In this document: one piece after another, positions 1 to 64,000 of the stretch | Layout of the letters: every line of letters starts with the position of its first letter | How positions within the stretch are numbered: position 1 is the first letter of the stretch | Source of the DNA: Hyphochytrium catenoides | Taxonomy: Eukaryota > Protista > Hyphochytriomycota | Reading direction: 5' to 3' | DNA length: 64,000 bases | NCBI GenBank assembly: GCA_900088475.1 | Contig: FLMG01000308.1 | Location: 1-64,000, forward strand | Notes under the pieces: generated by a model | The model's database searches: none | Seen by the model: only the letters and a program-made list of their open reading frames with translations | Told to the model about the DNA's origin: nothing | Position numbers and translations under genes: made by a program

Positions 1-510
1 CTCTCTCTCTCTCTCTCTCTCACACATCCTGTCTGTTCTCTCTCTGATCATGGCGGGAACGCCTTCTCCCCACTTTGAACCGCCGAACAGTGCCGCCAAG
101 TTTCCTCAGATCACCTTGTCAGTGTCAGAATTGATAATCAACGGGAGCCATAAATACAGTTATCAATGACCAGACCAGAGATGATGTGCCGGTCATTTAC
201 TTGTAATGCGGGGAGACAGAGCGCGAGACAGATCGAGATAGAGCGAGAGATACAGGCCAGAGCGAGGATTGAAGCGTCAGGAAGATGCGAGTGAGATGAT
301 GGAGACATGGAAGCTCGAGCTAGCACTTGATAAAGTTCTACGGGAGCGTGCACTAGAGATCTATTAGCAAGGACTCTTGGGGATCGGGAGGGATTGACGG
401 TCATAACTCTTAGCTCCCCACTCGTGCTGCTTCCATTACCGCGCATTCAACATAGCGGAGCGTAAAGGGCTTTCTCCGGCAGGGTTCCACCTCGTTGTGG
501 TCGAGGGTCC

Positions 511-2270
511 ATGGCGTCAGAAACAGCAGCTATAAGCCTGTCTCCAGTGCCAGCTGCCGCAGATAGTGAGGCATCCGAGGCGGCTGCTGCCGTAAGCCAG
601 GCACTTACCCAGGAAGGCGTGGCCGCGCCTGTGGCAGTTTCTGTCACAGTGCCACCGGCCGCTGAAGCGACTACGAGACTGACCTACGTCACTCTGCAGC
701 CTCAGATTTTCCATAGCGCAGTAGAGAAGGAGCCCCACAACCTGGCACCCGACGGCAGCCTCCGTATCCTGCATCTTAACGTAGCTGGCCTGCCTCCGTT
801 GATAAATCGCTCCCAACCCCTTGAGAGAGCAAAAGTTTTAGGCGAGAGGTTGTGCAAGGGAGAGTTTGACGTGCTTTGCTTCCAAGAAGTCTTCCATAAT
901 GGTGTGGAGAGCATCCTTTGTCAGGCGCTGAAGACGGCTTTCCCTTGGGTATGTGCACAAGTGCCCCAACGGATTGTGCTACGGCATTTCTCTTTTGCTG
1001 TGTCGCCTCGTGTTCTTCTTTTTCTACCCGTAGACTCTCTCTACGCTAGACCTCAAGGCCCAATCCTTGCACTCTCTCTCACTCTCTCTCTGTGTGTGTG
1101 TGTGTGCCTCCCCGCGCCTTCTCTCCTTGTACATCCGCTTTTTGTCTCTAGTAGTCCGTCCTCTGACACACTCGTACTGCGCTCTTTAGATCGTAACCCC
1201 TCCCATGACAAGGAAGAAGCGACTAGGCCTGGTAGTGAACTCTGGAGTGATGATCGCTTCAAGGTTCCCTATTAAAGAAGCCAAGTTCCTGCCTTACACG
1301 GGCTGCATTGGTGCTGATGCGTGGGCTAATAAAGGTGCCGCTAGAAGATAGCCTCTCTTCATCCTTGCGTCTCTCTGCCTCCCGTTTCCTAGCCTTTCCT
1401 ATCCGTAGAGCGTCCGTTAGTATGTGCTGTTCAGTCTAATGGCTTTGATACAGGCGTTCTATCGGCAAAGATCGAGCTTCCCAATGGAAAAGAGCTGTAC
1501 GTTCTCAATACACATGTACAATCAGACCCAGACCCATCTCCGCCATGGTGGGGCGTCAAAGACGGGACTCGAAGGGCGTACAAGGCAAGGGAAGAGAACT
1601 TCAAGCAGCTCCAGCTCTTCACTAAAGAGCTCGTGGCTGCAGAGGACTTGGTAAGCAAGCTTAGCTATCTGGCTCCACCGTACAGGTACAAACGTTATTT
1701 CTCTTGTCATTGCCAGCCTGTAGTCGTATGTGGAGATATGAATGAGGAGCAGGACCGGCCCAACCGCTACCCGGACCGTCCAAACCTGATGGACGTCCTC
1801 ATAGATTTTGAGGATGTCTTCCGATCCCTGCATAGCCTAGAAACGGACAAGGGGTAACAGTCTCCGCAACTCATATTCTCTCACCGTTAAAGGGAAGTAA
1901 TTGACGATACTTTGCGGATCCTCCGTGTTGCCATTAGTTACACAGTGACCGACGCTGAGAACAATCTGACTCCTGTGAGACCGTACGAGACTGACGTAGG
2001 GAACAAGAAGCGAATAGACTATATGCTAGTCCATAAAACAGGTACATCGACTAGGTAGCGACTTCATACTGCTTTTCAATGATCCTTTTGACTGAACTCT
2101 TTTCTCCCTTTTTGCCAGCTGGGGGCGGAAGGAATGTCATAGACATTCGGGACTGTCTGGTAGAAAAGCTAGCCTATCAAGATACAGAAGGGAAGCCACT
2201 GCGAACTCCGGATGGGAAGCTTCGCTGCTTGTCAGATCACTATGGAGTCAGCATGCGCCTCAAGCTGTAG
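511..2270 (+). CDS. Endonuclease/exonuclease/phosphatase (EEP) family protein, neutral sphingomyelinase-like; about 5 exons
   Basis: The spliced model gives LRILHLNV, DVLCFQEVF, NSGVMIASRFPI, GADAWANKG/VL, NTHVQ, VVCGDMN, KRIDYML and LSDHYGV, the full catalytic motif set of nSMase/EEP enzymes. GT-AG introns lie near 948-1188, 1334-1453, 1853-1937 and 2042-2118. Confidence 0.85.
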
Positions 2271-2421
2271 CAGACGGATATTGCAGACTGATCTGCATCC
2301 TATCTGACCCACTAAGTTATTGTACACTAGGCCAGGAGCCTAGGAAGACACAGCCTTTTGGCACTTTTTGGCGCTTCCTTTTCCTCCTGTGAACGGATAT
2401 GTCTGCTGCGCGTTTGCGGCG

Positions 2422-4882
2422 TTACGGCTCATCATGACGCTGTCGTCTCCGTTTTTGCTTCTTGGGACGTGCTCTGCTTGCTTGCTCTGGCGTAAAGACG
2501 TCACCGAGGTAGTACGAGAACGGAATGCACTGCATCTTCTCCTTCACTTCCTCAGAAGGCGGATCTGCGAGGCAGAGGTTGCTTAGTAAAAGTGACCGTG
2601 GCAGACACAATAGAAATATCATGGGAGGAAGAGACACTGCCCTTACCCTTCTTTAAGTCTTTCTCAGTTAACTCCACGCTGCATTTCTCCAAAAATTGTT
2701 CATCGTCCGCCCTATCAGTCAAAGCTCAGAGTTGCAGGCATCTCGCCTAGAGTAGCCGTTGCTCGCTTAACGTGCTTACCAGCTGGCAAAGAGTCGCCGC
2801 CGGTCCTTAGTGCTTTTCTTCTTTGAAGCACGTTTTCCGGCGAGGTCTTTGCCCTCAAACACGTGTCCAGCCCTAGAGCAGGGTACAGACTCTACACGAC
2901 CCCAGCACCGCCAGCTCCGAATAGCAAACTCTAGTAGTTCCACGGTGTTCTATGAAAAGCGGGTCACGATCGCCTGAAAAGCAAACCGCGAGGAGTTTTA
3001 CAGCGGGTTCCTACCTTGAATGACGTACTGACAGAGGCGATATCCATGAAGCGTTTCTTCGTCATTGCTAATAGTCCGCCTACCCGCAGAGAGTTTCTTA
3101 GGAATATCAAGTAGGAAGACCCTTTAATGTCGCTCTGCCGTACATAGACCCGATACCTGTGAGAGACGGGCTTCCCTGGCTCTCGCATTCACTGAGAGTC
3201 AAGTCCTCGGGCGGCAGCCACTCAGACGCTAGGTCACAATTGAAGGCGAGCCGACCGACTCCCAGCGCTTGATATCGGCGATCTTCTCTCGTTAGTTGGT
3301 CCATGAACGGCTGTAACACACACTTCTCACACTGCAGACATGGATATATAGGTGAATGAAGGGCCTGTCAGTCTTATCTCGCATGCTATGAGAGCACCAT
3401 GTCGCCAATTACCTGAGCCAACCGAGAGAGAATCGGCTCAACCCATCCTCGATTCACTTCCGTAGCTGAGTCCATAAACACGAGAACGTTGCCTGTGGCT
3501 TCTACCGCACCCATGACCTCAGCGCTCAATGGGAGATCTCGCTCTGTCCGGGTGACTATTTTCAGTTTGTCAACTGCGCCACAAATGGTGTCAGAGAAGC
3601 AGGCAGAGAACAGAAGAGAGAGAGGCAGAATCTAAGAGAGAGAGAGAAAGAACATGAAGGAGGACGTAAGAAAGATAATGAGAGGTAGTAAGCAACCAGA
3701 ACCCTTACAGCGAAGGCGCGCGATGTAGACAAGTAGAGAGTCGACACTCAGTTGCGTATCTGCGACGTCAACAACCAGGATGATCTCTTTCAAAACCTTG
3801 TCCGGCGTGCGTTGAAGCGCTGTGAAGACGGTACGCCTGCCAACAGCTGATCAGCTTGATGGTAGAAGGGGAAGGATATCTTGTGCAAGTAGGAGAGACT
3901 GAGCCGGAGCTCAAAAGTGAGCGATATCGCTTACGAGTGAAGGAGCGCTACTTTTAGAGAGAGAGAGCTCTTGGCATGTGTACAGAGGATTATGGATAAG
4001 AGGGAGAAAGCAAGGAGCCCAAAAGAGAGAGAGAGAGAAAGAGACACGAAACTTGAGCCAATATGAGAACCATGTCTCCCAGACCGACCGCAGTGAGTAT
4101 AGAAAGAGGGTGGTGGACCAACCTAAACACCTCTGGATTGGTGTCACCGATGGGGATGACGATGGAGACAGACTTCAGCGCTGAGGGAACGACATGCAAC
4201 ATCTCCCGGCAGCACGCTGGCCGAGTATCTTCTGGGAAGCCCAGCTCACCAAAGAATGGGTCAGGATATCTCTGTCCATTTGTCAGTTATTACTAGGAGT
4301 AGGCGCAACGAGGAGATTTCTAATCACTGCACTTACCAATGTGTCAAGGGCAAGCATGCCAAAGACGGTCTCATCGGCTTGTGAATCTAGATTCTGCGCC
4401 ACTTGCAGCAAGCTACTATCGTCCTCCGCTATCTCGCCCTCGGAGATAAGGGGAAGCGACATGGATCCCAGGTTGTTGCCTGGCTCTAGCCGCTGTCCCT
4501 TCGGCTTTCCCTTCGAGATGTCTAAGGGATCATCAGCTCCCCGCTCACCGTCCGAATCTTCACTCTGCAGCTCGGGCGACAAACCTCGGGACAGAGAGGG
4601 GAGGCTGGGAAAGGGTAGAGAAGCTGGAAGACCAAATCTCGACTGCCCAAGGAGGATGCGCAGCTGGCTGCCGATGAGTGTGAGCGCGATCGCAACGAGA
4701 GTGAAGAAGAGACAGAAGTTCCTTGGACGAAGCGGGACCGAGAGGTGACACTGCCCACCAGACCGTGCCAGTTTCTCCATCCTCGCATGATAGAGCCCTG
4801 GGGCAGCGGGAGAGCCTAGGGGTGGAGCCTCCACCCTTGAAGGCTCATTAGGGCTCAGCGACAGCGGCTTCCTCGCAATCAT
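2422..4882 (-). CDS. Polypeptide N-acetylgalactosaminyltransferase-like (GT27/GT-A fold) type II membrane protein; degenerate active site, no lectin domain
   Basis: N-terminal TM FCLFFTLVAIALTLI. Exons encode VSIVIPIG, RRTVFTALQRTPDKVLKEIILVVD, GAVEATGNVLVFMDSATEVNRGWVEPIL, VGGLLAM, ELLEFAIRSWRCWGRVESVPCSRAGHVF and KMQCIPFSYYLGDVFTPE, collinear with ppGalNAc-T catalytic-domain motifs. Confidence 0.8.
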
Positions 4883-5782
4883 CACGGAGGCCCTATCACC
4901 GCTTGTGTCTTATACCTACTTCCTCTCTGTCTCTTACCACTGCCACTATGATCTCTCAAGCTCAACTACCTGTCCAAGACAGCACCGGGCGCTGTTGAGC
5001 TCTACCTCCTCAGCTTCTAATTCCGGCCCCAGGGAGGAGCCAGGACGATGGAGAGCTTCCAGGAGAAGGCTGGAGGTTGGATGCTGGAGGCTATGTTGGC
5101 GGTGTGGGAGGAGGAAGGAAGGGGAGGGAGGGCGAACAGGCAGCGCACAAAAGGAACACACCTCAACCTTCGGCCAACCTATTCCCGATACTAAGCAAGC
5201 TGCTGACATTATCTGGAATGATACCCTAGGAAGTCAAGTATTATTCCTCATACTGTCGATGAACTTCAAGGTGGCGTTAGCCGCTATCTCTGCGTCAGCT
5301 TGCCATCATCAGCTCATCGACCAGGCGGCGCTTGACACACTCTGATTGACAGGTAGACGCTTGCGCCGCTTTTGGTCACCTCTGTGGCCTTTAGTCTTCA
5401 ATGTGGTGATTGCGGCGGCCATCACAGAGTTAGACAGAGACTGGGGAGGTTCGCCGTGCTGTTGCTTTCACTGCCTTATGTTGGCCGTCTTCTTCAAGTG
5501 CTGGTGGTAGCCAGGGCTCACAGTCCAGTACTTTGCCTCTCCCCTCCGTAGTAGCTGCTTTCTCCTGGCTGTAGGGGCAGAACAGCTAGGGCGTCAGTAA
5601 CGTTTGAGACAATGGGTAGATGCGGGTTATGTTTAGCCTTGATCAGCTTCTCAGCAGGCAGGAGCAGAAAACGTTATTTTATCTGTTTATATAGAGGTGG
5701 TTAATAAAGGTTGAGCTATCGGCCACGACTCATCTGGCCGTCAGCCACACATAGACAGCAAGGCTAAGACAGCTACCGCCCC

Positions 5783-8700
5783 TTAGGGCTCAGCGTGAAA
5801 AGTCTTAGAGCCGCGTTTGTACTTTGCCTTTGCCTCCTTTGACTTGAGATGCAACACGGTCAGCACCTTGTCAGTCTTCTCATAGGTCTCAGCAACCCCA
5901 AAGGAGGCCCACAGATGCATGAGGCCAGCAATGATCAGCAATATGCCGGAGAAGAAGGAAGGAATAGAAAAGAAGGCAAAGCAGGCTAGAGGAAGGTAGA
6001 GCAACCCGCGAACAAAGGCCAGAAATCCCGGCTTTGTAGGGCCACACCAGAACTCCATAGATCCGATCAGTCCGCCCAGAAGGATCGAATAGATCCCGAC
6101 TTCATAGTCTCCATAAACGGCAGAGGGATAAGGAGGGCCTCTCCACTGTCGGTCGGGCTTACCCTTGACCAGCGCTAGGTCGCAGCTGCCAGAGACCAGA
6201 AGCGCCACAGCCGTGGCGATCGCCCACCAGTAGGCAATACCCTGCAGAAGCAATAGACGTTCAGCAATACACATTGTAGACCAGGCTTGCACTGTCTTCT
6301 CACCTCAACTCTTCGTGACTGCTCCACACGTTTCGGATCTAATTTCACAGTCAATGCGGAGCGTTTTGGCACGCTCTGCTTTCTTGACGGCGCCTCAGTA
6401 GCCATGCCTTGCTCTACGATGGGATTGGTCTCCACGACAGGCATCTCGTTGACCTCTTCCAGATGGTTTGCTGGTACGTAGCCGCGCTGTTCCGATTCGT
6501 TTTGCACGTACCACCAGCCCTTGTTTAGAACAAAGCCTTGGAGAAGCTGTCCCTCACGAACTGACAGCTCCTCTGAGCCTTGTGCTTCAAAGTTGAACAA
6601 TGTAATGAGCTACAAATGAGTAGACGAGAAAGAGCGAAGGTTTAGGTATTCTGGTACCGGTTAAATGCCCAGAGAAAGAGAGACTTACAGTGGCATTCCG
6701 AGGGGTAGGATTGGTCCCTGAAGCAGTGACTGCAATATGGCTAGCATCAATCGCCGTCTTCTGTCCCTCAACAAGCTTGCTTTTATCTGCTTGGCTTGCT
6801 GTCATCTTAGACCTAGCAGAGTCCTTAGCACTGCGCGCCAAGAGCTTCTTATAGGTACGATAGAAGAAGGTAACGACCCCGCTCAGCGCCAATAGGTCAA
6901 TAATGGTCAGACTCCAGCCGATACAGAGCTTTAGTCCGGGACCTCGGCAGACACCTCCGCTCTCAGGCGAGGAGCCAGCTGGTTGATCTGGGTCGTCACG
7001 GTATTCCACTGTGAGAGCTGGGGCACGAGTAACTAGCTGTGATGAGCAGTCAATGCCTCCGGGTGCGCAGCTAGAACTGCCTGAAGGATAGACTGTGCAA
7101 GCATAATAGTCCCTCTGCCAAGTCCAGCAAGGAGGAGCAAAGTCTCCAGAAACCCATCCGGAAGACTCGAGGTTGCCTCTCAGACATGTGGAGATGCATG
7201 CGAGGTAAGTAGAGTTCATGTACACGGTAGTGCCGCTCATCATCAGGTAAGGGATCATGGGACCTCTCTCATATCCTCTGCACACAGCACAGAGATTCGG
7301 TGAGGAAACGGACTGGCAAGGAAGATAGAAACAAAGAACCGCTACGGGGGAGAGTGAGGTCTAGAATGGCTTGTGTCTTGATTGAGGAGAAGAACAAGAA
7401 GAGAGAGAGGGATACAGGAGAGAAAGAATGAACAAGTGGAAGGCAGAGCGAGAGAGAGAGAGAGNNNNNNNNNNNNNNNNNNNNNNNNNNNNNNNNNNNN
7501 NTCGAGACATAAGGATAATGCCTCCTTGAAGCTATAAACATCGAGGCAAGGTGCCTTACCTCTGCAGCGCCTGTAGAATAGCATCGAGGCTGGCTTCGGT
7601 GTTGATGGCTAGGGTCAGTATTTGTGGCCTCACAGCAGTCGTTGATGCCTGAGAAGCTTGAGGGACCAGCCGACGTCGTCGGTCGCGGCCGTTGAACTCC
7701 TTTCGCACGACAGGCAAGGAAACGGAAGTCTGAGAGACGTCAACTTGCAAGGGGCAGACACCACACTTATTTGTCAGCTTGACAGTGACGCAGCCGCTTT
7801 CAAGGTTGGCCCAGCTGCCTGTAACCTCCGGGGAACCCTGAACGACTGTAGGGGAGCAAGGTTGATAAACCTGACCTCCCGAAGTTTCAACTGCACAGAG
7901 ACCATAGCGGACATGTAAGTCCACATCTCCATTCCCAGTATGGTCCACCATCACATCCACAAGCATCCCACTGCCGCCGTCTAAAGAGGAGCAGCCATCG
8001 CCTTCTTCGACTGAGAGGAGAGAATGAAGAGGCGCAGAGAATGGATGGAGCAGTTGGTAAGATTCGTACCGCTGTCAGGAAATACCAGGTCAGGCACACA
8101 GAGCTGTCGGGATATTGCAAGGGGAAACTTCTAAAGGTTAGCTGGGTGCACTTACGTCTTCGGCTGCTTCTGAATTGATTGCCTGAAGCACAATTAGCCT
8201 TCACAGAGACCTGGAAATTTAGCTGCGAATCAGCCTCCCAGGCGCCCCAGAGGTTGCATTGTTTGTACTGGACAACTCCCTTTACCGGCAGTACATCGAT
8301 ACCTGGCTGTAAAGGGAGGTTGCTCATGCAGTGAAGTTCAGCCTTGGACGCACGAGGGTAAAGGACCATCGGCCCGCAAGGTGCACAATTATTGCCTCCG
8401 CAGTCCACTCCAACCTCGTCTTCGTCACGGATACCGTTCCAGCAGTGCCCATTGTCATTCTGACAGGATGAGTCATACTTTACCTGACTGACGGTCTTAT
8501 AATTGGCTAACGCGGTGGCGCTCGAAGAGCTCTTGGGCAGGGCCACAATGAGGTTGTCCATGTATGTGACGGGCACAAGGGACGTCGAGGTGGCATTGTA
8601 AGCAGTTCGGACAGTAATCTGGTCAGCTGGGACACTGATCCCATTATCCGCGAGATAAAGAGAGGTGGCAACGGGAATGGCCTTGGGGTCTTTCGGCAAA

Positions 8701-8804
8701 CCGAAGGCAGTGTTACCAATGGAGACGTGGAGAGTGCCAAAGGAGGTTGCCTGTGCAGTTGGAACTGCAAGGGCCCCAAGGACTGATAACACCACTAGGC
8801 GCAT
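5783..8804 (-). CDS. Multi-domain membrane protein: signal peptide, Cys-rich and PPC-like ectodomain, TM, SH3, p22phox (cytochrome b558 alpha)-like 4-TM domain
   Basis: Signal peptide MRLVVLSVLGALAVPTAQA. Ectodomain motifs CWNGIRDEDEVGVDCGGNNCAPC and GNGDVDLHVRYG. TM LCIGWSLTIIDLLALSGVVTFFY. SH3 LFNFEAQGSEELSVREG..GWWYVQ..RGYVPANHLE. The C-terminal module contains GIYSILLGGLIGSMEF and FVRGLLYLPL. Phase-0 GT-AG introns at 6610-6688 and 6242-6303 join the modules in frame. Upstream exon boundaries (7280-8250) are less certain. Confidence 0.75.
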
Positions 8805-9050
8805 GGCTCCTGCGCGGTAGATGCAGGCCACCGGCGTCTTGCACTTAACTGGAGAAAAGCCCGCCGCTTGAGTGAAGAATGAGTTATGAAGATGCGCGAG
8901 AGCTTCCACTGGACACGTGCCTGGCTCTTCAGTCTGTCTGTGTCGCTAGATTGTCAAGGACAGGATGCCTCCACCGTTTGGGGCAGGATACTTACTTCTA
9001 CCGAAGCGACATGGCAAACCTTGACGGGGAGAGAAGCTACAGCGCGCGCC

Positions 9051-9573
9051 CGAGAGAGAGAGAGAGGAAGAAAGAGAGAGAGGGAGAGAGGGAGAGGGGG
9101 AGGGGAGAGAGAGGGAGAGAGAGAGNNNNNNNNNNNNNNNNNNNNNNNNNNNNNNNNNNNNNCTGACAGCCGAAGAGGCAAAGCTATTATCTATAGATAG
9201 GGATAACACACAAATCGGACATTACCTTCAAAGGGCAAATACCCAATATCATTCCAAAGGTAATCGAGCCCTATTCCAGATATCTAACTTTAGAGTGTGA
9301 CGCATTCGGGATGTAAGAGCCTAAGCTGCCCTGATGTTGGTAATCAGTTTCCGGCAGTTTCTCTTCCTCCTAAAACTGCTCAAAGAGCTGCTAACGGTCT
9401 TCGAATCCCGTCTGCAAAAGACGGTTAACGGCTGTTTGGTATTTTTGGAAAGATTCGCGGAAAGGTTGGTCTGGGGTTTGTTTCTTTCGGAGTTGGGGTT
9501 TGTAACGCCTTTTGGAGAGAGGGAGAGAAAGGGGAAGCAGGAGGGACATACAGAGAGAGAGAGGGAGAGGGGA

Positions 9574-9604
<31 letters not shown>

Positions 9605-9639
9605 AAAGAGAGAGAGAAAAGAAAGAGAGAGAGAGGAAG

Positions 9640-9670
<31 letters not shown>

Positions 9671-9721
9671 GAAAGAGAGAGAGAGGGAGAAGAGAGAGGG
9701 AAGGGAGAGAGAGAGAGAGAG
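9051..9721. repeat. GA-rich microsatellite blocks (9051-9125 and 9515-9721) with an N gap
   Basis: Imperfect (GA)n runs flank the gap at 9126-9162. Confidence 0.9.
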
Positions 9722-10324
9722 GTGAAGGGCGCAACACTAAGAGAAGAGCGGACGGAGATGGACGGAAGAGAAAGAACGGAGGAGGGAGAAGAGGCGATGG
9801 CATCGTACCAGAAGCAAGCACACCGGAGAGAGAAGAGGGTCTCAAGTCTTCCCATAAAGGCTACTCAGGCGCTCACTTTAGGCGAGCGGGCTGACAACGA
9901 GGGCGGCCGGCTGCTGGGATGATGCTACCACCCGGAGCAGAAGCATCTCGTTCGACGCATTGTCAGCCACCTGTAAGATAGACCTCCCTTCTCTGTCGTC
10001 AAGGCGAATATGGTGATGCAGCTTCGCTGCTGAGCATTAGATCGCTGACTCAGCAGAGGGGCAAAGACGATTGAGATGACTCCTACGAGTGCCCAGGAGG
10101 ACGGCAACAACAACTGGGCAGCCCAAGATATATGACCATGAGGCCCCATTGTTGCTGCCATTAGGCAAGCAGAAGATCCTTGCTCCACTTGCGGCAGGCA
10201 ATCATTTGACTTGTCATCCTAGTTGCCATTCCCTCATCCGCTTGCTTCGAATAACAGCTTGGCCACAACCTACACGGCCTACTTTGCTGCTGCTAAACTT
10301 GGCGGTGAAGGGAAGATAGTGAAG

Positions 10325-13300
10325 ATGAAGAAGTACCGATTGCTGGCGAAGAAGGGAGAGGGCACGTTCTCAGAGGTTCTTCGGGCGCAGAACATTAAGA
10401 CGGGCAAGCACTGCGCCATTAAGTGTATGAAGTCCAAGTTTGACTCGGTCGAGCAGGTTAATAATCTTCGCGAGATCCAGTCCTTGAGACGCGTTTCTCC
10501 TCATCCAAACATCATCAAGCTGGAAGAGGTGCTCTATGACCAGCCCACCGGTAAGGTAGTAGCTTGCCTTGTGTTCACGCTTTCCCTGGCAATGGATGGG
10601 TCAAGTTAGGAAAGCAGCTGACGCTCTGCTGTCTAATGCTTTATCAGGGCGTCTGGCGCTGGTGTTTGAGCTGATGGAGATGAATCTCTATGACTTAATC
10701 AAAGATCGGTCAGAGTATCTGGACGAGACACTAGTTGCCCGCTATATGTGAGTCAACCAACAACCAGAGAAAGAAAGAGGGAAGAGGCACCGGGATCGGC
10801 TATGCATCGTTCCTGTCAAAAAGCGCTTCCTCTCTCTGTTTCTTTGTCTCTTTCCTTCATCCTGTGCTCCTTTTGCGATAGTATGCACGCATATTGGCTA
10901 ACTTCTATTCTATCTGTCAAGGCGAAGATGTTTCTCTTTCTTTCCTTTCTCAGTCTCTTCCTTTCTCAGTCTCTTCCTTTTTCTTTCTCCCTTTCTCTCT
11001 CTCCTATCTCTCTTTGATTATCTCTCTTTCTCTTTCTCCAGTCGCTGTCCCTTTCTACTACCGGATCTCTCTCTCTCCGCCATGCTCCCTCACTCCACCA
11101 ACCTGTCATATAAGCTCTGTCTCTAGCCGAGGTTATCTCTTGTACTGTTCTTCCTTCTCTTTTTTCTATCCTGGCTCTTCTACTTTATAGCCTCCTTAAG
11201 GGAAATGACTTCATCTCACGCTCGCTCTCCTCCTTCCCAGGTGGCAGAGCTTCAACGGTCTGGCGCACATGCACAGAAAGGGGATCTTCCATCGAGACAT
11301 AAAGCCCGAGAACATCCTTTTAGCTCCAGACGGAATGCTGGTGAAGATCGCGGACTTTGGCTCGTGTCGGGGCATTCATTCGAAGCAGCCGTACACTGAG
11401 TACATTTCCACACGATGGTGACTGAGATCTACTATGGACTTATTCTTATCCGACACTGGTCCAGCCGTCACTCTCCAGATACTTCCATCACCTGCTTTAT
11501 ACTCTTCCTTCTACGAAGAGTAGACCTCTCCCTCTCTCTATATATGAAATACCCTCTCTTTTTCACTCTTTCGGCGGTCATACTGATGTCCTCTCTTTCT
11601 AACTGTAGGTACCGTTCTCCTGAGTGTTTGCTAACTAACGGCTACTACGGCGCTGAGATGGACATCTGGGGCCTGGGCTGTGTGATGTTTGAGATCATGA
11701 GGTCAGTTTCGTCATGTTCTCTTCCAGGCGAAGCGCCTGTTCCCCTACTCTTTATTATAAGAAAACCTCTTGACCTGAGTGTCTCCCTCTCCACTCCAGT
11801 CTCTATCCTCTCTTCCCAGGACAGAACGAGGCTGACCAGGTAGACAAGATCCATAGAGTCATGGGCACGCCCTCCCCTGAGGTGATAAAGAGCAAAGCAG
11901 CGACTGCAGTTGTTCATGTCTAGGATCCCAGCTAACGAGATGCCATGTGCCTTGCTCTGCCTTGCTTTTGCACAGACGCTAGCTCCCTACAGAAAAGTTG
12001 GCGCATCGCATGTTGACTTTGACAATCTCACAGTGTATACTGGAACCCCTCTCGCTGCCCTTCTGCCGTCTTTTTCCAATGACGCTTTGGACCTTCTGCG
12101 TAATGTAAGGGAGGAAGATGCTCTCTCTGTTCGAGGACCTCTTCAAGGAAGCCTTGCCGAACGATGCATCGAGGGTTAACAACCTGTTGCTATCTCCTCT
12201 TTGTCATCGTGTTTCCGTTTTGCTCACACAGCTGCTGAAGTACAACGCTAAGGAGAGATTGACAGCAGAACAAGCGTTAAATCACCGCTTCTTTGATAGC
12301 TGCAGGTTAGTGGGCCCTCACTGCTGCTGAAGATGATGGACCCGGTAGGGTCGTCGACACGAGAAGTAACTACGTAGAGAAGAAGGTTAGCCAGCAGCGG
12401 GGAAACGTTGATTAGTCTGACCCTCGGCCTAAGAGCAAGAAGGAGGACCAGGAGACAACAGAAGAGGTTGCAATAATAGCATTTGTGCAAAAGAATCACT
12501 CTTCTTCGGATCTTCTTCCAGGAACATGGACCTCTCAGCAGGCAGCACCCCCACTAACAAGAAAGCTCAGGCGTCAGAGGATCCCGCGAAGTATCAGACT
12601 GCCAAGACTAGTGGCCCCAAGGAACAGCCTGACCTCAAGCCAACAAAGGAGAAAAAAGAGGAGGTGGCACCGCAACAGGCTGAGAGCAACAGGTATGCAA
12701 GGCTCGTACCTCTCGGGCTTCTCTTATCTTCTTCTCCAGCTCCCACTTCCACATAAAGCTCTATCCCTCATCGTCCTTTCCCGTCCGTGCTCCATATTGT
12801 GGCCCTACACTATCATGGAAGTAGCTCTGCCGTGGCCTATAAGAAGAAAAGGGTAAGAGTTAGACCACAACTCAAAGCAACATCTCTTCTTCGTTTTATC
12901 TAAGCGGGTCTCTTGGTTCTCTTCGTCTACTCTCAGCAACAGATGAGGGCGATGAAGAAGAAGGCGGAGGAGGAGGCGGCTCTTGCGGAGAAGGCGGCAG
13001 AGGCATCGACAGTGGCCCCACAGCAGCAAGACGCTGTTCAGAAGAATGTAGTTCCAACGGCCACTAACAACAAAGCGAATGCCAGCCCGGCAGGAGAACC
13101 CCTGTCCTCGTCTAATATTCTACCTTCTATTACCTGGTAAGCAACCAAGATCCTTGTCTCTGGCAGGATAGATACTCAAAGAGAGCCTGACATCGATTCC
13201 TTTCTCCCTTTTCCACATTGGTAGCCACGTCTCTCAGCAGCAGCAGCAACAAGGTTCAGATGCGTTGACGACAATGAAGAAAAAGCCAGCAGATAATAGC

Positions 13301-14331
13301 AGTATGGGCATGGGAGCGACAGGCATGACTGGGGAAGGGCACGTTAGGAAGCATTCGCTTAACGGCTCACAGTCCACAGCTTACGACTATCAGAGCAGCA
13401 ACTCACATCTCATGGTTGAGAAGCTCACCAAGGTACGCGAGCTCATTGGCTTACTTCGTAGCGGCCCGCGTCTTAAGGGCGCATTACTTGCTCTGATGGT
13501 AAACTTACCATGATACTAGCTGCTGATGCGGATGCCTTTCGCTTGTCTTACGTGCTCGAACCCTCCGCCCGCTGGCTTCCCCGACTCTTTCTAAGTCTCT
13601 ATCTTCCTCGTTCGTGGAGGTTCCCACTGCTCGAGCCATCTCTCCCTTAAGAACGTCACCTACTTTCTCTTTTTAACCCTTCTTCCTACAAATCCGCTCT
13701 CTGATCGCGTGCAGCAGCACAAGGGTCTCTATAAGAGTGAACTCCCGCAACTCATCCCGGCGTTAGGAAACTCTCCGCGGTCCCACGCGAGCAGTGAAGC
13801 CTCCTCTTCGGTGCACCCGCAAGGATCCAACTCCATTCTTCCTAAGCAGGACCTTCAGACCTTGAAGCAGAAAACGAAGAAAAGGCAATATCGAGGCAGA
13901 AACGGAAAGGTGCGCCTCAGAAGAGCTTGACATGTAGTCGCGAACTGCTATAGAGATAGAGAGAAAAAGAGGGGGAGAAACAGCGAGGAAAAATGAGTGA
14001 TTGAGAGACTGTGTGTGACTGGAATAGATCGGGAGACGAGCAGCTGGAGAGGAAGAGGGAGACAGAGAGCAAGGGCAGAGATCTCACCCAGAGAAAGAGT
14101 TGGGTTCCAGAGACAAGGAGAGCGAAGAATGAGAAGGTGAAGTGGTCAGATCTTGGAAAGCGGAGGAAAAACAAAGGCAGAGAAACAGAAACATAATGCT
14201 GCATCTCTTGTCAACCAAATGACTCGATGGGGGTCCTGACCATAATCCATGCCTTTACGCAGATTGTACAGAGCAAGGTGTATGCTCAGAAAGGAGGCAG
14301 TGTGGCCCCGGTCGAGCCTTCCGAAAGCTAA
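10325..14331 (+). CDS. MOK: MAPK/MAK/MRK overlapping kinase (RCK family, CMGC); multi-exon with a low-complexity C-terminal tail
   Basis: [90 protein letters not shown]. The TEY activation motif and this context are typical of MOK. The 3' exons and the stop at 14331 are inferred. Confidence 0.88.
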
Positions 14332-15059
14332 TAGGCCAAGAGAAATTTTTCTGAGAAGAAAGCGCTTTGGGTTGACATCTTGCCAACGCTTCGAGAAAGA
14401 AGGGAAGTCAGTGAGTAGAAGAGATAGAAGATTCTGCTTTGCTTCGCTAGAAAGACTCCTCTTCTTCGCTTATTCCTAGTAATAACATAGAGACTATCAG
14501 CACCGTGTCCGCCTTGTTCTGCCCTATGCGCGAGAGAGACGGGACCTCTTCCTCTTCTCAAAAGTCTCGCTCAGTTCCGAGGGTTATCGCTTTGAAGCCC
14601 GATCGAAGTAGCTGTCACTATTGGCAATACTGACACAGGGCGGGGGCTAGCAATCAGTGGCAGTACTGACGAGGACGCAAGTAGAATGTTAAAAGATAGA
14701 GCTCAGCTTCTTAAGTAGCACGCCAGAGGGAGGCTGAGAGCGACGTAGACAGGTTAGGGAGAAGTAAGTCAGGAGCCATAGGAACATGGAAGGGGATAAG
14801 GAGGTGTCCATGGGTGTATTGTCATGATCTATTCACGCCTTACATACAGAGATTAAGAAAACTTCGCCTTTGCTTGGAGGTGCAAGGCAATACGTACAGT
14901 GGCTTTGGCAAGAAGCGAGGTGGAGACGGATTGAGATAAATAGGAGAGCGTGAAGCATAGTACAGAATAGGGTACAGAGTAAGCTACCTATCTATTGGGA
15001 GGACCTGCAGGAGATTCGCAAGTTGAAGGTATGGTAAGCGGTGATACTGCCAGGTACTT

Positions 15060-18000
15060 TCACATTGACATGGCATCGGCGGCGTTGTCGTCTTCCATCT
15101 TCATACCGACGTTCGCTGGCATGACCGTGCATTCGGGCTCTAGATCCTCCCACTGTGGAACTGCGGATGGTTCGCTGAACGAGAGCTGAGGCGAGGAGCA
15201 GGAGGTCCTCCTCTTTTTGTCCGCTGTGGGTGGAAGAGGCTGCTCCTCCATCAGACCAGCAGACAGGTCTTGATGAGGTCTAATTCGACCAGGCTGCCTT
15301 TCAACTTCTTCAAGCAAAGAAGACGACGTCGACGAAGTGAGGGAGGAGCCCGTAGAAGCAGGTCGACGTTGTTGGAGCAGATTCTTGAGAAGAGTGTTCC
15401 GTCGTACTATTTCTCCTTGAAGCTTCTTTACCACCCGACCAATCCGTTGCTCCTGTGCTCGAGCCTCCTGAGACATCTTGCCAATGGCAGACCGTAGCTG
15501 AGTGATACAAGAGAGATAGCTCTGCAACTTTCTCTCTTTCTCCACACCTTCTTCTTCTTTTTGCCGAAGAAGATGGCGCAGCTCTTCCCTCTCTTTCTCC
15601 TTCATCTGCATAAGAGAAAGGAGCTTCTCCTGCTCTTCACTCTTTCTCTGCAGCTCTGCTCTAAAGAGATTATTATCTCTCTCAAACTCTGCCAGCGCTT
15701 GCTGCAAGAAAGAGTACTGCTGAGAAATGGAATTGAGCAGACTGTTCCTCTCTTCCCGCTGCTTCTCGGCTTCCACTAGCTGCTGCCGTAAGGCTTCCTC
15801 TCTGAACTTCGCCTGCTGCAACTCGTGCTCCTTCTGCTCAAGAGCCGAACTTAGCTTATCTTTTTCTTCCCGGATAGCACTAGAGGCGGTCTCCGAGAGG
15901 GCACACTGTTGTCTCAAGTTCTCCACTTCCGCTATTAACTCCTGAAGTTTGTCTTCCTTTTCACTTAACAACGCCGATAAGTCGTGGCACTGTTGTTCAA
16001 CTGCTTCTTTCTCTCTTCTGAGTCTCTCTTCCTCGTCTTCTGCTTGCATACGACGATAGGTCTCCTCCTGATAGGCAGCTTCCAGGCGTTGAAGGGTCGC
16101 CACTTCCTTGAGAAGCTTTGCCTTGGCGTCCCTCTCTTTAGAGATAGCGGAGAAGGATGCGGCCAACTCTCTCTCCAGTTCTTTCACCTGCATCTTCTGT
16201 CTATCAAGTTCTGCGGCCAGCCTATTGCTAAGATCCTTGCTTTTACCACGAGCTTCACCTAATTCTGACAATTGAGAATCCAGTCCCTGCACCTCAGCCG
16301 AAAATGCTGAAAGCATTCCTTCGAGCTCGGCTTTCTCTCGTTCTAGACGAAGGATATCTTCTTCTTTTTGCCTCGCGGCTGCCTGCGATTGTAAAAGCCT
16401 GCTTTCTCCCGTCTCCAATTCTAATCTGGTAGCTGCGAGCTTCGCGTTGATCCTGCTGATCTCTTCCTCCTTTTCTCGGCATAATACCCTTAGGCTCTCT
16501 TTCTCACTTCTTTCTTTCTCAGTTTCATGCCTGAGGCTTTCTAGTTCCTTCTGCAAGGTTTTTGTCGTGAGCTCCTTTAGCTGCACCACTTCCGCACAAA
16601 GACGCCTATTGTCGGTTCTGAGAGAGGCCAAGAGCTCTTCAATGGCTTCAAACGGCTCCTCACTGACTTTGCTCTCTAAGCTCTGTAGGTGTGCACTAGC
16701 GTTCAAAGCGTTAAAGTCGAATGTTGAGACCGCCGCGTCAGGACCGAAGAAGGTGCCAAAGAGGGCGTTGGCATAAGCTTTGTTCTCTTTAAGTTGTTGC
16801 TGCAAAAATTTCAGGGTTTGCCGGAGGTGAGACAATGTGGCAGCGTGCTCTCGCTCCTTCTCTGCTTGAGCGACTCGGTCATCCTCTTTCTTGGCTCTCA
16901 GTTGTAGCAGCTCTGCCTCGTACTCCGCCTTTAAGGTGGACAAGCTAGAGGCATGTTCGCGCACACTGGCTTCTCTTTGCTGCTTGTTAGAAGGCCGCAT
17001 ACGGGAATTAAAAGAGACAAGAACATTAGTTCTGAAAGTGCAGTTAAGGCGCAGTCAATTCTTGCTTGCCTGCTGCAGAGTGTAGATCGCCTCCTCCTTC
17101 TCCTTAACTTGGCCTCTTAGCTCGCTTATTGTTCTTTCCAGGGCTCTAAGCTCAGCCTTGCTTTCCTGTATCAAGCAGATGTTAGTTGAGCTCATTTGCT
17201 TGAATGTGCTATCAACTCTCATGGTCCAGCCAACTTCAGAGATGCTTTCGATAGTCTCTGTACCTTTAGCTCCTCGTCTGGTTGGAGTGACATGGAAGAC
17301 GCCTTCGAAGAACCGCGAAGCAGACGGAGCTGTCGCCTAAGGTCTTGCACCATGGTTTCCTTTTGGTGGCTAAGGTCTAGCAGTTCATCTTCAGCATTTC
17401 TTAGCGCTGTGGTCTTTTGGCGAAGCTCCTTCTCTTTGAGGGCCAACTGTAAGCGGAACGGTTAAAAGGGTTTGTACTGAATGACCAAGGAAATAATGGA
17501 GTGGACATGCGCACCTTGCTCTTCATGCCATTCAGCTCTACGGTGGCAGCCTCCAACTGGTCTTTAAGTATTCTGGCCTCCTCGTCTAGCTCCCTCTCCC
17601 TTAGCCGCTGAGCGTCAATCAAACGTGGCCTCGCCGTGCTACCTGCACTCTCGAACTCAGACAAAGTCCTTCTTGACTCCTCACTCTCTCTTTTTAAGGT
17701 TTCACACGTCTTTCGTAACGTGCCCTTTTCCTCTTTCCAATTGCGCTGCAACTCACTTAGTTTGGCCTCCGTCGTGGCCAGAGAGGTTACCAGTCGCTCC
17801 TTTTCTGCTCTCTGGTGCATAAGTTCTCTCTCTGCATCTTGGCGTGCTAGTGTGAGAGTTTCCAAATGCTGCTTTTGATGGCGATGTTCTCTTTCAAGAG
17901 CCTCGTAGCGCAGCCTCCACTCCCGCTCCCGCTCTCTCTCTGCGGCAAAGGATAGCCGGTGCTCTTCGTCTAAGGCTTTCTGTGTGGCTAGACGGTCTTT

Positions 18001-21000
18001 CTCGTACTTCACAGCTTCATAGTCTCGTGTTAAAGTCCGAATGTTCTCCTTTTCCTTCTGTAAGTCAGCTTCCAGGGCTTTAATCCGCTCCTCCCTTCTA
18101 CGCTTGAGATCCTCCAACTCCTCGCGCTCTCTTTCAAGGGCTCGGTTGGCTGACTCATTTAGCTGACGCGACCTCTCTAATTCATCTCTCCACTTTTTTT
18201 TATCCCGTCGAAGTCCCTCCAGCTCCGCAATGTGAAGGTTCGACCTCGTCCTTGTGGCCTCTGCTTCCTCTTTTTCTCTTTGCAGCTCTCTTTTTAGTTG
18301 CAAGACCTCCTCCTCCTTTTCTGTGGCTAATTTTCTGGCAACAGCTAGGTCCGCAGTAAGGGTATCTAAAGAACGCTGCAGCTGTGAGATCCGGAGAGAA
18401 AGATCGGCCTGTTCCTTTTGACTCTCTCTTCTTTCGTCCTCCGCCTTCTTCAGCTCCTTTTTGAGCCTTTGCACTTCCATCTGCTGTTGTGAAAGGTCTG
18501 CCGTCAAGCTGCTGATGCGGTCGGAAGATATTTTTATACGTGTGCTCTCCCTTTTCTCCCGCTCCTCCAGGCCTTCTATTGTGGCAGATGCCGTCTGAAG
18601 GTCTGTCAAAGATGCCGAAAGTTGCGCGGAAAGCGACTTAACTTGTTCCCGAGCGATCTGGCAATAAAAGATGAGACGGAAGTTCACATACAAGAGGTTA
18701 GACGGATTCCCGGGACAAAAACGCCAACACCAACTCAGCTAAGGAGCGTAGGGAAAAACCCAAGAGACAGTAGAGAGCAATAAAACTCTAAAGTTAACAG
18801 CATGGCAAATCGATGACAGACCTGTAGCTCCTGCTGCAATTGCGAGGCCTGTCTTTCCGATTTCGCATCTTTGTCCGACCTTAATCTCTGAAGCTCCGCC
18901 TCGTGAGCAGTAAGAAGCGTTCGTCGCTCCTGCTTGAGCCGAAAGACCTCTCCTTCCAGAGCAGGGAGCCGAACAAGCTAGGGGCAGAAGAGTAGGATGC
19001 CATATATCAGCATTGCCCCGTCATAAACACTTTCCCGAAGGACGATATGCGACTGACGCTGCTAATCTTTTCAAACCTCTGAGCTACGTACCTTCAGCTC
19101 TTGCAGCTCCTGTTGAACTTCTCGAGCTTCTGCTTTTACTCTTCTCTGTTCGTCAATGGCGTGCTCTGCCTCCCGCTTTGCGGCGTGGAGGACTTTTTGG
19201 GTCTCCGTCAAGGTATCTTCAAGGGAGCCCAGTTTCGTATCAGCATCCAACTTCTCTGCTAGGACTTTTTGGAGCCGAGTATTGATCTCATCCAGCTGAA
19301 CGTGACGAGAGACAGTCAGGCTAAATATATCGAAACCCCCCACGCTCTCTACCACATGCCCAGCCAATACCTTACCTCTATCTTAACTGCCTGGTGCTCT
19401 CTGCGCTCCCTGTCCATGTCTTCTCCAAGCCTCTGATAGTCACGAGTAAGGTCGGCGAGCTTCCTCTCAGTCTCAGCCTGAGCTTTTAGGGCTGTTTGCG
19501 ATGTTGTTACTGATGGTTTTAGTGCAGCAATCTCCGCCTTCAGTTGTACGATACACTGGAAAGGAATGAATAAGAAGAAAAGGAAAAGATGAGGCCTCTC
19601 CCTGCGTTATACCTCGATATATCCTCTTACCTCCTTGTATTGAATGCACTGCGTCTCCAGGTTCTTACGTTCTACAGCCATACTTTCACTCTCTGACTGA
19701 ACTTGCTGCAGTTCTTTTTTGACATGTTGAAGCTGCGTTTCTAAAGATGAGGCCAAAAGGGCAGACCTCGCATCGTTCTCATTTATTTTCTGTCTGAGTT
19801 CTCTAAGCTCTTCCTGAGCTCTATCATGCAGCTCTCTCTGCATCTGCTTAGCTTCAGCCGAGCTTTGGGCACTTCTTTTCAGCTGCTGCAGCTCTACTTT
19901 CAGAGCTTTGTTTTCGGTCTGCGCATTAGACAGTTGGTCCTAGGTCCAGGACATGTTAGACTGTGGCTAGTGCTAGTATAAGACACACAGACCTCTTAAG
20001 CGCTTACCTTAACAAGAGCACACTCTTCTTCAGCCTCTTGAACCATGGTTTTCATTCTTGCTTTGAGCGCGTCCAAGCTCTGAGCGTGATGCTTTTCTCT
20101 CTGTTCAAGGACTTCAGCCGAACTACGTGCAAGTTCCTCCTGGGCTTCTTCCAGAGCCCGCTGACGAGTTTTTAGCTCTTTATTCTCAAGCTCTAATGCT
20201 GCTACGGAGCTCTGCAGAATGTCGCAGCTCTCCCTCTGTTGGCTTAGTTCCTCCGTCACCTGCTTGTGACGGTTAAGTAGTGACTGGTACTCCACTTTCT
20301 CCTTTGCTGCCAACGAGTTAGCGCGGTCTAAAAGGTCCTGTAGTCTTTGAGATTCAGCGGTCAGCTGCCCCTTGCCCTTCTCCACCTCCAGCGCTTTCAA
20401 CTCTACATCCGCAATCTGTTTCTGTAGCGAGGCATGGAGTTCCCTCATCTCCNNNNNNNNNNNNNNNNNNNNNNNNNNNNNNNNNNNNNNNNNNNNNCGC
20501 TTCCGTAAGCTCGTGCAGCTGGTGGTTGAGGTCCCGAACATGCGCGTTGGTCTGTTCCCTTTGCTTCTCTATCAACCGTTTGTCGGACTGCAAGGATTGG
20601 ATAAGGGCATTCAGCTCCTGCAATTGCTGCTGGATTTCCCCATCACTGGCCGTTGATAGGTTGCTAGCTGCTTTTGATGAAAGCCTTTGCATTGATGGCT
20701 GGGTCATAGGAAGTGAGGAGGATATAACGTCTGGAGACGGAGGCACTAGGGCAGCCCTGACTGAGCCAGAAGTGCCATTATCTTGCTTGGCTTGACTGTG
20801 AGCAAGTAGCAGCTTGAGCTGAGCAATCTCGTTATTACGTCGGAGCTCGCGCTCCCGAAGAGACTTCACTTGAGCTGCAAGTGCTTCAATTGTGCCCTCT
20901 TTGTCACTCGCAACTTGCGTCTGCAATTTGCCAAAGACATCTTCGTCTTTCGACTCTTTCGCTACAGGTGAAATTTCCGTAAGCCTGAAGGAAACCTTCT

Positions 21001-21211
21001 TTTGGTCCTGCAAAGACAACACCGAAACATGTGTCAGTCTGACTGCTGCCTGGAAAAGAGACAATGCAAAGAAACGGGATTCGCTTACCGGAGTCAAAAA
21101 GCTCATTTTTGAGAACTCAGTCGTAAGGCAGCCTTCTGAGGCTGCTGATGTATCAGGAGTGACTTGAAGCGCCCTGGCTGGTGCCCTTCGCTCACCCTGA
21201 AAGCTCATCAT
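15060..21211 (-). CDS. Very large coiled-coil protein (cytoskeletal/centrosomal-like), multi-exon
   Basis: Consecutive E/K/Q/L/R-rich heptad ORFs (646, 430, 285, 181 aa and others) are linked by GT-AG introns such as AAG|GTACAG...TACAG near 17166-17263. No globular domain recognised. An N gap at 20453-20497 lies inside the gene. Confidence 0.75.
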
Positions 21212-21557
21212 TCCCCTTCGCTAGGCCTCTTGGGCTTTACTATAGCGGCTTCGGCCCTTATGACTCTCCGGTGTTAGAGCTAACGCACTATGACCAGAGT
21301 CCTGCATGATGACTGGACTTTCTCACAGATGAAGAACCAACCGAGGGAAGCATAATAAGTGCTTGTGTACTCCGCTCTAGGGAACCTGAAGCATCAGGAG
21401 AGAAATAGCGAGCGGTCGTCTACTCGCTGCCAAAAACAATAGATAACTGACACGGAGAGTCTCCTTTGGAAGTGCAGATGGAGATTTTAGGCCAATGTCA
21501 GCGGTCTTTAGAGCTGCCAGCGTCTGGAGGAGATTTCCGTCAGGAATCGGATCGCCG

Positions 21558-21585
21558 CCGTTTGAATTCACGTTTGCGCGGGAAA
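21558..21585 (-). promoter_or_regulatory. Candidate cell-cycle promoter module (E2F-like TTTCCCGCGC, CHR-like TTTGAA, MSA/Myb-like AACGG)
   Basis: The plus strand reads CCGTTTGAATTCACGTTTGCGCGGGAAA, about 350 bp upstream of the coiled-coil gene ATG. Three motifs fall within 28 bp. Confidence 0.35.
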
Positions 21586-22168
21586 CAGGTGCTCTCAAGA
21601 ATTGGAAAAGGTCATACATAATACCAGTGCCGGTTAGGAATGGCCCAGCTTGTTTGGAGGGTCTGTGCATAGATACTGATACTGTATGTACAGTTTACGC
21701 TGTCATAATCATACAACCCCACGTACGTCGTACGTACAAGGGCACAGTTGTGAAGTACAAGTACAACCCTTTGCAAGTTTACAGGAGTATATTCTGCAGA
21801 ATAGCGTTCATATCGACAATAGGCTAATGCCTCTTATTCGTGATGAAATAAACTCTATGACGTAACCTAAGGAGGCTTATCCGCGATACGACTCGCCAGT
21901 CTGCATGGTTGTGTGTGAGTTGATGGCTGATGGTGTTCCCTCTCACAGACTCAAGCTTCTGACCGATCGCAACCGGAAGTAGAGATCCCTTGCAAGAACG
22001 TCTGAGCTTCATCGGCATCTGCAGACGGAGATCCGCAAGGAAGGTCATATGGATGCCTGCTTACTCTCCTTGTAGTAGGCCATCAACCAGATAGAGACGA
22101 ATAAGTATCTTACCCGCCTTTAAGTGTATCAAAGAGGTGGAGGAGGCTGCCAAAGGCGACAGGGGACA

Positions 22169-23050
22169 ATGGCAGGAGGGCGGGTCCGCAGACTACTGAA
22201 AGTGACCAGAAGCAGAGGCAGAAAGGGCTGGGGATGGTTTCACAAAGCGCTTAAAGAGCGAGAGGTAAGACTGTCCAATCTGCTAAAAGCTTCCTCGGCA
22301 ATAAAACTCTTTGGGAAAACATCAAACTATCACAAATCATCAGGCCGGTGTAGAGCCCCTTCCTCCATATGACTATGCGGCACAAGCTGTAGGATTGACC
22401 GGTGGCACCAGAAAGGCCTTCTTCAAGGTACACAATGTGCTCCTGGGGCAAGGTCAGACGGACTGATAACACTCTGCCAAATTCATTGTAGCTCGCAGTG
22501 GACGAGGAAGAGATAGGAGACATTTGGTTTGATCTTCGCGACGACGTGACTCCGTTAACAGTTGAAAACTTTGCTCGGCTATGTACTGGCAAGAATGACG
22601 TAAGTGCTTCAGACAATCTCAAGGTGGTGACGCCCTTCTGAATATCTTGACTAAGTTTACGTCCTTCCCGAAAACCTGCAGCGGAAGCTGACCTATAAGG
22701 GAACTCTTATCTCTCAAGTAGTGAAAAACAGGCTCATCAGTGGAGGGGACGTGTCAGGTGATGGGCTTCGAGGCGGTATATCAGCACTAGAAAACAGATA
22801 CTTCAAAGACGAAAACTTTGTCTTACGACACAACGAGCCTGGAGTGCTCAGCATGGCACCAATAGGAACTGACCTCAACGGCTCCCAGTTTCTGATCACC
22901 ACGGCTCCTCAGCCACATTTGAATGGGACGAACGTGGTCTTTGGGAAAGTCTCAAGTGGCATGGATGTGCTCAAAAAGATTGAGAATGTGTTTTCCACCA
23001 AAGGGCGGCCCGTCAGTCCGATTTGCATTGTGGACTGCGGTGCAGATTAA
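22169..23050 (+). CDS. Cyclophilin-fold protein with a basic N-terminal extension and substituted catalytic residues; 4 exons
   Basis: Exons read MAGGRVRRLLKVTRSRGRKGWGWFHKALKERE / ...TRKAFFK / LAVDEEEIGDIWFDLRDDVTPLTVENFARLCTG / LTYKGT...YFKDENFVLRHNEPGVLSMA...NGSQFLITT...VVFGKV...IVDCG. Confidence 0.88.
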
Positions 23051-23221
23051 TTTATATGGCAAACATCAACCCAGGCAAGCGGCTGCCTAGCCCTGTAGAG
23101 GTGTCACACCGCTGCCAGGCTGTCTGTTCATACCCAAATGAAATAAATACTGGAGGTGTGCTCATACATGCAGTAGGAATAGCTCGTCATCAGAAGAAGG
23201 GGGAAGAGGTGAGCAAAAGCT

Positions 23222-24864
23222 CTACTGGGGACTGATAAGGTCGTCTTCCTCCACGCTCCAAGCGACGGGGGATAAGGGAGGGGTAAGGGGCCGTCCAGAT
23301 GTCGTTTCCTGCTTGTCCCATGCCTGCGCATCCCAGGGTTCTGATCCCCGCAAGTGATCGAACGCCCGCGACGAAGCTGAACGTGTAGCTAATGGACTTC
23401 CTCTGGTTGAAGAGTCTGTTGGCGATAAGCTGCCTTCTGACTCTCGAGGCGTAGCAGGTGTGGGATCTGTCGCCACAAGTGCCGCAGCTACCGAAGCGGC
23501 CAGCTGGTCCTCGTCTAAAGTCGATGGCGTCTCACGCACTAATGGCAGCTTCCTATGTGCCCTTTCTTCTTCCTCTTGCAACGACTGCTTTAGCAATTGC
23601 TCTACCTCCCACACGCTGTTCGTACGATAAGTTCTAGAAAAGCATTCTTGATATCCAGGATGACGGCGCAACTGGCTACTTTCTCTGACTCCGATGATAG
23701 TCTAGAGTCCGACCAGACAGGGATTACAAAGCCGCATTAGAAATTGCGAACAATGTGAATGCAACAGCCAATCGAGCTTCTCACCTTTTCCTGGTCATAC
23801 TCTAGGTCGCAGGCTGCCTTCAGGTAGAACTTGCCCTCTCCATTGTTCTCCAGGACGAGAAATTCACAGTTGCGCAGGTTGTCTAACTGCTCGAACTCAT
23901 CCACTGTCCGCTTGAAGAATCTCATCCAGAACACGCGGATAGCGAGCCCATGTGTGACTAAGACATAATTGTCGGCAGGCCGAGTCTCAAACATCCTCCA
24001 AAGAGATTCTAAGAAGGAGGACACTCGATCATAGACGTCGCTACTGCTCTCGCCATGTGGAAAGCTGAGAGGATGATATTAGACAATGTGGCTCTATTCC
24101 ATCAAACGGCCGGCAGAGGTAAGGCTCGAAGGACATTACCGGTAATAGAAGGAGCCATATTTTCTCCTCTCTTTCTTGAGCTTCGGCATTAGTGCTGGAT
24201 CCTGGAAATTTCCAAAGTCCTGTTCTCGAATACGCGGCTCTTCGACCCACTGTACATCATGCTTGTCCAAGTCCAATGAGTACATCAAACCTTCCATTGT
24301 CTCCATGGTACGCACGTATGGCGATACAATGAACCGCTGCACCACGCCATTATCAGAAAACAAGCAAAAAGATGAAACTCCATCGCCTGAGACCAGCTCT
24401 GAATGGGGTGAAACGACCTACCACACTCTCGCCGCGAATGAAGCGCTCCTTTATATACCTCCCCGCAGCACGGGCTTGACGCCATCCCAGGTCCGTGAGA
24501 TGAAGCTGAGAGTCAGGAGTATCGGCATAGAGGTTGGGATCGATGTTTCCTTCAGATTGGCCATGTCGGACAAGGATCAGTCGGTTGGGTATGTACTGCC
24601 AGACACACGACGGGTCAGAACGACACACAAGGCTCGAATGCTCTCCCATGTCACACGCACCTGCTTCCGTTTATTAAGCAGCTTCTGGACCCGGCAGCTT
24701 CTGACTTTGCGCCTCGCTAGTATGAAGTAGGATTGTGTGGCTATTATCCCACAGAGGAATGGAACAAGGTACTGACGAAGGACCTGGAAAGCCCAGAAGA
24801 TAGAGGAGGGCTCTTCTCGCTGATCAGACAGACACCGATCAATTCCTGGCGATGGGATATCCAT
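23222..24864 (-). CDS. Histidine phosphatase / phosphoglycerate mutase family (DET1-like broad-range acid phosphatase)
   Basis: LILVRHGQSEGN, VSPYVRT, EEPRIREQDFGNFQ, FYYR/FPHGES and LVTHGL show an intact RHG/R/E/H catalytic set. There is an N-terminal hydrophobic segment. Multi-exon. Confidence 0.88.
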
Positions 24865-25142
24865 GTATTGTTCTCCTAGGTCAGCTGGTCTCACAAGAAG
24901 CACCTCTCGCTAACTTCCTCTCAACCACAAAGTTTTCCTTCAAATGCGGTGATACAATGCAATAAAGGCATATCATCAACAGCTTCACGTTGGCAACCTA
25001 CCAGCACCACACCTCCGGCATCCACCTCTCTGAGGCAGAAGAGCTTATTCAGTAAAAAGGGCACTAGCTTTCCCTTGCGCACTACCGTGGCCTGCGACTA
25101 CGGAGAGTAGAAGTGCACCGTCCAGACTGCTTCAGCTCATGC

Positions 25143-25196
25143 AGGGAAGCCATAAGAAAGTGGTCAGGTTCGAAGCCCAGTTCTTATGACTTCCCT
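25143..25196. other. Near-perfect hairpin (16-bp stem, one mismatch) enclosing a B-box-like GGTTCGAAGCC
   Basis: AGGGAAGCCATAAGAA (25143-25158) is the reverse complement of TTCTTATGACTTCCCT (25181-25196) except at one position. Confidence 0.6.
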
Positions 25197-26811
25197 CAAG
25201 GCAGAAAGCCAATAAATACCTGCGACTTTTCCCTGCGCTCTCCTCTGGGTTTTCATTGATTGTTTACAAGGAAGGCCCTTGTACAGCACAACACACACCC
25301 GAACGCCAAATATAGCCGCTAACGCCGCTATTCTTGCCGGTGAACGTTATTTCATAAATAATAATTAAATAATGTTGATGACTTCCCTAGGTTTTCTCTC
25401 TCTTTCTTTTTCTCCTCTGATCATCATCTTCATCCCACCAGCACACTAGATCATAAAGAGGGGAGATATTCTATGATAATAAGAATGATGATCCTCTGAA
25501 CAAGATCATCATGCTTCCGTCATTCAATTGTACTGGTCAGGCATCCACTTGGTTGACGGAGATTATTAAAAAATGATAGACAGGATGATGATGATGACAA
25601 TGCTAGCTGATGATGGACTCCTCCTCCACCACCACGCAGTTCACGTCGTAGATGAAGAATGCCTGGGTGTGCTTCGTATACATAAACCGCCAGCTGGTGG
25701 CGGAAGGTCAGGACTATATTGACATGACTGGCCAGCACCTGGCCACTATAATAATTAACAAGAAGAACAACGACTGATCTCAAAGGTGCTTGTTTTCTCG
25801 TTTAACAAAGGTTGGAAATAAGTGTTTGCCATGCTAACCTATGGTGCTTAAGAAGCAACGGCCTGAGTGCTGCTCGAAGAAGGTACACACTTTTCTTGGC
25901 CCTCCTGGTACCTTCTTCTCCTTTCAGCGTCCATCAACTCCTCCGCCCGCAGAATGTATAGTAGTCCTCAGTCTCTCTCTTGTAGGCTAACAGAAAGGTT
26001 CTTACTCTCTACATAGTGTATGCGTAGGATCAGTGGCAGTATGTCCATGTCTCACCAGGAAGAGGCCATTTCTTTTGGGGCCTTCATCGACATAGCTACT
26101 GCCGTGCGGTCTCTAGTGGTAGGGCACCCGCGGCGCCAGGTAGGGCATTTATTTGATTTCACGATAAAGGAGTAGTGGATAATCCACAGAGTAACGATAG
26201 TTGATGGCAGAGTTCAGAATTATCTGTTTAGCAGCAGAAGAGCAGAAAGGATGCAGCATCAACGAAAAAAGAGGATATCCTATCATCAACTGCTGAATAT
26301 CCAGACGGCAGCAGCAGCAGCTTCTTTGGTCCCTTTCTCCTATCCCTATGCTTGGCATCACTTACCACTACTGAGCAGGACGACAGAGCTCTTATAATAA
26401 CTGCCTTCAGTAGCTAGAGTTATCAGTATGATCTTGCTCTTCCTTATTCTTCTCAAGGTGATGGAGCGGCAGTGGAGCAGCATAATAGATTTACGTTAAC
26501 GAACAAGTTTGCCTCGAGATGAGGCGCCAACATCTACAACAGCAGCAGCAAGAAAGGCAAGGATGCTTATCGGATGTCCTTCTCTATCCCCAGCCGCTTC
26601 AAGGAACCTCGCTCTCGCTCAGTACGGCAGTGCACCACCCAGTGCAGGGGAAGGATGATTGAGACGATGCTTATACTTTTTGTGTTGCTGCAGAGGAGAG
26701 TGGCTTCGCTCCTCCGCTTTGCTCCTCGGCCACCAGCCATCACATGCATCCTGTAGCCAACCGGAGATGATGATAGTTGGATGATGATACAGTCGTAAGC
26801 TTGTTTAAAGA

Positions 26812-26852
26812 AGAGGAAAGCGGCTGCACTAGAGGAAAGCGGCTGCACTAGA
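26812..26852. repeat. 19-bp tandem duplication
   Basis: (AGAGGAAAGCGGCTGCACT)x2 followed by AGA. Confidence 0.85.
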
Positions 26853-27113
26853 TGGGCCGGAGTGACGGTGTCTCTAGATAGGAGGAAGTCTAATAGAGTA
26901 AATGCACTTCTCACAAGCAGTATCTTCTTTCCAAGATCACTGCAGAGGGCCCTTTCCTGTGAATCAGATTCTCTCTTTACAATCGCCAATAGAAGTAGTA
27001 ATGAAGTACGATATATAATAATCGAGTTTAGGGGGAAGTTAACAATAGTATGTCCTGGTGTATCGACTCTGTCTCACAAGAACTTCATAAAAGGCAAGTA
27101 GCTTGTACTCACA

Positions 27114-27433
27114 AGAGACAGAGACATACCAGAGGAAGAAAGAGCGAGACAGAGTAGATACGCAACAAGATAGAGAGAACGAGACAGAACAGAGAAAGAG
27201 AGTGAGAGAACGAGACAGAGCGGTAGTAGATAGAGAAGGTGATTCTAGGGGAGAGATAAAGACAGAGAAAGAGAGAGGCAGCAGTAAAGATGTATATATA
27301 AATATATACACAGACAGAGAGAGAGCGACGGGGNNNNNNNNNNNNNNNNNNNNNNNNNNNNNNNNNNNNNNNNNNNNNNNNNNNNNNNNNNNNNNNNNNN
27401 NNNNNNNNNNNNNNNNNNNNNNNGAGAGAGAGC
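27114..27433. repeat. GA-rich low-complexity tract with an N gap (27334-27423)
   Basis: Imperfect (GA)n run. Confidence 0.85.
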
Positions 27434-27929
27434 GCGAGCAAGTTGTAGCAAGGGAGAGAAAGTGCAACAGACGATATAAAGCTAGCAGCTTCATCTCTCG
27501 CCCGAGCTCCGCTCCGCCGCCAGAGCTTTAATGTCCTGCTGGCGATGGCGATGGCCCTGCGCAGCAACACAGCAGGAGTAAAATTATAGGGGAGCGCTGT
27601 AGGTAGAGGCTCTCTTCCCACTGCTGAGCGCCTGCTCGGCCTCGACGGCCGCCAGCTTTTCCTTATCTGTTAGCACCAGAAGGATTGGGAGGCTTGGCTA
27701 TGAGGTTTGCGCCGCACAGAGAAGCTCGAGCCTTCAAGACTCTTCAGTAACAAGGCTGTACCGGGTGTCCTCCAGTCCTACTGTCATTTGCGCCAACCCA
27801 GCTCGGTGTATTCTTTGAGCTGAGCCAACCAGACCGCCAGCCTCAAGCCGTTCAATGTAGAACGTCTGAGAAAGCACCGTTGCCCTTTGCCTTACCCTCG
27901 GTAAGAGGAAGAGGCCACCCGTAGGCGCA

Positions 27930-30900
27930 ATGTCAGACGAGGATTCTAGTCCGGAGGGGACCAGCTCCGACGAGAGCGAATCGGAACATATTTCGCCTCA
28001 GGCAACGAGCCTTTCCGTCGGGACTGCCGAGCAAGCTCCATCGGAAGAACCTAGCCAGGACGCGCAGGCCAAAGGCGCGGCGGCGAGCAATTCTTCTGAC
28101 AGCGGGAATAGCTCCGATTCTTCCTCAGGCTCGGTGACCTCGTCTTCTGAGGATGAAGGACCTTCCACTGCTAATAAAGCCGTCTCACAGAAGGTGGTAG
28201 GGATCCCGCGGCCAGAGAGAGCTTCTCCGGTCACTGTCCTGCCCTCTACGGCCGCAGTATCACGCTTAGGGGGAACGAGGGGAAACGCGCGGCAGCGACC
28301 TCCTGCAGCTTCAGGGCTGGGTCCTGTTGCTCTCGGAGTGGTAAAGCGAGACCGTCGCAGCATTGAAGAGATCCAGAAGGAGATAAGAGCCAAGAAAGGC
28401 GGAGCGGAGGGGCTACCTAGCCGTGCAGGCAGTCCCTCTCCGCCGCTGCGTCCAGTCATTCGCAGCTCTAGTCGTGCTTCCTCGCCAGTCACAGGCTCTC
28501 CTCCTCTCAACCCTCTCACTGGCACTGGATCGGTGGAGAGCAGCGACGATGAGGGCAGGCTGCCACTACCTCCAAAGCTTGGCCTGGTCCCTGGCGGCCC
28601 GGTTGGAATGAAGGTGAAGGGAACAGGAGTGCGAGCGCGATTAGCCAAAAAGCTGGCTGGAAAGCCTCGGGCGAGGTCTGCAGCTAGCAAGGGAAAGAGT
28701 GCTGGAGGCGGGGCAACAGCCGCTGGAAGAACACGTAAAATGAGTAACGGAATGGAACTAAATGGCTCAGCTCCAAGCTCTCCCGTCCCAGGTGAGAATG
28801 ATGCAGCCCCAGGATCAGCGCAAGGGCGAGAGACAGGCCCGAGAAGGCGAAGGAAGAGCGGAGATGAAGCTTCAGGAGAGGTCTCGACGACAAAGAGCAG
28901 GAGGAAGCTCAGCGAGGCAATGAGCAAGGGAGTCGAAAAGTAAGTTCTAGAGAGTTCTAATGTCTAGTTCCATTCCGTCTCCATCTGGTCGGTTCAGGAG
29001 ATATCTAAGCAGTCTACTGGATCCTCTTTCTCTGCTGAACCAAAGGACCGTCGCGTCAGCTAAGGGAAAGAAAGGGGAGAAGAGAGGCGGGGACGAGAGT
29101 GGAGGGCAGAAGTTCAAGCTACCCGGATCAGCCCTCAGCCTCTTACCAGGAGCCGTCGATAAGAAGGATCCCAATGAGAAGGGTACGGAGACACGTCTTA
29201 CCTTCCATGGCGTTCTGAACCCTGACATTCCCTCCTGTTTTGCGCTGTCTTACTTCGACTCTTTGATGGAAACAGCCATCGCCGTGATCTTGCATCACCG
29301 TCAGGCGCTCCGACTGCCCTCGCATAACTCACTAGCGTCCCACCAAGGGAAAGTTCGCGGAGTAGACAGCTCCTCCTGCGTACAATGTGACAGGGAGCTC
29401 CGAAGTGGACTCTCAACGTCTCAAATGCAGCTTGTCACCGAATATCTGGTTCAATGGGCAGGGACCTCTCATGTCCATGACACTTGGGAGGTGCAAAGCA
29501 CGCTTCTTGGGGACAAATACGGAGACCAATCGGTACCTTTGGTGCCAGCTGCGCAGTTGGTAAACGCCAAGCAGCCTCTATTTCCCATTCCCCAGCGTCA
29601 ATACCTTCCTTCCGGGTCCCTTGAGACCATCATAATGCCCTGGCTGCGATGAGTTCGGCTGTTGACAGCCAAGTACTGCCTCTTTGTTCTTGCTATACGG
29701 ATAACTCTTGTACTTCCTCTCATAATTGTCCTCGTTTACGGCCTGCGATCCCCTTTGAGCCACTTCTCATCCGAGGCAATTTGTATTATTTTCTTTAGCT
29801 GAAGGATTACGAGAGGAAGGTGGAGGCGATTCAGAACATAGACACGTCACAGTTTCCAGACATGCGGGAGGCCATCAACATGGAGCGTGAGCTTTTCCCT
29901 CTGATTTTGAAAAGTTTTACAAGCGTGGAGCGCGTACTGGGGCAGTTAGAACCGGAAGCGAGCGCTTCCCCTTCTCCAAGCAAAGAGGCACAACTACTCT
30001 GCAAATGGAGCGGACTGCCGTATGCTGAGGTAAGCACACGATGTTCCTTTCTCCCTATTCTTTGTGTCTCTCCTGCCCATTCTGCAAAGTTTTGTCGGAC
30101 CACATGATCTCTTCATCTTCCACTCTTCCCAGGGCACTCTTTTGGCATCGTACTCTTCCACTGACTTAGCGCCCCGGTCGTGCCTATCCTGTAGGCGCAT
30201 TGGGAGAGAAAAAGTATCGCTGTTTCTTTGTTGGATGGTGAAAAAGAGCTAAATAGCTACCTGAGGAGAGAGGCGTCAAGACAGCGGGACCAACCATCCA
30301 TTGTGGAAGCCACTACCGACGAGATCTCTGGCTCATTCAAGCCGTACGTCTACTTCCATATATACTTCGAACCACACGCATGTCACACCACATGCTCTCT
30401 TTCCATCCTCCCTGTAACCTACAACCTGATTGTCCGTCTCCAAACCTCGTGTCCACTGCTACTACGCTTGCCCTGCGCCAGTCAACTCATGTCTTAAGCT
30501 AGAAGGCATCCCCATTGTCTCATCTCATTCTCTGTGACAGGTTTTCTGGCTCTTCGCGCTATTTGTCGCAGTCGGTCGTCTTCAGTAAAGACCAACTGCA
30601 CGCGATAGATTTTATAGTACAGAATTGTATAGAGAAGCGGTCAACGGTTTGCCTAGACTGTACCAATCCGCGGACTATTAGTATTGCTAGTAGCGCCTAC
30701 CTCCTGGACCTCTGTTCTCCCCTCATCCTCCCACCTATCCTTGTGGTGGTACCCTCTTCGCTTCTCTTTGTTTGGCATGAGGAGTTCAAGAGAGCCGCTC
30801 CCTTTTTGACTTGTCTGCTATTTGAAGGCGACGAAAGGTGCGAGCTCGCTCTCTTCTCTGGCACGTCTCCGTCGCTTTCTGTCAGTTCTCATGCCCTGTT

Positions 30901-33900
30901 ACGGCTAGCATGTGGACTCACAGTCTCCTAGCTTTGCAGAGTTCCCTCTTCTCCCCTTGTACCTTTGGCTGAAAACCATTTCAGATTAGCTCTCATGTTT
31001 AGGTTTGTTTCAAAGTCTTAGACTTCTGCTCCTTAGCATTATACCCTGCTGCCATTTCGTGTTGTTCCTTTGTTAGGAGCCGTTCATTATTTATTGCGAA
31101 GGAGCTCTCCCAGCGCTGTCAGGTAGTAATAACTAGCTTCAATAGCCTTTTGAAGGACAGGGTAAGACCTTACAGCAACCAAGAATGCCACCGTGCGTCT
31201 CTATTGTCACTCCACTTTAATGTGTTCTCTGGCATAGCTCTCGTGCTTTCCAGTCTGGTTTTCCTAGAGACCGGGGTCACTGGCGTGTCCTATAGATGCC
31301 CTGCTCTTATGTATCGCCGCAATTGCTTGGATCAATGATAGGCGCTGCATCGACTGGAGTGGACGGCAGTAATTGTAGATGAAGTCCATTGCCTTCAGAA
31401 TCCCGAGTCCTCCTTGTTTCAGTCACTTCAGGGCCTACACTGCAGAGCAAAACTTCTCCTGTTTCAGTCTTCTCGAGGGTCTTCTTTAGCTTCCTTGTGG
31501 CCCGCGATGCATCTTGTAGAGGAACATAAGTTCCCGTCAAAGTCATCATTTCGGGCTCTGGAGGATGCTGTTATGCAAAAGGTATAAAATGACACATAGC
31601 GAACACTTAGATGAACACTAGCAGAAGGGGCTCACACCTCAGTTTGCGGATCGACCTAACGTGGCAGTGGTTATCATTGGGCCACGTTTTCCAGGCAGTG
31701 GGACGGAATTGGGAGCGGAGTAAAGCCATAGGTCCTGGGGGGAGGGGACAAGGGTTAACTAAACATCGAATGCCTTATCTAGGCCTTAAACGGTAGCCAT
31801 TCTCAAGTAAAGGAGCAAGAACAGAAGGTTCTGCTGGAGGAAGCTGAGATGGCCTTAGCGTTGAGTGTTCTACTGCTCGCACATCCTCCACCTCGCCAAT
31901 TTTGCACTGTGATTCCCTGTCAGCTCTCGGCCCTTCAGCGGCGTCTTTACCGCTATCTCTGGGCGTCAAACTTCGAGAGCTTGAAAACCGACATAGTCAA
32001 GGCTGAAGGGCCTCTTGAGCTCCTAGAGAAGGTCAGTTCTGGGAACTCTGTTGCTAGCACTTCCACCACTTGCTTCACGTTGGTCTCTTTAGTAGCCTTA
32101 GCCCCTTCACGTTGTTCTACGGACGTTGCGGTTGCAAAAGTTCTATGTGACGTTGGTGGTGTGTCCTTCTACCTTTTAGCTAACCCGTCCGTCGTATAGG
32201 TGTGCTCCCACCCAAGCTTAGTAACAGCAAGTCGGAGTGTGCTAGAGTCGAAGTATGGGGCGGGCCTGGGCGGCCTGGTCCGGGGTAGCGGGAAGATGAA
32301 GGTGCTCGAGCAGCTGTTGACGCGGTGGAGGGATGAGGAGAAGCGATGCGTCATTCTATCGCACCGCATGAAAATGTTGGACCTCTTAGGAGAGTACTGC
32401 ATGCTCAATGGCCTCAGGTACTTTTTCTCCTTTCTCATAGTAGCTTAAAAGTGCCTCCGATCTGGGTCATAGTCCTGAAATGCTCCTTCAGGCTCTGATC
32501 AGCTTCATCCGTCCACATTGTCTCGTTACTTTGTTGCTCTTTGGAGCCTTGATCTTTCTTGGCTGTAACTTCGCTTTAGACTGACTGTCGACTTCTCTCT
32601 GCTAGATATCAGCGCGTTGATCGGTCTATGGAGCGTGGTCCCCGAAAGGCGGCGCTGGGCAGCTTTAACGACCCCACAAGCAAGGACTTGCTGCTGCTTC
32701 TTTCCGGGGCTTGCCGAGGGATGGAACTCATGGTGCAGAATGTGGACTTTATTGTTATCTTTGACAGGTCGGGCTCCAGCTCCTCAAGGGTTCACTAGGT
32801 GGTTTAGGCTCTCTTGTGCCTCCCCGGCCCATAAATATTCCCTTTTGACTGTTGCTGCTGTCTGGTTCTCTGTCTATATTCTTCATCTGGTTCGTTCGCC
32901 ACGTGTGTCCCCTGCTTCTTCTCCTGTCCTGTGGAGTTGGGTCGCTTAAGGGGAAAAATGAGCGGCTAGGCATCCGTAATGCGAGACTCTCCCCTGATAT
33001 AAGTGCCATTCCTTCGCAATATTAGTGGTCCCTTACCTGAGAAGGACTTGGAAGTGGCAGAATGGGCAACAATAAACCCTCGGGGCGCTGCTGAGAGTGC
33101 AGTTGGGCGGCCATCTTCTTTCCAAGAGGCCTCTTCCACCGGTCTCCGCTTCGTCCGCCTCGTGGCTTCCGGGTCTGCAGAGTGGTCTCGGACGCAACTT
33201 CCAGCGACTGGTCTTGCCTCAGATTCACTGGATAGACCTTCAGATTTCCTGTTTGAGTATGACAAAGAGGGTAAACTGCAACTCGCCCCACCTCGCATGC
33301 GGCGGGGTGAGGTCTTGGCCGCTGAAGTGCAGGTAAGCTTCTGAGCAGCTCCCATCTTGAACTTAGGAAGACATGGAGTAAGATGGCGAGCGAGAAGAGA
33401 GAAGAAGAGAGATTTTGAGATATACATATATATATGTATTATGAGTTGAGAGAGGGGCGAAGAAGGCTATCTCGTCTCTGTCCGGAGTCATCTCGGCGTT
33501 TCCACGCCCCTGTACTTGTTGTCAGTCTTTCCTAGTCCTGCCATGGCTGCATTTATACAACTAAGAGCGGCTTCCCAACTGCTGGCAGAACCTGCAGCCC
33601 ATCCTGGAGCGGACGCAAGACATTGCAGCGGACCATGCCCTGGATGATTGGCGGATCAGTGAGGAGCTTTTAACGTGAGGCATTGTTTTCCTTGTCTATC
33701 CTAAAATCTCATTTTGGACTTTGCGTGGGGCTCACCGCACGTCTTCTTCTTGATTCACTTCTCTCTGAGCAGCCAATTATCCCAGCACACCACCGTCCTG
33801 GAGGGCGCGGAGAGGACGGCGAGAGACCCACTTTCTACCAAATGCTTCCCTTCGTTCTCCTCTCGCCGGTCAGTGATAGAAGCATTCAGAAGGCGGGGCC

Positions 33901-36725
33901 GGCAAGATCTGGACTCGAGATTGCCAAGCCGCTTTGATGTGCTTCTACCCCAGGCTCTGCGGAATAAGATTTTGGAGGTATGACGAGTCCGGTTTATCGC
34001 TCTTTCTTTTGTCTCTCCATTGCTAACGCTCCGTCTTGCTAATGCTGGTCCCACTGCCTTCTGTCACGATAGGAGGACACCCTTCGCCTAAGCCCGGACT
34101 GTACCACTCCCACGGTATCTCTTCCTCCACTGCTTCATCTTCAATACCAATGGCAGACCCAGGTGGTACGTGATATGGATGATATCGCTGAGCTCGAAAG
34201 CTCAGGAGGGAGAGGAGAAGGGTCGACTATCCTTTCGTCTCTTTCTCCTGATGGGCTCTTGAGCTTGTACCATGCACTCCTCAGCTGCGCTACATTCGAT
34301 GACCTTGGCATCAGAAGCTTTGAGACCGACGGTGAGCTAGCTATCTCCTTCATTCCGTTTCCCATGACTTACGTTTCCATCTGACCCATTCGCTCTTGTT
34401 GCAACCACCGTCGTGGATCTCTTCGCTAGCATTATGCCATTTCAAGTTCATGACTGACATAATTCCGTCCTTGCGCCAATGCGTCTGTCGAACAGCGTTA
34501 TAGAGGATAACGTGTGCTCTGCTACTTTGCGCATACTCTTTCTTTGCCTGGGGCGTCCCACTTCTCTGGCTGACCCTTTCACTCGGCCCTGCTTAGTATG
34601 TCTGTTTCTGAGTAAAAGGGCATCGCATGCTGATTCCTATCCTTGTCTCTCTATCTCAGGCAAGGTGTCCTGGCGCCAGCCAAGTCTTGCGTATCGCTCT
34701 CAGCTTGTGAAGACGTTGCGGAAGCCTGAAGCGTTCATCCTCGACTGCGCCAAAAAACTCTACTCTAAGTGTGAAGAAGCCGTATGGCAGGCATCTTCGT
34801 CATCAGTCTTGGCGAAATCTCCAGAGGAAGCTCTCCTTGTCTTCCCGGTAAACATGGACCTCTGACCTCCTTTCAGACCTCCGTTGCACCTCTATCTATA
34901 GCCTGTACTCTTGGCAGACAGGCTCCGTACCACTTGCCGCGGCTCAACCTATCTTCAATAGTCACTAAATGAACATCTTCTGACTCTCTGGACTACCTGC
35001 TATTTACTACTCTAGGATATTGAACTGAAGGCCTTTCCAGTTGTGGAGAATGTCTGGCTCTATACGTTGCTAGGCGCTGCACTGCAGCGGGTAGGGAGAG
35101 AAAGCAAATCCAGCCTCGACCAGCTTCCGTCTCGGCTCAGTCCAGAGAGGTTGGGGCTTGTGGAAGGAGTGAGAACCCGAGAACAGCGGGCTTACGAGGA
35201 GTTTGAGTGGAGCAGTAGCAAGGTAAGGGCATTCTGCCATGCAGCAGCGCGAGAGGTGATGCCCCTAAGAGAAGCAAATAAAGGCGAGAGAAGCAGTTTC
35301 GGTCTTAGCTTATAGCATACGAAGAACTACGACTGGCTGGGGCAGCCTGCGAGCTTCCTCTGCTTACTTTATTCTCCTTCCTCTGTTCTTGTCCCTCTTG
35401 TGCCCTTACATATCATTCCAGGACATGCGGCTCCTTTTCGGGGTGTATAAGCATGGGCTCACCTCGTGGAAGGAGGTGGCGGAAGATGCCTCCGTAAACC
35501 TGACGCCTCCTAGAGACAAAGGCGGACGTTGGCTGGACTGGCTAAGGAAGCGAGCTTTCTCTCTTCTCCGGTCTCTTCCTGGCTTGCCGGGCTATGGGAA
35601 TCCTCTCGAAAGAATAAAGAAGCGAGAGAGACCAGAAGCAGAGCGAGACGTCATACGTCAGATCCTTGAGAGGAGAAGAGGTGAACGGGTTGAGAACCCA
35701 AGAAAAGGGAGACAATCACCGGAGAAAGAAGTGCGTCAGAAGAGTGATCTCTCTTCTTTGACCGTTTTTAAATCAGAGAAACTGGAGAGGCCAAAGGAGC
35801 CCAGGGAGAGAGGGTCAGATGCTCCCCTTCGAGTAGAAGCGCGTCCACCCTCTCGTTCTCGTGTCTCTCTCCCGCGTCAACCTCCATCTCCCGCGTCTGG
35901 AGAAGCTGCTCGCTCTTCTCCTGCTCCTCCTGCCCCTCAGGCCCTTTCTCAACCACCTGCTGTGTCACCTCCTGAGACCCGCCCTGCTTCGTCTAAAGAG
36001 GAGACAAGGAAGTCAGAGTCCCTCCTTGGAAAGAGGCCACCTCCATCGTCCTCTTCAGACACGGTGGCGCCAAGGGTTCCGATAGACTCAGACAATGAAG
36101 CTAAAGCAAGGGCTGCACTAAAAGGAGTCAGGAGAACGCTCAAGAAACTTCAAATATTCCCAGATTGGGCCAAGGGGAAGGACCCAGAGCTGGTGGCTGG
36201 GAAGGTGAGCTACATAGAGGAAGGTCTGAGGCGAAGAGAGACGACGAGAATGGGAAGGAAAGAGAGAGGAGGAAGAGAGGAAGAAAAGTGACTCGGTGAC
36301 GGAGAGAGAGGACACGAGGGGGAGAGAGTGTGTGCGAAAGAGCGAAAAGCAGCTTGCTTTAGAGAAGTCGAGAACTAGTGAGAAGGAAACACGTACAGTG
36401 AGATCGTAGAGGTGGCAGGGAAGGGTGAGAGGTGGGCACTCGCCGGCAAATAGGCGATGCCGGATGCGGATGTCTGGCCGCCTCATTCTGACTCTCTCTG
36501 TACTTTTCTCGTCAGGCTGAGCGCTATGTGATAGAGATAGGAGATGCCATCGCGGCCGAGCCCGCTGCTCACGCAGATGCTTTGTGGAAATATGCGGCCT
36601 CCTACACTTCCGTGAGCCCGCAAGAGCTGAAGGAGATCTACCAGGAGGTGCTAGAGGAGAGACTGACATGGGCCAAGAGGAAAAAACGGAGGATAGACGG
36701 TGAGGGCTCGGCCAGTGCAGGATAA
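27930..36725 (+). CDS. CHD1-like chromatin remodeler (tandem chromodomains, SNF2-like lobes, SANT/SLIDE-like, C-terminal CHCT-like) with degenerate ATPase motifs
   Basis: Chromo1 EYLVQWAGTSHVHDTWE; chromo2 VERVLG..LLCKWSGLPYAE. SNF2 remnants PILVVVPSSLL, VIVDEVH, CQLSALQRRLY, VCSHPSL and GSGKMKVLEQLL..RCVILSHRMKMLDLL. SLIDE-like DMRLLFGVYKHGLTSWKEV. CHCT-like IEIGDAI..LWKYAASY..LKEIY. Confidence 0.8.
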
Positions 36726-37152
36726 GAGCCAAGCAGCTCTGGACTTGGGACAGACCGATAAGTTATTGCGGGATGCAGGGCTCACGACCAAAGGCCCTAT
36801 GATTTGGCACATGAGATCTCTCACTTTGGCAATGTGGGTGTGCTTGACTGCCACTCTTCCTGCATCCTTGGCCAAGAGTCACAGAGAGGCGACTAGGAAC
36901 TAATTGTCTATCTAGAGAGAGAGAGCTTAAGGAAACGAGAGGACAGTGCATGCGAGACAGAGCTGCTGCAGTGATTTATGTCAATATATTTATGATAAGG
37001 GCCTCACGACAGGCCTGTCACTGATAACACGGAAGGAATCACACATCTGACGGTCCACATAATATGTTACTGAGCCAAACACATAGATAGACACTTTGTC
37101 CCCTTGACAAGCTATCTTACTGGCAAGCTCTGAAGAGAACCCGCATATGTTT

Positions 37153-40100
37153 CTAGTGCGGTGTCTCGATATTCTCCAGCACTTGATACTTGGCCGGGAA
37201 GGAGGAAGCTCCTTTACCTGCCTCCAGATCCAACGCTCCCATGGGCTTGCCGCGCTGTACAGTCGTCTTCATCTCCTTCATGCCGTAGTCTAACTTCATG
37301 ATGTTAGGCTTGCGATAAGTTTTGAGCAAGAGAGAGGACACCACCACTGAGACAGATGACAGTGCCATTGCCAACCCGGCGCAGTATGGCGGGAGTCCCT
37401 TGTGGATGATAGGATAGAGCACGCCTGCAGCGATGGGAATGCCGAGCAGATTGTACCCAAACGCCCAGATATAGTTGAGACGGATGCGATTAAAGACCAC
37501 CCGGGAGAGGTCCAGCTGTATAGGACAGGAGAGACAAGAGCAATCAGCAAAAGGCATGTCTCTGCTCGGGCACTCTAAGGAGTCTCTTACCGCAGTGACG
37601 ATATCGCAGAGGTTGGTCCTCACTAGCACCATATCAGCCTGAGCCATGGCGACCTACGATAATGCCTTGTATTAGCGCGTTCTCCTTCCCTTTATACTCT
37701 TGTCCTAAAGGTCCTTTCCCTCACCTGTGTGCCGGCGCCTATTGCTATGCCAAGGTCGGCCTTGGCAAGAGCTGGCGCGTCATTAATGCCATCTCCTACC
37801 ATCGCCACAGTCCTGCCAGCCTGCTGCAGAAGCATAATCTGCCTGACTTTGTCTCCTGGCAGTGCGACAGCCTTGACATGATTCACATCCAACTGCGCAC
37901 CGACAGCGGCGGCAGTTCTGATATTGTCGCCTAACATTGCGAAGGATTATGGCGTTAGCTGGGTGCCTTCGGAGGTCGTCAAGCACTCTAGGCCTTACCT
38001 GTGACCATCCATACGTCAACGTTATATCTCTCTCTTAGCACCTGAACCACTCTATGGGCTTCAGGTCGGATAGTGTCCGCCACAGAGAGCAGTCCTACAA
38101 TCTTTGCAGGCTCTGCTACACAGACGACAGTCTCGCCTCTATCCTCTAACCTTGCCATGGTGTTCTCCTCCTCGTCAGAGAGGAAGAGGGAGTGCTGCTC
38201 CATCCAACTCCTGTTGCCGATAAGGATCGTCCGGTCTTCGACCTCACAGCGAAGACCCTGTCCCGGCACTATTTCAAACGAAGACGGCTCCGTCAGCTCC
38301 AGACCCATCGAAAGCGCAGCTGAGACGATTGTCTGTCCAATCGGGTGCTCACTGTTCTTCTCTGTTAAGTAATGAGAGAGTGAAGAACCCCAGCCAGAGA
38401 AGGAGGGAGTACAGCGATAGAGTGAGAGAAACGAAGAGAAAGCGAGAGATTGTGGGCGACAAACAACAGTCCACAGTGTTAGCCATCGGTCATTATAACA
38501 ACTTCTGAAACAGCTCTTCACCTGCAGAAGCGGCCACTCTCATGAGTTCTCTGAGGTCCCATTCAGGATGAAGGACAATCTTTGAGGCCATGCGAGGCTT
38601 GCCCTCTGTAAGAGTTCCAGTCTTATCAAAAACAATGGTGTCGACCTTGTGAGCCATTTCAAGGCAGTGCCCACCCTTAATCAGAATGCCGTTTGAGGCC
38701 CCGACACCGGTTCCAACCTAAGAAACGAGGGAGGAACACCTTTTAGAAGCGGTGTAACCACGGCGACAGAGGTGCTCAATCGACTTACCATGACAGCAGT
38801 AGGAGTAGCTAGTCCTAGAGCGCAAGGACAAGCAATCACCACGACGCTAATCGCAAAAAGGAGAGAAAACACAAAGTTGTCTGCCCCGCTCTCCTCAACC
38901 CACTCTTGCGGCACTACGCCGAGAGAAGCGAGAGTAAACCACACCAAGAAGGTGAAGAACGAAAGAGAGACGACAATCGGTGCGAAAATCGCCGCCACTT
39001 TGTCAGAGTACACCTGGATCGGAGCTTTGCTTGTCTGCGCCTCCTCAATCAACTTGCAGATCTGAGAGATTGCGGACTCGGCCCCTGTGTTGGTCACCCG
39101 CACCCACAGCAGACCCTGGAAGCACGATCAATGGCAGACAGGGGAAAGAGAGAGAGAGAATGCGGCAGGAAAGAAGGGTGATTTAGCACAGGACTTAGTA
39201 TAGCCACTGGAAGCGCTAAATCTAGTCAGCAACTGTTTGCGCCGCTCCTCTTTGCAGTCCAGCCGCGCCCCACATCAGCGCTTAGTCTGCGTCTCTATTT
39301 CTTTCCTTCCCATTTACCTGCTGATTGATGGTGGCTCCAAAGACCACATCCCCTTCCTTCTTGGGAACGGGCATGCTCTCTCCAGTGATCATCGACTCGT
39401 CAACAGTGGATAGTCCATAGGCCACGACACCGTCAGTAGGGATCTTGCTTCCTGGAATGACTTTCAGCAGGTCTCCTCTCTGGACCAACCTCGCATCAAT
39501 TTCTTCCTCCGCAACTACCTTTCCTGCCTCCTCCCTCAGAAGCACGGCTGTGTGGACTTGCATGTCCATAAGCTCCAAAAGGGCTTCAGAGGTCTTGCCC
39601 TTGGCGACGGACTCAAGGTACTTCCCAAAGGTAATGAAGAGCAGCAGCATAGCGGAACTTTCAAAAAAAGGATGGATGTGGTAGGAAGGCGAGCTGGCGC
39701 AGAGAATGAGGATGACCACGGAATAAGAGTAAGTGATTGTGGATCCCAGCACCACTAAGAAGTCCATGCCAATCATCCGGTGACGTAGTCCAGCATACGC
39801 TGCGCGATAGAAGCGATAGCCCACTCCGAACTGCACTGGTGTAGCCTTGGCAGACGAGAGCGAGAGAGCAGGTGTCAACTTGCAGTCTCACAGCTGGGTA
39901 GCGCCCAACCAAGTGGACAGAAGAGCATGCTAGAGAGACAGTTATGCAACGGTATGCACAGATGGAAGAGAGAAGACAGCTAGCAAGCCAGTAGAACACT
40001 ACTCACCAGCAGCCCCATGATAAGCGCCATGCGTGTCAAAGAATTGACCACCGGCATCATCAGCCAACGTGCCAAAGGGGTAATCCAAGGTGCTACCATG

Positions 40101-41582
40101 TGCAGGAACATTGTCGGCAGCGCAAAGATGGAGGCAAATAGGAGAAGACGTCCCCAGGAGGCGGTGTCGTGAGCTGCAACTGCACGGAAGGAAGAATCAA
40201 CGTCTGAAGCTGAGACGTCTGACGCTGTAAAGCCCATATCCCGCAACTTTTCCATTAAGGTTCTGAACACGAAGAGAAGCCAAGTTAGCACTTCAGCCCA
40301 GCCAAACAGACGATAAGCAGGTCTTACCTTTTCCCTGTAGCAGCTCTGGGGTCCAATTCAACCGTTGCTTTGGTGGATATCAAGCTTACTGAGACGCTTC
40401 TGACGCCTGGCAACTGGCTCAAATTATTCTCTATCTTTGCGACGCAAGCGCCACAGCTCATGCCGCCCACTAGCAGTTCAACACGCTGACCCGAGCCTTC
40501 ACCCGCATCGGTTGAAAGGTGCTGTGCGCCGTAGCCTCCGCCTTCAATGGCCCCAGCAATCTTCTTCTCAGAAATAAAGACTGGGTCAAAGAGTACCTAA
40601 GGCCATCCAGAGTGAGAAGGTGGCAGAATGAAGAACTAGAGTAAGGAGCGCGTAAGATTGACGGAGAAGTGGACGAGACAGAGGCAAACACATGCTATGT
40701 AGAACAGGGGCTACGGAGTCCAAGGTGAACGAAGTGCCTCACCTCTGCCCTTTGCGATAGGAGTCCGATCTTAGCGTCCTTAATCCCGTCTAACTCATAG
40801 AGAATGTCTTCAATACTTTTCACACAGGCTGCACAGCTCATCCCCGAAACACTGAAGAAGCCACGCGAATAGGCGGTGGATCCATCTGAGTCTCGCCGAG
40901 GCTTTTCCCTCCTCTTTTCTCCTGCAGGAGAAAGAGTGGACGACAGAGGGCGCCTTCGTCTTCTTCCTGTCGCAGTGGTACCACTGCTTTCTGGCCCATC
41001 TACATCGCGAGCTACTCTCTCTTCCTGAGAATCCGTCCGTACCCTCTTGGGCTGCGCCAATGTGGCCCCAAAACCCACGTCTTCCACTGCAGAGATGAGT
41101 GCGGCGAGTCCTGCGGTTCCCCGGACTGTGGCAGTGTGTGTGGGGAAGTCAACAACGGCGCTGGTGACACCTTCCACGCCTCTGAGAGCTGTTTGCACCG
41201 TGTTTCCACAGTTCTTCATGCACATCATCCCGTCAATTGCTAGCATGATCGTCCCTTCCTCAACTTTACCTCCTCCGGGCCCTACCTGAGGCTTGCCAGC
41301 CGCTGCCGGACGAGAGTCAGAGATAAGCTCTGCATCAAAGCCAACAGCCTCTACAGCGTCAATGAGGTCAGACACTGGGGCCGCCCCAAGCACGGTGGCG
41401 GACTTGTGCTCGAAGCTGACGTTGGCTTCGTCAACTCCTGGAACCGCTCGAAGGGCGTTCTGAACCGTGTTCCCACAATTCTTCATGCACATCATCCCTT
41501 CAATGCCCAGAACCACGGCGCCGTCAGTGTCCCCGCGATGAGGCCGCCGTCTAGCCTTTAGGTGAGGCGTTTCGTCCATCAT
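37153..41582 (-). CDS. Copper-transporting P1B-1 ATPase (ATP7/HMA5/CopA-like) with four HMA domains
   Basis: HMA motifs GMMCMKNC x2, GMSCAAC and GMSCGAC. Also [50 protein letters not shown] and MALSS. Confidence 0.95.
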
Positions 41583-42022
41583 CGTTGAGAAGTTTCTCTA
41601 TTGAAAGATAAGCTCGTCTGTCGGTGAAAGTCAACTTGCGCCGAGCTCAGTCGAGGCGCCGCAGACTTCAATGAACAGGAAGAGAGGTTGTCGAAAGGTA
41701 GGAACACTAGGAGCCAGCTCAGAGGCAGCAAGGAGTGAATCTTGCGAACAAAATCGGCCAGTGCTAAGGATCCTGATGAGGCCTGTCTGGTACCTACTGC
41801 GGAGCACTTTCTCAGTTTCGTTTTGTACTGGCCCCGTTCTTAGTTTTCTGCTGTTGGGTCTCAGACTAGCAGATGGCGGACAGCTTCCCGGCATCAAGGG
41901 CCAGAAGGTATGCACGTAGTCGGGAAAGGAGGGGCTGCGAAAGGTGCCAGGACCTGCCTCTAACAGTCAGGAGGTTAGCAGAAACTAGCATCCAAGGACG
42001 GAGACGCCGAGGTTGCGCCCGC

Positions 42023-42082
42023 AGTGTGATCACACTCAGCAGTGTTTCCAGTGTCCAGGCGTCCAGCGTCCAGCGTCCAGCG
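42023..42082. repeat. 14-bp perfect palindrome plus a TCCAGYG tandem array upstream of the Cu-ATPase
   Basis: AGTGTGATCACACT at 42023-42036; about five TCCAG(C/T)G units at 42047-42082. Confidence 0.7.
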
Positions 42083-42161
42083 AGGGGAAAGGAAACTTCA
42101 TGTTTCCATGCCGACAACAGCCTCTAGCATTCCGAATAGATTCCCCTGGATCCATTATAGT

Positions 42162-45100
42162 TGGTATCAGAGTCTCAGATATGGTGCGCTGTTGTGCGGT
42201 AATTACTCCCCTTCTCACACAGAATAGAATAGTTCAGCTGTTCAGCGCACATTCTCGCACTCGTCAATTGTCAATACAGTAGAGGTGAATATGTAGGAGA
42301 TAACCCTACACTGATTAACCCCATATTCGTTGTGTGCGCACGTGGGGTGTTTTTAGCTGGCAGGCAGGTTCTGAATGACGACATACACATGGTCTCCGAG
42401 CTCACAGCCGTGCCTGCCTGCCCACAGAAGTGCTGCTAATTTTGGTTCTACAAGTACAAGTAGAACTGGTACTCGTAGAACGAAAAGTACGGTAAGTAAG
42501 AAGGGAGATAATGGAAGCGGCGAGTGCTGTACCGAAAGAAAGGAATCTTTAGACACTTGTTTATTTCCAGTGCTCTCACCCTTTAGAGGGAAAGAGGAAA
42601 GATTGAAAGCTTCATAGAATATTGCGTATGATGCCTTGAAGTTACTGAGATTCTGCGGAGCCAGCGCGCTCACATCAGAAGCTGCAGATTATTGGCGAAC
42701 AACTCGGCACTGCAGCAAGGGAACATCTTCGACATATCTTCTGGTGGCACATGATGGGCAGCAAGCAAGCCGCAGGCCCTCCTTCTCGTGCAGAGGAGGA
42801 TAACATGAGCAATATGCCTTTACGCTGCTTATAGTAAGCTCACCGGGACACCACTTCTGGCCGTCTTCGTCATCATTAGGATGGATAGATCTAATGGCAG
42901 CGAGAGCAAAAGAGTGTGGATCACTAGCACTCTTTTTTTGTTGGAGTCGGTCTGAAGGCGTGAAGAACTACCTTCGTTCCGGATGTCTTCGAGGATCGGA
43001 CTGACCTTGCCAGAAGGCGAGCAAGATTTTCAAGCGGTCCTGCAGCCATTATGGCCATGCTGTTCCAATTGACAACAAGCACACTCAGTAATGTTGCCTG
43101 CTAGAAGTAAGAAAGATCGCATCGTACATTTTAAGAGCCCACCAGTTGTTAGTATGACCCTGCCTTTCGTCTGACGTTGCCTGTCACAAATAAGAGTTAA
43201 AAAGATGGGCACGCAAGTTTGAAGATGCTGAGAGATGGATTACCTCCTGGGGTTAGGACACACCTCATTTTCTTTCTGGTCGGAGTTACGCAGAATGGTC
43301 TGTGCCCCTCTTCCTTGCCCCCGTACAATAGGTTCAGCCTGTGGCCCTCGTATGAGCGCCAACTCTTGGCGAGTTCCGCACCGGGATGCCCTCGCGTTAT
43401 TATAAAGGATGCGGCTTACTCAGTGCCTCAAAGTTTACTGTAGTTCATTGTGTCTATTGGCCTGGCCCGGGTCCTCGGTCGAAGGCACGATGGCTATGTA
43501 TCTTATCCAGACTGCTAGTGTTGGTGCTTTCAGGTAGATGGTTTGTCCGTCAGGTATATAATGATCTGTTGAAGGTCTGGCCCGATCTTGCTGTGCGATC
43601 AAAGAAGACGGTTCGTGAACTCATATACATGAAGCAGCAACAACAGCAGATTAGGAGTAGGGTGGAATTGCCTAAGCCGAAAAACAGAGGTGTGGGCCAG
43701 AAAGATACACTGTCAGCAAAACCGTCTCCTAGTACAAGCCGTTGGATGGAACTACTCGGTATGACGACCAGGACTCGTCAGGCCACAATGGAGGATAGAA
43801 AATCACCTCCGTCAATACTGCCTCAATGTTAAAATAGGTCTGCATGGCGATAGCGAGCGCACGATACCGGACGGGAGGTGAGCGTAGCCCGCATGGTGAT
43901 TATATGCTTAACTTTTAGCTTTTTCCTCAGCAGCGGGACTGGTATAGTATCAATCATAGAAACTCCGGACAATCCTCCTCAGGTCTTGCCCACACCCTGA
44001 GGACTGGTGACCAACTCGAGCGCTTCTCGCGGTTTGCCAGACTCTTGAAGGCAAGGGAACACTTTTGACTGGTAGTAAGTGTTCGAAACGCTCCATCTTG
44101 CTAGCGATGGACCCGGAAGATATCCTCGTGATCAAAGACAAACAGAAACTCCTTCTTCCTGTCCGTGAGCGACACCGGTGCAGTCTACCGAATCTTTACC
44201 AATGGCCCAGGTGCAGAGCTAGGTGATGTCACTTGATCTATGGGCGGCACAGAGACAACCTAAAGTCTCTTTGACGCCCCTGACCACCTATGCAAATCAT
44301 AAGCTTGGTGCACAGCCTGGTAATGAAAGGGCCGTCCCATCACTATCCGACACCGTATATGACAAAGAATCTCATGGTTCGCGCGAATGTAACGAGGACT
44401 TTTCATGGTACGAGGTTAGGGCTGAAGAGCCCAGGGGTCTATGTACAATAGCAGCTAATCTCATAGTCGTCTGCACAATATCTGCGTGTAAGACTGGAGA
44501 GGGCGACGGAAGGTGGGTTTGGGGAAGAAAGTGGGGCCGGTTAGAGAGTCCTCTGCATCTAGGCATCCTCCTCTACGTCTTCACGTTCTCTAAAACGAGG
44601 ATTCTTGGGCTGTCAAAAAAGAGGATAACAGAGTTAGCAAGCTCAAAGCTCAGTCCAGGGTCTTAAGCAAGGAAGCTCCCTGGCTTGCATTGACTGCTGC
44701 CGTCATACCTCTCGGTCCTTTCGCTCCGGCAAATCCAACTTTCGCTTCTGACCTCCATGAAAGACCTGAGCTCCGACCCCTCCGCGGCCGACGTCATACT
44801 CCGACCTTATCTCGTCTCGGACCTGGAAAAGAGTTCAGCGCCACTTCCGTAAAGCCAGACCTCTATCCTACCTGGCCTCCAGATTTCCCACGTCCATATT
44901 GCCGGCCCGGCGTAAAGCCAAAGTCCATGGACACTCGTATCAGCCGATTATCTAGCTTCGTGTTGCTCAGATATGACACTGCTGCCAAGGCATCGCCCCG
45001 CTTGTAGTACCTGCTCGCACGTCAGCATTCCGCGCCACAAATAGTGAAGATGTCACCGTCGTCTTACTCTACAAAGCAGAACCCACAGGGTGTCTTGGTG

Positions 45101-46650
45101 ATTGAGTTTATTCCCATAATGACTCTTCGAACGCTGCCACAACTTTCTCGGGGTTAGTGCTTATCGTGATCGTTTCTCTAGTGGCGGAGATGATTACCTG
45201 CTAAACAACTCGTATATCTGCCCTTCTGAAGTGTAGAAAGTGAGATTTCCTACGTAGACCGTCGAAGACACATCGGTCAACTTCCGCTGATCTTCTTTGG
45301 AAGGAAAGAAGCTGCGGAACCAGTACTCTGGCTTGGGAGGGTCAAAGTCTAACAGGCACTGCATATGAGCTTAGTTCAGCCTGACGCCGTACAGCACTGA
45401 AGGAGTGACTACAATCTCTGACAGGGCTTTGCTTGAGGTCGTTAACTTCAAGGCTTGGGGCCGACGAAGAGACTCCGCTGCGCCAGGTACGGTGCGTCTT
45501 TCTAATCTGCAGATGTGTGACGGAACTGAAGCTCTGATCTCATCACACAGCCGATGGAGCTCATCATGGCGTTTTGTGCTGTTTGTGCAGGCTCTGAATG
45601 CACTTCGCAGGTGCCGTTAACCGCTAACTTGCCATCACTCAAAGCCGAAGCCGCTCCCTTCTGATCGATTTTTCTATGAGAAAACAAGAGAGGACGAGTC
45701 TTCCCCTCCCGGGTGCCAGTTAGATGGGTCAGCTCCGTCCTCCGCCCCAGCGCAACCAAATGCTCAGACTCTCCCTTCTCCTGCGTCCCGGAGTGACCTC
45801 AGAGATATATCGTATCGCCTTGATATTTGGGACTCATCACACAGTCATGTCCGCTACCTTAAGCTGCACATCGCTTGCGTGGCTGGAGGTTCTGACCTCG
45901 ATGTCCGAGGAAAGCTGAGTAGTAGACATTAGCAGAGCAAACCTTGTCTTGGAATAATGGCTGCGGCTGTCCCCCGCCCTCTGTGTCGCTTGAGAAGAGG
46001 TGACTGCCTCTTGCCTAAACTTGGGATAGTAAGGTCTTCATCTTGGCCTTCCACGATCAATGAGGAGGCGCCTGCGACCCCCAGAAAGTGACAGAGTAGT
46101 TGTGCGATGGAACCCTGCGCTCCGGCTCCTGGTTGATGGCCCTAACTACGTTTTCTATTCCTTGCTTGACATTGCCTGGGCGCGATGACCCTTGTGGTGT
46201 GAGGGATTAGGCCTCTTGCCTGGCTGACTGGGTATAGCAGAAGATGGCTCGAGCCACTGAAGGGAGCCTCTCCCAAACTGGCGATTCTTTTGCGACGAGG
46301 AGTAGATTGAGACTGCTCCACGTCCCGTATCACAGGGCATTGGCGGTGTTCACAGGGAAGAACTCTGATGAACGCCCAAGCTGGAGATTTTACCACGACG
46401 GTAATAAAGAGACGATGGCCGTAAGTCAGACGCCTACCAGAGCCATCCCAACTTGTCAAAGTGAAAGATGGTGGAGACGGCGCAGCCATGATGTGGGACG
46501 GGCAAAGCTATGCTAAAGTATACTTCTCGTCACCTTCACCGGATCATCGAGTTCAAACCTTAATGCAGCCAACCGATGGCCGCGATGAGCTTCAAACTTA
46601 TAGCGGACATGCCTGTGTTAGTCCTTTGACCTTGGGTCACTCTAGACATT
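42162..46650 (+). mobile_element. Highly decayed Ty3/gypsy-like LTR retrotransposon remnant (PBS-like site, RT, RNase H and integrase traces)
   Basis: TGGTATCAGAG at 42162 resembles a tRNA-iMet PBS. Frame-broken traces occur in pol order: SNAATTFSGL (~45127, cf. NAPATFQ), GDDYLL (~45185), KC..EISYV (~45230), ISDRALLEVVNFKAW (~45414, RNase H-like), then ERWWRRRSHD and QPTDG (~46460-46580, integrase-like). No paired LTRs seen. Confidence 0.4.
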
Positions 46651-47779
46651 GAAGTATCTCAAAGTGTTAGTGTTATAGTCTGAGTTCTCACACATCACGA
46701 GGCAACTTCGCAAGCACAGCCTCTCTGTTACTATTTACTCGGTCAGACCCGTCCAGTCGACCCCAACACTTGTCGCCACTGCCCTCCCTTAACATCGCCA
46801 AGCAACCTCTATCTACGCTATTAATAGCCTTGGAAAAGCCTCCTCATAGGCACAATAAGTGCCGGGGACTATCAATAAGATTCCGACCAAGGTGCCGCCC
46901 TTCGTGCATTAGATTTGTCTGCCAGCTCCCTTCAAAAGGGACAACAAAGAGCCAGTCGAGTTCGTGGTAGTATCTGGCTGATCACCCAGAGCTCGTCATT
47001 CCGTTCAGAGCACATCCCACCACCGTTGAGGACACCACCTTCAGCAGAACCTCTAACCGCAATCCCCCAGTGACACGGGTCAGGCGCGCGGAGCAACAGA
47101 TCCATGATGGAAGGCGCGGACGGCTGTTGATTATCTCCGTGCCTCTACTTTGCTCATGTGCAGTCCTTCGTTACCTGAAAACATTATGCTGCGACTACTC
47201 AGGCGGGTTGCGATCCCTGCCAGTAGGCATTAGTAGTAGCAATAGTTGTCCAGCATAGCCACTTCTTTCCTGCTTCCCCACTTGTTCCTTTGATGGCTAA
47301 CGCTAAGTTCCTTGTAGCTAGCTCAGCGGACAAGACAGCGTGCTTGAGCCGCCGACGATGATGGTCAAAGATTCGTTAGGATGATGATGGGAGAACACGC
47401 TTCTGACCTTCAACTTGAGGTGAGTGTCCTTGCGGCTTGGTGGTTTGGGGTAAGGTATGTGAAGATACTCCCCTTCTCTAACAGGTTACAACCATGAGCT
47501 ATTGAGTGTGTAACTGCACTGCCCCATGGCGATACAGAGCAAGTGCTTCACCACAAAGCTGCAAACAGCCAATAAAACTGTCATTTCAGCCTTTGGTGTG
47601 TAGCAGTACGTCGTTTCTAGGCTTCTTAGCTTCTTGGAGGCGGATCGGAGCTGCACTCGCTCAAGGATCAGTCAGGAGCAAGCGCAGGAACTCTTCTTCC
47701 TACTGGTTGTCGGAGGCATGCAGCAGGAACAGAGCCCAGACCACGAAGAAGGAAACTTGCTCTGCCGTCAGCATAGAGT

Positions 47780-49204
47780 ATGGATCCAAGCAAACGGACA
47801 ACCTTGACCACACTCACTGGCACTGATCAGAGAAAGAGGAGACAGACAACGCTAACGACACGTAAGCCAGTGACGCCGGATCACAAAGGCTTGAGACGTC
47901 ATGCCAGGCAGAGCGGTAAAGCCCACGACCAAGATGACTCAAGACAAAGAGCGAGTCAAGGTGTCCTAAGTGGTGACCAAGAAGGTTCGAAACAAAAAGG
48001 AAGCGAATGGGGCGTCGCAACTTTTGATGATGTACCGCTACCATCTTCCCGAAGGCAGTTCTCAACTCTCTGGAGCAAACATCGCCAGTTATTTGAAAAA
48101 GTTCAAAGACTGTGTATCTCTGGTCCGCCACTTTATGAAGCCCCGGATGCCCAGACCGCGCTATTGGAACGGCTAGAGGAGTCCTGCAGTCTTGGCAATC
48201 CTGATGATGTGATCTATGAAGTGCTTCGGGGAATTGCTGTCAGGGCAAAAGACTACCCCTCATCACAATGTTCAGAGCCAGCGTCCTGCCTTGCGGGAGG
48301 TACGACTAAAAGTGAATTAGAAGGAAAGCCCATGAGTGCTCCAGATCCAAGTGGTTCCGTTACCTTTAACAGTGCTTTCGATACTCAGAGTCTAAACCGT
48401 CGGGCTGAGAAGCGGGCAAGGTCTATTATCCGTCTTCTTCCACATGGTGCAGATGGAATCGACAGCTTGTTGGACGTTGGATGCTCGGAAGGGTCGATCA
48501 CAGCGGCGCTTGCAGAGGCACTGAAACTACCTGAGGACCGAGTCTTTGCCGCAGACATCACTCTCCCCACGGACAAGACGACGCATAAGCTTAACTTTCA
48601 GCTGTTAGAGGCCAACAAGCCTCTTCCCTTTGAGGAGGCGTCATTTTCTTTAATAACATGCCTTATGTGCCTCCATCACGTGGAAGACCAAGAGCTTATG
48701 ATGCGAGAGTTCTTTAGAGTTCTCAGACCGGGAGGCTACCTTGTCATTCGAGAACACGATTTGACTGAGCCAGGAATGCGCATAGTGATTGACATCATGC
48801 ATGGCCTATACAGTCTAGTCTGGACTGACCCTCCGGAGGATCCTGCATTCATAAACAACTACCGAGCCCTATATCGGAGTAAAGCTAGCTGGAGGTCCCT
48901 TGCCCAGAAAGCACACCTATGTGTCTATACAGCTGGTGAGCAGCGGCATCGAGGTGGACGCTACTGCAAGAATGCGAATGGCTCACATCAGCAACGAGAC
49001 CAACAGGCTGCCTGTCACTTTAAAGGAAATAGCTTTCACCATCCCAAGTCCAAAGTAAGGCGTGAAGGCTCGAGACCAGAGAGTAGTGAGGCGGGAACCG
49101 ATTTCTATGGAGCATCTACTTCTGCAGCTGCCTGTAATGCTTACTTTGATATCTTTGTCAAACCTGTGGATGGCGCTCCCGCGGACGCATTTTCAGTCCA
49201 GTGA
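47780..49204 (+). CDS. Class I SAM-dependent methyltransferase (Methyltransf_11-like), intronless
   Basis: Motif I SLLDVGCSEGSIT, then VFAADI, LPFEEASFSLITCLMCLHHVED and EFFRVLRPGGYLVIREHD, in a continuous 474-aa ORF. Confidence 0.88.
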   Translation: MDPSKRTTLTTLTGTDQRKRRQTTLTTRKPVTPDHKGLRRHARQSGKAHDQDDSRQRASQGVLSGDQEGSKQKGSEWGVATFDDVPLPSSRRQFSTLWSKHRQLFEKVQRLCISGPPLYEAPDAQTALLERLEESCSLGNPDDVIYEVLRGIAVRAKDYPSSQCSEPASCLAGGTTKSELEGKPMSAPDPSGSVTFNSAFDTQSLNRRAEKRARSIIRLLPHGADGIDSLLDVGCSEGSITAALAEALKLPEDRVFAADITLPTDKTTHKLNFQLLEANKPLPFEEASFSLITCLMCLHHVEDQELMMREFFRVLRPGGYLVIREHDLTEPGMRIVIDIMHGLYSLVWTDPPEDPAFINNYRALYRSKASWRSLAQKAHLCVYTAGEQRHRGGRYCKNANGSHQQRDQQAACHFKGNSFHHPKSKVRREGSRPESSEAGTDFYGASTSAAACNAYFDIFVKPVDGAPADAFSVQ

Positions 49205-50025
49205 GCGATATGAGAGTCCTTTCGCTGCACGAAGGAATAATCGCCGTCGTAACTTTAGAGAAAAGATGGTCTTTCCGTTGACGTTAAGAGGCACGCGTAA
49301 GCGGCAGCCCAGGCACAGGGCGAACATGTCGTGGCGACTACCATTTCACAAGCGCAATCTGCGATGGCTTCTTAGCGTGCGCCGCGCCATAACATTCTGC
49401 CTTACTCGCACCTCTTGGTCCATAGATGCGGATAAAACGGGGAGGTCTGCCTCCTCCTCAGTGAACTCCCGAGTAAGTTTTACTGGAGGTTTCTGGAGCC
49501 TCCAGCTCAGCTCTCTCGCCTTTTTGGCCTACCCTAGCTAGTTGCGTCAGGAGGGACACCGTAAGGCAAGTTGATGGATACAAGGCCGACTTAGCTCTCT
49601 CGTGGGTAGGCTCATTGTCCCTTCAAGTCAATACTCACCTCATTGCCCACGCTGGTGCCTTCCTGATATGCGTGGCGCTTGACTGACAGAGGTCAATGGT
49701 ACTCACGTAAGAGTTGAGAAGGCCGTATGGAGATGGCAACGAATAACCACTGTGCTTTACCTTTTGTCAGTACTGACTGGGTGCTAGGCCAGCGTCCTTC
49801 CCATTGCCCTCCCCTTCCCCTTCACATAAATGACTACTACCTAGTAGGCGCCAAAAATGCCAGATTTGCTGGGCTTCCTGATGAAAAGGAGCAGCTGCAA
49901 GGCAAGAAATCCTCTCAGTTATAATAATATAAATAAATAGACATCTATTGAAATGGTTCTAAGCTTAGACTTGTTCTTGAAAGAGCCACCAGGAGATCGA
50001 ATGCCCCAAAGACAAGAGACAGTGA

Positions 50026-51432
50026 TCAAGAAAGAATGGTTCTCAGGGAGACAAAGGTCGTCAACGTGACAGCTATCAGGCCGGATAAGGCAATGGCGGC
50101 GCTTCCAAATACTCTAGGACGCGAGAGCTCCTTATGAAAGAGGCTGAGGTGCATCAGTGGTGGGGCCACAAACCCTAAAAAACTCATACTTAAACCGCCT
50201 ACAAGGTTCGTGACCAAACCGAAGCTCTTGGCCTGGGATAATATCACCGTGAGCCCCACCAATATGCTGCGAATAATCTTCTCGCGGACACTTAGGCCAG
50301 CTGAGGGACAAACCTCTGCCGTTCGGACTCCACTTCCCTGATGGAGGGAAGACCCGAAAGTTGACTCCACCAGCTCTCGACCAGGCGCCAACGTTAGAGG
50401 ATAGGCGGACAGGAGACTAAAGCAGATAGCCAGCCTCACCGCCAACATCAGCCAGCTGTCCTTTGGCAGGTTGTCAAGGATGATGCTTCTCACATCCTTT
50501 CCGAAAGCCATGTATCCAAGTAGCCCAAAGGTAATGGCTAGTGCTGACACAACGGACGTACTCCAGGAGATCGCCTGCGAGAAATGCTTAGGCTCTTGCA
50601 TAGCACTCTCGACTGGAAAGACTAGGAAATGCACGCAGAAGAGAAAGCTGATGGTGCCAAAGGATAGCAGATAGGTTTCTGACTCAAGTCCACGTTGATT
50701 AGCTACGTCAAACAGGGACAGTTGAGGCTCCTGAAAGCCATACCACATGGTCGCCGCAATGCCAAAGGCCAAGCTTGCCAGACCGATGACGCTGACCATC
50801 GATAACTGTTTGAAAGAGTTCAATAGGGCCATTGCCATAACCACAAGCCCTGCCAGGCTGGCGAAGATCCAGCTTGATAATGATGGGTAAAGAGTGTTCA
50901 TAGTCTGAGTAAAGAAACTGATGTAGCTGGCCGAGACTCCCAGCGATGTGAAGACCAGTAGGCCGTAGGTCAACATATATCCTTGACTTCCAAACGTAAA
51001 CTCCATCGCGTCCAGATATGGGGATTTACCGCGGTTACTGCCATTGACATGCGTGCCTCGAAGTAAAGAGGAACTCTCATTGAGAACAGGGAGCCCCTCT
51101 TGCGCCTTGCGTCGTACCACCTCATTCTTGACTTGGATTAGCATGTCGGTGGTATAGGCAGAGAGGCATCCGACGACAGCGATGGTGACGATTGCTGCTA
51201 ATGGACCCATGTTTTTGAAAGCAAGCGGCAAAGCCAAGCAACCAGCTCCTATGATGGCTTTCATTAGGTTGATAGTGGTCTGGGTGAATGTAGTGCCTAG
51301 CTTAGCTTCATTACCCTTCCATTGGCTTGTTGACTGCACCAGCAGGTCTCGCTTTGTCGAATGCCCATCCTTAGCCCTTGACCCAAGACACAGGGGATGT
51401 ACTTGAGGGCTAAGAGTTAGGGGCGACGCCAT
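50026..51432 (-). CDS. Amino acid/auxin permease (AAAP, Aa_trans) family transporter, intronless
   Basis: TINLMKAIIGAGCLALPLAFKNMG, FPVESAMQEPKHF, FGLLGYMAFG and YPLTLAP, with about 11 hydrophobic segments. The first ATG is at 51432. Confidence 0.92.
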   Translation of the reverse strand: MASPLTLSPQVHPLCLGSRAKDGHSTKRDLLVQSTSQWKGNEAKLGTTFTQTTINLMKAIIGAGCLALPLAFKNMGPLAAIVTIAVVGCLSAYTTDMLIQVKNEVVRRKAQEGLPVLNESSSLLRGTHVNGSNRGKSPYLDAMEFTFGSQGYMLTYGLLVFTSLGVSASYISFFTQTMNTLYPSLSSWIFASLAGLVVMAMALLNSFKQLSMVSVIGLASLAFGIAATMWYGFQEPQLSLFDVANQRGLESETYLLSFGTISFLFCVHFLVFPVESAMQEPKHFSQAISWSTSVVSALAITFGLLGYMAFGKDVRSIILDNLPKDSWLMLAVRLAICFSLLSAYPLTLAPGRELVESTFGSSLHQGSGVRTAEVCPSAGLSVREKIIRSILVGLTVILSQAKSFGLVTNLVGGLSMSFLGFVAPPLMHLSLFHKELSRPRVFGSAAIALSGLIAVTLTTFVSLRTILS

Positions 51433-51790
51433 CTCTTCTGTTAATATCTCTGACGCCACCCTCTCTTCAGTGCTCTACTCTTCAACGTCTTCTCAAAGGG
51501 CCAAGAATCGTGGTCTGCTATGGTGTGCAGCGAGATAGAGATAAGAATCGCCGTTGTTCAAAGTCGAATTGATCTTGAAGCAGGAGCTGCAAAAGCTTGA
51601 GCAGCAGCAGGCCAAAGCTGTGCGTCTGTGTGTGTGATAATAAGAAAGTGGTGTCAAAGAAAGGAACCTGCTCTCCTGCTCAGTACTGCTGTCTCATTGC
51701 TTGCCTTTCCCCCCCTGTCGCCCTTGTGACAGCTGCCGCTCATTGATGCTCCTCCTCCAGCTCTTCCTAGTCCCAAGCTTCTGCGACGGC

Positions 51791-51840
51791 GGCGCTCCTG
51801 CCGCTCCTGCCGCTCCTGGCGCTCCTGCCGCTCCTGGCGC
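51791..51840. repeat. 9-bp minisatellite
   Basis: (GCTCCTG[C/G]C) about 5 times. Confidence 0.85.
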
Positions 51841-52699
51841 TTCGTTCGTTGGCTTTCGGTCTCCCTCTTCCCTGTTCTTATAATCTTCATTCACAAGGGG
51901 AGCCAATTATAGTCAAGTTACACATAATTGACACCATCAATTCTCGGCTCGCTAATTTGGCAGTGAGGGACCAGTTCTGCCCAAGGTTCAAGGTTATTTC
52001 ATACAATTTTGTCAATTTCTCCACCTAAGATATTCGTTAGTTGACAATTTTGATGAAGTTGACAAGTGAAGCTTTTTGTTCTTGGTGGGTGAAGGTCTCA
52101 GCTCTCAGCCCGGCAGCCAATCAGGAGGGACAACGCCTTGACATGCTCACTTCTCGCATGCTGATTGGTGGTGACGCTTCTCCTTCATCTCTCCAAAATA
52201 GAGCTACACGTGTTGGAGTGTGATACCCTTATAATCCCTAGGCATCGGTGGAGTAATAATGAGGTGAGGTATCTCTCTGTGTCGGTGATGATAGGATTGT
52301 AACGGCTCGCCGTCTGATCCTGATGAGTGCACTTTGCCATGAGATTGTCGCGCGTATCTTTGGAAGCCGCTAGCTGCTGAGTGACTTCTATTATGCGGGA
52401 GGGCGACGTATGGCTCTCACAACTGGAAGAACTCATCAAGGTAGAGGTGGATGAAAGACATCACGGAGGCCACAGCGCTTTGTTGGCCTACCTAGCCATG
52501 TAAAGAACTCTGGATGAAGACAAAAGATGACCTTCGTTATGTTACTGATAGGCAGGAGGTCCTACTCGTCGCTGTAGAACTCAAAAGAGGCAGTAATAAG
52601 GGAGCACTGCTACATGGTCGTCCCCCTGTCTGCTTGGTCTGAACGGGCACTCTTATTTTACAGAGTGGCCAAGGTTGTCAATAACCGAAACGAAAGCTG

Positions 52700-54976
52700 C
52701 TAATAGATATCTGGGATGCCAAGTATCGCAGGTTGACTTGCACAGGATAAGAGCACACTTTCTGTCACCTCCGGCTCATACCTCACTGTGTTCTTGGTTA
52801 TAACTGCGACACTTCCGTCAGCGTCCGTGACGGGCTGAAGCGAGAACCAGTTGACATAGCCCAGCACCCGGTGCTGCCCATACTGAAGCATCACAAAGCC
52901 TTCAGCGGCCAAGTTCATTGACTCGCACAACAGAGTCCCTGGAACTTTCGCACGGGTAATTTGATAGGCTTCGCCTTTAGCAAAAGCCAACCGGCATCTC
53001 TGCAAGACCTCGCACAGCGTCTGGCTCGAGGCCAATTTGTCCTCGCTCCTCTGGAGCATTGCACCGCGAAGGTGCATTCGGTTAAAGCCTGAGAACATGA
53101 AGGCTAACAGGCTCCCATTACGCATAAAGTAGGTCTGGACCACAGCCATGAGAGCTACAGCGCCCACCGCGCATATCGTGAACCAGCCGAACATAAAGTA
53201 GTATAAGGTGACGTAGCTCATCTGGGAGGTATAGACCTTGATGATGCTGTTCACATAGTGACGTACAACCTTGCCCACCCAGTTATAGCCCTGGAAAAGG
53301 TCCATACCACGGGAGTTGACATAGGTAGGAATGTAGGTCCAGACCACAGGGAGAGTGACCAGAAACAAGTCCTCCGCAAAGTCTACAGAGTAATCTTTAG
53401 ATACGATGATGTTGATCACCAGTGTACAGATCCTCAAGAGTAAAGCGCATGGCCAGATGATCCGAGCGATAGACATGTATTTGAGGACCACGATGATGTA
53501 CGCTGTGTTGCCCGTGTAGATCAGCTGTTGACAGAACATCACAATGTCTTCCACGCTCATGATGGTCTCAAAGGTCAGAAGGCTGAGGATGACCAAATCC
53601 CGACGTTCTCGCTTATGAATAACAAGTCCAAGGGATCGAGATGACGCCCAGTCCCACAGCTTACGGTTCTGGCCTGCCAGTGCAACGTAAAGAGGGAAAT
53701 AGATCGACCGCATACGATAGGCAAAGACCACAAGGAGAATGGCGACTCTCGCATAGTCCTTGTACCAAGATCGGATCTGCGTCAGGTCGCCCTCTGAGTA
53801 GTGATGGGTGCTGATAGTAACATTCATTCCGTCCTCCGTCCATGTCATATTGTTATCCCTCGCTGTGGACGTCGTGCGAGCGGTCCATGGCGCTGCTGTG
53901 TCGCCGTACCAAGCATACGTTGTGATGTGGGTCGCTGCTCCGCCGATGTGGATGTCAGTAGAGCAGCCTAGAAGTTCCTCGAGGCTGAAGACCGGCGTTC
54001 TATAGTCGAGAGCCAGGCTAGTGAAGGCCAGGGTGCCGCCGTCTTTAGAGATATTGGCAATCAGCACCTCTTGAATATCCGTCTTCTTGTCGAAGATATA
54101 AAAGCCGCCGAACTCTCGACACCATTTTGATGCCTCAGTCCGGCTGATGCGATAGTTGATGACTCTTCCCTTCATTGTGGTGTAGGAGTCACACGGAAAG
54201 ACATCTCCCTCGCCGACTAGCTGCAGACAAGATCTGCTCAATGAGCTGGTTTGCACTGACCATTGGGTGGTCTTATACCGCTCACTAGGGATCCAGATAT
54301 GCTGGCTATCCTTGGTCGTGCAGTTGCCAAAGAAGTTTCCAATGTGCTGATTAGCTTCTTTATCAAGAGGATAGTATGAGCGGCAACTGCCACCAGCCAA
54401 GGATCCTGTCCCATACACTGGGAGCTCGTAGTAGCAACCCTTAAAATTCTTTTCATCCATCTTACACGGAAGAGCATCCTCTATCCGGAAGACATTCTTA
54501 ACCCGCAGCTCCCAGACAGCCTCCTGATTGTCGCTGTCAGTATACAGATAGTAGCCATACAGCGTCTTTGCCGGGTCCAGGATGGAGTTGAACGTGGACA
54601 TAAGCCACATAAAGAAGCCAAAGAGTATCAGAAGGTTCTGCAGAAGTCTCCGTAATGGGTTAGTCGTTCGGCCTCCCGCTGGACCCTTCCGTGAGCGATA
54701 CGCATCGCCGCCGCCTCCGCTTGTTGCCGAGTTGCTCTGGTTCTTGTTATTGTTCAGGTTAGCTGCTCCTCCTGCTGCTGCGGATGAATTGAAGAGAGAG
54801 GAGGAGACGGGCTCCACGCGCGACATATTAGTGGTACTCTTCTCTTCGTCTTCAGCGGTCAGTGTTGGTTGTTTTGTTGTTTCTTCTATGGCACTGGCGC
54901 TGACTTTGATGCGTGACCCTCTCAGCGTGCCCAGTCGACTTGTCGATGGAGCAGGTGGTCCTAACGATAAGCCCAT
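52700..54976 (-). CDS. Uncharacterised multi-pass membrane protein: one N-terminal TM, Cys-containing ectodomain, about 5-6 C-terminal TMs; intronless
   Basis: Continuous 758-aa ORF. TM LLILFGFFMWLMSTF, an ectodomain of about 270 aa with roughly ten Cys and NxS/T sequons, then several hydrophobic helices. Confidence 0.85.
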   Translation of the reverse strand: MGLSLGPPAPSTSRLGTLRGSRIKVSASAIEETTKQPTLTAEDEEKSTTNMSRVEPVSSSLFNSSAAAGGAANLNNNKNQSNSATSGGGGDAYRSRKGPAGGRTTNPLRRLLQNLLILFGFFMWLMSTFNSILDPAKTLYGYYLYTDSDNQEAVWELRVKNVFRIEDALPCKMDEKNFKGCYYELPVYGTGSLAGGSCRSYYPLDKEANQHIGNFFGNCTTKDSQHIWIPSERYKTTQWSVQTSSLSRSCLQLVGEGDVFPCDSYTTMKGRVINYRISRTEASKWCREFGGFYIFDKKTDIQEVLIANISKDGGTLAFTSLALDYRTPVFSLEELLGCSTDIHIGGAATHITTYAWYGDTAAPWTARTTSTARDNNMTWTEDGMNVTISTHHYSEGDLTQIRSWYKDYARVAILLVVFAYRMRSIYFPLYVALAGQNRKLWDWASSRSLGLVIHKRERRDLVILSLLTFETIMSVEDIVMFCQQLIYTGNTAYIIVVLKYMSIARIIWPCALLLRICTLVINIIVSKDYSVDFAEDLFLVTLPVVWTYIPTYVNSRGMDLFQGYNWVGKVVRHYVNSIIKVYTSQMSYVTLYYFMFGWFTICAVGAVALMAVVQTYFMRNGSLLAFMFSGFNRMHLRGAMLQRSEDKLASSQTLCEVLQRCRLAFAKGEAYQITRAKVPGTLLCESMNLAAEGFVMLQYGQHRVLGYVNWFSLQPVTDADGSVAVITKNTVRYEPEVTESVLLSCASQPAILGIPDIY

Positions 54977-57399
54977 GCTTCTAGGCTGTTAGTTCTTTTT
55001 TAAGCTGACGCTCCCGTCAGCAGCGAAAGGAGGACAATAACGTGAGGCGAAGAAGGGTGCAGCAACAGATGCAACGCCTAGACTATTGACCAGAAGATCC
55101 ATCGTCTGAATGAAGACGAAAGCTACAAAGCTTATTGCACATCAAGGATGTACCGGCGCCAAATTGAAGAATGACAACATGGAACCAAACGATGGAGCTG
55201 TCAATGTCAGTCGGGCGAGAGAAGTAAGAGGCCACTCTCTCTGGCCCCTCGCTCTATGTCTCCCATCATCACTGTTTTCTGCGAAGACGGAAGAATAACC
55301 ACCAATGCATATTTCCCATATTTACTAGCGGCTACGGTCACCACCGACTTGGTCACGCCAACCGCTTGAGTTTATAGAAGAAGCTGTGTTGATGATATGC
55401 TTAGGTAACCCACTCCGTACAATGTTCTGTCTCTCTCATCAAACGCCCATCTCCCTCCTCCCCTTTGCCGACGAGGGAGGAACGAAGGGAGGAAGATTTA
55501 TGGGGCGGTGGGTCTCAGTGGGGAGAAGAGGAGGAAAGGCTCCATCTTGCCTGCAATTGTTGCTCTCATGATGTGAGCTAATGAGCTAGGAAGTGATAAA
55601 GAATAGAAACTGCTGTCCTTCGCCGGAAAAGGGAGACAGGCTCGCTAGCAACCTTAACATAGTAGCAGTGGCTGGACGGAACCTTGTTGTGAACAGGAGG
55701 GAGGGGCAGGTACATCCATCTTTCCTTCAGCCAGGCCTGTTCTTCAGCGTAATAACGGCAAACAGAGGCAAGTAGGGCCACGTCTCATCATCTCCTCTGC
55801 TAACCTCTGCCTGGATGAGGGAAGAAGTCAGTAGTTAGAAACTGGAGAAGGAGGAGGAGAGGCCGATGGGATGATGATAGGATGACAAAGACGGAGGAGG
55901 AGCGACGAGAGGCACTAGGCAGAACAAGGAGTTGAGCTAGCTCAGGGATGAAACGGTGTCATAAAGTAAGGGACAACAAGCCTGGTAGTACAGCCGTCAA
56001 AGCGCGAGGAGGTGGGCGTTTCAGGGCCTTTATAACGGCCAGCTTTGCCCCTTCCGCCTCCCACCTGGTACAGTACATTATCTATGGAGTCGCTCCTCCT
56101 ATTGCTGTCTTCTACCTGCCATTTGCTGTTTCTTTCATCAGTGTCATCATGATCTAGAGGAAGGAAGAAGGACCGTGATGATGTTGATGGTCATTATGTC
56201 CCGGCGTAGCTCCTCTCTCTTCTGACTGACTCTCGTTACGCTTGGCGGCGAGAAGCCTAACATAATGATGGTGCTACTGGTGCCAACTGCTGCTGGCTGT
56301 TGCTTGCTTTTATTAACAGCTGAAATGACAATGGTATAATCTATCCGTGGTTCCTCTGGGTCTACAGATGATGTCAGCAGAGAGGCAGTTGTTCTCGTCA
56401 CTATATCAGGGCTCGCTATAGCAGTGGAACACATCATTTGCCTTGTTTTCTTCAGGATTCAACCTCACATCGCTAGGTCGCTGGCAAGTTTTATGATGCT
56501 TGATAGTAGCATCAGGTTATTCATCAATCGTACGCCCTCCTCTTCACTTCTCCTCGTCTTTCTTACACTTACTACTGCTTACCCCTTCAACAGACGACGG
56601 TCGTTGTTATTGTTGAATAAGGAACATGCTGGTGTTCCCTGCCACCACCAGTGCCAGGCAAAAAGGTCCAGATGCCTGTTATCTCTCTGCGCTTGCTTTT
56701 ATCGTCAGTCTCATCGGTCCTCAGCCATCATAATAAACATGATACTCTGAGTTGGCACCACTAGTGCAAGCCCTTGCTGCCTGCAGCGAAAGTTGACAGC
56801 TGTTGCCATGCCTTACTCTGATCTCAGGGTGGCAGCAGATAGACGACAGACAAGGAAGACAGAAGGTTACTAGAAGATGACGCCGCCTAAGACGCACGAA
56901 AAAGAGGAGGCAGGAGCAGCAAGAACTTGATATCGATGCGACCCCTATAGTTTCAGTGGCCAAGGCACCGGCCACAGAGCCTAAACCTGAGAAAGATTAG
57001 ACCCCGCCGGCCCGACTAATCTACGACGGAAGACGCTGCTAGGAAGTGTTCTTGGCATACAAAGTCATCATCCGCGGGCTAATAAACTCCTGATCCCACG
57101 AGCTCCTATCCCCGAACGAGAAGAATGTTGAAGACTAGAGTCAACCTCAGCATCAGCTTGCTTTTATTGCCCTTCTCGTAGCCTGTGATGACTGAGTTGT
57201 CTCCTCTCTCTCCACAAATGATATGCAGGAAGGCCCATCATCAGGAGGACTGTCGAAACTCTTATTCTATCCAAGGAGTAGTTAGCAGTGACCACCTGGG
57301 CCACCGTCACGTGCATAACTAGGGTAGCTAGCCGCGCGAGCTCCTCTTGTCGATATAATAGGAGTGAACGAGGAGGACGGGCATGTTTAATTGTTTTCC

Positions 57400-57850
57400 T
57401 TCCCTTTGTTGCTGAGCTCTTTACTAGAAGGATCTGAGGGTTACCGAGATATGTAGCTAGCAATCACCTCCAACCTTCTTCAGATCTCGTGCCATCTTGG
57501 ATGGCCCATGTTAATAAAGAGACGGCTTCTTGTTGCGTCCATAATGCGGATTATAGACAGGAGGAGGATGCGGCGAAGAAAGAGGGTCTATGTGTGAGAC
57601 ATTACTCTGGCAACGACACCAGTCTTCTTCCGTTTAGTGGCTCTTTGCTGTTGGAGGCTTAAGCTTTATTGAGATTATATTACTGACGAGCAGGAAGTTT
57701 TGCGACCTATACAAAGCAAAGGTGTAGACTTCTGCAGATAATATCGTTCTTCTTGTTGAGAAGCAAGGTTCATTGCCTTCCTCTCACAGTCACTCAGCCG
57801 CAGCAAAGGCCAGCCAAGTAGTAGGAGAATAATAGAGCCAAAACCAGGAA
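57400..57850 (+). mobile_element. Possible decayed non-LTR (LINE-like) reverse transcriptase remnant
   Basis: LLLEA*ALLRL (~57645), TSADNIVLL (57728-57754, cf. YADDIVLL) and NRAKT (~57830) occur in RT order within a gene-free, stop-rich region. Confidence 0.25.
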
Positions 57851-59380
57851 GAATCAGACCCCGCAGGATGATGGGAATGATGGAATTGAGAGCTTCAGGA
57901 CTATGGTAAAAAGAATATGACCATCGCGCAACTAACTAAACCTGGAAACTGGCCTTCCGAAGAAGCATCATCAGTTAATCGATCGGTGCGTGAGGGCCGC
58001 TGCCCTTGGTCTAGACCTCTATTCGACCTGACCTCGTCAAACAGGATGGCCAGCGGTAGCTAAGCAGCACTCACTAACGACGCTCACTCATCCAACGCAT
58101 GCTGAATAGCAGCATCAAGAATAGAATGAGTTGAAGATGATGGTGGAGTTTCTCTTCCTTAGTCCTGTGTCTGACCATATTGTGACGTCCGAGTCCACAC
58201 CCTTCCTACCAAAGCTTAAAAGGAAGAAGGCCCCGTATCAACAGCCATTGACTGTAGATTCTAGTATTGTTGTCGTTGCACTGCATCACCGACCCGGCGG
58301 TTGTCTTCCATGATGTTCTAATCTTGTACGACCTCCTTCTCCTGGTGGTTGCTGCCTGCATCATTCTCTTCCCTCATGACATTATCTTTGCCTCTGCTCT
58401 ATCTTACATCTATCATCTTCTCTTCCTTCCCTGACCATATCTCTTCTCGTCGATATAGTTCTACTTCGCCGCCTGCTTCTTCCCTTTCGTTCGTCAACCT
58501 CATGGCCAAGCGCCACCACGACGAAGACCAGAAGAAGCCCCAAAAGAGTGGCGACGACAGCGCCAGCGCCAGGCAGCAAGCAGTCGGGCCGATAGGTTCA
58601 GAAACTGCCGCGACGTTTGGTGTCGTCGCCTGTTCATCTCACAGGAACCAACTGGGCTGAGACAGAGTGGACAAGATGGTAGAGAGGTAGAGGAGGGAGA
58701 TTGGAAGGGCTAGAGATGCGTCTAAGAGTAACTGCCTGTGTGTTTGTCCCTGTACGAGAGGTGTATGTCGCCGCCCCAACACCGAGTGCGTCCGACCGCC
58801 GTGATGCTGTCGTTCCAGGCTAAGCCGCAGCGACAACTCCTTTAATAGTAGCGGTTCAGAATAAGCTTCTATATTATGGCAGAATAACTTTATTATGAGC
58901 TGGTTTATCCCATATCCTCCGCCAAAAAAGTGTGAAGTCTTAGGATCTGCTGTGGGGTCAGGTCAGGGCTTTTCAGAACCGGTGCCCTCGAGACAGAGCG
59001 GTATAAGAGAGAGACAGATCAGAGGGGATAAAAATATACTAAGGGTGTACAGGTCTTATTGTTCAGACAGAGGGGTACATAGATCTTTATGACGGGATAT
59101 ACATAGAGGAGTGCTTCGTTAGGCTGACGAAAAGAAGGAGAGGAGGGGAGAGGACGGACAAGTGGGCAGTGTATGGGCTCAAGGACGGGCCAGAGAGGAA
59201 GAGTAAACAGAGCCAAAGGAAGGAAAGGTAGAGGAAAAAGATGACGCCACATTCAGAAGCGTGATAAAGCGGTTTATCCTTAGGTAGGAAGGTGCCATAA
59301 TATTAGTCTTTCCGCTCTGGATACGGAATTGTATCAGAGAGATAACAGAAGGTAAACCTCAAGCACTGACAGTGCAGTGG

Positions 59381-59381
59381 A

Positions 59382-59427
<46 letters not shown>

Positions 59428-59545
59428 GAGAGAGAGAGAGAAGAGAGAGAGAGAGCGAGCAAGCAGAGAAGAGAGAGGGCGAGCGGAGAAAAGAGAGAAA
59501 GAAAGAGAAGAGAAAAGAAACGAGAGAGAGAGAACGAGAGAGAAA
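59381..59545. repeat. (GA)n microsatellite
   Basis: Imperfect GA run. Confidence 0.9.
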
Positions 59546-59999
59546 GCGATGAAACTGGCTGTTGCTGTTGGGTCAGGTCTGGCTGGGCCCAAGTGCCGCC
59601 GTCACTTCGCGCCTCGAAAGCACTCGACCTTGCTCTCCGACAATCTCATACTTGTCTGCTATCCGCTATCTTACTACTGAACTAACTCTCTGGTGCAGCT
59701 CCCGTTCTCTCTACGACCCCTGCAGATGAGAAAGGTTCGATGAGCTTCTGGCTGATGGGTTGGAGTCTTCTGAGCAGGGAATAGCTATAGTCCTAGCTCT
59801 TTCTGATCATTGCTTTACCTCTTGAGGTCCCGCGTGCCATCTGAAATCTGCGAATTGACTGTAGAAGGCGAAAGAGCAGGGCTTTTGAGTATTGGTGTCA
59901 CTCCTGCAAAGCCTCTCTAGCAGATTCTACCCTTTGGCCGTGGCCGATAGCTGTCCTCCTTCACGGGCTGAAGGACTCTTACCCTGCTTTGACGAAGCT

Positions 60000-60998
60000 A
60001 TGAGAGCTTGCGCACGAGCGACGCTGAGCGCTTTGCTTCTCGGTAGCGTCCTCCCTGCGCTCACCGGCGCTCAGCAAAGCGCGGCGCAGATCTGCTCTTT
60101 GCCCTGTGACAGATCAAACAGTCAGGACATCTGCAACCCCTCCACAAATCCCGGTTCGCCGTGCCCTCCTTGCCGTGTACCCAAGACCACGGTTGGAAGC
60201 GTAGCATGGGATTGTTACGCAAGACAGGCAGGCAGAAGTGACTGCTCGGTGCTCTTCGGCGCCCCGGCACCTAAGGCCGTAGACTGCAGCAACGTTGACA
60301 CGTTGGCAACAACCACTATCGCCCCCACCACCTCCACATCTGGGCCGACTACATCTCAACCTTCAACCAAGGCACCTACAGAGAGCTCCGAGTTAACAGA
60401 AAAGGTGGAGAAGCAGGCTTCTGAGGGGGAAAAGAGCTTCTTCTCCAGTACAACGGGCATCCTGGTTGTCGTCGGATCCGTCATTGCGTTGCTTCTTGTT
60501 GGGTTCTTTGTTGTCAGACACTTTAGGGACGGTTCATACCGATCAGACAGTGAAAGCTCCAGAGCGTACTTTGTGAGCCCGAAGACGAAGCAGATGATGG
60601 CTTCTACGCCAGATGTAGATAGGACGCCCCTTGGTGGAGCCCCTTACCAGGTTCTGCAGCAGCAACAGCAAGTGCCAGCTATTTTCTATGGCCGGCCGGA
60701 TCCTTCACCCGTGAAGTCAGATGGCACTCTCTATGGGGTTGTGCCACCGCCCCCTCCCCACGTAGCGGCGCAGCAGGCGGCGGAGGGCTATGGTCAAGAT
60801 GAAGTAACGCTAGCAGATAGAATCGCCCAGCTGAGGAACCGGAAGGCCTCCGCAGAGAGCATTGAGTTAGGGCTAGACCGGGTAAATGCTGATGAACGGG
60901 AGTCTGAAATGTCCGCGTCCGAGGTGGAGATTGACATGATACGAGCTACGAGAACGGACAGGACCCGGGCGTACTCTGCGGAGTCTACAGAGCTGTAG
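60000..60998 (+). CDS. Type I membrane protein: signal peptide, 8-Cys domain, Thr/Ser stalk, TM, Pro/Gln/Tyr-rich tail; intronless
   Basis: MRACARATLSALLLGSVLPALTGA; ICSLPC..C..CPPC..C..C..C; TTTIAPTTSTSGPTTS; TM GILVVVGSVIALLLVGFFVV. Confidence 0.8.
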   Translation: MRACARATLSALLLGSVLPALTGAQQSAAQICSLPCDRSNSQDICNPSTNPGSPCPPCRVPKTTVGSVAWDCYARQAGRSDCSVLFGAPAPKAVDCSNVDTLATTTIAPTTSTSGPTTSQPSTKAPTESSELTEKVEKQASEGEKSFFSSTTGILVVVGSVIALLLVGFFVVRHFRDGSYRSDSESSRAYFVSPKTKQMMASTPDVDRTPLGGAPYQVLQQQQQVPAIFYGRPDPSPVKSDGTLYGVVPPPPPHVAAQQAAEGYGQDEVTLADRIAQLRNRKASAESIELGLDRVNADERESEMSASEVEIDMIRATRTDRTRAYSAESTEL

Positions 60999-61182
60999 GA
61001 CGCGGTCTGCATCATCTCTGTCATGTCTGTACATAGCAGGTTTTGTTACTAGATGTGCCATATATGTGTTAGCATGGAAGGAGAGGATAGAGAGAGTGAG
61101 AAGGCACGAACTGGAGCGCGAGAGCAGTGCGTCAAGCTAGTACTCCGTCCCTATCTGTTAAGAAGTCTATAGAGCTGTCTGG

Positions 61183-61440
61183 CTATCGTTCTATTGCGTA
61201 CACCACCCTTCTCCTTTGCTTGTCCTTGATATAAAGATAGAGAGCGGTGGATGAGAGAGCAATGGTAGAAGCTTTCACCAGGCGCCATCGCCACTTTCTC
61301 CTCTCTGCCCTTTCAATGAGCTTCTGCGCCTCAAGCAGGGCCTCTTGTTCCCTCTCGCGTCGCCACCTCCAGAAGATGAAAGCGAGGTATGAGGAGACTC
61401 CGACAGCTGTCACAGTTAGCAGCTGGCTCCTGAGAGACAT
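61183..61440 (-). CDS. Small (85 aa) protein with two hydrophobic segments
   Basis: The ATG sits in an AACAACATG context. Organisation is TM, charged helix, TM, basic tail. Confidence 0.55.
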   Translation of the reverse strand: MSLRSQLLTVTAVGVSSYLAFIFWRWRREREQEALLEAQKLIERAERRKWRWRLVKASTIALSSTALYLYIKDKQRRRVVYAIER

Positions 61441-62227
61441 GTTGTTGATGATATTATTTGATGTTATTTCCTGCGATGCTCTTGAGCAAGAGAGGAAGCC
61501 TTCTCAGATGGTAGCTGCTCGCGTCTTCACTCGCTTCTTCTCGCCGTGATGTGGGACTTCTTTCGTCCTTCACCACTCCAGCCCACAGAATTGGAAGCCG
61601 TAGACGCAAGCCAGCCCCAGCGATGCGGTTGGTCGTCCTCTTGCTCCCAGGATCGGATCCCTTGTGTCAGTATCCCCCGCAGCTCTGTGCAGGTATAATC
61701 GGCGCTGGCTACTACTGGCGGCAGCTTCCACCCGCCTTTTGCTCCTGTCTCCTGTGCCAGCGTGGAAGTGGGGCGATGCTGCCGCCAGCTTCTTGAATAC
61801 AGAGACGGCATCCCGTTAGCGGCTACCGATCGGAACAGCTTCGTCTGTCTTCACGCACTTTCCAGCTTTCCAGGCACTTTGCTGGCTGCTTCTCCAACGG
61901 AGGAGGAGGCGAAGAGACGAAGAGAAGGCGCGATACCGCAGCAGGAAGCAAGGAGAAGACAGATAAGCCACGACCAGTGCAGTGTCGCAGCGGGAGCTCA
62001 GAAAGGAACGCTCTTTCACGTCCTCGCTGCGGAGGGCGGTCATCCGCATCTGTCTGCGAGCCATCTGGGTGCGATGACCGCGAGGCACATGAGGTGCATG
62101 CTGACTGCCATCCGCCTGTCTTGCGAGACAAAAGCCTTAGCTGCTGCGTTCTTTTGAAAGGGATGTGAAAACTTTCTCTCGTAGCAATTGAAGGAAGAGA
62201 GTCGCTGGGAGAGCGCAGGACAGCAGG

Positions 62228-64000
62228 ATGAACGAGTCAGAGCTCTGGGGCGCTATTTCTCTAGTCATTTTTGCCATCTTCTTCGCGGGTCCGCTCGTGA
62301 AGCTTCTTTTGTGGACACTTGTGCGGCTGACTCCCCAAGACTGGAAGTACGTAACTCTCAACCTATCTGTTTGGCCATGTCCAGCTGGGCTCATTTATCA
62401 CTCTTCCTCGTGCAGGTGGCCTCAGGAGCTGGTGGATGAGGTGGAATATCCCTTGACGTGGATGGTCAGGATCGCCTTCCTCTGGGTAGGAGGAGAATGT
62501 TTCCTTGCGTTGTTAGCCTCGCTCAACCTCCTCTCCATCACTCTCTACTGCGAGTGCTATCCCATCCGTCCACCTCCGCTCCCTTTCCGTCTTGCTTCTG
62601 ATCCCGTCCTCGTTCGTTTCTTAACAAAATTTCTCTCTTGTCTTGCCTTTCTCTTCCTCTGTCGCCCTCTCTCTGTCTCTCTCGTTGTCTCTCTCTCTCT
62701 CTCCCTCTCTCTTTCTCTGTCTGTCTTCCGCTGGCTTGCTAGATCAGGGTAAGTATACTGACCAAGAGTCTGTGCGTAGGGCGCTCTGGCTGTGATCCAC
62801 CTGGACTTACACCCGCTCCCGGTCTGGGTCTTCGGAGTGCCTCTCATCGCCGTCACCTTGAAACTGTTCAATGTTGTCGCCAATGTAAGACTCGCCCTGG
62901 CTTGAGAAGCACAGAGAAGCAGGAGGTGACAGATCCGTACAGAGCAGAAGGGAGACCAGAACTGCATAGATGAAAGAGCAGAAGAGGAAGGTCAGAGGCT
63001 AAATGTGTTGCTACTCTTCAGGTCGTGGTGCGCCGTGGAATGAAGCATCGCTCCAGAGAGGACTTGGGAAGGAGAAGGCGACTGGTGGAAGCCACCAAGG
63101 TGAGATCAAGCGGATCGAGAGGACCTCTCCAATACCGTCGATCATCTGCGGCGGTGTACTTTTATCCTTATAGCCCTTCCGTGGTGCACGATGAGGCTCT
63201 ACAATGCACTACTTCTCCCTTTGGGTCCTTCATTCCCTTTCCTGAGTCAGCATTAGCAGTCCATCTCTTACTCTCTAACGGGCCTAGGGCGGTCGCCCTG
63301 CATGGAAAGGAACATAACCATATAATCCTTTGTTCGTCTGCCTTGACGACGTTCGATGTGCGATGGTGCCCCGCAGGGTGTGAGGAACCTCCTCGTCTTT
63401 CTCTTGGCATATGCCATCTATCCAGGCAACCTGTCGCTCTTCCCTCCCAACACCATCCTCCTACCTCTTCTAGCCGTGGTGTTGGTCATTAGCTTGACGC
63501 TCACGACCCTGGTAGGCAGCTCCCACTTCTTCCCTGGCACCTTTCTCTTCCTCTCCTGCTTAGGTTCTTTTCTCATCCACCTAATGATGTTGGCCTCATT
63601 CTGAAGCCTTCTGCTTGCTCCCTTTACACTTCTTGGATAGGCAAATGATCTCTTGGCGTCAATCCTTATCTTCGGGGTTGACTTGAACGTCGGACCGCGC
63701 CTATCAGCAAAGCTTGGGGCAGAAGGCACGATGCTTTACCTGAATCGCGGGAGCGTCAAGCTTAGAAAGGCTGACGGGACAATTGACTACCTTCCAGCTG
63801 GTAGGTAGATTTCCTGTTATCGCTAGTTCCTTTCTTTATGCCCAGAGTTATATTTTCTCTCCTTTTCTCATGCTCTTTCTCGCCGTTGGCTCATCTTTAT
63901 CCTTACATCCAATCGTCGCTTATGCGTACCACTTAATGGACTGATATGCCATCCCTTAGGCCAGCTCTTATTCACCCCGCTGCAAGCCTATCCGTACAGC
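62228..64000 (+). CDS. MscS-like membrane protein (divergent), multi-exon, runs off the window end
   Basis: The spliced model gives several TMs followed by ANDLLASILIFGVDLNVG..EGTMLYLNRGSVKLRKADGTIDYLPAG, which resembles the MscS TM3/beta-domain pattern. GT-AG introns lie in consistent phases. Confidence 0.55.

What the first reader, a model, noticed from the sequence alone, without database searches (positions are those of the whole stretch)
5783..8804. Receptor-like fusion of ectodomain, TM, SH3 and a p22phox-like module: candidate receptor-coupled NADPH-oxidase subunit
Seen in sequence: one spliced gene in which clean phase-0 introns (6610-6688, 6242-6303) join a single-pass ectodomain protein to an SH3 domain and then to a 4-TM module. 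That module reads YWWAIATAVALLVSG..GIYSILLGGLIGSMEF..FVRGLLYLPLACFAFFSIPSFFSGILLIIAGLMHLWASFGVAETY. It aligns by eye with p22phox/CYBA (FGAYSIVAGVFVCLLEYP; YVRAVLHLLLSVPAGF; IYLLAAVRGEQW). Established: p22phox is a small stand-alone NOX partner with cytosolic termini whose Pro-rich tail recruits SH3 domains of p47phox/NOXO1. Here the Pro-rich tail is absent and an SH3 is built in cis, and the topology is self-consistent (out, TM, cytosolic SH3, 4-TM). Inference: an extracellular-sensing NOX partner that couples ligand or surface contact to ROS production. I do not recall this architecture being described.
Basis: partly seen in the sequence, partly recalled or inferred. Interest (0 to 1): 0.8.

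Follow-up and report, generated by a model that had tools for sequence, protein, structure and literature searches.

The report
Receptor-like protein with p22phox-like membrane module
A protist gene joins a cysteine-rich outer domain and an SH3 domain to a four-helix membrane module, and that module's only detectable relative sits in another organism fused directly to an NADPH oxidase, so it is probably a new kind of oxidase partner subunit.

Summary
A minus-strand, five-exon gene (8804..5783, all introns GT-AG, 817 aa) encodes a signal peptide, a ~460-aa Cys-rich ectodomain with no known relatives, one TM helix, a firm SH3 domain and a C-terminal 4-TM module. The N gap (7465-7501) lies inside intron 2, in CT-rich non-coding sequence. 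Stop codons block read-through from both flanking exons.

Formal p22phox membership is not shown. Pfam gives only a sub-threshold COPI_assoc hit, sequence profiles find no PDB p22phox, and shape-only alignment finds generic four-helix bundles.

The NOX link did gain independent support. An exhaustive search of 1.8 billion proteins found one relative of the 4-TM module (E 2e-5). In that 829-aa protein the same SH3-then-4-TM cassette is fused in frame to a complete NOX2-type NADPH oxidase. Foldseek ranks human p22phox chains 1, 2 and 4 of 350,542 PDB chains for the better of two models (E 0.24). The p22phox TM2 and TM3 blocks, which carry core residues Glu53, Arg90 and His94, find their best match at equivalent places in both proteins.

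No RNA data, no NOX in this window and no binding data are available. The ligand-to-ROS coupling idea is untested. Verdict: a new variant of a known kind, interest moderately high.

The parts
8156..8804 (-). Exon 1: start ATG at 8804, signal-peptide-like N-terminus (aa 1-19), first part of the Cys-rich ectodomain including a CxNGxxDxDExGVDCGGxxCxxC-type stretch
   Evidence: No Pfam or PDB family.
8011..8155 (-). Intron 1 (145 nt, GT..AG, phase 1)
7560..8010 (-). Exon 2: ectodomain, Cys-rich, includes an RRRR stretch
   Evidence: No Pfam or PDB family.
7278..7559 (-). Intron 2 (282 nt as assembled, GT..AG, phase 2). It contains the assembly gap 7465-7501 next to a (CT)n run.
   Evidence: stops block read-through in both exon frames; the 3' flank is 76% pyrimidine.
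6689..7277 (-). Exon 3: last part of the ectodomain, the single TM helix (about 6860-6928, aa 484-506) and the cytosolic juxtamembrane segment, all in one uninterrupted exon
6610..6688 (-). Intron 3 (79 nt, GT..AG, phase 0)
6304..6609 (-). Exon 4: SH3 domain (about 6451-6606) plus a ~50-aa linker. There is no ATG upstream of the domain within the exon.
   Evidence: (SH3_9 E 4.7e-9)
6242..6303 (-). Intron 4 (62 nt, GT..AG, phase 0). It must be removed to keep the frame. It contains an in-frame ATG at 6274-6272.
5783..6241 (-). Exon 5: 4-TM module (about 5867-6241), Lys-rich cytosolic tail without PxxP, stop at 5785-5783
   Evidence: single relative P0001, E 2.3e-5; four helices, pLDDT 64, pTM 0.51; p22phox chains ranked 1, 2 and 4

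Best explanation
The gene encodes a type-I membrane protein. It has a cysteine-rich extracellular domain of unknown family, one TM helix, a cytosolic SH3 domain, and a C-terminal four-helix membrane bundle that acts as a p22phox-like partner of a NOX-type NADPH oxidase encoded elsewhere in the genome.

Proposed working:
- The 4-TM bundle docks on the transmembrane domain of the oxidase, as p22phox does on NOX1-4.
- The SH3 domain takes over the recruiting role that the p22phox Pro-rich tail plays in animals, but with inverted polarity. The membrane subunit carries the SH3, and the cytosolic organiser/activator or the oxidase carries the PxxP.
- The ectodomain places a surface-exposed module on the oxidase complex.

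Shown: the exon structure, the SH3 domain, four predicted helices, one relative with the same cassette fused to a NOX, and a weak but specific resemblance to p22phox.

Inferred: homology with p22phox proper, binding to a NOX in this organism, the SH3 ligand, and any sensing role of the ectodomain.
For: (1) Rosetta-stone fusion. Exhaustive phmmer of the 152-aa module against 1.84 billion representatives gave exactly one hit, P0001 (E 2.3e-5, 31% identity, query 15-138 against 136-248). tblastn of P0001 on the window gave E 1e-10. P0001 reads SH3 (aa 5-56), Pro-rich linker, 4-TM, then Ferric_reduct + FAD_binding_8 + NAD_binding_6. Its oxidase part matches human NOX2 best (5e-54; NOX5 2e-48). It is one continuous 829-aa ORF on a 2738-nt contig with UTR-like ends.

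(2) SH3 lies directly upstream of the module in both proteins, so SH3 + 4-TM is a conserved cassette.

(3) With the better AF2 model (pLDDT 64, pTM 0.51), Foldseek ranks p22phox chains 8kei_A, 8gz3_A and 7u8g_B at 1, 2 and 4 of 350,542 chains. Probabilities are 0.96, 0.96 and 0.87, identity is 19% over 134 columns (the whole p22 chain), and TM-scores are 0.42-0.49.

(4) The p22phox TM2 and TM3 blocks place best, without gaps, at equivalent positions of both proteins. Window module: residues 48 and 76, with 125/5000 and 35/5000 shuffles reaching the score. P0001: residues 159 and 187, with 297/5000 and 192/5000.

(5) These blocks hold Glu53, Arg90 and His94, p22phox core residues mutated in chronic granulomatous disease (PMC9568551). 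They correspond to Glu63, Arg78 and Tyr82 here. Tyr stands at the His94 position in Ciona and Lottia p22phox. The spacings Y-x4-G-x6-E-[YF]-x2-G and G-x18-E-x-[WY] are shared with human p22phox (read).

(6) Topology fits. An even number of helices keeps both ends cytosolic, which the cytosolic SH3 requires here and the NOX N-terminus requires in P0001.

(7) A PRR-less p22phox homologue (fungal NoxD/Pro41, papers listed) and SH3 built into protist NOX (Naegleria, PMC3591440) are precedents for both deviations.
Against: - Pfam Cytochrom_B558a does not match either module, even at E 10. The only hit is COPI_assoc at 17.7 bits, below its 30-bit cut-off, and only for the window protein.
- phmmer and a two-sequence profile find no p22phox among PDB sequences at E 10.
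- Foldseek E-values are weak (0.24-0.55). The hit vanishes with the poorer single-sequence model.
- Language-model features score Flower 0.87 against p22phox 0.86, and Flower only for P0001.
- The TM4 block and Tyr121 do not align convincingly.
- The cytosolic TM2-TM3 loop is about 25 residues shorter than in p22phox and lacks its polybasic stretch.
- The family has only two members, and P0001 rests on one contig from one sample.
- There is no transcript evidence, no NOX in the 64-kb window, and only unchecked notes that this genome has NOX/FRD genes.
Confidence: 0.55

Rival explanations
1. The 4-TM module is a Flower/TVP18- or TVP15/COPI_assoc-type trafficking module. The protein would then be a surface receptor or adhesion protein whose SH3 and 4-TM parts govern endocytosis or Golgi-endosome sorting, unrelated to ROS in this organism.
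For: Flower clusters are the nearest by language-model features (0.87, ranks 1-3; also for P0001). The only Pfam signal is COPI_assoc (E 0.004). Flower also has four TM helices with cytosolic ends and works in endocytosis (PMC13470650, abstract).
Against: Neither Pfam family reaches its cut-off, and P0001 matches neither. All atlas scores are below 0.9, which the tool rates as leads only. This reading does not explain why the only relative is fused to a complete NOX2-type oxidase. It also does not explain why solved p22phox tops the Foldseek list. No solved Flower chain showed up in any PDB list here, so that comparison may be one-sided.
Confidence: 0.2
2. The full-length fusion is a gene-model artefact. 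The cell would mainly make a shorter SH3-4-TM protein (start at the in-frame Met after the TM, aa 524) or a stand-alone 4-TM protein (ATG at 6274-6272 in intron 4). Alternatively, exons 1-2 belong to another gene across the gap. The 'receptor' part would then not be attached.
For: No RNA evidence is available. The gap sits in intron 2, with its length only estimated. In-frame ATGs exist at both places. P0001 shows that SH3 + 4-TM can start a protein.
Against: Exon 3 is one uninterrupted ORF that contains ectodomain cysteines, the TM helix and the segment leading to the intron-3 donor. So the TM-to-SH3 link needs only a 79-nt canonical phase-0 intron. Introns of 62-79 nt leave no room for promoters. 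Exon 3's ectodomain part has no signal peptide of its own, whereas exon 1 supplies one, and the exon 2/3 phases match.
Confidence: 0.15
3. The module is a lineage-restricted orphan four-helix membrane bundle with no specific tie to NOX here. In P0001 it would be merely an extra N-terminal membrane extension of the kind seen in other ferric-reductase-family proteins.
For: Protist and plant FRD proteins often carry two or six additional N-terminal TM helices of unknown role (PMC3591440). Four-helix bundles are a common arrangement.
Against: The cassette is conserved across a 31%-identity distance together with its SH3. The p22phox-specific block matches fall at equivalent positions in both proteins. 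p22phox is the top Foldseek hit.
Confidence: 0.1

Closest known systems
p22phox / CYBA (Pfam Cytochrom_B558a, PF05038), membrane partner of NOX1-4
   Same: Four-TM bundle with both ends cytosolic. It is the top Foldseek match among solved chains. Gapless TM2 and TM3 block similarity includes the Glu53/Arg90/His94(Tyr) core positions. The one relative of the module is covalently joined to a NOX2-type oxidase.
   Different: No Pfam or profile match. No C-terminal Pro-rich region. The TM2-TM3 loop is about 25 residues shorter and has no polybasic stretch, and the TM1-TM2 outer loop is longer. An SH3 domain is built in upstream. Here it is preceded by a fifth TM helix and a ~460-aa ectodomain. p22phox is a free-standing protein of about 195 aa.
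Fungal NoxD / Pro41 (PRR-less p22phox homologue)
   Same: A 4-TM NOX partner that lacks the Pro-rich tail, recognised as p22phox-like only by weak similarity (papers listed; the 4-TM and PRR-less details are from my own knowledge of those papers, which I did not read here).
   Different: NoxD is a small stand-alone protein without SH3 or ectodomain. No sequence comparison with NoxD could be run here.
Naegleria gruberi NOX homologues with an SH3 domain inserted in the NADPH-binding domain
   Same: An SH3 domain placed in cis on the membrane oxidase machinery of a protist, implying an unknown PxxP-bearing partner (PMC3591440).
   Different: There the SH3 sits inside the catalytic subunit's C-terminal domain. 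There is no 4-TM module and no ectodomain.
Flower/CACFD1/TVP18 (PF10233) and TVP15/COPI_assoc (PF08507)
   Same: Small 4-TM proteins with cytosolic ends. They are nearest by language-model features (0.87) and give the only, sub-threshold, Pfam hit.
   Different: Not known to pair with NOX. Neither HMM reaches its cut-off, and P0001 matches neither.
DUOXA1/2 and the DUOX M0 helix plus peroxidase-like ectodomain
   Same: Works like them only: an oxidase complex that carries a large extracellular domain through extra membrane helices. The p22 site on NOX2 corresponds to the site of the DUOX1 M0 helix (PMC9568551).
   Different: Different folds and no sequence relation. DUOXA did not appear in any search.

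Membership tests
p22phox (Pfam PF05038 Cytochrom_B558a) | Match to the family HMM above the gathering score | tested here: not met
   No PF05038 hit at E up to 10 for the window module, its core, or the P0001 module. No PDB p22phox by phmmer or a two-sequence profile at E 10.
p22phox (Pfam PF05038 Cytochrom_B558a) | [quoted passage not shown] | tested here: met
   AF2 gives four helices: 2-26, 39-66, 71-89 and 96-143. Hydropathy agrees. The orientation is inferred from the cytosolic SH3 upstream and, in P0001, from the NOX domain downstream.
p22phox (Pfam PF05038 Cytochrom_B558a) | Conserved polar core Glu53 / Arg90 / His94 / Tyr121 (PMC9568551) | tested here: inconclusive
   The TM2 and TM3 blocks align without gaps at Glu63, Arg78 and Tyr82. 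Shuffles reaching the score: 125/5000 and 35/5000. The same holds in P0001. Tyr occurs at the His94 position in Ciona and Lottia p22phox. The TM4 block and Tyr121 are not matched (1245/5000).
p22phox (Pfam PF05038 Cytochrom_B558a) | C-terminal Pro-rich region that binds the tandem SH3 of p47phox/NOXO1 | tested here: not met
   The tail after TM4 is Lys-rich with no PxxP. An SH3 domain is present upstream instead.
p22phox (Pfam PF05038 Cytochrom_B558a) | Structural similarity to solved p22phox | tested here: inconclusive
   Foldseek ranks p22phox chains 1, 2 and 4 (probability 0.96, E 0.24, TM 0.42-0.49). There is no hit with the poorer model. p22phox is not in the top 50 by VIA-align Z.
p22phox (Pfam PF05038 Cytochrom_B558a) | Obligate heterodimer with a NOX1-4-type catalytic subunit | not testable with these tools
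   Indirect evidence only: the single relative P0001 has the cassette fused to a NOX2-like oxidase. There is no NOX in the window.
Flower/TVP18 (PF10233 Cg6151-P) | Match to the family HMM | tested here: not met
   No hit at E up to 10. Only language-model feature similarity of 0.87, below the tool's 0.9 line.
TVP15 / COPI_assoc (PF08507) | Match to the family HMM above the gathering score | tested here: not met
   17.7 bits against a cut-off of 30 (E 0.0039) for the window module. Nothing for P0001.
SH3 domain (PF00018 / PF14604 / PF07653) | Match to the family HMMs above the gathering score | tested here: met
   SH3_9 36.4 bits (cut-off 30), SH3_1 33.5 (22.9), SH3_2 33.4 (21.8).

The most novel reading that the evidence does not exclude
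SH3 + 4-TM is a previously unrecognised protist counterpart of p22phox in which the SH3/Pro-rich polarity of the animal system is inverted. Evolution has attached this cassette either directly to the oxidase (P0001) or, as here, to a receptor-like ectodomain. That would give a single-chain link between an extracellular binding event and assembly or activation of a NOX complex.
Probability: 0.3. Interest if true: 0.8.

Novelty: new variant of a known kind. Interest (0 to 1): 0.66.

Why it matters
Kawahara et al. 2007 found p22phox-like proteins only in animals, a choanoflagellate and Dictyostelium, and no PRR-bearing orthologue in fungi. A PRR-less fungal counterpart, NoxD, was recognised later. 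How NOX enzymes of other eukaryotic groups are stabilised and regulated is largely unknown.

If this reading is right, three things follow:
- A p22phox-like module with a built-in SH3 would show that the 'membrane partner plus SH3/PxxP recruitment' logic is older and more flexible than the animal system.
- It would provide a natural NOX-partner fusion (P0001) suitable for structural work.
- It would give a candidate for direct coupling of a surface domain to ROS production in a stramenopile-like protist.

It also gives a concrete handle, the SH3 + 4-TM cassette, for finding NOX partners in protist genomes.

Tried and rejected
- Word-index homology search with the module alone, with P0001 residues 1-260 (only generic SH3 proteins) and with the two-sequence profile at E 10: no further relatives.
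- Two metagenome scans and two viral-contig scans: none confirmed.
- ESM Atlas with the P0001 SH3 + 4-TM part: no usable hit.
- Atlas shape search: only unrelated bacterial helical proteins.
- RNA evidence: no run listed.
- Ectodomain pieces against Pfam at E 10 and against PDB sequences at E 1: only noise, namely glucose-1-phosphate adenylyltransferase at E 0.46 and PRKCSH_1 at E 0.21.
- Single-sequence AF2 model (pLDDT 55, pTM 0.28): too poor, and its Foldseek list is meaningless.
- A direct hhalign of the module against p22phox, Flower or NoxD alignments was not possible. No tool returned those proteins as referable sequences, and I did not type long sequences. Only the three short p22phox fragments quoted in the finding were scored.
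- The first attempt at that script timed out.
- Rejected: read-through across the gap (stops in both frames); a NOX gene next door (tblastn of P0001 on the window).
Full report
**What is in the sequence**

On the minus strand, five open segments join through four canonical GT..AG introns into one 2454-nt CDS of 817 aa. The exons are 8804-8156, 8010-7560, 7277-6689, 6609-6304 and 6241-5783. Two further introns (8011-8155 and 7278-7559) lie in the ectodomain part.

**The gap**

The scan program asked for the assembly gap to be tested first. The 37 N at 7465-7501 lie inside intron 2, 58 nt after the donor and 187 nt before the acceptor. The exon-2 frame runs into TAA at the donor. The exon-3 frame has a stop 29 codons upstream of the acceptor. 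The 3' flank is 76% pyrimidine and begins with a (CT)n run. The gap therefore interrupts non-coding sequence. The exon phases (2+1) fit across it. A small hidden exon inside the gap cannot be ruled out. A second 37-N gap at 9126-9162 has the same CT-repeat setting.

**Protein layout**

| Residues | Feature |
|---|---|
| 1-19 | Signal-peptide-like N-terminus |
| 20-483 | Ectodomain; 22 Cys up to residue 485 (the last already in the TM helix), two N-glycosylation sequons |
| about 484-506 | One TM helix, followed by YRTYKK |
| within about 564-617 | Cytosolic SH3 domain (SH3_9 E 4.7e-9, SH3_1 3.2e-8) |
| about 618-666 | Linker of about 50 aa |
| about 667-790 | Four-helix membrane module |
| 791-817 | Lys-rich tail without PxxP |

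The ectodomain matches nothing in Pfam, even at E 10, and nothing in PDB sequences.

**Is it one gene?**

- The SH3 exon has no ATG before the domain.
- The 62-nt intron 4 must be removed to keep the frame.
- Exon 3 is a single ORF that holds ectodomain cysteines, the TM helix and the run-up to the intron-3 donor.

So the TM-SH3-4-TM linkage needs only two short canonical introns. No RNA run could be listed, so splicing is not demonstrated. In-frame ATGs after the TM helix (aa 524) and inside intron 4 (6274-6272) leave room for shorter isoforms.

**What the 4-TM module is: family tests**

- Pfam gives no Cytochrom_B558a (p22phox) hit and no Flower hit. The only signal is COPI_assoc at 17.7 bits, below its 30-bit cut-off.
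- phmmer and a two-sequence profile find no PDB sequence at E 10.
- Language-model features put Flower (0.87) and p22phox (0.86) side by side, with TMEM72 and COPI_assoc just behind. All are below the tool's 0.9 line.
- By sequence-family criteria the module is therefore not a demonstrable p22phox member.

**The decisive new result**

An exhaustive phmmer search of the module against 1.84 billion representative proteins returned one hit only, P0001 (E 2.3e-5, 40.5 bits, 31% identity). P0001 has 829 residues, in this order:

1. An N-terminal SH3 domain (aa 5-56).
2. A Pro-rich linker.
3. The related 4-TM module (about 120-250).
4. About 20 residues later, a complete oxidase: Ferric_reduct, FAD_binding_8 and NAD_binding_6.

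The oxidase part matches human NOX2 best among solved structures (5e-54; NOX5 1.8e-48). P0001 is one continuous ORF on a 2738-nt Logan contig from SRR28082848, with short UTR-like ends and GC3 of 0.81. It therefore comes from a different organism than the window, where GC3 is 0.56.

The same SH3-then-4-TM order in two proteins only 31% identical makes this a conserved cassette. Its covalent fusion to a NOX2-type enzyme is classic Rosetta-stone evidence that the cassette works with NOX.

**Resemblance to p22phox proper**

- *Foldseek.* An AF2 model built on the two-sequence alignment (pLDDT 64, pTM 0.51) gave human p22phox chains at ranks 1, 2 and 4 of 350,542 chains. Probabilities were 0.96, 0.96 and 0.87, E-values 0.24-0.55, TM-scores 0.42-0.49, and identity 19% over 134 columns, which is the whole p22 chain.
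The TM2 and TM3 fragments find their best place at equivalent positions in both proteins. The TM4 fragment does not beat chance.

| Fragment | Window module: best position, shuffles reaching the score | P0001: best position, shuffles reaching the score |
|---|---|---|
| TM2 | residue 48, 125/5000 | residue 159, 297/5000 |
| TM3 | residue 76, 35/5000 | residue 187, 192/5000 |
| TM4 | not at the equivalent position, 1245/5000 | not at the equivalent position, 3337/5000 |

- *Core residues.* The two matching blocks contain Glu53, Arg90 and His94. These are p22phox core residues whose mutation causes chronic granulomatous disease. Here they correspond to Glu63, Arg78 and Tyr82. Tyr also occupies the His94 position in Ciona and Lottia p22phox.
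- *Differences.* The TM2-TM3 cytosolic loop is about 25 residues shorter and lacks the polybasic stretch. The outer loop 1 is longer. There is no Pro-rich tail.

**Most likely mechanism (confidence 0.55)**

The 4-TM bundle is a p22phox-like docking subunit for a NOX encoded elsewhere. The SH3 replaces the p22phox Pro-rich tail as the recruiting device, with inverted polarity. The ectodomain puts a surface module on the complex.

Only the anatomy, the cassette conservation and the NOX fusion in P0001 are shown. Binding to a NOX here, the SH3 ligand and any sensing by the ectodomain are inference.

There are precedents for each deviation:
- Fungal NoxD/Pro41 is a PRR-less p22phox homologue.
- Naegleria NOX homologues carry an SH3 in cis (PMC3591440).
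- The Pro-rich stretch between SH3 and 4-TM in P0001 could be an intramolecular ligand. This is speculative.

Earlier, unchecked notes of this scan say that the genome is an oomycete-like or stramenopile-type protist and holds ferric-reductase/NOX-family genes elsewhere. I could not verify this. The window itself has no NOX.

**Rivals**

- A Flower/TVP-type trafficking module (0.2).
- A gene-model artefact, with shorter isoforms or a separate upstream gene (0.15).
- An orphan bundle with only a coincidental NOX fusion (0.1).

**Novelty**

The full-text searches run here found no paper describing an SH3-p22phox-like cassette, its fusion to NOX, or its attachment to an ectodomain. With two members among about 15 billion proteins, the cassette is rare or poorly sampled. 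I rate it a new variant of a known kind (a NOX membrane partner), with interest 0.66. The rating is tempered by the lack of transcript and interaction data and by the weak statistical support for homology with p22phox proper.

Noticed in passing
window 9126-9162: A second 37-N assembly gap just upstream of the gene. Like the one at 7465-7501, it abuts long CT/CTCTCC microsatellite sequence. Both gaps look like unresolved simple repeats.
   Followed up: partly
window 6272-6274 (intron 4) and exon 3 around aa 524: In-frame ATGs could yield a stand-alone 4-TM protein of about 163 aa, or an SH3-4-TM protein of about 294 aa, if alternative starts or intron retention occur. The second layout mirrors the N-terminus of P0001.
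   Followed up: no
L001 120-2609 (protein P0001, Logan SRR28082848): A NOX2-type NADPH oxidase with an N-terminal SH3, a Pro-rich linker (aa 57-80) and a 4-TM module fused in front. The papers searched do not describe this architecture. Its TM4 reads YSAV where NOX2 has the TXXT motif that contacts p22phox. The source organism is unknown and has high GC3 (0.81).
   Followed up: partly
window 8355-8492 (-): The ectodomain holds a compact Cys motif of the form C-x-N-G-x-x-D-x-D-E-x-G-V-D-C-G-G-x-x-C-x-x-C. It has no Pfam match (best PRKCSH_1, E 0.21) and may be an undescribed small disulfide module.
   Followed up: partly
window 47783-49204 (+) and 50029-51459 (-): Neighbouring genes further along the window: a class-I SAM methyltransferase (Methyltransf_11, E 1e-16) and an Aa_trans amino-acid transporter (E 3e-59). 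Neither has an evident tie to the finding.
   Followed up: no
window 15063-17000 (-), 17404-18693 (-), 52703-54976 (-): Long ORFs (646, 430 and 758 aa) without any Pfam family at E 0.001.
   Followed up: no
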